64,000 nt of DNA. Source: an uncultured Nitrososphaerales archaeon (GTDB lineage: Archaea; Thermoproteota; Nitrososphaeria; Nitrososphaerales; Nitrososphaeraceae). Below the pieces are notes generated by a model, which was not told where the DNA came from, made no database searches, and saw only the letters and a program-made list of their open reading frames with translations. The stretch lies in assembly GCA_963695855.1 (NCBI GenBank), contig CAVOHZ010000002.1, positions 32,001 through 96,000 on the forward strand. The letters run 5' to 3'. Within the stretch, counting starts at the first letter, position 1. Each line of letters opens with the position of its first letter. Below are positions 1-64,000 of the stretch, one piece after another. The position numbers were made by a program, and so were the translations under genes.

Positions 1-1008
1 TTAAGAAATTCCAAAGTTTGTGTGGTCGGTGTTGGTGGCATTGGAAATCCAGTTGTAACTCAATTAACAGCTATGGGTATAGGAAAGATCCGTATTGTTG
101 ATAGAGATGTAGTTGAAATATCTAATTTACATAGACAGCATTTGTATACTGAACAAGATATTGGAAAAGTTAAAGTTGAAGCGGCTATAGAGCATCTGAA
201 AAAAAGGAATACAGACGTAGAAATTGAAGCACTTCCAATTTCAGTTACTCCCTATACAGCAGAAAATATTGTTAAAGGCTTTGATATTGTTATTGATGCT
301 TTAGATAGTGTTGATGCTAGATATGCATTAAACGATGCATGTATTAAACACAACATTCCTTTGATCTATGCAGGTGCATTAGGAATGTTGGGATCAGTTT
401 GTACAATTCTTCCAAACAATTCTGCCTGTCTAAGATGCATCTTTCCTGCATTGTCTGAAGATGATATGCCAACTTGTAGTACAGAAGGAGTTCATCCATC
501 TATTCTTTATTTAGTGGGGGGCCTTCAAGTCTCAGAAGCAGTAAAAATATTATTGAACCAGAAACCAACTTTAGTAAATACACTATTGTACATCGATCTT
601 AACGAGTTATCATTCGAACGTATTAGGATGTTTAGACATGATGAATGCCCGTCATGTGGAAAAGAAAAGGTAGATATGATTAAACACCGAGAAACAGAAC
701 ATAATCTCATAATTGAGGAATTATGTGGTAGAGATAGAGGAAAAAGAACCTATACTGTTACACCAATGGAAATACCTTCTGATATAAATTTAAATAAAAT
801 AATACAAAATGCAGAATTGTTAGGTTATAACTTAAAAACTCGTGGAACTTTGGGAATAACTGTTATATCTAATAACACTAATCCATCTCAACAATTATCT
901 GTAAGTTTTATGACCAGTGGTGCAGCAACTATTGTCGGTGCAAAAGACGAAAAAGACGCACTTTTTATCTACAAAAACTTTGTTAATACAACTGATGATA
1001 AGGCCTGA
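1..1008 (+). CDS. ThiF/MoeB/E1-like adenylyltransferase, 5'-truncated by window edge
   Basis: GxGGxG, DRDVVEISNLHRQ, CLRC...CPSC Zn motif; frame open from base 1 (LRNSKVCVVG). Confidence 0.9.
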   Translation, partial: LRNSKVCVVGVGGIGNPVVTQLTAMGIGKIRIVDRDVVEISNLHRQHLYTEQDIGKVKVEAAIEHLKKRNTDVEIEALPISVTPYTAENIVKGFDIVIDALDSVDARYALNDACIKHNIPLIYAGALGMLGSVCTILPNNSACLRCIFPALSEDDMPTCSTEGVHPSILYLVGGLQVSEAVKILLNQKPTLVNTLLYIDLNELSFERIRMFRHDECPSCGKEKVDMIKHRETEHNLIIEELCGRDRGKRTYTVTPMEIPSDINLNKIIQNAELLGYNLKTRGTLGITVISNNTNPSQQLSVSFMTSGAATIVGAKDEKDALFIYKNFVNTTDDKA

Positions 1009-1019
1009 TCAGATATCAT

Positions 1020-1617
1020 CGTTGTGTTAGTTTAACGATATTTATTCAGCTATAAGGTACTATTTCTTTCTAACAATCCTTGATCATTAGAATAGAAACA
1101 GAACATACGATTGATGATGATGATGATGTATTCTTCTCTGTATTTATTTACTTTCTTGTTCTCTGTCAGTCTCAAAAAAATAAAGACATTGAAATCTTCT
1201 AAAAATGAAAACAAAAGAAGTTACATCTTTTCAAATCTATATGATAATAAGTTCAATCTTTACAATAGATAAAAGAATAATCAAATATTACTTAATATCT
1301 ATAGATTTCTTGTACTGTATTGAACTTGAAAAATCGGTGCTTGTAACAAAGAGTTTTATAATTTCTTATCTCCAAGCATGAACTTTTATACCCAAAACAC
1401 AGAATATATTCTCCTTTAGAAGACCCTGATAGAACGAATAAGCAGTATTTCAAATAGAACCTCCTTCATGATTGCTATTCATGTATAGCAACAAGAACAG
1501 AAAATGTGATCTAGGACATGTATAGAATCGGATTAGATTGTTTATTCATTTATACAATACAACAATCAAAACAAAAAAATATAGTTTCATTTTTCAATAA
1601 AATTACTTAATAGCATC
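1020..1617 (+). mobile_element. Non-autonomous decayed IS6-family derivative (MITE-like), copy 1
   Basis: Near-identical inverted copy at 18955-19571; end GTTGTGTTAGTTTAA resembles the IS ends at 61441/62174; interior is a scrambled homologue of the transposase at 61499-62167. Confidence 0.8.
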
Positions 1618-1763
1618 AAATCTTACATTATATTTTGGATGTTCCTCTTAAAATTAAATTATTTAAACCATGTTCTGATTCGAGGAGATATCAAAATGTA
1701 AACCAATTTTTAAGTATTGAATAAATTACTTGTAGATATACATTAATTTTTTGATTTATGGCT

Positions 1764-2228
1764 TTAATTTACAATAAAATTAGATTGTATAGACGGATCC
1801 AAATGATTCTTGATTTTTTCTGAATAATCTAACAATTCAGTTTCATTAGCAATATAACGTGTAGGCCATCTTCCATTTGGATTATCGTTTTTGAATCGAG
1901 GTATGATATGAACATGTACATGACGAATAATTTGATTGGCAGTCCTTCCATTATTTTGTCCAATATTAAATCCATCTGCAGATATTGCGGAAACAACTGC
2001 TTTAGATATTATTCTAACTAATGAATACAATTCTCCTACTTCTTTGGGGGACATAAAAAGTAAATTATCATAATGTTTTTTTGGAATAACTAAAGTATGG
2101 CCTGTTGTTATTGGATATTTATCCATTATTACTAGAAAATCATTATTTTCATAAACAATTGCTCCTTCAATAGCTCCATTAATAATTGAACAGAATATAC
2201 AAGAATTATTATTACTGTCGTAATTCAT
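1764..2228 (-). CDS. HIT family nucleotide hydrolase
   Basis: CIFC N-terminus, GHTLVIPK, HVHVHIIPR histidine triad. Confidence 0.93.
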   Translation of the reverse strand: MNYDSNNNSCIFCSIINGAIEGAIVYENNDFLVIMDKYPITTGHTLVIPKKHYDNLLFMSPKEVGELYSLVRIISKAVVSAISADGFNIGQNNGRTANQIIRHVHVHIIPRFKNDNPNGRWPTRYIANETELLDYSEKIKNHLDPSIQSNFIVN

Positions 2229-2353
2229 AATAATTTTCTATCAATAAAGATATTGTTATTTATTTCTTGGTATTTATAATCTTTTAAGGTATTGATAGTT
2301 GATCTTGTTATAGCCAATTTTAAATATCACTATTTCATCCTATCTGTTAAATT

Positions 2354-2542
2354 ATGGTAGAAACTATAGATATTGATAATTTTAATATATATTTGTCATT
2401 TAAATGTCCTAAATGTGAATATCAGAATGATGAAATATCGGGGGCAGATTTGACGAATGGAAATGCTGAATGCGGGATGTGTGAAACTATATTCAAGATA
2501 GAAGGACTTGATACAATCAAGATAACAGCTTTTATTGAATAA
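2354..2542 (+). CDS. Small zinc-ribbon protein
   Basis: CPKC...CGMC in 62 aa, TATA-like sequence upstream. Confidence 0.6.
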   Translation: MVETIDIDNFNIYLSFKCPKCEYQNDEISGADLTNGNAECGMCETIFKIEGLDTIKITAFIE

Positions 2543-2631
2543 GGAAATATTTTTAATCCATTTTGAAATAATCGATAATATTTATTAAGAAAACGAACAA
2601 TATAAAAATAAACTATCGAATTCTTACTTTA

Positions 2632-4323
2632 ATGAAATTACCTAGTAGAAAAACTTTGGATGGACCTTCAAGATCTCCTCATAGGGCGATGTACAAAGCA
2701 ATGGGATTAAAAGATGATGATTTAAATAAACCCCTCATTGGTGTATCTTCTACTTCTAACGAAGCAACACCTTGTAATATTCATTTAGGTAAACTCGCTC
2801 AATTTTCAAAAAAAGGCGTATCAGATTGTAATTGTACCCCAAGGGAATTCACAGCTATCGCTGTTTCAGACGGAATCGCTATGGGTCATGAAGGAATGAA
2901 GGCTTCTTTAGTTAGTAGAGAAATAATTGCAGATTCAATTGAAGTAATGATGAGAGCTCATCAATATGACGGTTTGGTTGGAATTTCTGGATGTGATAAG
3001 AGTCTTCCTGGAACCTTGATGGCAATGGCTCGGTTAAACTTGCCATCGATTTTTGTTTATGGAGGAACAATAATGCCAGGAAGCTGGAATAACAGAGATG
3101 TTACTATACAGGATGTTTATGAAGCTGTAGGTTCATTCGAAGCTGGAAATATGAATTTAGAAGAGTTATTGCAATTGGAGAATGTTGCATGTCCGTCAGT
3201 TGGTTCATGTGGAGGGATGTATACCGCAAATACAATGGCATCAATAAGTGAGGCGTTAGGAATGTCATTACCAGGAAGTGCTTCACCTCCAGCAGAAAGC
3301 GAAAAAAGAAATGAAATATGTTATGAAACCGGAAAGAAAATCTATGATCTAGTGGAAAATAATATTTGTCCTAAAGACATTTTAACTTTTGAGGCTTTTG
3401 AAAATGCAATAGCAATAACAAATGCTTTGGGAGGATCCACGAATGCTGTACTTCATTTGCTAGCAATAGCCAAGGAAATAGGAGTCAAACTTATACTGAA
3501 GGATTTTGAAAGAGTTAGAAAACGTACTCCTCATATAGTCAATATGAGGCCAGGAGGGATATATGTTATGTTGGATTTGGATAAAATTGGTGGAATTCCA
3601 ATCATACTAAAGAGTTTATTAAAAAAGGGTCTAATTCATGGTGAAACACTAACCGTTACTGGTAAGAATATGAAGAAGAATTTGGAATCATTTACAAATG
3701 TATCTATTGATGAAAATATTTTAACATCTTTTGATAGACCTTTGCATAGTGAGGGGACTCTTAAAATTTTGAAAGGTTCTCTAGCTCCAGAGGGTGCTGT
3801 GGTAAAGATTGCTGGTGTCAATTCTACAGAATTTATTGGTAGAGCCAAAGTTTTTGAAAGTGAGGAAGAAGCATTCAGGGAAATTTCAAAGAAAAAAATT
3901 GTTGAAGGAGATGTTGTGATTATTCGGTATGAAGGTCCTAGAGGGGGACCTGGTATGAGAGAGATGCTATCTGTAACAGCAGCATTAGTAGGACAGGGAC
4001 TAGGTGAAAAAGTTGCTATGGTTACTGATGGAAGGTTTTCTGGAGCAACTAGAGGATTTATGATAGGACATGTATCACCAGAGGCCATGTTAGGCGGTCC
4101 AATAGCACTAGTAAAGAACGGAGATAACATACGAATAGATATCAAAAAAGGAAAAATAGATTTAGATTTATCTAAAATAGAACTTGGGCGAAGAGAGAAG
4201 AAATGGAAACCACTAAAGCCACACTATAAAACTGGAGCCCTTGCAAAATATGCATCATTGGTTAGTTCGGCTTCTGAAGGTGCAATTACTAGACCAATTA
4301 TAGAATCTAAAAATCAGCGATGA
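2632..4323 (+). CDS. ilvD: Dihydroxy-acid dehydratase
   Basis: [39 protein letters not shown]. Confidence 0.97.
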
Positions 4324-4752
4324 AATTCTATTCTTATTTTATTTATTTTTAATCAGATATTGCTAGGTAATAATTAATCTATTCTTTAACGCTTAAGTAT
4401 ATGTAATACTATATTATAGTTACCACTGAAATCTCTATAGCGTATTTTTGCGGCACTATCCCTAAATCTAATGCAGACAGAAAAAAAGGAGTATATATCA
4501 TAACCTATTGAGAATCTTCACGCCCATTCGGTGGATTACTTTTGCGAATCCTCCAACTATATGATATTCATGAATAATATTACCAGAGAAATAGATAGAT
4601 GATAGACGAAAATCCTTTATAATATATTATCAAAATACTTGTACTTACTACTGTCAATAATAATATGTCCGTAGTAAAGTTAGTCCAGTTAAAATATGAG
4701 AACTTATGAAAGATTGAAAAAACATAATCAATATCATAATAATGATAATAAT

Positions 4753-5765
4753 TGCCTTGTTGCACAACTTGTTCTTCTCAACACATTTAGCTAACCAATT
4801 CTAGTCATATTATGTGAACTGGAGAAATTACAACGAATCTCTTGTTAAACGTGGTGAGGTATTACTGGATTTTGATGTTATAGATAACTGGAATACTGAA
4901 CTAGAGAAGATGAATAAGGAAAAGGAAGGTAGGAAATTCGTATATCCAGATTCATTTGTCAAGTTATTGGGATACATGAGAGCATACTTTCACTTACCCT
5001 ACAGACAAACTGAAGGAGTAGTAAGAGAACATGCTTCAAACACTTTGCCATCAATTCCAGATTATAGTAACATTAGCAGAAGAATAAATAGACTGGATAT
5101 CAAGATTTCTGATGATATAACCAAATCTAACTTGCATGATGATAATTTTGTTATTGCAATTGATTCTACCGGTATAAAGGTATCTAAGAGGGGTGAATGG
5201 ATTAGACACAAGTGGAATGTAAAAAGAGGATATCTAAAGATACATTTAGCAGTCGATATAAAAAAGAAGAGAATTCTATCATTAGATGTTACTAGTGAAG
5301 AAGTACATGATGTAAAAGTACTTCCAAAATTGGTTGATTATATAGCAATAAAACAGAATAAGGTAATAGATACTGCTATCATGGATGGTTCCTATGATAG
5401 CAACAAGATCTTTCAGTTTCTATCATTTAAAGGCATACAACCAGCAATAAAGGTAAGAAAGAATTCTAGATGCAGAAACAAGACCAATCATTACCTTAGA
5501 AACAAGATGGTGAAAATGCAGAAGAATGATTTGCAAGAATGGAAAGATAGTGTACGCTATGGACAAAGATGGATGGTAGAATCTGTTTTTTCCTCTATGA
5601 AGAGAATGTTTGGTGAATATGTTACTGCTATCAGGTTAGAGAACATGATAAGAGAGATAATGTTGAAAGCATCGTTGTATAACTGGTTTCAAAGTATAAC
5701 TGTTACATAATTATCAATTATATAATAATGAGAACGATTGGTTAAACGAGTTATGCAACAAACCA
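4753..5765 (+). mobile_element. IS5-family (IS903-like) insertion sequence
   Basis: TIRs TGCCTTGTTGCACAACT / AGTTATGCAACAAACCA; 8-bp TSD ATAATAAT (4745-4752, 5766-5773). Confidence 0.88.
4814..5710 (+). CDS. IS5-family DDE transposase
   Basis: NWRNYNESLVKRG, IDSTGIK, KIHLAVD, DGSYD, RWMVESVFS. Confidence 0.92.
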   Translation: MNWRNYNESLVKRGEVLLDFDVIDNWNTELEKMNKEKEGRKFVYPDSFVKLLGYMRAYFHLPYRQTEGVVREHASNTLPSIPDYSNISRRINRLDIKISDDITKSNLHDDNFVIAIDSTGIKVSKRGEWIRHKWNVKRGYLKIHLAVDIKKKRILSLDVTSEEVHDVKVLPKLVDYIAIKQNKVIDTAIMDGSYDSNKIFQFLSFKGIQPAIKVRKNSRCRNKTNHYLRNKMVKMQKNDLQEWKDSVRYGQRWMVESVFSSMKRMFGEYVTAIRLENMIREIMLKASLYNWFQSITVT

Positions 5766-5779
5766 ATAATAATGATAAT

Positions 5780-6094
5780 GTAGATTCACGGTTTAATGAT
5801 CCTGCTTTCAATTACTTTAAGCAAAATGATTTTTGTATATTATGGAGTAAACAAAATACTCTGACTCCTGCGCTAGTGACTACAGATTTCGTGTAATTGA
5901 GATTGGTAGGAGATAGAAGTATTGATGACAAAAATTTTGGAACGATACAAAAAGATAGAAAATTGGAAATGCAAAAGTGGTCTAACATTTTAAATGATCT
6001 AAAGAATGATGAAGCAATCATAAAGAAAGCAATTGTATCTGCAAACGATCACTATGCTGGTTTTGGTCCTCTTACTGCTAGAATGTTGAGATGA
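5780..6094 (+). pseudogene. DUF72-family C-terminal remnant next to the IS
   Basis: TPALVTTDFV*LRLVGDRSID...ANDHYAGFGP with an internal stop. Confidence 0.65.
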
Positions 6095-6448
6095 TAAATC
6101 TCAAGATAAGATAATATCATTTCCTATTATAAATTATAAAGATTATTTTGATAATATTGAAATGAAAATTATTCTCTGAATTTGACAATTGACAATCATC
6201 AATTCACATTTTTTAAATAGAATAATAATAAATAATAAAGGATTAGAAGTTGAATTTTATATGATATTATTAATAGAATATTAGACTTTCATGAGTATGG
6301 GAAAAATCATAATGATTATAGAAATTCTATAACAAACTCTGAAGTATACAAAATTGTACAAATATGGATAATTTAAAATATCCATGTTTCAACAAAACCG
6401 AGAATATAAAATATATATTTTTAATTGTGCAATAAATTCTAAATTGAA

Positions 6449-6742
6449 ATGATAACCCCAGAAGAATTTCAATATTGGGCTAATAAAATTAAAACTCGAT
6501 CTCAAGAAAGAATTAATGATTCTGATGAAAACCGAATAAGATTAGCAACAAATCCTAGAATCTATCCATGGTTTGAATTTATCGTAGATTCAAGAGATAC
6601 AGAAGCAATTGATTCAATAATTTATATGGTCAAAGAAAATTTAAACAGTATTCCTGAAGAATTTAGATATGAGTTTCAACAGGTAATATTAGATGGATTG
6701 GATAGAATAAAAAATAGAAAAAATACTGGTTATTTCTACTGA
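6449..6742 (+). CDS. Hypothetical protein (97 aa)
   Basis: Clean ATG ORF, protein-like composition. Confidence 0.55.
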   Translation: MITPEEFQYWANKIKTRSQERINDSDENRIRLATNPRIYPWFEFIVDSRDTEAIDSIIYMVKENLNSIPEEFRYEFQQVILDGLDRIKNRKNTGYFY

Positions 6743-7015
6743 AATATAAAATTGATAAGAATTATTTGAATATTATCCTAAATTACTTTTTAGTTATCAT
6801 CTGGAAATTCTTGAATCCTGATGCTGCTTTTTCTGCACTGGGAAAAAACTTCGTTCATTGCTTGTGTTATCTCCTTCATTGGTGCTACCTGATGACATGT
6901 TGTAGTTCTCAGCTTTTGTAGCATATGCTAGGTCTTTTGGTTGCTATATCTCAATTGTAAGATCACTAACCAAATGAAAATATTAATTCATTGAAAATAT
7001 TAATTCATTATATGC

Positions 7016-7909
7016 TTAATAAAACTCTATTTTCCATAAATGTTTTTCAGAAGAAGGTTGTAATAATAGTTTCTCATGATAACAAAATCCACAGCTATCT
7101 AACAGATCCTCAAAATCAAAACGTTCACTTAAATACAATCTACATTCTTCTTTGTAATAATCTTTTATAGTTCTAGTAATTTTATCTGACTGTTCAGGAG
7201 TAGAATACACATACCATAAATTATGAGCTGTACGTAAATTCGATAAATGATTGTTTTTAGATAATTTTAAAGGTTCTTCATAGAATTTATTCATCAATTC
7301 TCCATTTACATCAATCCATGATGGGCTTCTCCATGAAGCCAGTTTTTTGAAACCAAATTCTTCGTATTCACATCCCCCATTAACTCCACATTGTCCTCCA
7401 GCATCAAATGTAGTAATTATACATTTTGTTAACCTTGCTATATGTCTACGAAAATCAGTTCCCGGTTGCATCCACCCCACAAATACTATATCAAAAGAGT
7501 TCTCCGTATAATTTAAAACTTCTATTGGATAAGAGTGAACGTAATCCGGCTTTGGTCTGTTTAGTATATAATACAACGTTGCATTTTGTTCTATTCCGAT
7601 AGCTTTTGGCAGATATTTTTTTATTTTTGTAAGGAAATCACCGTTTCCACATCCAACATCAACAAAGGAAGGATCTTGGGAAAGAGACTTTGCAATGGAA
7701 ACTATTCTCAAAATATCTATCTTTCTATAACAAAAGTAAGTTCCTGAAAATAACGGAAAAATAAATCTTTCGTGGTGTAGAGGTGGATTTTGTAATTTAT
7801 ATTGCTTATAATATGAATAAGCTTTTTGAATTTCATCCAGTGAAAAAGACATTATTGAATGATAATGTAGATAACAAATTTTTATATAAATTACATGTAA
7901 AGCGATCAT
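7016..7909 (-). CDS. Class I SAM-dependent methyltransferase (start probably near 7852)
   Basis: VDVGCGNG motif I, GIE, FDIV. Confidence 0.8.
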   Translation of the reverse strand: MIALHVIYIKICYLHYHSIMSFSLDEIQKAYSYYKQYKLQNPPLHHERFIFPLFSGTYFCYRKIDILRIVSIAKSLSQDPSFVDVGCGNGDFLTKIKKYLPKAIGIEQNATLYYILNRPKPDYVHSYPIEVLNYTENSFDIVFVGWMQPGTDFRRHIARLTKCIITTFDAGGQCGVNGGCEYEEFGFKKLASWRSPSWIDVNGELMNKFYEEPLKLSKNNHLSNLRTAHNLWYVYSTPEQSDKITRTIKDYYKEECRLYLSERFDFEDLLDSCGFCYHEKLLLQPSSEKHLWKIEFY

Positions 7910-8007
7910 CTCTCATACTATTATCTTAAATATATCATTATAATTCATTTTATAACACCGTTAAAATATCCCAAAAAGCTTATTAATCTATAGTATTAAT
8001 TCATAAC

Positions 8008-8223
8008 ATGGGTAGAAGTTTTAATGACTGGTGGACTACTGTTCCAGCAGATTTAAAAGAAAAAGCACGTAGAGGAGACGAAAATAATAAACCACTTTTG
8101 AACCAAGTTAATTATGTACTTCTTCATTTGCACTTGGCAGGAAAACATGATACAAAACCATCACATGAAGAATTAAAAGATTGGTTGCACAGTGGTCAAG
8201 TAGACGTTATGAGAACTAAATAA
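8008..8223 (+). CDS. Small hypothetical protein (71 aa)
   Basis: Clean ORF with TATA-like TTATTAA upstream and T-rich tract downstream. Confidence 0.75.
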   Translation: MGRSFNDWWTTVPADLKEKARRGDENNKPLLNQVNYVLLHLHLAGKHDTKPSHEELKDWLHSGQVDVMRTK

Positions 8224-8395
8224 ATAATACTCTAAAAATTTTTAATTTTTAATTTCTTCCTATTTTATAAAATTTATATTTTAATAATTATAGGTTTATA
8301 ATTCAAAGCATAAATAGTTTAATTATAACACTGTTTTGATATCGACATAGGGTTTAAATAGTTTCACCAGTATCGGTCCCTTAGTGAAATATTGA

Positions 8396-8689
8396 ATGAC
8401 AATTGCAATACTTCCAGATGTTGATGAACAAAGATGTATTGGATGTGCACTTTGTGTAGAAATTTGTACTGCTCTTGGTCCAGATGTTCTTAGAGTAAAA
8501 CCGGTAGAAGGCTGGAAAAGAGGTAAGGCATTTGTCTTTTATCCAGAAAGATGCATTTCTGATGGTGCCTGTGTAGGAGTATGTCCAACACATGCAATAT
8601 TCTGGATGAGACCAATGGAATACACACCAGGACAACCAGTTCCATTACACAAGAACGGTGTATTTGACAAAGGCTGGGAAGAAGGTTAA
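8396..8689 (+). CDS. Dicluster-type 4Fe-4S ferredoxin
   Basis: CIGCALCVEIC and CISDGACVGVCP (Asp replaces one Cys). Confidence 0.92.
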   Translation: MTIAILPDVDEQRCIGCALCVEICTALGPDVLRVKPVEGWKRGKAFVFYPERCISDGACVGVCPTHAIFWMRPMEYTPGQPVPLHKNGVFDKGWEEG

Positions 8690-8789
8690 GAAAAAATAGT
8701 AGTCTGATACAACAATAAAAAATCATTTTATTTTTTCTTATTTTATTATTTTATATTTATGAAATAATATTTTTAGATAATATATTTAA

Positions 8790-9353
8790 ATGACTAGAGT
8801 CGGAATTACCGGGAATCCGGGAGTAGGAAAACATACTGTAAGCGAGTTATTATCGAAAAATAAAGGATTGTCGATTATCGACATTAACAAAATAATAATT
8901 TCAAATCATGCTTTTATTACAAAAAATTCAAAAATGGAAATAAATTTGAAAAAAGCAAGAGAACTGATCAAAGATCAAGTAAAAAATGAAAATATAATAA
9001 TCGTTGGTCACCTTCTACCATATCTAATAAGAAAAAAAGAACTTGATTTTGTTATAATTCTTAGGAGATCGCCTTATTCTTTGATCGAGGAATACAAAAG
9101 AAGAAATTATTCTATTGAAAAAATCCAAGAAAATATTGCTAGCGAGATATTGGGAATATGTTTTTACGATACCTTGAGAGTTTTTGGAAAAGAAAAGATT
9201 TCAGAAATTGATACTACTAGGAGTACTCCTGAAGAAACTATGAAAAATGTTATATATAGTTATGAAAATAAATCAGAAAGAAAATTAAGTAATATTGACT
9301 GGCTCGACATGGTATACAAGAAGGGGGATATTCAAAGATTTTTGGAATATTGA
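8790..9353 (+). CDS. Archaeal adenylate kinase (AK6/Fap7-like)
   Basis: ITGNPGVGKHT P-loop, IIVGH, KIQENIASEILG. Confidence 0.85.
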   Translation: MTRVGITGNPGVGKHTVSELLSKNKGLSIIDINKIIISNHAFITKNSKMEINLKKARELIKDQVKNENIIIVGHLLPYLIRKKELDFVIILRRSPYSLIEEYKRRNYSIEKIQENIASEILGICFYDTLRVFGKEKISEIDTTRSTPEETMKNVIYSYENKSERKLSNIDWLDMVYKKGDIQRFLEY

Positions 9354-9438
9354 AAAATTTTCATGAAATGTTATATTATATTATGTGAATTGAATTCAAA
9401 TTATATATACCTGAAATAATAACCACAATCGAACTGGT

Positions 9439-9849
9439 TTGTCTGTAGCATTTAGAAAATTTGGAGAAGAAACAATTCAATTTTTAGGAAAAAAAGTATC
9501 TATTGAAACATCTGATGGAAAAACATATGTTGGAACCTTAAGTGGGATAAATGAAAAATTGGATGTAATACTAGATGATTTAGAAACTGGTGGAATAATA
9601 AAAATTATTATGAATGGATCTTTTGTAAAGGAAATTAGATTAATGGAAAAACCATTTGATTTAAAAGCTCTTGCAGAAAGATTTTCTAGAGTTTTCCCGG
9701 GTTTGGTAAAAGTTAGAGAAGATGTTGGTGCTATAATAGTCATGGATAAGATAAAAGTAACTCAAAATGGTATCGAAGAGGGCGGAGGTCTTGCTGCTGA
9801 TAGGATAAAAGCTATCTATGATGAATTTGTGAGGGAGACCAAAAAATAA
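9439..9849 (+). CDS. Lsm/SmAP3-type RNA-binding protein
   Basis: Sm fold (GKTYVGTLSGI...) plus C-terminal extension; upstream of tgtA. Confidence 0.8.
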   Translation: MSVAFRKFGEETIQFLGKKVSIETSDGKTYVGTLSGINEKLDVILDDLETGGIIKIIMNGSFVKEIRLMEKPFDLKALAERFSRVFPGLVKVREDVGAIIVMDKIKVTQNGIEEGGGLAADRIKAIYDEFVRETKK

Positions 9850-9851
9850 AT

Positions 9852-11465
9852 TTGTCATTTGAGGTCAAATATAATGACCTAGCAGGACGAATAGGGAAGC
9901 TTGAAACTGCACATGGAACTTTAGAAACACCCGTATTTATACCAGTAATTCACCCTATTAAACAAATAGTAGACATAGAATTTTTTAAAAAATTAGGATT
10001 TAAAGCAGTTATAACAAATGCATACATAGCCTTAAGATATTATGGAGATGAAGCACGAAAAAGAGGAATCCATAAAATAATCAATTTTGAAGACGTCGTA
10101 ATGACTGATTCAGGAGGTTACCAAGTATTAGAATACGGGGAAATCGAAGTTGAACCTACAGAAATGGCAGAATTCGAAATAGATATCGGAACAGATATTG
10201 CGGTACCGTTAGACAAACCCACTGGTTATGGGCTTCAATACAATAAGGCAGTAGAATATGTTAATAAAACAATAAAAAATGCTGGTGAAACTCTGGAAGT
10301 AATCAGGAGGAATAATATAAATCATCAAAAGAGAGCACAAGGTAAGCTTGATACTATTTGGGCAGGTCCTGTTCAAGGTGCAGAACACTTGGATTTGGTA
10401 AAAATGTCTGCATCAATATTTGATAAGATGGGTTTTAATCTCATGGCTTTGGGTAGTCCAGTTGAATTAATGGAAGCATATGATTTTGCTATGCTTTCTC
10501 AAATAATTTATAACTTGAAGAAAGTAATTCCTTTTAAACCCATACATCTTTTTGGAGCAGGACATCCATTAACTATACCGTTGGCTGTAGCACTTGGATG
10601 TGATATGTTTGATTCTGCATCCTACATATTGTATGCAAAAGAAAATAGATACTTATATTCATATGGTACAGCAAGATTAAATGAAATTACTTTTTTTCCT
10701 TGTTCGTGTTCAATATGTAATTCTTTTACTCCAAGAGAATTACTGAGTTTGGATGAAAAATCACGTACAATTGAATTAGCAAAACATAATCTATATGTCT
10801 TAAAAATGGAAGTAAATACCGTAAAACATGCCATCTTAGAAGGAAGATTATGGGAATATATTATGATTAAAGCTCACAGTCATCCAAAATTGATGGAAGC
10901 TGTTAGATCCTTAAAAAATTTTGATAATTTAGATCATGGTACACCAATGTTCAAGGAAAAAGCGATCTATTTTAACGAACCTTATGATCAATATAGACCC
11001 GAAGCAAAAAGATTTAGAGAGATGGTAGCAAAATATGAACTCAGGGAAAAATCTAAAATATTATTATATCCTGAAGCAAAAATACATCCATTTTATACTT
11101 CAAAGACATTCAATCGAATAAAAAATAAATTCAGCGAAATTGAAATTTTTTCCTATAATCCATATTTGGGAATTATTCCAGCAGAATTATCGGATATCTT
11201 TCCTGCATCACATAATCTTATTTCTTATGAATCTGATTCAGAAAATCTTGCGAACGAATATCCTACTTTTGTTAATTCTTTAGTGAAATTTTTACAGAAA
11301 AATAAAGATAAGGTAATAATAATAGTGGCCAATAATTTTATGAATCAAGTTATTTCTTTTGTTCATGAATATAAAGATACAAAAACGAAAAGCAATGTCA
11401 AAATTTTGAATTATGATGAGCATGTAGGTTGCAAAGGATTAGAAAAATATTTAAAGTCGGATTAA
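9852..11465 (+). CDS. tgtA: Archaeosine tRNA-guanine(15) transglycosylase
   Basis: ETPVFIPV, MTDSGGYQ, HLFGAGHP, DMFDSASY, CSCSIC. Confidence 0.95.
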   Translation: MSFEVKYNDLAGRIGKLETAHGTLETPVFIPVIHPIKQIVDIEFFKKLGFKAVITNAYIALRYYGDEARKRGIHKIINFEDVVMTDSGGYQVLEYGEIEVEPTEMAEFEIDIGTDIAVPLDKPTGYGLQYNKAVEYVNKTIKNAGETLEVIRRNNINHQKRAQGKLDTIWAGPVQGAEHLDLVKMSASIFDKMGFNLMALGSPVELMEAYDFAMLSQIIYNLKKVIPFKPIHLFGAGHPLTIPLAVALGCDMFDSASYILYAKENRYLYSYGTARLNEITFFPCSCSICNSFTPRELLSLDEKSRTIELAKHNLYVLKMEVNTVKHAILEGRLWEYIMIKAHSHPKLMEAVRSLKNFDNLDHGTPMFKEKAIYFNEPYDQYRPEAKRFREMVAKYELREKSKILLYPEAKIHPFYTSKTFNRIKNKFSEIEIFSYNPYLGIIPAELSDIFPASHNLISYESDSENLANEYPTFVNSLVKFLQKNKDKVIIIVANNFMNQVISFVHEYKDTKTKSNVKILNYDEHVGCKGLEKYLKSD

Positions 11466-11466
11466 A

Positions 11467-12078
11467 TTAATTTAAACTCTTAATATACGGTAAAAAACTA
11501 AATTTAGTTTTTTCATATTCAGTTATACTTGAATCTAATTGTAATGTTAATCCAATTTCATCTACTCCCTCCATTAACATCTTTTTTTTAGAGAAATCTA
11601 TTTGGAATTTGAAGGTTATAGGATTATTGTGTTCCAAAAATACTACTTGAGTATCAAGATTGATCTTTAACGAGAGATCTTCATTTTTGAAAAGATAGTC
11701 AATTTCTTCTTTTGATAAAACTATTGGTAATATGCCGTTTTTAATACAATTACTATAAAAGATATCTGCAAATGAAGAAGAAATAATAGCCTTGAAACCA
11801 TAATCAGAAAGAGCCCAAACTGCATGTTCTCTAGAACTTCCACTACCAAAATTATCTAATGTAAGAAGAATACTACGATCTAAATATTTCAATTTATTTA
11901 ATACGAAATCCTCTTTCGTTTTACCATCTTTATCATAACGCCAGTCATTGAAAAGATATTTTCCAAACCCTGTTTTCTGAGTTAATTTAAGGAATTGTTT
12001 AGGAATTATTTGATCTGTATCAACATTAGCAAAATGAAATGGAATAAATTTACTTTCGAAATTATCAAATGGTTGCAT
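11467..12078 (-). CDS. leuD: 3-isopropylmalate dehydratase small subunit
   Basis: NVDTDQIIPKQFL, NFGSGSSREHAVW. Confidence 0.96.
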   Translation of the reverse strand: MQPFDNFESKFIPFHFANVDTDQIIPKQFLKLTQKTGFGKYLFNDWRYDKDGKTKEDFVLNKLKYLDRSILLTLDNFGSGSSREHAVWALSDYGFKAIISSSFADIFYSNCIKNGILPIVLSKEEIDYLFKNEDLSLKINLDTQVVFLEHNNPITFKFQIDFSKKKMLMEGVDEIGLTLQLDSSITEYEKTKFSFLPYIKSLN

Positions 12079-12107
12079 AGCAATAATCTCTTTTTAAAGT
12101 TGGATAT

Positions 12108-13544
12108 TTATATTAACTCACGTACATCAACAAAATGACCCTCTATGGCTGCAGCTGCCGCCATGATTGGACTTACTAGATGAGTTCTACCGCCTACGCC
12201 TTGTCTTCCTTCAAAATTGCGATTTGAGGTACTAGCACATCTTTCTCCAGGTGCTAATATATCAGGATTCATTCCAAGACACATACTGCATCCAGAATCT
12301 CTCCATTCAAAACCAGATTCTTTGAAAATTTTGTCTAGTCCTCGTTTTTCTGCCTCTAATTTTACGGATTGGGATCCCGGTACAACTAATGCATGAACAT
12401 TTTGTGATACTTTTTTACCTTTTACTACCATGGAAGCCTCTATGAGATCTTCTATTCTTGAGTTTGTACAAGAGCCTATGAACACACGATCAATATGAAT
12501 ATCAATAATTGGAATTCCAGGCTTCAATTCCATATATTTTAGTGCACGAATGGCAGCATTTTTTTCATCTTCATTTCCTTTAGCAAATTCTTCTGGGCTT
12601 GGGACTACATCGGTTACATCTACAGTCATAGCAGGATTAGTACCCCAACTTACCTGAGGGGCAATATTGTTAATATCTACATCTATACTCCTATCAAAGA
12701 TAGCATTATCATCGGTTCTAAGATTATTTTTCCAATAATCGACCATCTTTTCATAATCTTCACCTCTTGGTGAATATTCTCTATCGCGAAGGTAATCAAA
12801 TGTTGTATTATCAGGAGCAATTAATCCTGCTCTCGCGCCAGCCTCAATTGACATGTTACAAATCGTCATCCTTTGTTCCATAGAAAGTTTTTTTATGATC
12901 TGTCCTCGATATTCAAAAACTGTACCCATTCCTCCACCAATACCAATTTTACGTATAAGAGAAAGTATAATGTCTTTTGCTGATATCGCATGTAAATATC
13001 TCGGTTTTCCGATAAAGTTAATTGCAGTTATCTTGGGTTTAGTCAACCATAAACACTGAGTTGCTAGGACATGTTCTACTTCACTTGTACCTATTCCAAA
13101 TGCAAAAGCACCAAAAGCACCATGTGTGGAAGTATGGCTATCGCCACAAACTATAGTAGTGCCTGGTAAAGTAATACCAAGTTCTGGCCCAATAACATGA
13201 ACAATACCTTGATAAGGATGATTCAGATCAAATAATTTTATTCCAAATTCTTGACAATTTTCTGCCAATGTTCTTATTTGGTTTGCAGAAATTTGGTCAA
13301 CAATTGGAAGATTTCTATTAGTTGTTGGTACATTGTGATCCATAGTGGCAAAAGTCAGATCACGACGTCGAACCTTCCTTCTACTAGAACGTAATCCATC
13401 AAATGCTTGAGGAGACGTAACTTCATGAATCAAGTGACGATCTATATATAACAAATGAGAACCAGGATTGATTGATCCATTATCTTTTGAAATAGGATAT
13501 ACTATATGATTTTCCCAAATTTTTTCAAATAAAGTACGAGACAT
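12108..13544 (-). CDS. leuC: 3-isopropylmalate dehydratase large subunit
   Basis: [43 protein letters not shown]. Confidence 0.97.
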
Positions 13545-13638
13545 ATATACATTTGATATATCGAAGGAATATAATCATATATAGTATAATAATATCTAAA
13601 GAATGAAAAAATACTTATTAGTAATAATTTGACTATTC

Positions 13639-14307
13639 TTGATTAATATGCATTTACAAGATAATAGATATTCAGAGCAGATTGCAGAACAGATAAAGAA
13701 AGGAACTACTACATGTGCAATTTCCTGTACGGATGGTGTTGTACTTGCTGCTGATACTAGAGCCAGTGCAGGATTATTTATAGCAGACAGAAACGTTATG
13801 AAAATCCAAAAAGTGGATACTCATTTGGGTATGACCATTGCTGGGGGAGTGGCAGATGCACAAAACCTTGTAGATACAATGAGATATAATGCTAATATTT
13901 ACAGAATTTCTAATAAAAGAGTTATTCCTGTACATTCTGCAGCCAGATTATGTTCTAATATTTTGTTTAACCAGCGCTATTTCCCATACTACGTTCAGAT
14001 TATTATGGCAGGTTATCAGGGTTCTGGTTTTGGTCAGATTTATAATATTGATTTATTCGGATCACTTACTGAAGAGAAATTTATTTCTACAGGCAGTGGT
14101 TCACCAGTAGCTTATGGTTATTTAGAATCCGAATTCAAAGAAAATATGGCTGTAAAAGATGCGTATAAGCTTGCATTACAGGCAATAGCAGCAGCTATAA
14201 GAAGGAATGCAGGCACTGGTGATGGAATTAATGTCGTAATAATAGATAAGAATGGATATAGAGAGTTATCAAAAGAAGAGAAGGATTCTGTTGGAGCAAT
14301 ATATTAA
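13639..14307 (+). CDS. psmB: Proteasome beta subunit
   Basis: Propeptide then G|TTT catalytic Thr, GVVLAADTRAS, GSGS. Confidence 0.95.
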   Translation: MINMHLQDNRYSEQIAEQIKKGTTTCAISCTDGVVLAADTRASAGLFIADRNVMKIQKVDTHLGMTIAGGVADAQNLVDTMRYNANIYRISNKRVIPVHSAARLCSNILFNQRYFPYYVQIIMAGYQGSGFGQIYNIDLFGSLTEEKFISTGSGSPVAYGYLESEFKENMAVKDAYKLALQAIAAAIRRNAGTGDGINVVIIDKNGYRELSKEEKDSVGAIY

Positions 14308-14462
14308 AATTTAAACTATTGATAGTTTATAAAAATACCTCTTTCTAATTCCTAATTGGTTCAAATACTTGGGAGTATAGTATAATCTAAGATCAAGAAA
14401 ATTCAAATACAGATACATACTTTTGGTGATTTTGATCATTATTCAAATAGAATACTCATATG

Positions 14463-14594
14463 CCATGAAATTTACCGTATTATGGACAAAAACTTCCATG
14501 AAATTTACCGTATTATGGACAAAAACTTCCATGAAATTTACCGTATTATGGACAAAAACTTCCATGAAATTTACCGTATTATGGACAAAAACTT
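14463..14594. repeat. Perfect 33-bp tandem repeat x4
   Basis: CCATGAAATTTACCGTATTATGGACAAAAACTT at 14463, 14496, 14529, 14562; no spacers. Confidence 0.97.
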
Positions 14595-14615
14595 CAATTA
14601 ATTTCACTGTTAATA

Positions 14616-15893
14616 TTATTGTCCTTTAAATTTCATTATACTAGTTCCACCCATATAGTTTTGTAAAATGTCTGGAATAGTTATACCATTCGGGTTTTGA
14701 TAATTTTCTAACAAGGATACCAATGTTCTTTGGGTAGCAACTAAAGTACTATTCAATGTATGAACTAACTTAGTTTCTTCATTTGTTTTATCCCTAAACC
14801 TAATTCCTAGCCTTCTAGCCTGATAATCAGTACAATTTGAACATGATACTATTTCTCGATATTTTTCTTGTGCAGGCATCCAGGCCTCTATATCATATGT
14901 TTTGGCAGAAATATTACCTAAATCAGATGAACATAACAACATCACTCTATAAGGTATCTCAAGTTTTTTGTAAAATTCTTCCGTAATCCTTAACATACGT
15001 TCGTGTTCCTCCCATGAATTTTCGGGACGAGAAAATACAAATTGTTCTACCTTCTCAAAATGATGTACTCTAAAAATTCCTTTCATATCCTTTCCATGTG
15101 CTCCCGCCTCTTTTCTAAAACATGGACTAATTGCTGCGTATCTAATAGGTAATTTTGAACCTTCTAAGATTTCATTCATATGCATGGAAACCATAGCGTG
15201 TTCAGATGTACCAATCATAAACAGATCCTCATCTTCTATCTTGTATATTACATCTTTAAAATCTCCTAAAATTACAGCTCCTTCCATACAATTTTTTCTA
15301 ATCATGTAAGGTGGTTGTAATAATGTATATCCTTTATCATGTAGAAAATCTAATGCAAAACTAATTAATGCTTGGTTTAGTCTTACTAATTCATTTTTTA
15401 AAAAATAAAATCTAGCTCCAGATATTTTAGCAGCCCTCTCAATATCAATCAAGTCCAAGTCAATTCCGATATCTATATGATCCTTTATAGTGTAACTAAA
15501 TTTGTTAATAGTTCCATACTCTCTTACGACGATATTATCACTTTCGGAGTTCCCAATAGGTACAGATTCATGAAAAAAATTAGGAAGTAATCTAATGTAA
15601 CTTTTAAATTTTGAATCAACAGTTGCTATTTCTTCTTCAAGAAGTTTAATTCTATCTCCAATTTCATCCATCAGTTTGATCTCAGAGAAGATTGCTTGAT
15701 CATTCTTTTTTTTTGTAGCTATTATTTTGGCAATATTATTTTTTTTATGTCGTTCGTCTTGCAATTTTGTTAATAATTTACGACGTTTAGTATCTTCTTC
15801 AATTAGTTCTTCGAGTGGAAATTTTATATTTCTTTTTTTGAGCATGTCATTTATTCTGTTTATATCGTTTTTTAGAATTTTAGCATCAATCAT
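14616..15893 (-). CDS. serS: Serine--tRNA ligase
   Basis: N-terminal coiled coil, GTSEH, CFRKEAG, EIVSCSNCTDYQ, HTLNST. Confidence 0.97.
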   Translation of the reverse strand: MIDAKILKNDINRINDMLKKRNIKFPLEELIEEDTKRRKLLTKLQDERHKKNNIAKIIATKKKNDQAIFSEIKLMDEIGDRIKLLEEEIATVDSKFKSYIRLLPNFFHESVPIGNSESDNIVVREYGTINKFSYTIKDHIDIGIDLDLIDIERAAKISGARFYFLKNELVRLNQALISFALDFLHDKGYTLLQPPYMIRKNCMEGAVILGDFKDVIYKIEDEDLFMIGTSEHAMVSMHMNEILEGSKLPIRYAAISPCFRKEAGAHGKDMKGIFRVHHFEKVEQFVFSRPENSWEEHERMLRITEEFYKKLEIPYRVMLLCSSDLGNISAKTYDIEAWMPAQEKYREIVSCSNCTDYQARRLGIRFRDKTNEETKLVHTLNSTLVATQRTLVSLLENYQNPNGITIPDILQNYMGGTSIMKFKGQ

Positions 15894-16149
15894 GATCTAT
15901 CACTTTTTTCGCAATTTTTATATGGTGCAATAATTCATCAATAGTATTTATTAATGTACTAATATTCGTAGATGATATATCGATAATTAATGATTTTTTA
16001 TTACTTGACATTTCTAAATAAAGTTCATTTGGAAAATTAATGTTATCTGGTAATAATGTTTTCATAATTACATCTCTTTCTTTATATGTTGAAAACTTTA
16101 CTTCAATATTAACTGATATTTTAAATACATTTTTATTCTGTATTTTCAT
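15886..16149 (-). CDS. pcc1: KEOPS subunit Pcc1
   Basis: About 87 aa from MKIQNK; LLPDN...LINTIDELL pattern; rps15-DHH-pcc1 operon context. Confidence 0.7.
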   Translation of the reverse strand: MKIQNKNVFKISVNIEVKFSTYKERDVIMKTLLPDNINFPNELYLEMSSNKKSLIIDISSTNISTLINTIDELLHHIKIAKKVIDHD

Positions 16150-17572
16150 TTTCCGATATTCTTTTTCTAATAACGGATGAAAATTCTTCAGTCTTAGAAT
16201 AAGGAACATTAACAATAATGTCACCATTTAGATTCTTTTCAATCCGATAGTCATGTTTTAGATATTCTTGTAATATCGATGTTAATTCTTTTTTTGTCCG
16301 ATATTCTATACCTTTCCTGACATAAAAATTGTAGCTATTGTCATTTGATAATGTTCTTAAAAGTAGTAACTTTGTCTTGAAAGAAATTGATTCGCTTAAT
16401 ATTATGGAAATCTCATTTATTATTCCTTCATTTAAAATCCCTTCACCATTAACAAAAACAGTAGAATCATTATCTAATAAGCGCCATTTTTCTCTGAATA
16501 TTTTTTCAAGAGAATTCATAATATTTGTCTTGTAATCAAAAACTATTTTTTCAATTTCTGTCACTGTGTTGTTTCTTTCCCCCATACAAATTCCTATACC
16601 CAGTCCAATTTTTTCATACTTAATACATGAATTTAATGCAAATGCAAATTCCATCCCGTTTTTTAATATACTATTTTTGTCTTCATTTGGAAACTCAAAT
16701 ATGTATCCAATGAAACTATCAGATATATTTTCAATATTATCATTTTCTTTTTCATTTTTAGGATTGGATAGAAAAATGAATTTAGTAATCGCATCCAAAA
16801 TCATATTTTTTTCTTGATCTGAAATTTCTGCAAATGTTCTAAATTTTCCATTTCTATGTGTAACTATTCCAGTGTTTTTTAAAATTTTGTAAGAGTTCTC
16901 TTTATTCCAGGTAATTCCTTCAATATAAGGTGAAATATTATATGCTAATGCTTCATGTAGGGGTTTACAGTCAAGATTATTGAATATCAAGTCCGTTTTC
17001 ATATTCAATATTCCTATTGATGTTGCAATAGATGCTATTTCAGAATTTAATCCTATCAGAGATTTTTTTGGTCCTATGTTTTGTTTTTCTGCTAAAGCAG
17101 AAACAATTGCTAACATGGATAACCTTTTATTTCCTCTACCAATCCTTTCTGCAAGTAAAAATGTCAATCCACAGGATGTAATTTCTGCTTTTCCATCAAT
17201 TCCATATAAATAAGGATTTATTATTTTACCGTCGTACTCTTTTAAATCTTTAGGACATATATCATGATTTATGATCACAAATTTATTTTTCAATAAATTG
17301 TTTATCTTTGATATCTCTTTAAAACTAAAATCAATAAATATATTTAAATCATGATTTTCTATAACTATTCTTGAAATTAGATCAGAATCTAAATCATTTT
17401 CCAACCGTAATGTAATCCTTGCATCTAATTTTAATAACACTGATGAAATAAGACTACCTGCAGCTAGTCCGTCAGAACTCTTTCTAGCAATAATAATTAT
17501 GTCCTTATCAATATTTTTGTTTATTTTCTCTACAAAAAGATTAAGAATTGTTTCGAATTCTTTTGTAACCAT
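16133..17572 (-). CDS. DHH/RecJ-like phosphoesterase with degenerate motifs
   Basis: SDGLAAG, FIDF, IINHD, INPYLYGIDG; downstream of rps15. Confidence 0.8.
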   Translation of the reverse strand: MVTKEFETILNLFVEKINKNIDKDIIIIARKSSDGLAAGSLISSVLLKLDARITLRLENDLDSDLISRIVIENHDLNIFIDFSFKEISKINNLLKNKFVIINHDICPKDLKEYDGKIINPYLYGIDGKAEITSCGLTFLLAERIGRGNKRLSMLAIVSALAEKQNIGPKKSLIGLNSEIASIATSIGILNMKTDLIFNNLDCKPLHEALAYNISPYIEGITWNKENSYKILKNTGIVTHRNGKFRTFAEISDQEKNMILDAITKFIFLSNPKNEKENDNIENISDSFIGYIFEFPNEDKNSILKNGMEFAFALNSCIKYEKIGLGIGICMGERNNTVTEIEKIVFDYKTNIMNSLEKIFREKWRLLDNDSTVFVNGEGILNEGIINEISIILSESISFKTKLLLLRTLSNDNSYNFYVRKGIEYRTKKELTSILQEYLKHDYRIEKNLNGDIIVNVPYSKTEEFSSVIRKRISENENTE

Positions 17573-17578
17573 TATTGT

Positions 17579-18028
17579 TTATTCTAGCTGTGCAATAACT
17601 GCAGAATATTTCCAAGTTGTTGGTATTTTTCCGCTATTCTTGTAATATTTTGAAATTCTGTGAATTTTTGATTCAATTAATTCAAGAGATTGTACATTTC
17701 TATGATCACTATTGTGAATTTTTAGATGTTTTTGAAGACCAAGCGCTTTTTGTACCAATTTATTCAGATCTTCTGGCATTGATTGTTCAATATTATTATC
17801 TTTGAGTACCTGAGTTACAGATTTACCAAGAATAGGTTTTACTAACGGTATTCCATATTCATCTCTAAGACGTAAACCAATCTCGCTAGGAGATAATCCA
17901 TCATTAGAAAATTTAATGATAATATCAGCTATTTCTTTGGGTTTTTGTACTATCCAGCTTGGTGCATCCTTTACTGCTGGTCTAATCGAATGAGACTTTC
18001 CATGAGTATGAGCATGAGTACGAGCCAT
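17579..18028 (-). CDS. rps15: 30S ribosomal protein S15 (uS15/S13e-type)
   Basis: GKSHSIRP, PSEIGLRLRDEYGIP, PEDL, ESKIHR. Confidence 0.96.
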   Translation of the reverse strand: MARTHAHTHGKSHSIRPAVKDAPSWIVQKPKEIADIIIKFSNDGLSPSEIGLRLRDEYGIPLVKPILGKSVTQVLKDNNIEQSMPEDLNKLVQKALGLQKHLKIHNSDHRNVQSLELIESKIHRISKYYKNSGKIPTTWKYSAVIAQLE

Positions 18029-18122
18029 ATTGATACTTAATTTTTTTGTATATCTTAAATGTTACTTAAAATTTATATTCAATAGGCTAAAAGTTAAATA
18101 TTTGAATTTAGAATTGAAGAAT

Positions 18123-18449
18123 ATGATGAATAGACCATCTATCTTGGCAATGACTGCAGTAATATTATTGATGGGTACAGTGTTTACTTTAGTTGGAGTT
18201 CAGTCTGCCTTTGCACAAGGTTACGGACAAGCCCCTGGAGGTTCTTCTCTCGAGGAGCAATTAAATTTAGCAAAAGCAAAGGTTTCCAGTGCTCAATCAC
18301 AGGGTGCATATGGTTCAGGTGTTTCAATGCTTAGTGCCGGTGTAAATCAAACAGCTCTCTTCATTGGTATTCTTGTAGCAATCTTTGGTGCCGTTGCAGC
18401 AGCTTTCTTCATACTGAGTAGAAGTAGACCAAAACAACCAGCGACATAA
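18123..18449 (+). CDS. amoZ: Probable ammonia monooxygenase accessory subunit AmoZ
   Basis: Signal peptide (AFA|Q), LEEQL..AKAKV...GSG, C-terminal TM; divergent from rps15 and paired with an amoY-like gene (synteny recalled, not searched). Confidence 0.65.
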   Translation: MMNRPSILAMTAVILLMGTVFTLVGVQSAFAQGYGQAPGGSSLEEQLNLAKAKVSSAQSQGAYGSGVSMLSAGVNQTALFIGILVAIFGAVAAAFFILSRSRPKQPAT

Positions 18450-18567
18450 CAACTCTAACCTTTTTTATTTTTTCAAATTGCAAAAAAACATCTGGTAAAT
18501 TTTCATATCTTGGATTATATTACAGAGAATAATTAAAACACCAAAATGTATATATCATAGACTTTGA

Positions 18568-18864
18568 TTGCTATATGATATGGTAGTAGGTGCTATCACC
18601 AATCTCAGTACAATGATTAGTAACAGCTTCGCAAGTCTTATTCAACAGATCGGTCCAAGCTATGATCCGCTGTTCTACGATGTTATGGTATACATTTTCG
18701 GGACAATATTGTTTGCTGTCTTCCTTCTTGGAGTAATTTCTTTCTGGCTTCGAAGAAAAGGACTTGGCGGTTCTTCTGCGAAAGAGAAATGGACTCAAGA
18801 ATTGGAAAAGTATTTTGAACGAGAACAGATTGGTCAAATACCAGACGAAAAACATCACTGGTAA
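18568..18864 (+). CDS. amoY: Probable ammonia monooxygenase accessory subunit AmoY
   Basis: YDPLFY..M.YIFG single TM, then RRKG and a charged tail; next to amoZ-like gene; start uncertain. Confidence 0.65.
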   Translation: MLYDMVVGAITNLSTMISNSFASLIQQIGPSYDPLFYDVMVYIFGTILFAVFLLGVISFWLRRKGLGGSSAKEKWTQELEKYFEREQIGQIPDEKHHW

Positions 18865-18954
18865 AAAATCATTATGACGACGGTTTGTTATACAAAATAA
18901 ATCGTCTTTACTAATCTTATTTTAATTTTTTTTATTTGTAGTCATGATTATATA

Positions 18955-19571
18955 GAATGTGTTAACTTGAAATTAATTTTATTAAAAAATGAAACTATAT
19001 TTTTTTGTTTTGATTGTTGTATTATATAAATGAATAAACAATCTAATCCGATTCTATACATGTCCTAGATCACATTTTCTGTTCTTGTTGCTAATACATG
19101 AATAGCAATCATGAAGGAGGTTCTATTTGAAATACTGCTTATTCGTTCTATCAGGGTCTTCTAAAGGAGAATATATTCTGTGTTTTGGGTATAAAAGTTC
19201 ATGCCTGGAGATAAGAAATTATAAAACTCTTTGCTACAAGCACGATTTTTCAAGTTCAATACAGTACAAGAAATCTATAGATATTAAGTAATATTTGATT
19301 ATTCTTTTATCTATTGTAAAGATTGAACTTATTATCATATAGATTTGAAAAGATCTAGATTGAATTTGAGATGTAACTTCTTTTGTTTTCATCTTTAGAA
19401 GATTTCAATGTCTTTTTTTTGAGACTGACAGAGAACAAGAAAGTAAATAAATACAGAGAAGAATACATCATCATCATCAATCGTATGTTCTGTTTCTATT
19501 CTAATGATCAAGGATTGTTAGAAAGAAATAGCACCTTATAGCTCAATAAATATCGTTAAACTAACAAGTGC
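18955..19571 (-). mobile_element. Non-autonomous decayed IS6-family derivative (MITE-like), copy 2
   Basis: Ends GAATGTGTTAACTTGA / TTAAACTAACAAGTGC; 8-bp near-TSD ATTATATA/ATCATATA; inverted copy of 1020-1617. Confidence 0.82.
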
Positions 19572-19603
19572 ATCATATATAACAAGTAAAAAGTAATAAG
19601 ATA

Positions 19604-19708
19604 CTAAGCTTTTCCAGCCTCATCATCATCAATATTATCTATATCTTCAAATTCATCATATTCGCTTGCAAGGTCCTCTTCGAATTCATTTTCAAGATCA
19701 TTAGACAT
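19604..19708 (-). CDS. Very acidic microprotein (34 aa)
   Basis: MSNDLENEFEEDLASEYDEFEDIDNIDDDEAGKA, ATG at 19708. Confidence 0.45.
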   Translation of the reverse strand: MSNDLENEFEEDLASEYDEFEDIDNIDDDEAGKA

Positions 19709-19841
19709 AAAAATAATTGTACAACAAAAATAATATATTCTTTTATAAAAATTCTTATAGTATATATTTAAGTATATATTTAAATTTAAGTCTTGCATTA
19801 GATAATAATTTATAAGAAATTATATTCATTATTAATAAACT

Positions 19842-19994
19842 ATGGACGACAATAAAAAAAAGATAGAAAACAACGAAACAAGTTCATGCGAAAGTTGTGG
19901 AAATCATATAGAAATGTGTATGTGTGTTTGTCCATATTGTGGTGAAACAAGTTCATGCGAATGTTGTTTATTTGATGCAGCTACAGGCGAGTAA
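19842..19994 (+). CDS. Cys-rich metal-binding microprotein (50 aa; absent from ORF track)
   Basis: MDDNKKKIENNETSSCESCGNHIEMCMCVCPYCGETSSCECCLFDAATGE; TTTATAA about 30 nt upstream. Confidence 0.75.
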   Translation: MDDNKKKIENNETSSCESCGNHIEMCMCVCPYCGETSSCECCLFDAATGE

Positions 19995-20045
19995 TAAAAA
20001 TATTTTTTAAACTATTAATAGAAAGGCATACCAATTAAGTACTAA

Positions 20046-22953
<2,908 letters not shown>

Positions 22954-23505
22954 GTAAAGTGTTCGACAGACCTAAAATTTAAGACGAATAGTGCTATTAA
23001 TACTCTTGCAAATATGTATATAATCGGGTTGCAACTATCATAGGTTCCTGTACGATCTTTTACAAGATAAAGGTTATAACATAGAAGTAGCATGCATTAA
23101 ATTAATGGTCAAGGCATTAGGATATGCTAAAGTCAATAGAGAAAAGAAGTAGATGCTATAATAATAGCAGATGTACTGGGATTGCATATGATGTCACAAT
23201 ATTATATTACCTTAAATAAAGAAGAAATTGAGATCTAGTCAGATGCATACTATTTTGTAAGCATACTAACGATGTTCAAAAACAATATAAACATCGATAT
23301 TCCAAGCTTTCGTACAATCAATATAATAATATTTATGAAACTATATTACCTGTCGTAAAAAAGACTAATTTCAAAACATATCAGATAACGATCGATAAAG
23401 ATAGACAATAGTTAACCTTCAGATATTCGGTTAATTATTAATATCTAATTGAGTATCTTTTAAAGATAAAAAATGCAAAAAATTAAAAGAAAAAATGAAG
23501 GATTT

Positions 23506-24156
23506 TTAATCCCATTTACTCCAGGCTGCCATCCATCTATAAGTCCAAGTATTTAGTTTAGCACCTAATGCCGCTATTGGGACACAAAGTACCGCGCCAG
23601 CTCCAGCACCTAAAGCCACCGGACTATTATAGAACTTACCGACCTGGGGTTCAACTGGTGTCATATACGGAGGCAACGTGGGCCGAGGATATTTGAATGC
23701 CATTTCTAACGGATCCTTTACCAGCAAGAGATTTATCATATTAAATACTGGAAGAGACATTCCTACTAGTGTTCCACCAATTAGAATTGCAGCATGTTTG
23801 TTTCTTCTTGTTGCCCAATATGTGAGGTCTAATAGCATTGCTGAAGGAATCCAAACTGGTACTACTATGAAATCATATGGATATCCCAAAGCGAACCATG
23901 CACCTTTTGCAACCCATGTGTATATAGTCATAATTGTAGCGTAGTATGTAGCTGTACCTGGAACTCCGGTGAAGAGCATGTAATAAATCGCTCCTACCAC
24001 AAGCATAGTAGATTGTGAAATAGAAAATACGACAAACGAAGTCCAAGCCCAATCGGTATAGAAGATATAGTCACCCGCATTGATTGTTAATAATGTACTG
24101 TTAACAGCAACGACCACTATGAATAGATAGTGCGTTGTACGTCGTAGCCAGACCAT
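23506..24156 (-). CDS. amoA: Archaeal ammonia monooxygenase subunit A
   Basis: MVWLRRTTHYLFIVVVAVNSTLLTINAGDYIFYTDWAW...WMAAWSKWD, 216 aa. Confidence 0.99.
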   Translation of the reverse strand: MVWLRRTTHYLFIVVVAVNSTLLTINAGDYIFYTDWAWTSFVVFSISQSTMLVVGAIYYMLFTGVPGTATYYATIMTIYTWVAKGAWFALGYPYDFIVVPVWIPSAMLLDLTYWATRRNKHAAILIGGTLVGMSLPVFNMINLLLVKDPLEMAFKYPRPTLPPYMTPVEPQVGKFYNSPVALGAGAGAVLCVPIAALGAKLNTWTYRWMAAWSKWD

Positions 24157-24179
24157 TAACAACGTACGCATGACTGTTG

Positions 24180-24188
24180 TATATAAAA
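24180..24188 (-). promoter_or_regulatory. Putative TATA box of a leaderless amoA transcript
   Basis: TTTTATATA on the minus strand 24-32 nt upstream of ATG 24156. Confidence 0.55.
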
Positions 24189-24320
24189 TTTTATTTTTTT
24201 ATTTGAAATAATTTGTATCCAAATATACACTATTTAATCTATAATTTATGCATATTTATAGAAAATCTACAAGAAAATCGTATTATTAAAATAAAAAATT
24301 AAGGTTAATGATAAAATTGT

Positions 24321-24614
24321 TTATGGACGCATTGGTTTTTCGCCTGCAACTTTCATAATAAAGATAATTCCCAATACTTCTATGACAGTTAACACTGAAA
24401 ATGCAAACATTCCACTAGGTAAAGGGTATGCCCATGGATATACAGTTACACCAACATATATACCAGCTGCAGTAGCGACCCAACATAAAACAAAGCCCAT
24501 CATGAAAAGTGGTCTCATGTTTTCAACTCTACGTCCGATCATACGTTCTATTTCATCACGATTTCCACCAGCAATTCTTCCGCCACCGCTAGTAAATCCT
24601 TTTGGTAAAGTCAT
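24321..24614 (-). CDS. amoX: Ammonia monooxygenase subunit X
   Basis: MTLPKGF.SGGG...ERMIGRRVENM, two TM helices, adjacent to amoA. Confidence 0.92.
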   Translation of the reverse strand: MTLPKGFTSGGGRIAGGNRDEIERMIGRRVENMRPLFMMGFVLCWVATAAGIYVGVTVYPWAYPLPSGMFAFSVLTVIEVLGIIFIMKVAGEKPMRP

Positions 24615-24806
24615 TTAATATGTATGTCTCAATCTACCTTTTTAAATTTTGCTATTTATTAATATTGTTTTTAATATAAAAAATGTGCATAAAATTGAGT
24701 ACAAATTTATGTTAATAACTTGTTTGCAGAAAGAATCATGGATTAGAGTTAAAGAAAAAACAGCAAAACATATATCCATGTTATTCATTTTCCCTACTAT
24801 ACGAAT

Positions 24807-25364
24807 ATGATGAAAAGTGCATTAGCTGTAACTATCGCCATAGTTTTTGTGATGTCCACTGCAGTTACCATTATTCCAATTAAAGATGCAGAAGGTCATG
24901 GTGTACAAGCTCAGCTTCAAAGTAGATTTGTAAGAATTCAAGATGAAGCATTTTCAGCACAAACATTGAAGACAGGTGAAGAACTGACTGTAACAGGAAC
25001 TTTACAAAGTCTAGTAAATAGACCACTTAGATCATGGATATCGCTCTTTAGCGAATCCACAAATGCAGGTAATAGGTGGGAATTCACATCAAGGGATCCA
25101 CCAGGAAATGTTTTTGAGATTCCACCTCAGGCTACAATTCCATACACAGTCACCGCAAAAGCTTTGGAACCGGGTATATACCACGTACATACACAGTTGA
25201 ACACAGCAACAGTTGGTCCAGGGTTGGGTCCAGGACAGACTGTGCAAGTAACTGGAGAAGCAATATTGAAACCAATTCCGTGGATGAACGTTTGGTATCA
25301 GGTAATAGTTATTGGTGCTGGATTAGGAGTAACTTTTGCGACTAGACCGTGGCAAGTAATTTAA
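24807..25364 (+). CDS. amoB: Archaeal ammonia monooxygenase subunit B
   Basis: Signal peptide then HGVQAQLQSRFV, NAGNRWE, YHVHTQLN, FATRPWQVI. Confidence 0.98.
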   Translation: MMKSALAVTIAIVFVMSTAVTIIPIKDAEGHGVQAQLQSRFVRIQDEAFSAQTLKTGEELTVTGTLQSLVNRPLRSWISLFSESTNAGNRWEFTSRDPPGNVFEIPPQATIPYTVTAKALEPGIYHVHTQLNTATVGPGLGPGQTVQVTGEAILKPIPWMNVWYQVIVIGAGLGVTFATRPWQVI

Positions 25365-25371
25365 AACAACC

Positions 25372-25394
25372 TATTTTTTTATTTTTTTATTTTT
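25372..25394 (+). terminator. Oligo-T archaeal terminator after amoB
   Basis: Successive T-runs directly after the stop codon. Confidence 0.5.
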
Positions 25395-25583
25395 AAGATA
25401 TCTTTTTGTGTTTAGATTTTATTTCACGAATAATGGTCATAATTACCAACCATAAGGATTAATATTTCTATTGTACGCTTGTTACACTAGCTTAATGGTA
25501 CAATGCATTTTTTAATTATATCATTCAATTTTGTTAATAAATATTTTTTAAGAATTATATAGATAGATAATAATATTTTTTAT

Positions 25584-25955
25584 ATGTCATCTAAAAATTT
25601 AGAATTTGATATTATTTACGACAAAATTTTTTCTCTAGTTAACGAATTAAAAAATGATGGAATTGATGTTAAAATAAAGATGGAGAAGGAGTCTGGTTTC
25701 TTGGGATTATATACGTCCAATTTCAATATGTTAGGAAGTGCAAAAAATGGGTTAAAAGACATTCTAGAACTCTCTTATACAACAGCTGAGCATCATCCAT
25801 ATTGGAACATGCTTTATAATGCATCCGAAATAATAAACACAATTTTAGGTTCATGGGATATTGATTTTAGTGATGATCAAATAAAAGAGATGGTTTGGCG
25901 AAATAATGAAATAAGATATAATCTAACTAAATTAGAATCTGATAGTATTAAATAG
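25584..25955 (+). CDS. Hypothetical protein (TAEHHPYW motif)
   Basis: Clean 123-aa ORF downstream of amoB. Confidence 0.7.
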   Translation: MSSKNLEFDIIYDKIFSLVNELKNDGIDVKIKMEKESGFLGLYTSNFNMLGSAKNGLKDILELSYTTAEHHPYWNMLYNASEIINTILGSWDIDFSDDQIKEMVWRNNEIRYNLTKLESDSIK

Positions 25956-26022
25956 CGACCAACTTTATTTATCAGTAGTGCATTAAACTTAATAGTATTA
26001 GAAATATGAAAATAATTACCCG

Positions 26023-26736
26023 ATGAAATGGTTTATCATTTTATTTGTTATTACACTTTCATTTTTAATAGTATTTAAATTTCTGTATTTTGAGAATTCA
26101 CTTCCATTCTTCAATTTATCTTCTCTGTTAGGAAATAATAACAATACCTCTTTTTATGTAAATGGTTCTCTGTTTTCATTGATAATATTAGGGGACCAAA
26201 ATCAAATAGAACATGATGACAGTATTTCCAATTTATTACCTTTCAAGACAAAGGAAAAAAATACCGATGTAGTTGATCTCGTTACATCCAGTCTAATGGA
26301 CATACTCATAAATCAGGAGTCAAAGTTTACGTTAGATGAATTACTTCCAAATTCTGAAATAGCGGATAATAAAAATTATAATAATATGGAAAAGTTGTTG
26401 ATTCTTAATGGTAGTTGGATCTTAGATGTAAAAAATGGAGAAATAATCTCTTTCACTGCCAAGATATCTAAAATTTCTAAAGATGGAATTTTTCCTCATA
26501 CGTACGAAATTCTTAATTTCATAGACGAAACTGATACTCCAATACGATTGTCAGAAACTGAAAATAATATCATAAAAGGCAAAGCACAGATAATTACCCC
26601 AAATGACATCATCAATGTTGATCTCTATTTGATTTTACAAAGAAATACAATTAGTATTATTTTACAACCAAAAATAATAGATGATGATTATCTAGGGCAA
26701 CCAATATACGGATTGACCGACTATATTAGAACTTAA
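26023..26736 (+). CDS. Membrane-anchored/secreted hypothetical protein; paralogue of 54536-55315
   Basis: N-terminal TM; shared G.W.L...F.A......DG...H...I.NF motif. Confidence 0.7.
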   Translation: MKWFIILFVITLSFLIVFKFLYFENSLPFFNLSSLLGNNNNTSFYVNGSLFSLIILGDQNQIEHDDSISNLLPFKTKEKNTDVVDLVTSSLMDILINQESKFTLDELLPNSEIADNKNYNNMEKLLILNGSWILDVKNGEIISFTAKISKISKDGIFPHTYEILNFIDETDTPIRLSETENNIIKGKAQIITPNDIINVDLYLILQRNTISIILQPKIIDDDYLGQPIYGLTDYIRT

Positions 26737-27030
26737 TTAATTTTCCTCATCGTATATCATAAATTTTTATATTTTTATATCGTAACTTTGAATTGCTCAA
26801 AATAATTATTTATATTATTTTGCTATTTTATAAAAGTCGTTATCAAGATTGTGACTCTCATCAGAAATAAATTTCTATCGTTTGTCTATGCTTGATAATA
26901 ATCATGTATATAATATTATAATTATAATATTGACTATTATCCAAAAAACATATCAAAATAATAATCCTTGAATTAATGCTATATTTAAAAACTAAACCTA
27001 TAATAGATGCTTTTTTAATAATTTTAAAGC

Positions 27031-28002
27031 ATGACTATATCTCTTGTGGCAACCGAATTAGAGCCCAAGGGCCTTAAATTCAAGAATTTAAAAAATGGAC
27101 AGTCAGTTCAAGGAACAACACTAGTAAAACGAGGCTTTGCTCATATGCAAAAACACGGAGTAATCATGGATGTCACTACAGTAGAACAAGCACATATAGC
27201 AGAGGATGCCGGAGCCGTAGCGGTTATGGTTCTAGATAAATTACCATATGATGTCAGAAAGGTCGGAGGAGTAGCAAGAACTGCCAGTATAAAAATTATA
27301 GAAGAGATAATGGATGAAATTACAATTCCAATCATGGCTAAATGTAGAATAGGCCATATTTCAGAGGCAAGGATGTTAGAAGCTGTTGATGTAGATATGA
27401 TAGATGAGAGCGAGGTCCTTACTCCGGCAGATGAGGAAAATCATATCTGGAAATGGGATTTTACTACTCCATTTGTTAATGGTGCAAAGAATCTTGCAGA
27501 AGCTTTACGTCGAATAGAAGAAGGAAGTTCTATGATTAGAACAAAAGGAGAACCAGGAACAGGAAATATAGCAGAGGCAGTTAGACATATAAAAAATGTA
27601 AATAGTGATATTAGAAAAGTAAATTCTATATTCCAGAGAAACGATGATCTTCAATTAATTAGTTTTGCGCGAGACTTAAAAGTTTCATACACGTTAGTTA
27701 AAGAAACCGCAAGACTTTGTAGGCTACCTGTTGTAAATTTTGCAGCTGGAGGTATAGCTACACCTGCAGATGCTGCTTTAGTTATGAACTATGGTTGTGA
27801 TGGTGTTTTTGTAGGTTCAGGTATTTTTAAGGCAGAAGACCCAGACCAGCGAGCTAGAGCAATCGTTCTAGCTACAACCTATTACGACGATCCAAAAATC
27901 GTAATGGAAGCTCAAAAAATGGTTGATGAAAGAAAATCTCTTTTAGGTTTAGATACAAAAAACCTTGAATTACGAATGCAAGAAAGAGGTCCATCAATTT
28001 GA
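27031..28002 (+). CDS. pdxS: Pyridoxal 5'-phosphate synthase lyase subunit
   Basis: [38 protein letters not shown]. Confidence 0.97.
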
Positions 28003-28628
28003 GTGAAATAAACATAGGTGTACTCGGCTTTCAAGGTGACATAGAGGAAAATATTATTTCGACAAAGGAGGCATTAAAGAATATGGATTTAAATGGAATA
28101 GTACAATCAATCCGTCATCCAGAATCAATTGAAAATTTGGATGGTTTGATATTACCTGGGGGAGAAAGTACTGTTATCGGAAATTTAGTTTGTCTTAATA
28201 ATGGTCAAATGTTTCAAACAATAAAAAAACGAGTTTCAGAAGGACTACCAATTATGGGTACATGTGCAGGTTTGATCATGTTATCCAAAAGGGCATACGA
28301 TAAAGTTGTTGGGGAAACAAGACAACAGTTATTGCAAGTATTGAATGTTGTTGTAGAACGAAATGCATTTGGAAGACAACATAATTCCTTTGAAATGAAT
28401 CTTGAAATCCCAGTCTTGGGAAAGACGCCTTTCAAAGGAATCTTTATCAGGGCTCCAATAATTACTGATATACAAGATAATGTTAATATTATTTCCTCAT
28501 TTGATGATAAAATAGTGGCAGTAAACCAAGATAATATTCTTGCCACCTCTTTTCATCCAGAATTATCATCTGATAGTAGAATGCATGAATTATTTGTAAA
28601 AAAAGTTTTTGGCTTTAAAAAAACCTAA
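27999..28628 (+). CDS. pdxT: PLP synthase glutaminase subunit
   Basis: LPGGEST, GTCAG, RNAFGRQ, FIRAP, SFHPEL. Confidence 0.96.
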
Positions 28629-28651
28629 AAATTGATTTGTTAAAATGCAAA

Positions 28652-28769
28652 TGCGGGGGGTGGGATTTGAACCCACGAACCGCTAAAGGACGGGATCCCA
28701 CATTTTTTTGATCTTAAGTCCCGCGTCTCCAAATTGTTTTTTTATTTGGCCAGGCTCTACAACCCCCGC
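28652..28769 (-). tRNA. tRNA-Leu(TAA) with two introns
   Basis: GCGGGGGTTGTAGAGCCTGGCCAAAT[17 nt]ACGCGGGACTTAAG[16 nt]ATCCCGTCC...GTTCAAATCCCACCCCCCGCA; removing 33 nt gives an 85-nt class II tRNA. Confidence 0.9.
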
Positions 28770-28860
28770 CTGTATTGCAAGTCGGCTAATCCTGATATTA
28801 AACCTTACAATAATAATTAAAAATCTAATTACAGACTTTATAATATAATTCTATTTGATT

Positions 28861-29313
28861 TTATGGAAATGGTACAGCATTAAATGGTAGAATAAAAGGA
28901 ACATCATTATTTTTATCTTCAGCATCTTTATCTTCAGCATCTTTATCTTCAGCATCTTTATCTTCAGCATCGTCACTTTCAAATAATTCATGTAATGAAA
29001 TATCTTCGTCGTCATTCTTTCCATCATTTTCATCCTTGCTACCTCCATCATCCTTGCTACCTCCATCATCCTTGCTACCTCCATCATCCTTGCTACCTCC
29101 ATCATCCTTGCTACCTCCATCATCCTTGCTACCTCCATCATCCTTGCTACCTCCATCATCCTTGCTACCTCCATCATCCTTGCTACCTCCATCATCCTTG
29201 CTACCTCCATCATCCCCTTCACCATATGCTAAATTGTTAAATAACGAAATATCGAAACCAACTAATAGTAATAAACTTACGAATAATGAAAGATATATTT
29301 TTTTTCTAATCAA
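28861..29313 (-). CDS. Secreted acidic low-complexity protein with (DDGGSK)x10 and (DAEDK)x4
   Basis: Signal peptide ending AYG, repeats in frame, C-terminal VPFILPF..PFP. Confidence 0.75.
   Translation of the reverse strand: MIRKKIYLSLFVSLLLLVGFDISLFNNLAYGEGDDGGSKDDGGSKDDGGSKDDGGSKDDGGSKDDGGSKDDGGSKDDGGSKDDGGSKDDGGSKDENDGKNDDEDISLHELFESDDAEDKDAEDKDAEDKDAEDKNNDVPFILPFNAVPFP
29031..29214. repeat. 18-bp tandem repeat x10 (a 15-bp repeat x4 lies at about 28913-28970)
   Basis: CATCCTTGCTACCTCCAT units; TTTATCTTCAGCATC units. Confidence 0.95.
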
Positions 29314-29480
29314 TTATAGTACGAATGATCATAATATTTCAGATTATATTAGGCTTAAGTAAGGTATTACTATATCATAATACTGGTATATTTCATGGAA
29401 TTTATTTCTATACAAAACTTTCATGATATTGTTTGTAATCAAATAACCATGATGAAATTATTTATGAACATTTCAGAATA

Positions 29481-29771
29481 CTAACCTATCCGTTTCATTT
29501 TTGAACCACATTTTGGACACATTAGATTATTATGTTTTGTATCACACATCATACAATAATAATTTACTTTATTAGAATCAAACATTGAAAAATTATCTAC
29601 TTTAAATCTTGTCATTTCTCTTCTTCGTATATATATACTAAGAATTAAAACTATTGAAACGATAACTATTAAAGAATAAGGAAAAGGTACTATCATTGAG
29701 ATAATAAAACTTATTACAAAATATATTGCAATCCATTTTAGTTGTTGGTATAAAAAATTTTTATTATTCAT
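29481..29771 (-). CDS. Two-TM membrane protein with C-terminal zinc ribbon
   Basis: Hydrophobic N-half; YYCMMC...CPKCGSKM. Confidence 0.75.
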   Translation of the reverse strand: MNNKNFLYQQLKWIAIYFVISFIISMIVPFPYSLIVIVSIVLILSIYIRRREMTRFKVDNFSMFDSNKVNYYCMMCDTKHNNLMCPKCGSKMKRIG

Positions 29772-29887
29772 TAATTAAATTAATACTAAGTGATATAAAT
29801 AAATTTTATAAATATATACAATTTGAATGTTTTACCAAACTATTTATTAATAGAAAGAGAAATCGTAAACAGTGTTAAATTTAATAA

Positions 29888-30730
29888 ATGATTGATATTA
29901 CTTTAGGTCATACGCCAGATTCAGACGATGCTTTTATGTTCTACGGCTTAGCAAGTGGAAAAGTTGATTCCAATGAATTCCGTATTGCTCATGTCATTGA
30001 AGATATAGAAAAACTCAACAAACGTGCGGTTAAACACGAGTTAGATATTACTGCTATCTCGGTTCATGCCTATGCTTTCTTGAAGGAGTATGTAATATTA
30101 AGAAGTGGGGGCAGTTTTGGAATAAACTATGGTCCTATTATACTTGCAAAAAAATATTTTTCTCAAGAAGAATTAACTACAAAAACAATCGCAATTCCGG
30201 GAAAAATGACTTCAGCATATCTATTGCTATCTCTCTTTCTAAATAATTTGAATCTAAATAATTTCAACGTAAAAGAAATACCATTTCATTTAATTCCTGA
30301 CGCAATAATTAATAACGAAGTTGATGCAGGCGTTGTAATTCATGAAATACAAATAGCATATGAACATTTAAAACTTTGTAAAATTATTGATCTGGGCGTG
30401 TGGTGGCATAATATAACGAATGGTTTACCAGTTCCATTAGGTATCAACGTTGCAAGTAATAAATCTTTAACATTAAGACAAATACGAGAATTCGATACTT
30501 TGTTTAAAAAATCTATTATTTACGGTCTTAATAATATGGAAGAAACTCTAAACTACGCAATGAAATATGGAAGAGGACAAGCACAAAATATGATCTCAAA
30601 ATTTGTTAATATGTACGTGAACGAGGTCACAATTGATATGGGGGATAAGGGGAAACAAGCAATTGAAAAGGTCTTTGATCTAGCTATTGAAAAACATATT
30701 TTATCGCCATTCTCTGTGTATTTTGCATGA
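29888..30730 (+). CDS. mqnD: 1,4-dihydroxy-6-naphthoate synthase (futalosine pathway)
   Basis: GHTPDSDDAFMFY, DIEKLN, YGPI, IHE, LPVPLG, MYVNE. Confidence 0.9.
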   Translation: MIDITLGHTPDSDDAFMFYGLASGKVDSNEFRIAHVIEDIEKLNKRAVKHELDITAISVHAYAFLKEYVILRSGGSFGINYGPIILAKKYFSQEELTTKTIAIPGKMTSAYLLLSLFLNNLNLNNFNVKEIPFHLIPDAIINNEVDAGVVIHEIQIAYEHLKLCKIIDLGVWWHNITNGLPVPLGINVASNKSLTLRQIREFDTLFKKSIIYGLNNMEETLNYAMKYGRGQAQNMISKFVNMYVNEVTIDMGDKGKQAIEKVFDLAIEKHILSPFSVYFA

Positions 30731-31004
30731 GGCAAAATGTTCTTTTCATTATCATAAAATCGAGACAGATCATAATCTGAACACTATTGAATAAGAGTTT
30801 ATCATTAATGTAATCAGTTTCGGCTTTTGCTTATACAAATTCTCTATTTTTACAGGTTTCACAAAAACTAGATCCAAAGATTGGATGATATAAATTTGAA
30901 CATTTATTTTCTTTCTATTTTATTATCGTACTAATAACATACAAGTTATATAAAAAAAATGTAACTTACCATCAATCTTTCTTATTGTTTAATAAAATAT
31001 TAAG

Positions 31005-32108
31005 TCAGTAATTCTTTATAATATTAAAAAATGTATCTCTCTGAGCTGGTTGTCTATTTACCTCTCTAACCAAACTCGCTAATTCTTCCATAGAAGTACC
31101 ACTATTCTTTCCTGCTGCACGAAAGATTTCTTCTGAAAATGCAGTACCAACAAAATCATTTCCACCATATGATAATGCAACTTGAGCTATTTTTTTTCCT
31201 AATGCTACCCAATAAACAGAAATATTGTTTAAAGTATTTGCTAATAAAAGTCTTGATATTGCAATAACCCTAAGATCATATACAGATGAACTTTCTATTT
31301 TAATTTCTCCATTTTTTTCGATTTCAGTATTATCTAAACTAAATTTTAGCGGAATAAAGGTGTTAAATCCACCGGTTTTTTTATGTAGATCTCTTATTTT
31401 AATAATATGATCAACAATATGTTCTGGTTTTTCAATATGACCAAAAAGCATAGTGGAATTAGTTTTTAACCCAACTTCATGAGCCTGTCTAGCGGTATCT
31501 AACCACTCTTCGCCTGAACATTTCCCTCTTACAATTCTATTCCTAACCTCAGGACTGAAAATTTCTGCTCCGCCACCGGGAAGTGCATCCAAACCAGAAC
31601 TTTTTAATCTATTTAGTATTTCCTTAACTGAATTTTTTGTTAATTTAGATATAAAAAAAATTTCTGCAGGTGTTAATGCTTTAATCGTGACATTAGGAAA
31701 TTCATTTTTAATACTTTTTATCATTTTTTCGTAATAATCAAGTCCAAGTTTTGGGTGAAATCCTCCAACTATGTGTAATTCAGTTACTCCCATTTGTTTA
31801 ATAGCTACTCTAGCACGTTCAACGACCTGTTCAGTTGTAAGAGTATACGCATCATCCTCACTTCCCTTTCTATAAAATGCACATAGGGGACAGCTTGCAA
31901 TACAAACATTAGTGTAGTTTAGATAATATGATGATGTAAATGTAACAATATTCCCATTTTTTTTCTTTCGGATAATATCAGCAGCTGAACCCAATAAGAA
32001 CAAGTTTTCTTTAAATAACTGAATACCATCGTTATAGGATAATTCTTCTCCAGCTAAAACCTTTTCTACAGCGATAGTTGGTTTAGTATTAAAAATATTA
32101 TTATACAA
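31005..32108 (-). CDS. mqnE: Aminofutalosine synthase (CofH-type radical SAM)
   Basis: NYTNVCIASCPLCAFY, PGGGAEIF, TMLFGHIE, YWVALG; mqn cluster. Confidence 0.8.
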   Translation of the reverse strand: MYNNIFNTKPTIAVEKVLAGEELSYNDGIQLFKENLFLLGSAADIIRKKKNGNIVTFTSSYYLNYTNVCIASCPLCAFYRKGSEDDAYTLTTEQVVERARVAIKQMGVTELHIVGGFHPKLGLDYYEKMIKSIKNEFPNVTIKALTPAEIFFISKLTKNSVKEILNRLKSSGLDALPGGGAEIFSPEVRNRIVRGKCSGEEWLDTARQAHEVGLKTNSTMLFGHIEKPEHIVDHIIKIRDLHKKTGGFNTFIPLKFSLDNTEIEKNGEIKIESSSVYDLRVIAISRLLLANTLNNISVYWVALGKKIAQVALSYGGNDFVGTAFSEEIFRAAGKNSGTSMEELASLVREVNRQPAQRDTFFNIIKNY

Positions 32109-32204
32109 GTTTTGATAGATCTAATCTAATTATTTATTGATATATAACTTCTTTCAAATTGGTCTTGTAACGAATAAATAGAATTAAGAAAATATAGTAC
32201 ATAA

Positions 32205-33326
32205 TTGCAAAATAGCTTATCTTACTTTGTCTCTGAATCAGAAATAGGAGATATTTTAAATGATGTTTTGGGAGGTAAACGACTTAATTTCAAAGATTGT
32301 GTAAAACTTATAGGTTCTGATGATATTTATGCAATCGGGCTAGTAGCTAATCTATTAAGAGATAATCTTTTTGGCAAAACTGCTACTTTTATAAATAATA
32401 TTATTCTAAACTACACTAATGTTTGTGTAACTTACTGTAAATTTTGTGCTTTTTACAGACCACCTGGACATGAAGCATCATATACTCTTACAAAATTAGA
32501 TATATTAAAAAGAATTTCCATCTCCAAAGAACTGTTTGGAATGACTCAAATACTTTTTCAAGGTGGACACAATCCAAAATTGTCGATAGAATATTACGAA
32601 GATATTTTCAAAGATATTAAAAAGTATTATCCATCTATTTCAATCCATGGTCTTTCTGCCTCTGAAATAGATATGATAGCAAAAGTTGAACGAAGTAGTA
32701 CAAAGGAAATATTATCTAGATTAAAGATGTCGGGTTTAGATTCTCTTCCAGGTGCAGGAGCAGAAATTCTTGTAGATGAAGTTAAGTCTAAAATAAGCCC
32801 TCTTAAAATCAAAAGTAATGATTGGCTCAGGATAATGAATGAGGCACATGATATGGGAATTAGTTCTTCTGCAACTATGATGTATGGAACTGTAGAAAAT
32901 GATTATGATATTGCTCAACACTTGATGAAAATATGTGAACTACAAGAGAAAACTAATGGTTTTATAGCTTTCATTCCTTGGGGATTTGAACCTAATAAAA
33001 CTCAATTGCAATTGGAAGGATTGACCAAATATTCACCTGGAGGGTTAAAATTGTTAAAGATGATATCCATCTCAAGAATAATCTTTTATGGTTTAATTCC
33101 TCATATTCAGTCATCATGGTTAACAAATGGAATAGGTATGGCACAGTTAGCACTATTTTTTGGAGCAGATGATTTTGGGGGTACCTTAATTGGTGAAGAA
33201 GTTGTAAGTGCCACTGGAGCACGTTCTACTGAGCTAACTTCAAGCAAGATAATTGAATCCATTCAACAAGTTGAATTTCGTGCTGCTGAGCGCGATAACT
33301 TTTATAATATTATACGTTTTTTTTAG
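32205..33326 (+). CDS. mqnC: Cyclic dehypoxanthinyl futalosine synthase (radical SAM)
   Basis: NYTNVCVTYCKFCAFYR, QGGHNP, PGAGAEIL, AFIPW, HIQSSW, GADDFGG. Confidence 0.85.
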   Translation: MQNSLSYFVSESEIGDILNDVLGGKRLNFKDCVKLIGSDDIYAIGLVANLLRDNLFGKTATFINNIILNYTNVCVTYCKFCAFYRPPGHEASYTLTKLDILKRISISKELFGMTQILFQGGHNPKLSIEYYEDIFKDIKKYYPSISIHGLSASEIDMIAKVERSSTKEILSRLKMSGLDSLPGAGAEILVDEVKSKISPLKIKSNDWLRIMNEAHDMGISSSATMMYGTVENDYDIAQHLMKICELQEKTNGFIAFIPWGFEPNKTQLQLEGLTKYSPGGLKLLKMISISRIIFYGLIPHIQSSWLTNGIGMAQLALFFGADDFGGTLIGEEVVSATGARSTELTSSKIIESIQQVEFRAAERDNFYNIIRFF

Positions 33327-33462
33327 TATAATTTTTGAAATTGATATTTTATCTAAAAATTGTATATCTTTATAAATTTTTTATAAAATAAAATGATAAT
33401 TACAAAATTCTCTATAAATAGTAAGTACGTTTAAATGTCTAATTCATAAAATAGAAGTTGAT

Positions 33463-34860
33463 ATGTCTGTTGGTATTGATGATATGGCCCTTTATGTTCC
33501 CAAGTTATATGTAGATTCAAATGATTTTGCGAAGGCAAGAGGAATTGACCCTCATAAATTAGAAAATGGAATAGGTATAAAGAAAATGGCCATTGTTGAT
33601 ACTAATCAGGATCCAGCATGTATGGCCTCTAATGCTTGTTTAAAGCTAATGCAGAAAAATGACTTGAAACCAAATGATATAGGAAGAATGTATGTAGCTA
33701 CTGAGTCAGGTCTGGATGAATCCAAAGCAATGAATTCCTTCGTGATAGGTATGCTCGAACAGATTTATGGGGAAGACTCATTTGAACATGCCGGCGGAAT
33801 AGAATGTAAATTTGCTTGTGTGAGTGGTTCCTATGCTCTATATGATAATGCTAATTGGATCAGGGCCGAAGAAAATAACGGACGTGCAGCCATTGTCATA
33901 GTAAGCGATATAGCAAAGTATGATCTAGGTTCTGCAGGAGAATATACTCAAGGGGCAGGCGCAATAGCAATGCTTGTCAAAGAAAATCCTAGATTAGTTA
34001 TTTTCGATCCCAAAGTTACTTCTACGATTATTAAAAATGAGTATGATTTTTACCGCCCGTTTGGAAGAGAAACTCCTCTTGTTAATGGTAGTTATTCTAA
34101 TTATTTGTATCTAATTCAAGTTAAAAAAGCCTTTGATAGTTATAAGGAAAAAGTTTTAAGAACTAATTTGTTCCAAATAAACAGCGATGAATCAATAACA
34201 GATAAAATTGATTATGTTAGCGTCCATCTACCTTATAGGAAAATGGGTGAAAAAGCATTGGCTTATCTTTTACGACATGAATGGAGACATCTTCCAAGAT
34301 GGAAAAAAATAATTGAAGAAGTTGGAATGGAGGAGCCAATCCCAAAGGATCCAAGAGGAACAATTGAATCTATTCTAGCCGATAAAGAATTTATGAAAGC
34401 AGATGATACCTTCAGACGTGCATTTATAAAAACAACTTTCTTTAAACAAGTCTTCGAGCAAAAGATGGCTAGTTCTCTTGAAGCATCTACAGTAATAGGA
34501 AATATATATACTGCATCTATGTACATGGGATTACGAAGTCTACTTGAATTTGAATATAAGAAAAATATTGATTTAGCAAATAAGAGAATAGGATTTGGTT
34601 CATATGGAAGTGGAAGTAGTGCAATGGTTTTCAGTGGCGTGGTCCAAGAAGAATATAAAGAAATAGTAAAGGACATGAATCTAGAAATGGAAATAGGAAA
34701 TCGTACTAAACTTGATATGGCAGAATATAAACGTCTTCACTCTAATGAACTACCAATAAATGAATCCTTTTTGGATCATGAGAAAGAATTTGTTCTAGTA
34801 AAGATTGGAGGAAATACATCTGATAAAGCTGGACAAAGAGACTATCTCTTTTGTAACTAA
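33463..34860 (+). CDS. Hydroxymethylglutaryl-CoA synthase
   Basis: ATESG.D.SKA, KFACVSG catalytic Cys, GEYTQGAGA, HLPY, GNIYTAS, SYGSG. Confidence 0.93.
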   Translation: MSVGIDDMALYVPKLYVDSNDFAKARGIDPHKLENGIGIKKMAIVDTNQDPACMASNACLKLMQKNDLKPNDIGRMYVATESGLDESKAMNSFVIGMLEQIYGEDSFEHAGGIECKFACVSGSYALYDNANWIRAEENNGRAAIVIVSDIAKYDLGSAGEYTQGAGAIAMLVKENPRLVIFDPKVTSTIIKNEYDFYRPFGRETPLVNGSYSNYLYLIQVKKAFDSYKEKVLRTNLFQINSDESITDKIDYVSVHLPYRKMGEKALAYLLRHEWRHLPRWKKIIEEVGMEEPIPKDPRGTIESILADKEFMKADDTFRRAFIKTTFFKQVFEQKMASSLEASTVIGNIYTASMYMGLRSLLEFEYKKNIDLANKRIGFGSYGSGSSAMVFSGVVQEEYKEIVKDMNLEMEIGNRTKLDMAEYKRLHSNELPINESFLDHEKEFVLVKIGGNTSDKAGQRDYLFCN

Positions 34861-35278
34861 ATAATTTTTCTAATTTAGACACTTTTTAATATTATGTTCT
34901 TCTATTATATAATAACTCCACCTGTAGGAAGTTATATTATAATATGAATATTTTAGTATTAAGACTCTATCCTAAAAGTAGTTTATAGCTCTATTTTCTT
35001 AGAGTTCACCTAATTTTTTCAATATTGTTTCTATACCTTTGAACTATTCATTTTGTTTTTCATCATTTTTTCTGCAGATATTTTTATAAACAGAATAATT
35101 GGGTTTCGGGATAGGTTATGTAGATTGTTACTGTACTTCTTTTTTTATATAATTTAGATAACTTTGAATTATGTCCTTGTGGAATTTTTGTGTAAGTTCC
35201 ATTGATTTAATAAATGTATCCAAATTATTAGTTATAATATTGTTTATTAATTTTAATGACTCATCTTTGCTAATTAAA

Positions 35279-35650
35279 TTAGTATGCATATTTTGAATGT
35301 GGAATGGATAATGTGTAAATCTTCCAGAAATAGTAAATATCCTGTAATATTTGAGAATATACCGAATTATACATGTTTATCATATTCTTATTAAGTTCTA
35401 GATAATAGGTAGTAATCTCTATTGGATCATTAATAGTTCGTTGTTGATGTTGTCTCAAACTATTATCAGGATGCTGTACTAATTGTATATTTGTTTGATT
35501 TTTGTCTGGATCGTAAATTATAGAATCTGGTAATTTCTTTCTTTGTAAATATTGTTGTTTCTTGTTCTTTTCTTTTTTTGCGTACGTCTTTTTGATCTTG
35601 TTAGTCTTGCTTAATTTCTTGTGATATAATATTGGTTTAGATAACAACAC
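35279..35650 (-). pseudogene. Low-complexity hypothetical ORF, probably degenerate
   Basis: Lys/Gln-rich ORF followed by stop-ridden continuation to about 34990. Confidence 0.3.
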
Positions 35651-36074
35651 AAAAATACGAACGTTCTTATTTAAAAAAATTTGTATAATAAATATATAAT
35701 TTCTGGTTAAAAAAAATTATTATACAAGATTATTGAATTTGTAATTTGATTATAACTCTCATATATTAATAACTCAGTTTTACGATTTGATGATACACAT
35801 AGTTATAAAGATTAACATGGTCAATCCAACTTAAAAAAGAATTAAATTTAACTCTTGGAATTTTAGAAGAATGATAAATTTTATTCTACACTAGAGTCAG
35901 CAGCAATATATTTCCAAATTTTATAGATATATTAATAATTGATATCAATATAATAATCAAAAAATATCAATAACATTATACATACCAAAACAAATACTAA
36001 AAATTAATCTTATTATCAGTATATATTCAATAAATTTTGTGTAAAAAAATAATATATTGTTAACTTTTTAATAT

Positions 36075-36458
36075 CTACTTACTTTCAGGTTTTGTTTTGT
36101 CCTCCACAATTTTATATCTTGATAAAAACTTGTAGGCAACGAAAACTACAAGTGCTATTATCAGAAAATCTATGATATTAGCAATCAAGTCTCCATATTT
36201 GAATTCTGACATTGTACCAGACACACTCGTAACATTTGCAGATAGTGTTTCTAGACTTCCTGAGGGCAGGAATAGACCAACAAGTGGATTAATAATATCT
36301 TCAACAAACGCAGTAACCAATTTTGATGATGCCTGCCCTATGACAAAAGCTATTGCTAAACCTATTATACCAAATGTCTTGAGAAAATCAAAGAATTCCT
36401 GAATAAAAGTTCTAGTTACTGGAGACGATGAAGAAGGAGAGAAATCTTTATCTACCAT
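36075..36458 (-). CDS. mscL: Large-conductance mechanosensitive channel
   Basis: EFFDFL, IGLAIAFVIG, KLVTAFVEDIINPL, YGDLI..IIDFLII. Confidence 0.9.
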   Translation of the reverse strand: MVDKDFSPSSSSPVTRTFIQEFFDFLKTFGIIGLAIAFVIGQASSKLVTAFVEDIINPLVGLFLPSGSLETLSANVTSVSGTMSEFKYGDLIANIIDFLIIALVVFVAYKFLSRYKIVEDKTKPESK

Positions 36459-37013
36459 GATTTTAATATATCTAAAAAAACAACATCTTTCATCAATAAT
36501 AACGTTTAAAATTATTTACAAGAATGTAAAATATTACATTAACTATATGAAATATTTAGAAAAATTTTAGAATAAGAGTTACATTTTTCTGTAATGTTTC
36601 GTAAATAATTTTATCTTTTTCATTTTCTATTTCTATTTTATTTATCCAAATTATTATACAAGTTTTCAAATAATGGGAAATAGAAAAGAGTAAAAAAACT
36701 TTTTATTTTCAGCAATTGACTTACTATACCATCTATTTTATGTGTTATTATTATCATCTAGTTTATTTTTATTCATGATATGGATCCTATTCTCTATATT
36801 CATCTAAATATTTTGATAATTACATTATTGCGCCATCTATAGCAAATCCAAAACGATTTAAATTATTTTCAGACTTATAAACTAGAACGGAATTAAATTT
36901 TAACAAAAAATGACTCTAATTACGCATTTAAAAAAAACTAAATACAAGATATGTACCTTTGTATACATATCAAACTCGAATCTGTGATCACATTAAATTA
37001 TTATATATTTTGT

Positions 37014-37958
37014 GGCTCTGTAGAAACCATCATAGCTAGCAACATTCTACCATTAATTATTGAACAAACAACAATCAAAATATGTTAGATTAGCAGATCA
37101 ACTATTACGTATTCTCAAACATTGCAGAATTCCATTATATATGCATAGAAAGAGCAATCACATTTACACAGTATGGCAACACATAGTACTTGTTACAATA
37201 AGACAGTATGAAGGTAAGAGTTATCGAATGTTTACAGACTGGCTTGTTGAAGCATACTATTTGAGATTGTTTTTACAACTATCCAAAATACCACATTATA
37301 CAACATTACAGAAATTCACAGATAGAATCAACATCATGAAGCTTGGAAAGATAATATCATCTTTTATCTTATTCACAGGAACAAGACGCATATTTACTGG
37401 CATAGATTCGACTGGATTCAAAATAACATATGCGTCAGAATATTATACGAATAGAGCCAAATTGAGAAGGAAGAAATATGCTAAATTATCTATTGGTGCA
37501 GATGTTCTAAAACAGATATTCTGCAAGGTCAAGGTAAGACGAGCTCCAACAACAAGACATGACAATATGGATTTCAAACCTATTGTAACAAAAATATCAA
37601 AAATAAAACCATTATCGGTAGTTGTAGCGGATAAAGCATATGATAGCGAAGATAACCATGTACTTGTAAGAGAGAAACTACATGGATTCAGTATCATGCC
37701 TCCAAGATATGAACAAGTACCAGTATGGAAAACTCGTGGTAAATATAGAAAGGAGATGAAACGTGGATACAACAAGATTCTATACAATCAAAGAAACAAG
37801 GATGAAACTATGGTATCTGTCATAAAAAGACTGTTTGGGGAACATATCACATCCAAACTTGTGAGAATGCAAAATAGAGAATTGATATTCAGATGTATAG
37901 CATACAATACTCACAGAATGGTGAAGTTGGTTGTTATAGTAATGGTTTCTACACAGCC
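37014..37958 (+). mobile_element. IS5-family insertion sequence
   Basis: 17-bp TIRs GGCTCTGTAGAAACCAT / ATGGTTTCTACACAGCC; 7-bp TSD ATTTTGT. Confidence 0.9.
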
Positions 37959-37986
37959 ATTTTGTTTAATATTATATATATTATAA
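37060..37986 (+). CDS. IS5-family DDE transposase
   Basis: IPHYTTLQKF, GIDSTGF, ADKAYDSE, YNQRNKDET..S.IKRLFGE. Confidence 0.92.
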   Translation: MNKQQSKYVRLADQLLRILKHCRIPLYMHRKSNHIYTVWQHIVLVTIRQYEGKSYRMFTDWLVEAYYLRLFLQLSKIPHYTTLQKFTDRINIMKLGKIISSFILFTGTRRIFTGIDSTGFKITYASEYYTNRAKLRRKKYAKLSIGADVLKQIFCKVKVRRAPTTRHDNMDFKPIVTKISKIKPLSVVVADKAYDSEDNHVLVREKLHGFSIMPPRYEQVPVWKTRGKYRKEMKRGYNKILYNQRNKDETMVSVIKRLFGEHITSKLVRMQNRELIFRCIAYNTHRMVKLVVIVMVSTQPFCLILYIL

Positions 37987-38312
37987 TTTTTTATATAAAT
38001 GATTTTTGTGAATTATATGTTGGGATGAGAAAAAAGATACAAAGGGGTTTTTGTTATCTAGTGAAAAGCATATGTTAAATCTTAATTTGATGACAATGAT
38101 TCACATAATTATTTTTTATAATATCATATAACTATGTATTGAAAATGTATTATATTATCGGTAATAATTCTATCTGAATAATAAGTTTTATTTTGTTTAG
38201 CTCTGATGAACATTTTACCTACTGGAGCCTTTGGGATATTAGATATCTTAGTTAAATAAATAAGTAAAAATATTATTTTAAAAGAAATATAAGGATTATT
38301 GCAATGTGTGTA

Positions 38313-39572
38313 TTAGCTAACATTTCTTACATATAGCATCTTTCTGCAGATGTGTCTTTATCACCAGTAAAGTATCCTTTACCTTGCCCATCACATAAAG
38401 TTGCTGGAGTTGCTCCAAGATTTTTAATTGTATTTGATACGTCTGAAGGAGACGCATTTGGATGTGATGAAAGGTAAAGTGCAACAGATCCGGTTACATA
38501 TGATGTAGCCATACTTGTTCCACTGAGTTGCAAAAGAATTCGATTTATAGGTAGAATTGATACTTACACCTGAAGCTGCTATATCTACTACATTGCCATA
38601 GTTACTAAATGATGCCAGCAAATCATCTTTACCATAATTAGAAGAAACTTCAGATGCACCACATTTGGTATCTGTATCTACAATCCCTGAAACTGCAATA
38701 ACATTGGGATGATTTGCAGGCGAAAACGAAGAAGCATCTTTGTCGTCATTTCCTGCCGCGACTACAAATGTAACATCAGCATTGACTGCTCCATTAATGG
38801 CCGTATTCAACGCAGATGATGTACATTGACAACCCAGGCTCAAATTAACAACTTCGACTTTACCTGCATTTGCAGTTACATAATCTATTGCTGAAATTAG
38901 AGATGATATTGAACCGGATCCACTGTCATCTAAAACCTTCAAAATTCCATAATCGTGTTCCAGGTGCTACCCCTACAACTCCAACAGTATTATCCTTTGC
39001 AGCTGCAGATCCAGCTACATGAGTTCCATGACGATTTTTATCAGTAGCAAGATATGAATTTCCGGTAAAGTCATTCTGTCTAAAAATATTCAAATCCTGG
39101 TGATTATATATTCCAGTGTCAAGTATTGCTATATCGGCATTGACCCATCCCAAGATTTAGTGAAACTTTGATCTGCATCTATTCTGTTTATACTCTTTGG
39201 TAATGTTTGAGCAAATGATTAAATCTTTTGATCCTGCTCTACGTACTTTACATTTGGATCTTGTCTTATTTTATTCAGTTCTTCTTAGGTATTAATTTTA
39301 ACGACTGACGCTTTAATGGAATTTTGAAAAATATTTAAAATATCATCTTTGAAGGTACTTGTTTCTATCCTTTTCACTATCTGCTTTATCATATAGTTGG
39401 GATTCTTGATATTCTCCCTGAAAACTACTATTGTCATCGTTGCCAGCAGAAGAAGGTGATGATGGTTATGATGATTGTGCATAGATCTCACTTGAAATCG
39501 ATGGGACTAAAAAAAATGCAAAATAACCCATTGACATTATAAAACAAACGAGACCTTTTTTACTTTTTTCAA
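38313..39572 (-). pseudogene. Secreted subtilisin-like (S8) protease, multiply frameshifted
   Basis: Fragments with ILDTG, HGTHVAG, AAGN, SGTSMA in different frames; prodomain remnant (DPNVKYVEQD). Confidence 0.88.
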
Positions 39573-39837
39573 TATTTATTTGCTTAAATTATAAATATTT
39601 AGGAATTCTCATATTTATTATCAAAAATTTGTTACATTTTCAAGTATTAACATACTTTTAGTAATTTAACTTGTTGAATATACTATTTCGATGGTGAGTA
39701 GCACATTATTCATGTTATAAAAAGCTGGATTAATACTTCTATTTAAACATTCATAATCTTACAAGTCTTGATAATAATCTTGCGCAATTGGGAGGACATT
39801 AGATTTTTATATGAAATAAACGAAAAAATATTATCTT

Positions 39838-40266
39838 TTGTCAACTAACATAAATAAGTCTATAAAGAATAAAAGTGAACTATCTGAACAGGTATTTCAT
39901 GCTATAGCCGATAGCGGAGAAAACGGAGTCTTCCAAACTGAACTTTGTAAATCTTTTTCAATAGATAGCAGAGATGGGTCTAGGTTAGTAGGAAATTTGG
40001 AAAAACAGTCTTTGATCTCAAGAGAAAAAATATTGTATAAAGGAAGATGGACATACAAGTTGATAGTAAAAAAGATACCCCAATTAAAAGAAGTAGACAA
40101 GAAACCTATTGAAATAGATAGTGTAGAAGGAGCACCTTGTTTTAGTTGTTCCTATCAGCATTTATGTTCTACTGAAGATGAAATGAGTCAATATAGTCCT
40201 TCCAGATGTAGTTGGATTGAACAATGGGTAATAATTGACTCTAAAAAACGAGGAGAATCAAACTAG
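39838..40266 (+). CDS. TFE-beta / RPC34-like winged-helix protein with C-terminal Fe-S motif
   Basis: wHTH (GVFQTEL...SRDGSRLV..LE..SLI.REK) plus PCFSC-x5-C...SPSRC.WI.QW. Confidence 0.8.
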   Translation: MSTNINKSIKNKSELSEQVFHAIADSGENGVFQTELCKSFSIDSRDGSRLVGNLEKQSLISREKILYKGRWTYKLIVKKIPQLKEVDKKPIEIDSVEGAPCFSCSYQHLCSTEDEMSQYSPSRCSWIEQWVIIDSKKRGESN

Positions 40267-40304
40267 TTATCAAATAAAGCAGTTTTACATAGTTCAAGAA
40301 ATGG

Positions 40305-40823
40305 TTATAACCTGCTATCAAATTTTTTTTCTATTATAACAAAAGCAGATTCAATTTGACTTGTTCCATTAACTTTCCAATCAATATCATCATCTACCAA
40401 TATAGATGAATGTTTTAATAATCCTTCAATTAATTTTAGATTAGAATTAGTTGGTTGGAGTATTATAGAAGACTTTAACGTTGTATTTTGTTGTGGAGAA
40501 AATTGAGGTCTGCCATTTAATGGAATATCTTCATATGATAGAATACCATGACCCAAGAATTCATCATTTCCAAACAAGTCATATTCTACTTTTGAAGTAG
40601 TTGCAGTTTTATTAGATGGATTATATACATTAAATGATAATAATAATTCTACATTATTAGTATCATTAGAAATATTATTTATTGTTACATTAGCTAGCTT
40701 GAAATCTATCGCATCAGCGTCAGGGGAACTGACATAATATTGAATTCTTGGAAGAAAAATTATCGTTAATGCTATGACGGATATTACCCCAAATAGAATT
40801 ATTCTTCTTTTACTAAAGAACAT
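40305..40823 (-). CDS. Membrane-anchored LEA type 2-like protein
   Basis: N-terminal TM, FNVYNPS...TTSKVEYDL. Confidence 0.6.
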   Translation of the reverse strand: MFFSKRRIILFGVISVIALTIIFLPRIQYYVSSPDADAIDFKLANVTINNISNDTNNVELLLSFNVYNPSNKTATTSKVEYDLFGNDEFLGHGILSYEDIPLNGRPQFSPQQNTTLKSSIILQPTNSNLKLIEGLLKHSSILVDDDIDWKVNGTSQIESAFVIIEKKFDSRL

Positions 40824-40930
40824 ATAATACCAAATTTAGAATTCGTAAAGCGAATTAAAATGTTTCTGTAATAATAGCACTAGTCTTATAACTTAAGTAA
40901 TTTATATCATATAAGGCATGTTATTGGGTT

Positions 40931-41431
40931 ATGAATTTAATTGATAGTGTTATAATTTGGATCCATCTTCTCGCTGCTTGTATTTGGATAGGAGGATCAA
41001 TTTTCATTGGTTTGATTCTTGCACCAATGCTAAAAACTATTGGGAACTCAATAGAAGATCGCGTTATTCTAATGATCAAAGTCGGAAGAAGATTTAACAA
41101 ATTTGCATTTCCCTCTTTTTTAATATTAATATTAAGTGGGATATACAATTCTAGATTTTTTTTTGAAGCTCCTAATAATTTTATTACAACTGATTATGGA
41201 ATATTGCTTTTGATTAAAATTATACTAGTCATTATTACCTCTATTTTTTATTTTATTCATATCAAAAGTTTTGGGAAAGATATTGAAAATAAACTGTTAG
41301 AAGATAATGACTCGTTATATGTAAAAGTAATTCGTTCAAAGATAATTAACTATGGAAGAATAACAGTTTTCCTTTCTATTCTTATTCTGTTATTTGCATC
41401 TTTTCTTGATTCTGGTCTAAAGTTAAGATAA
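40931..41431 (+). CDS. CopD-family copper membrane protein
   Basis: WIHLLAACIWIGG, RRF, LSGIYN, YG.LLLIK, H in TM3. Confidence 0.8.
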   Translation: MNLIDSVIIWIHLLAACIWIGGSIFIGLILAPMLKTIGNSIEDRVILMIKVGRRFNKFAFPSFLILILSGIYNSRFFFEAPNNFITTDYGILLLIKIILVIITSIFYFIHIKSFGKDIENKLLEDNDSLYVKVIRSKIINYGRITVFLSILILLFASFLDSGLKLR

Positions 41432-41689
41432 GTCGTGTAAGGAATTCAATAAAAGTAGCACGCAAAATAGGTTTTTTTGGAATAACAACCAAAATTATCA
41501 TCTTGAATATTTTATGGAATATCTGAAAGTCAACCTTTCTACATTCTTATCGGTAATACCTGTACAGTTCAATCAAAGATAACCATCGATTTACTAAATA
41601 TACATATTTTGTGCGTGAATTCTATCCAATTGATCTAGCATCTAGTATGACAAATAGTAGGGTATATTTTGTCATATGTTGTAATAGTA

Positions 41690-41870
41690 GAAGTACTTGT
41701 ATTAGATGCCATTGTAGATCCTTATATTGTCTTTCTGGAAATCGATCTGGCTGTAAAGACTGCCGATATAATTTTGGTGACTTTACAGATACTTATTTGA
41801 GAAATGTTCAAATATCGATGAACACAATCTATTTTATCTTTTTACATTCAGTGTACCGCCAGACAGAATT
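41690..41870 (+). pseudogene. Possible IS1595-family transposase N-terminal zinc-ribbon remnant
   Basis: CIRCHCRSLY...GCKDCRYNFGDFTDTYL pattern. Confidence 0.45.
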
Positions 41871-42029
41871 AGATTTTAAGTTGCTCCTGTTTATCAACAA
41901 AAGAAATAACGTTCAGATCATTAGCATACTCGATATGCAATGAATCTTTAAAGCAGTTAGGCGGTTAAGGTTATCTGGATAGAAATTGATGAAGCATTAT
42001 TTGGTCTTCATAGAAAAGATGAAAAGAAA

Positions 42030-42470
42030 GATGGTACGTAGTTGAGTCCAGTTATATACATGTAATATGTTGCATTCATTTTGCAGACATGGATAATAGT
42101 CATCAAAATATTCTATTTTATCGTTGAAATACTGATTGACTCATTTCATTAGACTTTTCTAAGGAGAATGTAAATAGTGTTTCGATTCATTATGTTGCAT
42201 GCTTCATCATAGAATATACGTTCATCTGAATTTACAGTACTGTTTACATACCTTTGAATCATAGATCTAATGAATTTTTCAGTAACAAGTATTTCTGTCT
42301 TGCTAGATTTGTAAATTCAAAGCACATAACTATGAACTGATTCTATACAAAACCATAGATAAAAGTGCTGACGGCCAATTTGAATAAAAGTTTCATCTAT
42401 ATATAACGAAGGCTTCTACTCTATTCTGTTTATAAATTTGACAGGACCCAAACATTTGATCATATTAAAT
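42030..42470 (-). pseudogene. Degraded IS6-family transposase (paralogue of 61499-62167)
   Basis: Minus strand IDETFIQIGRQHFYLWFCIESVH...EKFIRS...QYFNDKIEYFDDYYPC...HVYNW with stops and frameshifts. Confidence 0.85.
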
Positions 42471-42932
42471 AGAGACACATAAATTATTTTTTTATCTTTA
42501 AAGGGTATTAAAGGGTATTAAAGTTTAGATGTATTACGTATACTTAATTCAAGAAAATATAGATAAAGAATACATTACATAAATAGAACGTTGTTAGATA
42601 TAGCTTTACTGGTTAACTTAAGAGCCTGTCTATAATGTTTTCTAGAGAGCCAAAGTTAGTTTATCTTTTTATAAAGAGAATATAAATTTTATAAATTAAA
42701 TCAAAAAATTATAAAACAAATCTTGTTTTATTTTTTGGAATTGGAAACAAATATGTAACTAGGAAGTAAACAAACTAAGTATTTATCTTCATGATTAGAA
42801 TATCTAAAATCTTATGTAGCAAATTAATATAACATTATCTGTACTTATCTTTAGCAATATTAATTGACAAGCATCATGTGATTGGTATATAACTTAAATT
42901 TTCAAAACTGGAATATGAAGAGACATACGTGA

Positions 42933-43004
42933 TACGGTCACCGGGATTTGAATTTGCCATATATGGGAATTCAGATATCTCGTATTTAGCTTTTTATTAG
43001 GAAA
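42933..43004 (-). repeat. Direct repeat left of the kdp locus with a tRNA-3'-like (att-like) segment
   Basis: Matches 50241-50302; minus strand TTCAAATCCCGGTGACCGTA. Confidence 0.6.
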
Positions 43005-43189
43005 TAGTTATTTAGATGCGACTAAAACAATATAGATTATATAGATTTTAAACTATTTTAGTATTACAATAAATTCAAAATAAATTTATCATTTTTATTT
43101 AGTTAATGTAAAAGAATTGTTCGATATCTTTAAATTAATCCTCACTGTAGCAAAATCCACAAAATCAAGGAATGAATTATGAATAAATA

Positions 43190-44851
43190 TTGGAACAAGA
43201 ACTGATAGAACTTTTAGTTCTGTTGGGAGGAACATTAGTTCTAGCAACTTTTTTTGGAACATATTTAGCTAGAATGATTTCCTATGAAAATAGACCAATA
43301 GAAAAGACACTTGCAATAGTTGAAAACAGATTTTATCGTCTAATAGGAATAGATGTAACTAAACAAATGACCTGGAAAGAGTACTTTTTTGCTCTTTTCA
43401 TAACAAACATGATTGTTGTAATAATGTTTACTTTAATATTTACTTTTCAAGACTACCTTCCTTACTCATCTAATGTAGACCGTTTACCTCTAGATTTTGC
43501 CTTTACTACTGCAATATCATTTATTACAGAAACTAGTCTCCAACACTATATTGGTGAACAACAGCTTTCAATAACGTCACAAATGGTTGCAATAACATTT
43601 ACATTTTTTGTAGTTCCTGCTTCAGGAATTGCTACTGCCTTCGCATTCATTCGTGCATTCATTCGAAAAAATTTTGGTCTTGGAAATTTCTATATTGATT
43701 TTACAAGAATAATTATTACCTTTCTTTTGCCTGTTGCATTTATATCATCACTACTTTTGATGGCAATGGGAGTTCCACAAATATTAGATTCATCAATATC
43801 GATAGACACGCTGGAATCTACAATAGAGAATAATTCTAGTAATACAAATAATAACAATAATAATGGTAAACAAACTATACCTTTAGGACCTGTAGCATCT
43901 CTAGAATCTATAAAATTGATGGGAAATAATGGAGGTGGTTTTTTTGGTGCCAATTCTGCTCATCCCTTTGAAAATCCTTCAGGCTTATCCAATATGTATG
44001 AAATGTTTCTAATGCTAATAATTCCTCTCTCCATTCCAATAGCATACGCAAAGTTAGTAGGTCTTGGAAGAGGATTATCTATTCTTGTAACAATGCTGAT
44101 TGGATTTGGTATCATATTGTCCTTATCTTTATCAGCAGAAAGTGGTCCTCAACTACTAGAAACACGATTTGATAGTTTTGGTAGTGTTTTGTTTAATCTT
44201 GTTTCATCTACAACAGGAACGGGTGCTCTTAATTCGGCATTGGCTGGAATGTCTTCCAATGCTGTTACTTCATTTTTTCTAGGAATGTTTGTTTCGGCAA
44301 TCCCAGGACCTGTTGGTGTAGGTTTTATAACTATGATAATTTACATCATCCTAACACTCTTTATGGTTGGCTTAATGGTAGGAAAGACACCAGAGTTTAT
44401 GAGCATGAAGATTAGCCCTCGAGATATTAAATTAGCTGTACTCATTTTCTTGATTCATCCTATTATTATATTGATACCTACCGTTATTGCATTTGCAACA
44501 GGAAATGCACAACAACTAGTTGGAGAGCAAGTAACTGCAATGGGATTTACTCAAACTCTATATGAATACACTACATCTGCATCAAATACTGGCTCAGATT
44601 ACTTTGGAACATCTGCTGATACTCCATTCTGGAACTGGTCTACCGTCATTGTTATGTTTCTTGGACGTTTTGTACCACTAGGATTAATGCTATATATTGC
44701 TGGGTCATTTACAATCAAAGATAGAAAAGAAGTAATAGAACCAATTAAAACTCATGGACCTTTGTTTATCTCTATACTAGTTGTCATGACATTTCTCTTA
44801 ACAGCACTAGAATTCTTCCCCTTTTTAGTAATGGGACCAATTTCTACTTAA
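43190..44851 (+). CDS. kdpA: K+-transporting ATPase subunit A, divergent-filter paralogue (kdpA1)
   Basis: GPVAS.ESIK, NGGGFFGANSAHPFENP, GLMVGKTPE, LGRF; filters TETSLQ/GNNG/GTGA/NTGS. Confidence 0.93.
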   Translation: MEQELIELLVLLGGTLVLATFFGTYLARMISYENRPIEKTLAIVENRFYRLIGIDVTKQMTWKEYFFALFITNMIVVIMFTLIFTFQDYLPYSSNVDRLPLDFAFTTAISFITETSLQHYIGEQQLSITSQMVAITFTFFVVPASGIATAFAFIRAFIRKNFGLGNFYIDFTRIIITFLLPVAFISSLLLMAMGVPQILDSSISIDTLESTIENNSSNTNNNNNNGKQTIPLGPVASLESIKLMGNNGGGFFGANSAHPFENPSGLSNMYEMFLMLIIPLSIPIAYAKLVGLGRGLSILVTMLIGFGIILSLSLSAESGPQLLETRFDSFGSVLFNLVSSTTGTGALNSALAGMSSNAVTSFFLGMFVSAIPGPVGVGFITMIIYIILTLFMVGLMVGKTPEFMSMKISPRDIKLAVLIFLIHPIIILIPTVIAFATGNAQQLVGEQVTAMGFTQTLYEYTTSASNTGSDYFGTSADTPFWNWSTVIVMFLGRFVPLGLMLYIAGSFTIKDRKEVIEPIKTHGPLFISILVVMTFLLTALEFFPFLVMGPIST

Positions 44852-44870
44852 ATAAAAAGGTGATAAAAAT

Positions 44871-44938
44871 ATGAGAAAATCAAAAAATAGTAACAAATTA
44901 AGATTTAGAAGGAAAATTAACCAATATGATAGTACCAT
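44871..44938 (+). pseudogene. Truncated duplicate of the kdpB 5' end
   Basis: TAAATAAAAAGGTGATAAAAATATG...ACAAATTAA as after kdpA2. Confidence 0.6.
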
Positions 44939-44982
44939 AGTTTTCACATTCATTACTTTCTCAGGTAGGTTATTATAAAATT

Positions 44983-45270
44983 ATGAATGAATCTGAAGTT
45001 GAAGTTAATTTAATGTGTCAAAACTGTCAACATAAAATGTCAATGCATTTACCTAACTGTACTGTATTATCAGATGAGAACTACTCAGCAAAAATTTGTA
45101 ATTGTAATAAGCCTCAATTTTATAATGTGATAATTTCTGGTACATATATAGGTTGGACTCAAATTCACTGTAACAGTTGTGGAAAATTATTAGCATTTAT
45201 TGATAGCATAAATGAAAATATTGATGATTTTAAAATAATGTGTAAACAGTGTATTATCCATAAGTGTTGA
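44983..45270 (+). CDS. Cys-rich zinc-finger protein (95 aa)
   Basis: CQNC.H, HLPNC, CNC, HCNSC, CKQC. Confidence 0.65.
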   Translation: MNESEVEVNLMCQNCQHKMSMHLPNCTVLSDENYSAKICNCNKPQFYNVIISGTYIGWTQIHCNSCGKLLAFIDSINENIDDFKIMCKQCIIHKC

Positions 45271-45608
45271 AGGAAATAAATATTTTAATTGCATAATTTT
45301 TTATTATTTACAAGATAATAGAATATTTTTTTATTTAAATCAAAGAATCATGCAAAGAAAAATAATAAAAGCCTAATAATTTAATCTTTTTAGCAAAATG
45401 TTAATATTTTACACTATAATTAATTCATATAAAGATAATCTAAAAATAGAGAATATATAGAATAAAATTGAGGATAATAGTAAAATAGTAAATTTATATA
45501 AATCTAATGTAACTATATAGATTGTTGTAGCCAGAGTTTCGGTATCTATAAATATCTCCAATAATGTAGGAACATCGACAAAATCAAGGAATGAATTATG
45601 AATAAATA

Positions 45609-47246
45609 TTGGAACAAGAACTGATAGAACTTATAGTTCTGTTGGGAGGAACATTAGTTCTAGCAACTTTTTTTGGAACATATTTAGCTAGAATGATTTC
45701 CTATGAAAATAGACCAATAGAAAAGACACTTGCAATAGTTGAAAACAGATTTTATCGTCTAATAGGAATAGATGTAAGTAAGCAAATGACCTGGAAAGAG
45801 TACTTTTTTGCTTTATTCCTGACCAATATGGTAGTTATGGTTGTTATATTTTTAATATTTACATTTCAAAATTATCTTCCGTCAGATACTCCTGTAGAAG
45901 GTTTTTCAATTGATTTAGCTGTTAATACGGCAGTTTCATTTATTACAAATACTAATATTCAACATTATGCTGGAGACCAACAACTTTCTATTCTTTCTCA
46001 GATGGTTGCATTAACTTTTACTATGTTTGTTGCACCAGCTTCTGCTATTGCTGCTGCTTTTGCTTTCATACGTTCTTTTATAAGAAAGAATTTTGGATTA
46101 GGTAATTTTTACATGGATTTTATAAGAGTTATTTTAACATTATTACTGCCAGTCTCATTTGTTTCTGCATTAATTCTTATGATTATGGGGGTTCCACAGA
46201 CACTAGACTCATCAATAACAATCAATCCATTAGAATCGACAATTAATAATAATAGTACAGCTGAACAACAAATAAATATTGGACCAGTTGCCTCTCTTGA
46301 GTCAATAAAAGAACTCGGTATGAACGGAGGTGGCTTTTTTGGATCAAACTCAGGCCATCCCTTTGAAAATCCTTCAGGCTTATCCAATATGTATGAAATG
46401 TTTCTAATTCTGGTAATTCCACTTGCATTTCCAATAGCACTTGCTAAATTAATAGGAAAAAGACGAGGAATCTCTATTCTTATAACAGTGCTGATTGGAT
46501 TTGGTGTATTGTTATCCTTATCATTCTCTACTGAGAGTGGTCCTCTCTTATTGGAGACTCGTTTCGGTAGTTTCGGTAGTGCATTATTTGATACTACATC
46601 TATAGCTACAAATACAGGTGCAGCAAATTCCGCATTGGCTGGAATGTCCTCCAATGCTGTTACTTCATTTTTCCTGGGAATGTTTATTCAGGCAATGCCA
46701 GGAGCACTAGGTATTGGAATAATGACTATTATAATCTACATACTTTTGACACTTTTTCTTGTTGGTTTAATGGTAGGAAAAACTCCAGAGTTTATGAGCA
46801 TGAAGATTAGCCCTCAAGATATTAAATTAGCTGTACTCATTTTCTTGAGTCATCCTATTCTTATATTGATACCTACCGTTATTGCATTTGCAACAGGAAA
46901 TGTTCAGGCACTGGTTGGAGAGCAAGTAACTGCAATGGGATTTACTCAAGCTCTATATGAATATACTTCTTCTGCAGCAAACAATGGCTCTGATTACTTT
47001 GGAACATCAGCTGATACTCCATTCTGGAATTGGTCTACCGCCATTGTTATGTTTCTTGGACGTTATGTACCACTAGGATTAATGCTATATATTGCTGGTT
47101 CATTTACAATCAAAGATAGAAAAGAAGTAATAGAACCAATTAAAACTCATGGACCTTTGTTTATTTCTGTATTGGCTGTAATGATATTTTTATTGGCTGG
47201 ATTAACTTTCTTTCCCTTTCTGATAATGGGACCAATTTCTATCTAA
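45609..47246 (+). CDS. kdpA: K+-transporting ATPase subunit A, more canonical paralogue (kdpA2)
   Basis: NTAVSFITNTNIQHY, KELGMNGGG, HPFENP, SAANNGS. Confidence 0.95.
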   Translation: MEQELIELIVLLGGTLVLATFFGTYLARMISYENRPIEKTLAIVENRFYRLIGIDVSKQMTWKEYFFALFLTNMVVMVVIFLIFTFQNYLPSDTPVEGFSIDLAVNTAVSFITNTNIQHYAGDQQLSILSQMVALTFTMFVAPASAIAAAFAFIRSFIRKNFGLGNFYMDFIRVILTLLLPVSFVSALILMIMGVPQTLDSSITINPLESTINNNSTAEQQINIGPVASLESIKELGMNGGGFFGSNSGHPFENPSGLSNMYEMFLILVIPLAFPIALAKLIGKRRGISILITVLIGFGVLLSLSFSTESGPLLLETRFGSFGSALFDTTSIATNTGAANSALAGMSSNAVTSFFLGMFIQAMPGALGIGIMTIIIYILLTLFLVGLMVGKTPEFMSMKISPQDIKLAVLIFLSHPILILIPTVIAFATGNVQALVGEQVTAMGFTQALYEYTSSAANNGSDYFGTSADTPFWNWSTAIVMFLGRYVPLGLMLYIAGSFTIKDRKEVIEPIKTHGPLFISVLAVMIFLLAGLTFFPFLIMGPISI

Positions 47247-47266
47247 ATAAAAAGGTGATAAAAAAT

Positions 47267-49558
47267 ATGAAAATGCAAATAAAAAACAAATTAAAAGATT
47301 TGGCAGAGACAATTAATCAATCTGACAATAACAATAAGAAGAATGGAAATAATAAAACATTTTTTAATAAACTAGCTAATACTATGAACAAAGCAATATT
47401 AGTAGATTCCATAAAGAAACTTAATCCTAAATACCTTGCAATAAATAATCCAGTAATGTTTACTGTAGAATTAGGTTTTTTTATAGTATTATTTATTGCA
47501 ATATTTCCTAACATTTCAGAAACATTTGTTAACCAAAACCAAATATTTTATATCGAATCTGCAATAATACTGATACTTACTGTATGGTTTGCAACATTTT
47601 CTGAATCTTTATCAGAATCTCAAGCAAAGGCAAGAGTTGATTCTCTTAGAAGTTTGGAAAAAGAAGTAACTGCCCACAAATTAGTCCATGGAAAAGAGAG
47701 TCGCGTTACATCATCAAGTTTAAAACCAGGTGATGAAGTTCGAGTATATGCTGGCGAAATTATACCTAGAGATGGATTAGTTATTGAAGGTAAAACATTT
47801 GTTGATGAGTCAATGATGACAGGAGAGAGTAATCCAATATTCAAAGAAAAAGATGACCATGTAATAGGTGGAACAAGGGTTACATCAGACAACATAGTAG
47901 TAGAAATAACTGCTGAGGCTGGAAGAAGTTTTCTTGACGAGATGGTCGGTATGATAAAGAATGCAACAAGACCAAAGACTCAAAATGAGATTGCTCTAAC
48001 AATCTTGTTAGCAGGATTATCACTTATCTTCATAACAATAATAGGAACATTACTATTTTTAGGTCATTTTCTAGGGTACAAAACAGACATTGCATCTTTA
48101 GTTGCACTTTTAGTTGCTCTAATGCCTACTACCATTGGAGCTTTACTTCCTGCTATTGGTGTTGCTGGTATTACAAGAATAGGAAGAGATAACATCATAG
48201 CAAAATCCGGAAAAGGAATTGAAGCTGCTGGTGATTGTGACGTACTGATACTAGATAAAACAGGGACCATTACAGAGGGCAGTAGAAGAGCAATTTCTTT
48301 TATACCAATGCAGGAATATACAGAAGAAGATATAGGACAGATAGCATTTGCAGCATCTATTCATGATACAACTCATGAAGGAAAATCGATAGTTGATTTA
48401 GCTGAAGAAAAAAAGTATTTGCCTCCTTTGCTAGAACAAATAATAACTGCAAAACCAATAGATTTCTCTGCTGAAACAAGAGTAAGTGGACTTGAATTTA
48501 TTTTACATAAACAAAGAATTAATTTGAATAAAGAACAAGAAGAAGAATTTAGAGATATAGCAAAAACAGTACAAGATAAAACTCGTATACAGGATTCTTT
48601 ATCAGTAGACACGATAGAAAAAGCTATTGATGAATCAAGCAAAAGCAAAATACACGATATACTATTGCATTTAACACAATCAGGTAAACCAATTAGAATC
48701 CTAAAAGGAGCTGTGAATGTCCTCTTAGAAAGAGCTAATCTACAAACTAATAAAGCCGAAATCAAGTGGAAGGCCCAGGAGATATCCAAACAAGGTGCTA
48801 CACCTATAGCAGTATCACTCAACGATGAAATAATAGGTTTAATAGTTCTAAAAGATAATCTAAAAGAAAACATCAGAGAAAACCTTGCAGAAGTTCATGC
48901 TACAGGTATAAGTACAATTATGATTACAGGTGACAACAGACTAACAGCTGAAGTAATTGCTAAAGAAGCAAACGTTAATGAGGTAATGGCAGAAGCAAAA
49001 CCTACTGATAAATTAACGAGAGTAATAGAAGAGCAACAAAAAGGACATATAATAGGTATGGTAGGTGATGGAGCAAATGACGCACCTGCGCTTGCAAAAG
49101 CAGATATTGGGTTGGCAATGAATAGTGGAACTGCTGCTGCTAAGGAAGCAGCCAACATGGTTGACCTGGATTCAGACCCATCAAATATACTAAAAGTTGT
49201 AAAACTTGGAAAGCAATTGCTGATGACCAGAGGAGTTATAACTACATTTAGTATAGCCAATGATGTTGCTAAATATTTTGCAATATTACCAGCAATGTTT
49301 ATGGAAAATAATCCTACAATAGCCGCACTCAATATAATGCAATTACACAGTCCTCAAACTGCAATACTATCGACTTTAATATTTAATGCCATTATCATAC
49401 CAGGACTTATTCCTATTTCATTAAAAGGAATCAAATTCAAGGCAGAATCACTAGAAAAAATATTTGTAAAGAATCTCGTTGTATATGGAATAGGTGGAGC
49501 AGTATTGCCTTTTGTTGGAATTAAGGTAATCGATATTCTGCTATCTCTTTTTATTTAA
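47267..49558 (+). CDS. kdpB: K+-transporting P-type ATPase subunit B
   Basis: NPVMF, TGES, PTTIG, DKTGT, GDGANDAPALA, SIANDVAKYF; ATG 47267 after SD AGGTGA. Confidence 0.97.
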   Translation: MKMQIKNKLKDLAETINQSDNNNKKNGNNKTFFNKLANTMNKAILVDSIKKLNPKYLAINNPVMFTVELGFFIVLFIAIFPNISETFVNQNQIFYIESAIILILTVWFATFSESLSESQAKARVDSLRSLEKEVTAHKLVHGKESRVTSSSLKPGDEVRVYAGEIIPRDGLVIEGKTFVDESMMTGESNPIFKEKDDHVIGGTRVTSDNIVVEITAEAGRSFLDEMVGMIKNATRPKTQNEIALTILLAGLSLIFITIIGTLLFLGHFLGYKTDIASLVALLVALMPTTIGALLPAIGVAGITRIGRDNIIAKSGKGIEAAGDCDVLILDKTGTITEGSRRAISFIPMQEYTEEDIGQIAFAASIHDTTHEGKSIVDLAEEKKYLPPLLEQIITAKPIDFSAETRVSGLEFILHKQRINLNKEQEEEFRDIAKTVQDKTRIQDSLSVDTIEKAIDESSKSKIHDILLHLTQSGKPIRILKGAVNVLLERANLQTNKAEIKWKAQEISKQGATPIAVSLNDEIIGLIVLKDNLKENIRENLAEVHATGISTIMITGDNRLTAEVIAKEANVNEVMAEAKPTDKLTRVIEEQQKGHIIGMVGDGANDAPALAKADIGLAMNSGTAAAKEAANMVDLDSDPSNILKVVKLGKQLLMTRGVITTFSIANDVAKYFAILPAMFMENNPTIAALNIMQLHSPQTAILSTLIFNAIIIPGLIPISLKGIKFKAESLEKIFVKNLVVYGIGGAVLPFVGIKVIDILLSLFI

Positions 49559-49583
49559 TAATGGAGGAGATTGAGAAAAATAA

Positions 49584-50120
49584 ATGATAAATAATAATAA
49601 CAATAATAACAATAATAATAAAACACGAATTAGAAATTTCCTTTCAAATAATTTACCTCCATCAATTAGAATAGTCATACTGATGATGCTTGTAACAGGA
49701 ATTGCATATCCTATTTCACTTGTATTTATTGGAGAAATAGCTCTGCCATATCAATCCCATGGAAGTCAAATCATTTGGAATGACAAAGTTATAGGCTCTG
49801 AACTCATAGCTCAAGAATTTACGTCCCCAAAGTTCTTTCATAGTAGGCCAGCAACTGATTCAGCTTCTACAGTAGACCCACATATAACACCTGAATCTGC
49901 ATATCAACAAATATCAAATGTAAGTAAAGCTACAAGCATTCCAGAAAATGCATTGAAAACTATAATTGACCTTAATATAGAAAGAAATAAGGTAAGTAAT
50001 TTAATCGTGTTCGCTCCAAATTATGTGAATGTACTGGAAGTAAATTTAGAATTGGTAAAACAGTATCCTGAAAGCTATTACACAAAAACAGAATTAGAAC
50101 AAAATACATTTATGTCCTAG
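49584..50120 (+). CDS. kdpC: K+-transporting ATPase subunit C
   Basis: TGIAYP, Q.HGS, GSELIAQEF..PKFFHSRP, DPHIT, VNVLEVN. Confidence 0.93.
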   Translation: MINNNNNNNNNNKTRIRNFLSNNLPPSIRIVILMMLVTGIAYPISLVFIGEIALPYQSHGSQIIWNDKVIGSELIAQEFTSPKFFHSRPATDSASTVDPHITPESAYQQISNVSKATSIPENALKTIIDLNIERNKVSNLIVFAPNYVNVLEVNLELVKQYPESYYTKTELEQNTFMS

Positions 50121-50132
50121 GTGGTGATATAG

Positions 50133-50219
50133 TTGGAAGTAATAGTCTATACTTTTATTTCATTTCTTGTAATATCTTCAATATTCTTATGTTATAGCTT
50201 TATTGAGGCAAAAAAATAA
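50133..50219 (+). CDS. KdpF-like single-TM microprotein (28 aa; absent from ORF track)
   Basis: TTG-start MEVIVYTFISFLVISSIFLCYSFIEAKK, SD GGTGGTGA directly after the kdpC stop. Confidence 0.55.
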   Translation: MEVIVYTFISFLVISSIFLCYSFIEAKK

Positions 50220-50240
50220 ATACAAATATTACATGTAATT

Positions 50241-50302
50241 ACCAGGATTTAAATTTCCATATGGAAATTGACATATCTTGTATTTAGCTTTTTATTAGGA
50301 AA
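50241..50302 (-). repeat. Degenerate direct repeat right of the kdp locus
   Basis: ACCAGGATTTAAATTT...TATTTAGCTTTTTATTAGGAAA matches 42940-43004. Confidence 0.65.
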
Positions 50303-50361
50303 CCATAAGTCTTCTCAGGACCTGTGTCATTGATTTCAGCTTTAATCTTGAATTGTTATGA

Positions 50362-50481
50362 GTTCAACAGACACTTGATTCATCAATAACAATCACTCCC
50401 TTAGAATCTACAATTAATAACGGCAATAATACAACAACAGTAAGAGAACAGACAACAACGATAGGACCTGTTGCCTCTTTA
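50362..50481 (+). pseudogene. Internal fragment of a third kdpA
   Basis: QTLDSSITITPLESTINNGNNTTTVREQTTTIGPVASL, homologous to the kdpA loop before pore 2. Confidence 0.8.
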
Positions 50482-50574
50482 TAATAAATTTTTAAGCATA
50501 TTGGTGAAGTAAATGCAAGACAGATAAAAAAAGTAAATTTACAATTAAAAAGATGATTATATAGGACAGCTTGT

Positions 50575-51696
50575 TTACATACCACCGCCACCGTTCATTG
50601 ACATACCACCACCACCGTTCATTGACATATTCATTGAATTAGAACCCATCATAGAACCAGTATTGGTAGCATTTTTAGAGGGAGAAAGAGTGAATGTCAT
50701 TTCGTTTTTCACATTTTGATTATTTTTACTAATACTAGTACCATCATCATTCTGTACTATTTTCTGAGCAATATTCAGAATATCAGGTTTTGTTAACATG
50801 ACATGAACTATGTCTTTAGAGGAATTTGTTCTATCTACCATTATTGATTTAGGAGACAAATCAATATTATTGATAGTACCTGTATATCCGTTGGCAGCTA
50901 AAGGACTAGGATTTGGAATGGATAATTCCTCGTGAACATACACAGTCACTTTTTTTAACCTGTCAAGATTCCAATCAAAAGGCATTGCAAATTTTAATTC
51001 ATTATTAGGAGAATCATAGTTGAAATTATTTAATTCGTCATAATATGAAATTGCTTGTATTGGATAAGATGTTCCGTTAATTTCAATATTCTTATCTATT
51101 GAATAACCTACACTAAGCCAGCCTTCATACACAGGCTGTTTATCTGTTGGAAGCATGGTTGTGTCAAAATCAAGTGTTACTATAGTGACAATAAAGTGAT
51201 ATAGTCCTCCCTCGGCAAATATTGGACCTGTTGCAGATACAAGATGTTCCATATCGCCAGTATAAGCTCCCATAATAGGGTCTTGTTCCCCATATATTAT
51301 AATGTGATCAGCACTAGAAGGTTTCATCTGTATTCCTAGATTGCCTGTATGAGAATGAAAAGTATCTAATAATAGACGCTTTCCACTTTTTTCAATCTCT
51401 ATTAGATATGTTACATGGTTTATACTTTTATTAGTAGCTTTATCATCTAGTTTGAATTGAATTAAAGGATTTTGACCACCTTTTAAAGTCTCTGTTGTAA
51501 CTACAGGAGGCCACATCTTTATCAATAGTGAAAGGTCCCTTCCAGCCACGGATGCTGATAATTCTTCCATAAACAAACCATCTCCAAATATGGGAATAGA
51601 TGGAAATGAGATAGTAACAAATAGCAGAGGAAGAATAGCAAATAAAATAGAGATTATAAATCTATTAGTTTTCATAATGGTAGTAATAATAATCAT
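50575..51696 (-). CDS. Secreted protein with Met/Gly-rich C-terminal tail
   Basis: Signal peptide, DGLF.E.L, HSHTG, SYYD...F.MPFDW, HEE; tail GSMMGSNSMNMSMNGGGGMSMNGGGGM. Confidence 0.8.
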   Translation of the reverse strand: MIIITTIMKTNRFIISILFAILPLLFVTISFPSIPIFGDGLFMEELSASVAGRDLSLLIKMWPPVVTTETLKGGQNPLIQFKLDDKATNKSINHVTYLIEIEKSGKRLLLDTFHSHTGNLGIQMKPSSADHIIIYGEQDPIMGAYTGDMEHLVSATGPIFAEGGLYHFIVTIVTLDFDTTMLPTDKQPVYEGWLSVGYSIDKNIEINGTSYPIQAISYYDELNNFNYDSPNNELKFAMPFDWNLDRLKKVTVYVHEELSIPNPSPLAANGYTGTINNIDLSPKSIMVDRTNSSKDIVHVMLTKPDILNIAQKIVQNDDGTSISKNNQNVKNEMTFTLSPSKNATNTGSMMGSNSMNMSMNGGGGMSMNGGGGM

Positions 51697-52380
51697 TTAT
51701 AGTATTATAATATTATTGTTATAGAACCTTGTCAAATCTTCGGTTTATCTATATTTGATACTTGAAATAAAGGTGTCAAAAGTAGATTGATATTATTTAT
51801 TACAAATGCAAACAGTTGAAGCTGGGCCATAATTCGGTTAGTAAAAGCTCAATAAATAATAAATAAAAAGTTTTTTCTAATTCTGTCTTTATAAGTTTAT
51901 TCTAATTCTGTCTTTATGTATGATAATTGCAGGATTGTAGTACTAAGCAAACAAGAAAAGAGACAGAACAAAAAAACATCATTGTATAACCAGTTTCAGA
52001 CTATTGCTATCAAATGAGTTCTATTATTAGAAAATTAAATCCATAGGCCAAAGATATAAAATTGAAAATAGATAGATTTACTGAAACATTTTTGAATGAG
52101 CTATTACCTCTGGTATTTCTATTGTCATGTATTCCTTACATTTTTGGTTGTCCGGAGTAATTTATAAAAAACCAACAAATTTTTTGGCTTGAGTATAAAG
52201 TACATCTAAACCTAATACGTCTTCTTTTATAAGACCATTTATTCTAGTAAGCCTAAACTTTCATCTTCATTATCGTGTCATTGTATGTTAATTCAAATAA
52301 CCTTTATTTGTCTGAACATACAAAAAATATATGTTATTTTATTTTGTAGTTGAAAGATTCTAAAAGCAGAAGATATAGCT

Positions 52381-53277
52381 TCACGCTATCTTTCTCTTTT
52401 TCTTAGGAGCATTAGCTTGACCAAGGTAATCACTTAGAGACTTAATCATGGGACCCATCTTATAGACGTCAGGCATAACATCTATATGAACATAGTTCTC
52501 TTCTAGTGCTTTCATTGTAGAAGGTCCAACTGCAACTACTATGACTTCCTTGTTAAGGTAGTATTGCAATGGTTCTTTTAGGTAATAGGCTTCAGCTATC
52601 TTGAATAGGTCACGGACTGCTGGTGGACTCGTAAATGTTATTACATCTACAAGTCCCTTGCCGATATCTTCTACGAGTTTGACCACCTTTGCTTCATCAG
52701 GAGGAATATACTTGAAACCCATCATTTCAAGAATTCGGGCCCCGCTCTCCGTAAGCTCAAGTGAATATCTGTATGTCGAGGCCTCAAAGACTCGGGCCCC
52801 AACTGTATGAAGCTCATTCTTTAGGAGAGGAGAGTATGACCCATGCCAGAGGATAGCGACATTTCTACCAGTCATGCTGAAACTCTTGAGCAGTTTAACT
52901 ATTCCTTCAGCTGTATTCTCCTCCGGTATGATGTCTGTCTTGACTCCATGGTTTGCCAAGGCGATCTTGGGTTTCAAACTTCTAGCGATGACGGTTGTGT
53001 GCTGCAAAGCTTCGGCAAACTTCTTTTCTATTCCTAGGTTTTTAGCCGTAGACATAAGAGAGTATACACCTGGACCAGTCATGAAGACCACATAGTCAAT
53101 TCTCTCTTCTAATATCTTGTTTATGAAGAACTCAGCTTCCTTAGATATGTCCTCTCTTGCCTCTATGCCCACTGTTGGTGCGAGATAAGGTCTACCACCG
53201 AAGCTGGTTATCAAATGGGCTAGCTCTGAAGCTCTACGACTTCCTGTTATGACAACTGTCAAACCTGCAAGTGACAT
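52381..53277 (-). CDS. hemD: Uroporphyrinogen-III synthase
   Basis: VVITGSRRA.EL, FMTGPG, YRY, ITFTSPPAV, AVGPST. Confidence 0.88.
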   Translation of the reverse strand: MSLAGLTVVITGSRRASELAHLITSFGGRPYLAPTVGIEAREDISKEAEFFINKILEERIDYVVFMTGPGVYSLMSTAKNLGIEKKFAEALQHTTVIARSLKPKIALANHGVKTDIIPEENTAEGIVKLLKSFSMTGRNVAILWHGSYSPLLKNELHTVGARVFEASTYRYSLELTESGARILEMMGFKYIPPDEAKVVKLVEDIGKGLVDVITFTSPPAVRDLFKIAEAYYLKEPLQYYLNKEVIVVAVGPSTMKALEENYVHIDVMPDVYKMGPMIKSLSDYLGQANAPKKKRKIA

Positions 53278-53279
53278 AA

Positions 53280-53462
53280 TCCATCATCTTTTGTACACTC
53301 TATTGTCAAGAATGTTCTTTCTTGTAGTTTAATAGCAATATGTTCTATTACATGCAATATATAAAGTTCAGCATTAAATGCTTTTGCAAATTCTTTGGCT
53401 TTATAAAGTGCCTTATCTGAGATTTCCGTACCATCATATGGAAGTAATATTTTACTTGTCAA
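53280..53462 (-). pseudogene. Universal stress protein, N-terminal fragment
   Basis: KILLPYDGTEISDKAL..A..FAKAFNAELYILHVIE then breaks at hemD. Confidence 0.8.
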
Positions 53463-53562
53463 AACAGTTTTCTATTTACCTCCACTTTTTTCAATTATTT
53501 TATCATGTTCTCGATTTTTTCTCATATATTAAAATAACAATAAACACATAGATAAGAATAGA

Positions 53563-53578
53563 ACTTTACAAATGTAAA
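53563..53578. promoter_or_regulatory. Palindromic operator TTTACA-AA-TGTAAA upstream of the HTH-TRASH regulator
   Basis: 16-bp identity with 54340-54355; directly upstream of TATA-like ATATATAA. Confidence 0.7.
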
Positions 53579-53617
53579 TGATATATAACTACCAATATCT
53601 AAATATTATAAAGGATT

Positions 53618-54133
53618 ATGCCTTTACATCTAGATAACAACGACATAGCAATTATAAAATCACTTTTAAAAGATGGAAGAAAATCGTTTAGGCAAATATC
53701 AAGAGAAACAGGAATAACTACACCTACGGTGAAGGCAAGATTTGAAAGACTAGTCAATATAGGTTTTATTAAAGGAGTTCTTCCAGTATTTGATTTTGGT
53801 AAAGTGAATAATACAAAAGATATCATTAAAATACAAAATATTAGTAAAGACAATACAAGAAAAGAAAAAGAGGATTTTTATAAAAATGGTCACAAGAACA
53901 TATCTGAAGAGGTAGACAAAATAGAAGAAAAAATTATAAATGGACTTGCAATAAACCTTGTATGTGATTACTGTCATGGACCAGTTCTTGGCAAACCTAA
54001 AGTTTTAAAATTCGCAGACTTTGAACGCTTTTTTTGTTGCAATTCTTGTAAAATAGATTATAATGAAAAATATAAGGGAAGAATAGAATCGATAAAAAGA
54101 AGATATGAAGGTAAATCTGAAATAGAAATTTAG
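53618..54133 (+). CDS. AsnC-type HTH + TRASH metal-responsive regulator (archaeal CopR/CopT-like)
   Basis: DGRKSFRQISRETGITTPTVKAR; CDYC...FFCCNSC. Confidence 0.87.
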   Translation: MPLHLDNNDIAIIKSLLKDGRKSFRQISRETGITTPTVKARFERLVNIGFIKGVLPVFDFGKVNNTKDIIKIQNISKDNTRKEKEDFYKNGHKNISEEVDKIEEKIINGLAINLVCDYCHGPVLGKPKVLKFADFERFFCCNSCKIDYNEKYKGRIESIKRRYEGKSEIEI

Positions 54134-54160
54134 ATTCTTTTGATTATTTTTAATTTTACC

Positions 54161-54304
54161 TTAATATCCATATTTTGAAGGATTTTGTTCTAATTGTTGT
54201 TTGCATGCAGATGAGCATAGATATATTTTGTTTCCATTAATTTCTGAAGTGTATTTTGCAGTCTTCTCATCTACATTCATGTTACATACAGGGTCTTTAG
54301 CCAT
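54161..54304 (-). CDS. YHS/TRASH-domain metallochaperone (47 aa; absent from ORF track)
   Basis: MAKDPVCNMNVDEKTAKYTSEINGNKIYLCSSACKQQLEQNPSKYGY. Confidence 0.88.
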   Translation of the reverse strand: MAKDPVCNMNVDEKTAKYTSEINGNKIYLCSSACKQQLEQNPSKYGY

Positions 54305-54339
54305 ACCCTTATATGGATAACTACATATTTAACAATTTG

Positions 54340-54355
54340 ACTTTACAAATGTAAA
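54340..54355. promoter_or_regulatory. Second TTTACA-AA-TGTAAA operator upstream of the YHS gene
   Basis: Identical to 53563-53578; just upstream of the minus-strand TATA-like TTAAATAT. Confidence 0.7.
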
Positions 54356-54535
54356 AGAGTACTAAAAAATAATTTATTAACAACAGTACTAAATCCTAAT
54401 CGATGAAACCATTATCTATTCTATTTGGTCCAATATCTTTAACCTATATAAAAAACAGAATGAAGATTGGAATGAAACTAGGAGAACACAATAACAATTT
54501 CTCTACCTCTTTTGTATTTTTATTGAAAACAAATA

Positions 54536-55315
54536 TTACTGAAGAGTTTTAGGTAATTTATTAATTTCAATAAAATTTTTATCTTCTTGATGTTCCATCA
54601 TCATTGCCATAGATTCCTTTTCTACAGTGTCATTTGTTGCAGTATCATGATGCATCGTTGTTTGAACAGAATTATCAGTAGAAGATGTATCTAAACCTAC
54701 TCCACTAATTAATGTTCCAAACATTTCATTTGGACTAGAAAAATGTCCTTCAGTTTTACTAACATCAATAGCGAGTCCTAAAACTTTGTTACCCATAATA
54801 TGAATAGTTAAAGGAACACTTTTGTATTCGCTATTATTATCATCAGAAGAGATATCTGCCATTCCCATTACAACAATATCTTTGCCAGTAAGTATGACCT
54901 TATCTGAAATAAAGTTACCAATATTGTGATTATGAGAAAGGCTACCGTCTGGTTTTATCATTGTAAAATTAGCAATAAAGTCTGCTTTATCATTATTATT
55001 TTTGTTAAGATTGCTACTAGTACTACTATTGTTTATTGTCAATTCCCAAAATCCTCCCTGAATCCATGTAACAATTCCATCTTTTATTTGGTTATTTGCA
55101 AAATGTCCAAAGGCTTTTATCATTTTAGATTTATTTTGTTCTTGTAAATTATCATCAACTATTGGAGTATTTGTAGATGATGATTGTGCTAGGACATGTT
55201 TGACAGTGTTAACGCGTAATTGTATTGATAATGACTCTATTGCTATTAGAGATACAAATACAATGAAAATTATAGCATATACATACCTATGAAAATATTG
55301 AGGGGAATCAGTCAA
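54536..55315 (-). CDS. Secreted hypothetical protein with His/Met-rich tail
   Basis: N-terminal TM, GFWEL...FIANFTMIKPDGSLSHNH.I.NF; tail TMHH...SMAMMMEH. Confidence 0.75.
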   Translation of the reverse strand: MTDSPQYFHRYVYAIIFIVFVSLIAIESLSIQLRVNTVKHVLAQSSSTNTPIVDDNLQEQNKSKMIKAFGHFANNQIKDGIVTWIQGGFWELTINNSSTSSNLNKNNNDKADFIANFTMIKPDGSLSHNHNIGNFISDKVILTGKDIVVMGMADISSDDNNSEYKSVPLTIHIMGNKVLGLAIDVSKTEGHFSSPNEMFGTLISGVGLDTSSTDNSVQTTMHHDTATNDTVEKESMAMMMEHQEDKNFIEINKLPKTLQ

Positions 55316-55392
55316 TAACTACTATTTTTTATTGACATATTATAAATTCTTATTCTTCACATACATGAAATATAACAATAATATAATTTATC

Positions 55393-55996
55393 GTGAATAA
55401 AATATGGAATATGGTTTATTCTAATGATTTCTCCTTTTTTGGTGATGAACCAAGTAAATTTGCTTTAATGTGTTATGAAGATTTTGTCAAGCATAAAGTT
55501 AAAAAAATATTGGAGTTGGGATGCGGTCAAGGTAGAGACTCTATATTTTTTGCTTCAGAAGGATTAGAGGTCTCTGCTATTGATTCATCCAAAGTAGCAA
55601 TAGAAAATTTAACTGCAAAAACAAAAGAATCAAGTCTTAATGCATATTTAAACAATATTAACGCAGTGGAAGGACTGCCTTTTCACAATAACCATTTTGA
55701 TGCAATTTATTCGCATATGTTTTATAATATGGATTTTTCCGATGATGAATTAAAATTCATATTTAGTGAGAGTTCTTAAGAATAAAGGGCTATTATCATT
55801 CTCTGTTAGAAGTGACAGAGATATCATGTATGCAAAAGGAACAAAAGTAGTGAATAATATTTACGATATTGATGGTTTTCATATTCAATTTTTTACAGAG
55901 AAAGATATAAAATTTTTTGTAAATGATAATTTTGAAATTGACAAGATAATTGAAGTGTATGAAGAACCTGCAAGTTTATACTTTTTTTTATTGTAA
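55393..55996 (+). pseudogene. Class I SAM methyltransferase, frameshifted
   Basis: LELGCGQGRD...FDAIYSH in one frame, RVLKNKG in another near 55770. Confidence 0.8.
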
Positions 55997-56073
55997 TAAT
56001 TAAATTTTATATTCTCAAAATCTTATATTTGTAAACAAAATAGCCTATCTATGTCAATACGGTTTATAAGTTA

Positions 56074-56415
56074 ATGGCTAGATTACAAGTCAGAAATATC
56101 GTACTTGTATAGACGCATGCAATGAATGTCTTGAAACCTCAAAATTATGTGCTGTAAAATGTCTGTATGATGAGAATGTGAAACCGTTAGCGAACTGTGT
56201 GGAAAAATGTGTCACATGTTCCCATGCCTGTGTCACTGTATCATTGGTAACCTCTGGAGAAAGTCAATATTCAAAAAAAAGCTTGTGATTTGTGTGCAGA
56301 GATATGTAATGCATGTGTTACTGAATGTGAAAAACATCGTCAGCATATGAAACATTGCAAGCTATGTGCGGACTCCTGTCGTAGATGTGCAAAAGAATGT
56401 AGAAATATGAGTTAA
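56074..56415 (+). pseudogene. Four-helix-bundle Cys-rich copper-storage protein (Csp3/DUF326-like), frameshifted
   Basis: CIDACNEC...CA..C...C...C..C...C; +1 slip in A8 at 56273-56280; CDLCAEICNAC..ECEKH...HCKLCADSCRRCAKEC. Confidence 0.85.
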
Positions 56416-56556
56416 TCAATCCAAGTTTATTTGTTAGGTTTATGTTATAATAATTAGCTATTTAACTATTGTGTATATCATATCAATTCATTTAGAGCAA
56501 TCTTCATTTAATATAGATATAAAATTTTTTTATATTGGGTAGTCTAAAATAAAATA

Positions 56557-56844
56557 ATGATAAATAGGATACAATATATACTATTCATAGTAACAGTAAC
56601 AATGGTAATCTCATTATGTATTTGCAATGTCGCTGTTTCTGCGGCAATGACGGTCAATCCCCAAACCTTACAAGAAATAGAAAGTCATCTAACAGAAGTA
56701 CAGACAGCGTTAGGCAACAAGTATATTGAAGGTGCAAAAAGGCATTTGGATTTAGCAATGGAACTTTTAACTCAATTTACAAACAAAACTACCGGCCTGG
56801 AATCCTCACCTGGCATGGCCGTTAATACGACAAGCATAAGATAA
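56557..56844 (+). CDS. Small secreted helical protein
   Basis: Signal peptide; HL.EVQTAL.N...EGA..HLDLA. Confidence 0.6.
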   Translation: MINRIQYILFIVTVTMVISLCICNVAVSAAMTVNPQTLQEIESHLTEVQTALGNKYIEGAKRHLDLAMELLTQFTNKTTGLESSPGMAVNTTSIR

Positions 56845-57089
56845 TTAAATTACTTCTTGTATATTTTTTTAATAATAATAAATGTATAAGAAATTGTAAC
56901 TAAAAAATTTACTTAAAATAATGATAATTCTTTGAAGATTGCTACTTAGTTATTATTAGTTCATCTTCAATCTGAGAAAATTCCCTTCTATTTCATGACG
57001 TATGAATAAATATTTCAATATTAGAATTAGAGATAAATCGCAGATATGATAACAATAATAATAGCACTACTCTAAAAAAGAGCATAGAA

Positions 57090-57719
57090 TTGTTGGATGT
57101 TTTATCAGAAATAGAAAAGATAGCAAAAAAGAATTCCCTTCCGTCAATTGGTCCAATAAAAGGAAAAATCGTAGGAAAAGTTATCAAGAGATATAAACCT
57201 AAAAGGATTCTTGAGATTGGAACTCTGCATGGATATTCAGCTATTTTGATGGCAAATTTTGTATTAAAAACACATGATGATTATTATCATGATGAGGGCG
57301 ATGACGACCATCCTAAAGAAATTATCGTTACCTGTTTAGAAATAGACAAAAATCTTGGAAACATTGCAAAAAAGAATATTGAGAGAGCAGGATTATCAGA
57401 TAGAATAGATGTAATTACTGGTGATGCTATAAAGGTCATTCCAATGCTTGATAATAATCATTATAAATTTGACCTTGTCTTTTTAGATGCAGAAAAAAAC
57501 CAATATCTTTCATATCTTAGACTTTTAGAAGAAAATAATTTGCTGGAAAAGAAAGCAATAGTAGTTGCAGATAATGTTCTGATATATGAAAACGAGATGA
57601 GAGATTATTTGGACTACGTTAGAAATTCTGGTAGATATAATAGCTATACAACAGAAACTAGTTTAGAATTTAACAAAAATGTTAAAGATGCTCTTGAAAT
57701 AAGTATAAAACAAGATTAA
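57090..57719 (+). CDS. O-methyltransferase (caffeoyl-CoA OMT/YrrM-like)
   Basis: PSIGP.KG, ILEIGTLHGYSA, GDA, FDLVFLDAEK, VADNV. Confidence 0.9.
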   Translation: MLDVLSEIEKIAKKNSLPSIGPIKGKIVGKVIKRYKPKRILEIGTLHGYSAILMANFVLKTHDDYYHDEGDDDHPKEIIVTCLEIDKNLGNIAKKNIERAGLSDRIDVITGDAIKVIPMLDNNHYKFDLVFLDAEKNQYLSYLRLLEENNLLEKKAIVVADNVLIYENEMRDYLDYVRNSGRYNSYTTETSLEFNKNVKDALEISIKQD

Positions 57720-58071
57720 GGCTTAATCCGATTTGTTTAAATCAATCTAAGGGCAGCAATAGGTAGTACTATCCAGAGAATACTTTTGTGACTTTCTTAC
57801 ATATACTCTAAAAATTAAGACATCTGTTTTATCCGGTTCATTAGCTTCATCTTTGCTTTCTGAAGCCAACTATTTTACTCTAACACAGTTCAAGCTATTG
57901 GAAGAATAACTGGAACAATCAACGAAGCAGAGATTACGTATTTCCTAAATGTAAAATAAAAATTCAGATTATTCAGCAACAAAATTAATTATTTAATATA
58001 ATTAGATACTGATTATGATAATCTGTTATGACATTTTAAAATATAAAAATAATTGAAACAACGAATGAAAA

Positions 58072-58287
58072 TTACTTAATTGGTTTGTTCATTTCTTTAA
58101 TCTTTTTTTCTAATCCTCTTACCTGAATTCCTGCCCCTATGCTAACAAGAAGCATTCCAAAGAAAAATGCCATCCATACAAGATTAGCATACAAATCCAG
58201 TCCGTAAGGTAGAGTTATAGAATAAGCATAAGCCATAATTAGAAACAATACTGATATTATTGCAAGTATCCAGTAGCGCTTAGCCAT
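58072..58287 (-). CDS. Small two-TM membrane protein
   Basis: Two hydrophobic helices, basic tail. Confidence 0.6.
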   Translation of the reverse strand: MAKRYWILAIISVLFLIMAYAYSITLPYGLDLYANLVWMAFFFGMLLVSIGAGIQVRGLEKKIKEMNKPIK

Positions 58288-58423
58288 GATTGTTATTTCT
58301 GATTGTATTATATGTATATAATTTTCGTTCAGTTCAGAGCTCGAACCTGTCTACATTGGATTTCAGAAATAATATCTTATCTGCTTAATGTCTTTTAATA
58401 GTATATGAAGAATTTTTTAGGAT

Positions 58424-59117
58424 GATTACTGTACAATAGCAACCATCAATGAAAGCAAGAGTACCAATTATTTCAGTTTTGATGAAATCATACAAAGAAA
58501 AATACAGTGGATATTTAAAAAACAGGAAGAGTACAAAAGGAATAAACCAGAGATTAAGGAATATAGTTATTTACCACATTCTACACTTCCCTATTTAGGT
58601 AACAATTACGAAATAGAAATACGAAACGTAGATTCTTCTACCAATAATATTGAAAAAGTTAACATAGAAAACAACAAATTCCTTTTTTTATCTAAAAGAT
58701 ATATCTATAGAAGCGAATCAAAATAATCAATTGGAATTATATCAATTTGAAGATAGAGAAATTATAGGTAAAATTAAAATGTTATATGAAAGATGGCTTA
58801 ATGAGCAAGCTCAAATAATTTTTAAAGAAAAAATAAATGAATTTAGTAAAATTACTGAAGTTAGTCCTAAAGATTGGCAAATAAAGAAATTGAAAAATAG
58901 GTGGGGTAGTTTAACAAAGAATGAAAAAATAGTTTTAGATGTAAATCTAGTAATAGCACCATAAACATAGTCGATTACATTATTATACATGAACTATGTC
59001 ATCTTCGAATAGAAGGACATTCTCATCATTTCTGGAATTTGTTACATAAATTTGTACCGGACTATCAGAAAAAAATTGACTGGCTTAATAGAAAATATTG
59101 AAAGTTTGATATCTTGA
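58424..59117 (+). pseudogene. YgjP/DUF45 (M48-like) metallohydrolase, disrupted
   Basis: WIFKKQ, LPYLGNNY, KNRWGS, AP* then IVDYIIIHELCHL...HSHHFW. Confidence 0.85.
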
Positions 59118-59126
59118 ATAACAACA

Positions 59127-59537
59127 TCAGTTCAAAATATTATTGTAGAGTATTGAGTCAGTTACTTCAAAGAATCTTAACTTGCCAGGATAAGGAATTG
59201 GCTTCTTAAACATCTTTGCATTTCTAATCAAAAAACCGTATCTATAGCCTTCAAAATACTTGGTAACTACAGAAAAGTGTTTGTGTCTATCCCTTTCAAA
59301 TTCTTCTAGATTATTATATTCTTTAACATCATATAGAAAAACAGAACCTATTATAGCTCCTATTGTAAACTTGTTAGTATCCATATCGAGTCTTTCACAG
59401 GATTCAATATCGATATTTTTTGAAGCATGAATTAGAAATTTTCCTCGGAATGAAGTATCCCATTTCCTTAACTCTATTGTCTTTTCACCATGAGCTAAAA
59501 GGTCTGCAAAAGGTTGTTTTAAGGATAAACATTTCAT
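59127..59537 (-). CDS. ASCH domain protein
   Basis: CLSLKQPFA.L..HGEKTIELR.W...RG.FLIHAS, PIPYPGKL.FFEV. Confidence 0.9.
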   Translation of the reverse strand: MKCLSLKQPFADLLAHGEKTIELRKWDTSFRGKFLIHASKNIDIESCERLDMDTNKFTIGAIIGSVFLYDVKEYNNLEEFERDRHKHFSVVTKYFEGYRYGFLIRNAKMFKKPIPYPGKLRFFEVTDSILYNNILN

Positions 59538-59638
59538 GGCTTGATATAATACTATGAAATACTAAATTTATTTTATCTTTCTGTTTTATAATATTTTATT
59601 GACTAGATTATATAAATCAAAGATATAGAAATAGTTGA

Positions 59639-59941
59639 TTAGTCATCATCATCATCATCATCTTCTCCTTCAAATAACCATGGTTGACATACTTTTGGAT
59701 ATCTTAATGAATCATCGGGGTCATCGCATACATCATCTTCATAATATGTTCTCTTGTCTTTGTTCTCTATTTCGCATGCATCTTTTTTATCATTCCATTC
59801 TCCTCCATAATCTTTACAATACTCTTTAGGCTTGTTTTCTTTTCCTGCATATACATCATTTGTTAAGGATACAGATGTGACCATAGTTATCATAATTGAG
59901 ATAATCATTACAAATATTGATCCTTGCATGTTTATTATCAA
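59639..59941 (-). CDS. Small secreted Cys-containing protein with poly-Asp tail
   Basis: Signal peptide (VYA|), YCKDYGGEW...C, four Cys, D7 tail. Confidence 0.65.
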   Translation of the reverse strand: MIINMQGSIFVMIISIMITMVTSVSLTNDVYAGKENKPKEYCKDYGGEWNDKKDACEIENKDKRTYYEDDVCDDPDDSLRYPKVCQPWLFEGEDDDDDDD

Positions 59942-60219
59942 AATATCATATGATGGTATTAAAATTTGCTATCAAAGAAATGAAATTTGTTTTTTGTTTT
60001 GGGATTATATTTTTTGGTTATTCATATTAATTATTTTGAAGGAAGATGAATTTTTCCTGATAGTCCTAAAACTATATTTTATGATTTTAAGGGAATAGTG
60101 GACCCTAGAAAGAACCGAGTAGAAAGAACCTGGCCCGTCGCAAATAACACCGACAGCGGTGCAAAAATGGAAGTTTAATTTGAGTCCATTTTGAATAATA
60201 TTAAGATTAGATTTTCCAA

Positions 60220-61236
<1,017 letters not shown>

Positions 61237-61440
61237 TAATGGATATCTGATAGTCTATCATAAATAATTTTCTGTATGTATATATGTACCTACAATATAT
61301 TTCAACAATTAAATGATATAAATATATAGTATAAAAATATCAATAAAAAAATTGCATTTTTTATTGGAAAAATAAAACATAAAGAATTACAAAAAAATAA
61401 AAAATTTATAGAAAAATATATAAAATCAAAAAAAGATAAT

Positions 61441-62174
61441 GGTGCTGTTAACTTAAGGAAAGAGCTATATCTGTGAACGCTCTATTCTAACAATATAGAT
61501 GTTGTTAAGATTTGTCAGAAATAGAACATCCACATGTATAGTAATGCATTCTCTTTATTTGTACTTTCTTGGTCTCAGTCTACGAAATACATCCAAAGCA
61601 TTGGAACCTTTTAAGGACCAAAAAAGAAGTTATGTTGCTGTTTGGAAATGGATTCAACGGTTTGGTTCATTGTTGCAGATCTATAACAAGCATAGAAGAA
61701 TTTCCGCATTCATAATCGATGAGACAATGATTCAGATTGGTAATCAACATTTTTGGTTATGGATTTGTATTGAACCTGTTCATAAATCTATACTTGGGAT
61801 CTATATTTCAGAAGAGAGAAACATGCTTGTAGCAGAAAATTTTATCAGATCGCTTGTATCAAGGTATGGAAAACATACTGTATACACAGATGATGGTGGT
61901 GGTACGTGGTATCCACAAGCATGCAACTTTTTAAATCTAAAACACGTATCGCATTCACCATTTGAGAAAAGTCTGATAGAAAGAGTGATGCAGTATTTCA
62001 AGGATAGGACAGAATGTTTTGATGATTGCTATCCTTGTAATAATAATATACAAAATTGTCATCTACAACATGTATACAATTGGATAAGATTATTCGTTTA
62101 TCTATATAATGCAAAAATTAGAAACAAAATTCTATTCAAAATTGGAGATGAAATAGTGTTAAGTTAACACAGTC
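61441..62174 (+). mobile_element. IS6-family insertion sequence
   Basis: Ends GGTGCTGTTAACTTAA / TTAAGTTAACACAGTC; flanking GATAAT direct repeat. Confidence 0.85.
61499..62167 (+). CDS. IS6-family (DDE, IS240-like) transposase
   Basis: [43 protein letters not shown]. Confidence 0.9.
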
Positions 62175-62351
62175 GATAATATTGTCACTAATAATGAGAT
62201 ATTTCCAAAATTTCTAAATTATTCTTTTGAAGCGATGTTTAAAGAAATGAAGAAAGATGAAATATCATTTAGAAATAGCTACAAACCAATATTAATGAAT
62301 CATAAGCTTTATTATCTAGAACAAAATAAGTTGTCGACCAACAAATAGATT

Positions 62352-62564
62352 TTGACTAAAGACCTAGATAAGAATAAGATTAAAGAATTATCTCAACAAT
62401 ATACTCGGAGATATGTGACCAATTTAAATAGAGAACAACTAAATATGATATACATAGATGGTTTCCTTAGGTATTGTGAATTTCTTCGTATTTCACAAGA
62501 GTTAAATCGTCCATTGTCGATTAAAGACTGTATCACGTTCAAATTTTTCTTGTTTCTTAATTAA
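62352..62564 (+). CDS. Hypothetical protein or fragment
   Basis: 70-aa TTG ORF downstream of the IS. Confidence 0.3.
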   Translation: MTKDLDKNKIKELSQQYTRRYVTNLNREQLNMIYIDGFLRYCEFLRISQELNRPLSIKDCITFKFFLFLN

Positions 62565-62909
62565 TTGATTTATTTGCATCTTTTTCAATTAATTTGCCTT
62601 TAATTATATAGTATTTCTCTATATTCTTTTGTTGTAGTTCACTAATTCTTTTCGAAAGTTTATTTTCTTCATTAACCGTTAGTAAATCTATTTATACTCT
62701 TTACTTATTTTTTTTGAATTAAAAAAATTTTTTTATCCTTTATCTGTTACGACATCATATAACTCAATCTGATTTTTGCGGGTAGTAAATTGTTATAGAA
62801 GAATAAGCAATTAACTTTTTTATGTAAAACAATTTTCTGGTTATAACTAATAGAAAAATTAACTAGCTATGCATTTATATTTGAAAGGCCTTTTTAATTA
62901 CGAAGTAAA

Positions 62910-63113
62910 TTGATTCTAAGGATAGTCAGAAGTATCAAAGCTCACCTTCAAAGTAATTTAAAGGCTCCACATCCAACATTAGTAGCATTCGGTATCAGTG
63001 CTGCAATTACATTAGTAGTATTCGGTATATTCTACACGGCTGATACTGGAATTATGGGAATAGGAGTTGCTGAAGCCCCTACAAAATTCCATCCCTGCAA
63101 TGGTAGTTGCTGA
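62910..63113 (+). CDS. Small membrane/secreted peptide ending in a repeat-encoded Cys tail
   Basis: TM LVAFGISAAITLVVFGIFY; ends AEAPTKFHPCNGSC*. Confidence 0.55.
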   Translation: MILRIVRSIKAHLQSNLKAPHPTLVAFGISAAITLVVFGIFYTADTGIMGIGVAEAPTKFHPCNGSC

Positions 63114-63258
63114 AGCCCCTACAAAATTCCATCCCTGCAATGGTAGTTGCTGAAGCCCCTACAAAATTCCATCCCTGCAATGGTAGTTGCTGAAGCCCCT
63201 ACAAAATTCCATCCCTGCAATGGTAGTTGCTGAAGCCCCTACAAAATTCCATCCCTGC
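63065..63258. repeat. Perfect 40-bp tandem repeat, about 4.8 copies
   Basis: AGTTGCTGAAGCCCCTACAAAATTCCATCCCTGCAATGGT, period 40, no spacers. Confidence 0.97.
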
Positions 63259-63356
63259 TGTTAAGTTAAGGAAATAGATTTAGCTATGCATATTCTCTTC
63301 TAATAAATGCCTGTTAAAGTTCTTAGAAATAGAACATCCACCTTTATAGTAATGTA
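63258..63356 (+). mobile_element. IS6 left end plus first transposase codons (remnant)
   Basis: CTGTTAAGTTAAGGAAA...AGAAATAGAACATCCAC.T.TATAGTAATG matches 61445-61546. Confidence 0.75.
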
Positions 63357-63509
63357 ATGGCAGAGAATAAAAATAATACAAATTTTATATAATTCCAATT
63401 TACAGACAATAAAAAGATATTTTTGTATGCAAGATTATAGATAATATATAACAATAAGGAAGCTGAATAAAATTTACATTTATTGTTGTTATTGTTATTG
63501 TTGTTATTG

Positions 63510-64000
63510 TTATTGTTGTTTTTGTTGTTGTGTTGTTTTATTACCCATAACCCTATTGAATTCATCTAATTCATCTTCATATAATATTTCAGTTAAATTA
63601 GGATTTATTTTTAAGGCCTTCTCGTAATATACTCTGGCTTCATCGTCTTTTCCCATATTAGCAAGTATAAAAGCCATAGTACTTTGCAAATTTTCATCCT
63701 TAGGATTATCTATAGCTGTTTTTTCTATAACTAAAAGTGCTTCTTCATTCTTTCCCATTTCAGCTAATGCTTCTGCCTTGTTATTTATTGCATAAACATC
63801 TGATGAATTCATAGATAGAACTCGGTCAAAATACGGTATGGCCTCTTCATTTTTTTCCAGTACCAATAAAGCACCTCCTTTGTTAATTAGAGCATAAACA
63901 TTTGATGAATTCATATGGAGTAGTTGGTCAAAATATTGTATCGCCTCGTCATTTTTTTGCAATCCCAATAAAGCAAGACCTTTGTTATTTAAAGCCTTTA
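63510..64000 (-). CDS. TPR-repeat protein, 5'-truncated by window edge
   Basis: AL.NKG.AL..L.KN.EAI.YFD repeats. Confidence 0.88.
   Translation of the reverse strand, partial: KALNNKGLALLGLQKNDEAIQYFDQLLHMNSSNVYALINKGGALLVLEKNEEAIPYFDRVLSMNSSDVYAINNKAEALAEMGKNEEALLVIEKTAIDNPKDENLQSTMAFILANMGKDDEARVYYEKALKINPNLTEILYEDELDEFNRVMGNKTTQQQKQQ

Follow-up and report, generated by a model that had tools for sequence, protein, structure and literature searches.

An old KdpA paralogue with an altered selectivity filter probably gives a single archaeal Kdp pump a second setting

The kdp locus of an uncultured Nitrososphaerales archaeon encodes two versions of KdpA, the channel-like subunit, next to one KdpB and one KdpC. 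The first of the two genes, kdpA1, encodes an old paralogue of this K+-selecting subunit of the pump and occurs in a small group of Nitrososphaeraceae. Because this extra KdpA is old, has been kept by selection and carries an altered filter, it probably provides the pump with a second setting, as far as the sequences allow us to judge. The reading towards which we lean is that the same KdpBC can take KdpA1 in place of KdpA2 as its channel subunit, with a different affinity or selectivity. To our knowledge, no pump other than Kdp leaves the choice of ion to a channel-like subunit and the energy supply to a P-type ATPase.

The locus lies in a 64,000-nucleotide stretch of DNA (hereafter the window) from a genome of 3.55 Mb in 11 contigs that is 99.87% complete (G000). 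Its genes and their surroundings are as follows.

42047 to 42586, strand not given: degraded IS240-family element upstream of kdpA1.
43120 to 43189, plus strand: putative promoter/leader copy 1, a TATA-like TTTAAAT and then a conserved leader up to the TTG start of kdpA1.
43190 to 44851, plus strand: kdpA1, 553 aa, variant channel-like subunit (open reading frame list; Pfam PF03814, 1.1e-156).
44983 to 45270, plus strand: Cys-rich open reading frame of 95 aa between kdpA1 and kdpA2, with no Pfam match.
45538 to 45608, plus strand: putative promoter/leader copy 2, preceding kdpA2-kdpB-kdpC.
45609 to 47246, plus strand: kdpA2, 545 aa, near-canonical with an odd Met in P2 (GMNGGG; Pfam KdpA, 2.1e-167).
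47255 to 49558, plus strand: kdpB, 767 aa, the sole KdpB of the genome (Pfam E1-E2_ATPase and Hydrolase).
49584 to 50120, plus strand: kdpC, 178 aa, the sole KdpC of the genome (Pfam KdpC, 1.1e-35).

A first-pass annotation of the window had described two intact kdpA genes of 553 and 545 aa served by a single kdpB and a single kdpC. The open reading frames, Pfam and a search of the whole genome all bear this out. The genome contains exactly two KdpA matches, one KdpC open reading frame and one KdpB, the other P-type ATPases matching KdpB partially at 26-37% identity. The span given in that annotation (43190-50219) does enclose the four genes, but its end overshoots kdpC by about 100 nt. Both KdpA proteins score far above the curated PF03814 cut-off of 22.6 bits (KdpA1, 522.7 bits over profile positions 4-545 of 548; KdpA2, 558.1 bits over positions 3-544), and they are identical at 429 of 552 positions (78%). 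The gene kdpA1 is on the same strand as kdpA2-kdpB-kdpC, 757 nt upstream, in tandem with kdpA2, and the Cys-rich open reading frame in the gap has a paralogue elsewhere in the genome (contig C10, 86424-86780; 57% identity). This frame is likely to be a genuine small gene; that it belongs to the pump would be conjecture. The degraded IS240-family element is related to a copy at 61446-62111 and to the insertion sequence that abuts kdpA2 in the sister genome G010. There, locus L055 matches the window by blastn in two IS-related stretches (72.7% over 550 nt and 75.3% over 668 nt), and the open reading frame P0276 matches DDE_Tnp_IS240 at 6.4e-10. On either side, the nearest open reading frames with a Pfam domain encode a winged-helix protein, CopD, HemD and an Lrp/TRASH regulator, and another two neighbours gave no significant Pfam match.

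The leader block that precedes both kdpA genes is kept in 7/7 aligned kdpA upstream regions, i.e., those of A1, A2, the genomes G018, G006 and G019, and the A1-type and A2-type copies of G010. Rfam returned 0 matches at E <= 1 between 42000 and 50600, and RNAalifold found 0 pairs in the block and thus no consensus RNA structure. We read the block as a putative promoter or operator acting at the DNA level.

KdpA1 resembles the KdpA of the solved E. coli KdpFABC complexes (PDB 5mrw, 6hra and others) in belonging to the same Pfam families, in the gene order A-B-C and in aligning end to end with the solved subunit (residues 14-552 to 15-553, E = 9.8e-83). The system differs from E. coli in having two KdpA genes per KdpB and KdpC, and in its filter, at the positions of N112, N114, W115, T230, S343, C344 and N467; nor was a kdpF or kdpDE noticed. 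The four pore-loop filters of KdpA1 are encoded at the following positions.

43526 to 43543, plus strand: P1 filter TETSLQ (E. coli TNTNWQ, residues 111-116).
43922 to 43939, plus strand: P2 filter GNNGGG (E. coli GTNGGG; G248 of KdpA1 is G232).
44213 to 44227, plus strand: P3 filter TGTGA (E. coli ASCGA; G343 of KdpA1 is at the S343 position).
44555 to 44596, plus strand: island of A1-type differences around the P4 filter SNTGS, inside the converted 3' tract (T467 of KdpA1 is E. coli N467).

The residues were matched by HMMER alignment to PDB chain 6hra_A, in which the E. coli motifs quoted in the first-pass annotation are all seen (TNTNWQ, GTNGGG, SCGA and NNGS). In this alignment E114, S116, L117 and Q118 of KdpA1 correspond to N112, N114, W115 and Q116; N246 and G248 to T230 and G232; G343, T344 and G345 to S343, C344 and G345; and N466, T467 and G468 to N466, N467 and G468. 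The filter glycines (G248, G345 and G468), Q118 and R493 are kept as the equivalents of G232, G345, G468, Q116 and R493. In a family alignment of 50 rows, G248 and G468 show no variation and G345 almost none, and R493, present in both KdpA1 and KdpA2, is an arginine in 119/126 family representatives. The canonical side chains at N112, N114 and N467 are absent from KdpA1, which has E, S and T there; among the 126 representatives N112 is found in 105, N114 in 79 (with D in a further 30) and N467 in 119. This is a deviation within the KdpA family and does not exclude the protein from it. KdpA1 has Ser at the E370 position, where KdpA2 and the inspected relatives have Gln.

The rarity of these residues is uneven. 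Glu at the N112 position was found in 0/126 representatives, yet the change from the Asp present in 95/118 close relatives is conservative. Three of the 126 representatives have Ser at the N114 position, and three have Thr at N467; a small or hydroxyl residue at both positions together occurs in 4/124, the G405 protein described below among them. Gly at the S343 position distinguishes the A1 type from the 118 relatives but is common in the wider family (16/126). Several of the filter changes may thus be mild. All motif pairs listed in the first-pass annotation are present in the translations (KdpA1/KdpA2: TETSLQ/TNTNIQ, GNNGGG/GMNGGG, GTGA/NTGA, NTGS/NNGS, ALEFFP/GLTFFP), and its general point of an altered KdpA1 filter stands, with clade-fixed changes concentrated in P1, P3 and P4. 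Its view that all four loops set KdpA1 apart needs qualifying: the motifs do differ between the two copies, but GNNGGG in P2 is ordinary in the genus and common to single-copy congeners, the odd residue being instead the Met of KdpA2 (0/126 at the T230 position). Nor is the Glu of the last transmembrane segment (ALEFFP) a mark of the A1 type, as it is lacking in the A1-type protein P0008 and present in the canonical P0009.

The differences become clearer when KdpA1 is set against its closest relatives. At twenty-two positions the three intact A1-type proteins agree on a residue that none of 118 other close relatives has, and this signature is also found in the remaining parts of the broken G010 copy. 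At the filter these diagnostic changes are N114 to S, N to G at the S343 position, and N467 to T (E. coli numbering); N343 and N467 are invariant among the 118 relatives. Pore-loop segments hold 8 of the 22 diagnostic residues when 2.4 are expected (hypergeometric P = 0.0011), or 6 of 20 in the unconverted centre alone (P = 0.045), where the segments (60 residues, from -12 to +2 around each filter glycine) were defined after the data had been seen.

The extra subunit is old. A tree built from the unconverted centre by a quick LG+G4 search (58 rows, 317 columns) recovers the A1 clade with an SH-aLRT support of 100 and a stem length of 0.16; the clade branches outside a clade of 44 canonical sequences of the genus (support 96), within which the A2 clade (7 rows) is nested. 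The A1 clade has four members, i.e., the KdpA1 of the window, P0007, P0008 and the G010 copy, P0007 and P0008 being two intact metagenome proteins that were used as protein sequences. The three intact copies are 88-100% identical and have every filter change in common. The gene is also dispensable and rare. KdpA was found in 6 of the 25 genomes of the genus that were searched and in none of the other 19, the A1 type only in G000 and G010, and all searches together yielded 4 A1-type sequences. When JGI metagenome contigs were scanned with KdpA1, none of the best 80 of 142 confirmed loci exceeded 78% identity to A1 or 84% to A2, so that no further DNA of the A1 type or the A2 clade appeared among these 80. 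A soil metatranscriptome gave the only hint of RNA, one contig of 192 nt at 92% identity, from a library that could contain DNA. Identical pieces occur in two read runs, X1 and X2; since these may represent the source sample, they do not count as independent.

KdpA1 is under purifying selection and is not a decaying copy. The A1 pair of G000 and G010 has a dN of 0.073 and a dS of 0.378, giving an omega of 0.19 (NG86) or 0.12 (YN00), compared with 0.17 and 0.11 for kdpB and 0.22 and 0.08 for kdpC of the same two genomes. Canonical kdpA pairs have 0.13-0.14 by NG86; for the saturated central kdpA comparisons, values are those of NG86 only. A ratio near 1 across the gene, which had been proposed as a sign against a new function, is thus not what we find: kdpA1 behaves like kdpB, as a maintained, derived paralogue.

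The two kdpA genes have nevertheless not evolved independently along their whole length. Their sliding nucleotide identity is about 98-100% at 43150-43390, drops to about 70% at 43400-44370 and rises again to 90-98% at 44370-44790, which delimits two tracts of gene conversion.

43150 to 43390, plus strand: 5' gene-conversion tract, common to kdpA2.
44370 to 44790, plus strand: 3' gene-conversion tract, residues about 394-533.

The 5' tract has four differing codons in residues 1-70, with a dS of 0.045 versus 1.2 in the centre; dS in the 3' tract is 0.197. Conversion went from A2 to A1, with the A2 state present in A1 at sites 29, 425, 436, 495, 497 and 502. Within the 3' tract, the P4 filter forms an island: seven codons differ between residues 456 and 469, none at residues 444-455 and two, both synonymous, at 470-485, and all sites 456-467 of KdpA1 are in the A1-clade state. 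The tract also includes, by HMMER mapping, the equivalents of E. coli R400, I421, L422 and Q513, residues of KdpA that contact KdpB according to the structural description in PMC6255902. This placement of the tract could have arisen by chance.

If KdpA1 is an alternative subunit of the one motor, as we lean towards, KdpA1 and KdpA2 would be made under the same signal and would compete for the single KdpB and KdpC, giving two forms of the pump, KdpA1BC and KdpA2BC. These would differ in cation affinity and/or in how they tell K+, Rb+ and NH4+ apart, although both would most likely still transport K+. Both KdpA proteins would stay fit for one motor through gene conversion of the part that contacts KdpB, and selection would protect the filter differences of KdpA1 against such conversion. 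The principle is established in E. coli (PMC12629597): the KdpA filter mutants Q116R and G232D change affinity and remain coupled to KdpB, and the Discussion calls KdpB relatively promiscuous. The same source reports coupled Rb+ and NH4+ transport by G232D, in line with the earlier statement that filter substitutions alter the choice of ion. KdpA1 may be a natural counterpart of these mutants in the effect on its filter, but unlike them it keeps G232 and Q116 and changes at other filter positions, for which our literature search returned no measured effects. In a structural model of KdpA1 with KdpC, the complex scored 0.86, against 0.00 for the best of three controls, a mark reached by 58/80 solved complexes and 2/110 mismatched pairs, although likeness to the solved E. 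coli KdpFABC may explain the pass. At least 96% of the contacts agree between runs, and the partner has a pLDDT of at least 80.

Could KdpA1 instead be a redundant duplicate without a distinct role, tolerated, partly refreshed by conversion from kdpA2 and heading for loss? The patchy distribution described above fits this, as does the position of the locus among IS remnants. So does the G010 copy, a pseudogene with one frameshift and two in-frame stops that is cut after residue 388 beside an IS sequence. Both kdpA copies of that genome carry frameshifts; generally poor sequence quality is unlikely, because kdpB (767 aa) and kdpC are open there (95% and 91% identical to those of the window), and mis-assembly of two similar paralogues may be involved. 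In the read run X3, one contig passes from A1 into A2 at homologous positions (44046|46442); it may be a recombinant in which the two genes have become one, or an assembly artefact. Yet a redundant copy is unlikely in our estimate: the omega of the A1 pair is not elevated above those of kdpB and kdpC, even with one partner now broken, the three intact copies share every filter change, the stem changes fall at positions invariant in 118 relatives, and the P4 differences persist within a converted tract. Another view, that KdpA1 works without KdpB as a free-standing channel or uptake protein of the SKT type, like KtrB or TrkH, draws on its own promoter copy, on the 757 nt and the additional open reading frame between it and kdpA2-kdpB-kdpC, and on the G010 copy, which adjoins a TrkH-like gene and not kdpB. 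We consider it extremely improbable, as the part of KdpA1 predicted to contact KdpB is the one kept near-identical to KdpA2, and the KdpC interface is modelled confidently, even if that pass may reflect likeness to solved complexes. Moreover, in the KdpFABC structures as presented in PMC6255902 and PMC12629597, the KdpA pore is sealed on the cytoplasmic side and ions exit through a tunnel into KdpB.

The organism is an ammonia oxidiser, judging by the names on the proteins of close relatives, and the first-pass annotation had offered an ATP-driven NH4+ pump as an attractive but unproven reading. At a price of one ATP per NH4+, such a pump would bring a poor return to a cell that makes its living by oxidising ammonia. 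The locus lends the suggestion no support: there is no nitrogen gene among the neighbours by Pfam of the flanking open reading frames, and an Amt transporter is encoded elsewhere in the genome. That KdpA1 redirects the pump to another cation, making KdpA1BC an importer of NH4+ (or Rb+, Cs+ or Na+), would agree with its rare residues at N112, N114 and N467, and the E. coli G232D mutant illustrates how one filter change can suffice with an unchanged KdpB (PMC12629597). But every filter glycine is intact, the G232 equivalent included, and a similar pairing of S/G with T/S is found in another archaeal genome, G405, whose KdpA (P0130; TNTGLQ ... SNTGM) combines a small residue in place of N114 with Thr in place of N467. 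P0130 is 41% identical to KdpA1, lies directly before kdpB in a kdpAB operon and is the only KdpA of its genome at E <= 1e-60, hence a sole subunit, unlike the alternative KdpA1. Thr at N467, rare as it is, is therefore not confined to duplicated genes, and redirection to another cation seems very unlikely. A broader version, in which the pump would have in KdpA1BC a second form that prefers another ion than KdpA2BC does, either importing NH4+ (or another non-K+ cation) with ATP or pumping K+ in a manner hardened against competition by NH4+, is distinctly unlikely too. A hardened K+ pump would suit an ammonia oxidiser at high ammonium.

The arrangement differs from other multiplications of kdp in the family. 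Four Nitrososphaeraceae genomes (G068, G100, G098 and G218) also have more than one kdpA, each with its own kdpB, adjacent in G068, G218, G100 and one operon of G098; the copies on G100:C15 and G098:C1 are broken. Compared with these by gene arrangement, the window doubles kdpA only, and its paralogues differ in the filter. Our literature search found no paper describing tandem kdpA paralogues, and the Nitrosocosmicus papers, in their passages on kdp, record the presence of Kdp and nothing more.

Ion choice and energy supply can be separated in laboratory mutants of Kdp, and a natural pair of KdpA proteins for one ATPase would be nature's version of this, in which selection preserves the difference at the filter and gene conversion the likeness at the motor contact. 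The filter split of the pair and its likeness at the motor contact therefore make the positions of E. coli N112, N114, S343, N467 and T230 candidate determinants of affinity or selectivity. If the two forms do differ in preference, exchanging the channel subunit would let the cell change which substrates one P-type ATPase handles, and in soil ammonia oxidisers K+ homeostasis, perhaps together with that of NH4+, would have a component that can be tuned.

The locus lies in the genome of a Nitrososphaeraceae archaeon (3.55 Mb in 11 contigs, 99.87% complete) that encodes two KdpA, one KdpB and one KdpC, the remaining P-type ATPases giving only partial matches to KdpB at 26-37% identity. The first-pass annotation had described two kdpA genes beside a single kdpB and a single kdpC, and this arrangement was borne out by the open reading frames, by Pfam and by the whole-genome search. 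All the motifs that it quoted for the two KdpAs were found in the translations. The genes are organised as follows:

43190-44851, + strand: kdpA1, ORF of 553 aa, Pfam KdpA
44983-45270, + strand: Cys-rich ORF of 95 aa, between kdpA1 and kdpA2
45609-47246, + strand: kdpA2, ORF of 545 aa, Pfam KdpA
47255-49558, + strand: kdpB, ORF of 767 aa, family confirmed by Pfam
49584-50120, + strand: kdpC, ORF of 178 aa, family confirmed by Pfam

KdpA1 and KdpA2 are 78% identical (429/552). The 95-aa ORF contains several CxxC pairs and has a paralogue elsewhere in the genome (G000:C10:86424-86780, 57% identity); it had no match in a Pfam search and is not present on the corresponding contig of the sister genome, G010.

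Four other Nitrososphaeraceae genomes (G068, G100, G098 and G218) also have two kdpA genes, but there a kdpB accompanies each copy, and these are therefore whole-operon duplicates. The kdpA directly adjoins kdpB in G068, G218, G100 and one operon of G098, and broken copies occur on G100:C15 and G098:C1. Doubling confined to the channel subunit, and combined with a lineage-specific filter, was found only in the genome studied here and, as a broken version, in G010. A literature search for tandem kdpA paralogues found no description of them.

KdpA1 aligns end to end with Escherichia coli KdpA (PDB chain 6hra_A, E = 9.8e-83), and the four pore loops (P1-P4) correspond as follows:

P1: KdpA1 TETSLQ, E. 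coli T111-N112-T113-N114-W115-Q116
P2: KdpA1 GNNGGG, E. coli G229-T230-N231-G232-G233-G234
P3: KdpA1 GTGA, E. coli S343-C344-G345-A346
P4: KdpA1 NTGS, E. coli N466-N467-G468-S469

According to excerpts of PMC12629597, the KdpA filter determines affinity and ion range while KdpB takes other ions, mutation of Q116, G232 or R493 has an effect, and G232D leads to coupled transport of Rb+ and NH4+. The equivalents of these three residues are retained in KdpA1 and KdpA2 alike. The vestibule residue E370 of E. coli is replaced by Ser in KdpA1, and by Gln in KdpA2 and every relative's sequence read.

We compared the filters at two depths. The close-relative alignment comprised the best 120 matches, the two proteins of the locus among them, with source names of Nitrososphaeraceae or Candidatus Nitrosocosmicus; its 118 non-A1 rows are 117 distinct proteins, because KdpA2 entered twice (as A2 and P0020). 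The family-wide set was drawn from the best 150 representatives of 50%-identity clusters, of which the 126 with 500-660 aa were kept and 24 were excluded by length.

Residues at filter positions (E. coli numbering) in the 118 rows of close relatives and in the 126 representatives
N112: relatives D 95, N 16, G 7; representatives N 105, no D/E
N114: relatives N 91, D 27; representatives N 79, D 30, S 3
T230: representatives T 65, S 33, N 10, M 0
S343: relatives N in 118/118; representatives S 71, G 16, N 6
N467: relatives N in 118/118; representatives N 119, T 3

By the counts among the representatives, KdpA1 stands out at the N112, N114 and N467 positions, whereas its residue at S343 is common by family standards, yet unique among close kin. 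The signature TETS.../...GTGA/...NTGS was found, among the best 120 matches, only in KdpA1 and two intact metagenome proteins, P0007 (551 aa, 89% identical to KdpA1) and P0008 (547 aa, 88%). Of the four loops first noted as differing between KdpA1 and KdpA2, P1, P3 and P4 carry the KdpA1 signature; P2 is ordinary in KdpA1, as GNNGGG is also present in the single-copy congeners G018 and G006, and the Met of KdpA2 is the odd residue. Nor is the Glu in the last transmembrane segment diagnostic of KdpA1, being Ser in the A1-type P0008 and Glu in the canonical P0009. The Met in question (residue 238, GMNGGG) is shared by the 7-row clade of KdpA2 and occupies the T230 position, at the filter bottom of the solved pump. 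Since Met is found there in 0/126 representatives, the 'canonical' copy is itself unusual. Nitrososphaeraceae KdpAs mostly have Asp at the N112 position (95/118), where 0/126 wider representatives have an acidic residue; together with the Gln at E370, this looks, from the alignments, like a relocated negative charge.

Changes in P1 and P4 tend to be paired. A residue other than N or D at N114 was found in 4/7 representatives lacking N467, against 11/117 of those with it (Fisher P = 0.004, uncorrected for phylogeny). Identity among the four representatives with both changes (P0130, P0174, P0213 and P0241) is only 30-40%. This suggests a coupling of P1 and P4 residues and an alternative type of KdpA filter that has arisen repeatedly. 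KdpA1, with S116 and T467, is a further instance of the paired change. One of the four, P0130, is the sole KdpA found in its genome (G405) and is encoded immediately upstream of kdpB, so such a filter is compatible with being the cell's only Kdp channel subunit.

KdpA1 is an old, maintained lineage. The sister genome has an A1-type copy (contig C316) that is 85% identical to KdpA1 versus 69% to KdpA2, with the same TETSLQ, GNNGGG and TTGTGA motifs. Its reading frame is disrupted at residue 53/54 by a frameshift and elsewhere by two in-frame stops; it ends after residue 388, where IS-related sequence and transposase ORFs follow. The A2-type copy of G010 has several frameshifts, but the kdpB (95% identical) and kdpC beside it are both intact. 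A quick-search LG+G4 tree was computed from the middle of KdpA, between the converted ends (58 rows, 317 columns). It groups the four A1-type sequences together (SH-aLRT 100, stem 0.16) and places them outside a clade that unites all 44 canonical genus-group sequences (support 96), the 7-row A2 clade (stem 0.098) among them. The duplication therefore took place before the sampled canonical genes diversified. The dN/dS between the A1-type genes of the two genomes (329 codons) was 0.19 by NG86 and 0.12 by YN00, and not near 1, the value initially named as evidence against a new function. The corresponding values were 0.17 and 0.11 for kdpB, 0.22 and 0.08 for kdpC, and 0.13-0.14 and 0.07-0.10 for canonical kdpA pairs. 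At 22 positions, all three intact A1-type proteins share a residue that occurs in 0/118 relatives. Eight of these positions (106, 114, 116, 337, 340, 343, 462 and 467) fall in the pore-loop segments (filter Gly -12 to +2 per repeat, 60/553 residues; expected 2.4, P = 0.0011), as do 6/20 within residues 70-390 alone (P = 0.045), although these P values are merely indicative because the segments were chosen with the data already seen.

The two genes have also exchanged sequence, as seen from their identity along the alignment:

43150-43390 (including about 40 nt upstream): about 99% nt identity, dS 0.045
43400-44370: about 70% nt identity, dS 1.2
44370-44790: 90-98% nt identity, dS 0.20
last 60 nt: about 72% nt identity

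At sites separating A1-type orthologues from A2-clade proteins, KdpA1 has the A2 state at 29, 425, 436, 495, 497 and 502, while KdpA2 has the A1 state at 463 only; conversion thus ran mainly from kdpA2 to kdpA1. Within the 3' tract, the P4 region retained the A1 state at 456, 462, 463, 465 and 467, with 7 differing codons within 14 and near-identical sequence on either side. The tract contains the equivalents of R400, I421, L422 and Q513, with those of F386 and L389 at its edge and of V538 and L541 just past it (6hra_A alignment). R400 and Q513 contact the KdpB P domain in E. coli, according to excerpts of Stock et al. (PMC6255902). A motor-contact part homogenised around a filter held different is the pattern that would be expected of two channel subunits fitting one motor, and we infer that the concerted ends reflect such a fit, although the tracts may also have been placed there by chance. 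A model of the KdpA1-KdpC complex scored 0.86, whereas none of the 3 controls scored above 0.00, with contact agreement between runs of at least 96% and partner pLDDT of at least 80; the mark it passed was reached by 58/80 solved complexes and 2/110 mismatched pairs. Because E. coli KdpFABC is solved, the pass indicates likeness to a known complex rather than binding by this copy.

A block of ~70 nt, more strongly conserved than much of the coding sequence, precedes both kdpA1 (43120-43189) and kdpA2 (45538-45608). It was found in 7/7 loci of five genomes (kdpA1, kdpA2, those of G018, G006 and G019, and both G010 copies; external loci L016, L017, L018, L019 and L022). It consists of GATATCTTTAAAT, then a conserved leader ending ...AAAATCAAGGAATGAATTNTGA(A/G)TAAATA, up to the TTG start. 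The block had no match in Rfam and no predicted consensus fold, and is a candidate archaeal kdp promoter plus operator, without a known regulator. If so, kdpA1 would be transcribed separately, probably under the same signal as kdpA2BC. A soil metatranscriptome (X20) has one 192-nt contig matching 43462-43653, an A1-specific region spanning P1, with 15 differences, as well as kdpA2 and kdpB pieces at about 90% identity. This hints at transcription of a relative's A1-type gene, but only weakly, since such libraries can contain DNA. A related strain in a DNA run (X3) has both A1-type and A2-type pieces. One of its contigs, 391 nt long, passes from kdpA1 into kdpA2 at homologous codons (44046|46442); either it is a natural A1/A2 hybrid or the assembler jumped from one paralogue to the other.

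The locus lies amid IS material (37060-37986, 42047-42586 and 61446-62111), which is also present at both G010 kdpA loci (L055 5136-5843, L056 4667-5889); among it are an ORF for a DDE_Tnp_1 transposase and remnants of IS240-family elements. At 38317-39153 (- strand), overlapping short ORFs in different frames resemble, from motifs inspected by eye, pieces of one broken protease-like gene. The A1-type copy of G010 lies directly 3' of a CBS-TrkH-like gene, whereas the only TrkH match of the genome studied here is about 65 kb off (G000:C2:8615-9922).

Sequence comparisons tip the balance slightly towards KdpA1 being an alternative subunit with which the one KdpBC would acquire a second setting, in kinetics or in selectivity, K+ remaining the most likely ion. 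The broken state of the G010 copy could be set beside a reading of KdpA1 as redundant and on its way out, which we consider unlikely: the match of S116 and T467 to the recurrent paired change favours coordinated remodelling over decay. Transport by KdpA1 of a genuine substrate other than K+, such as NH4+, is more doubtful still, although one substitution in E. coli KdpA broadens transport to that ion. The kdp neighbourhood has no link to nitrogen metabolism, Amt is encoded elsewhere in the genome, and the paired-change filter in the sole KdpA of G405 lowers the odds that KdpA1 has abandoned K+. The equivalents of the KdpB contacts R400 and Q513 lie in the homogenised tract, and a KdpA1 acting as a channel independent of KdpB seems very improbable. 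The tandem kdpA pair is a new form of a known Kdp system, rare, but of interest as a natural selectivity-filter experiment.
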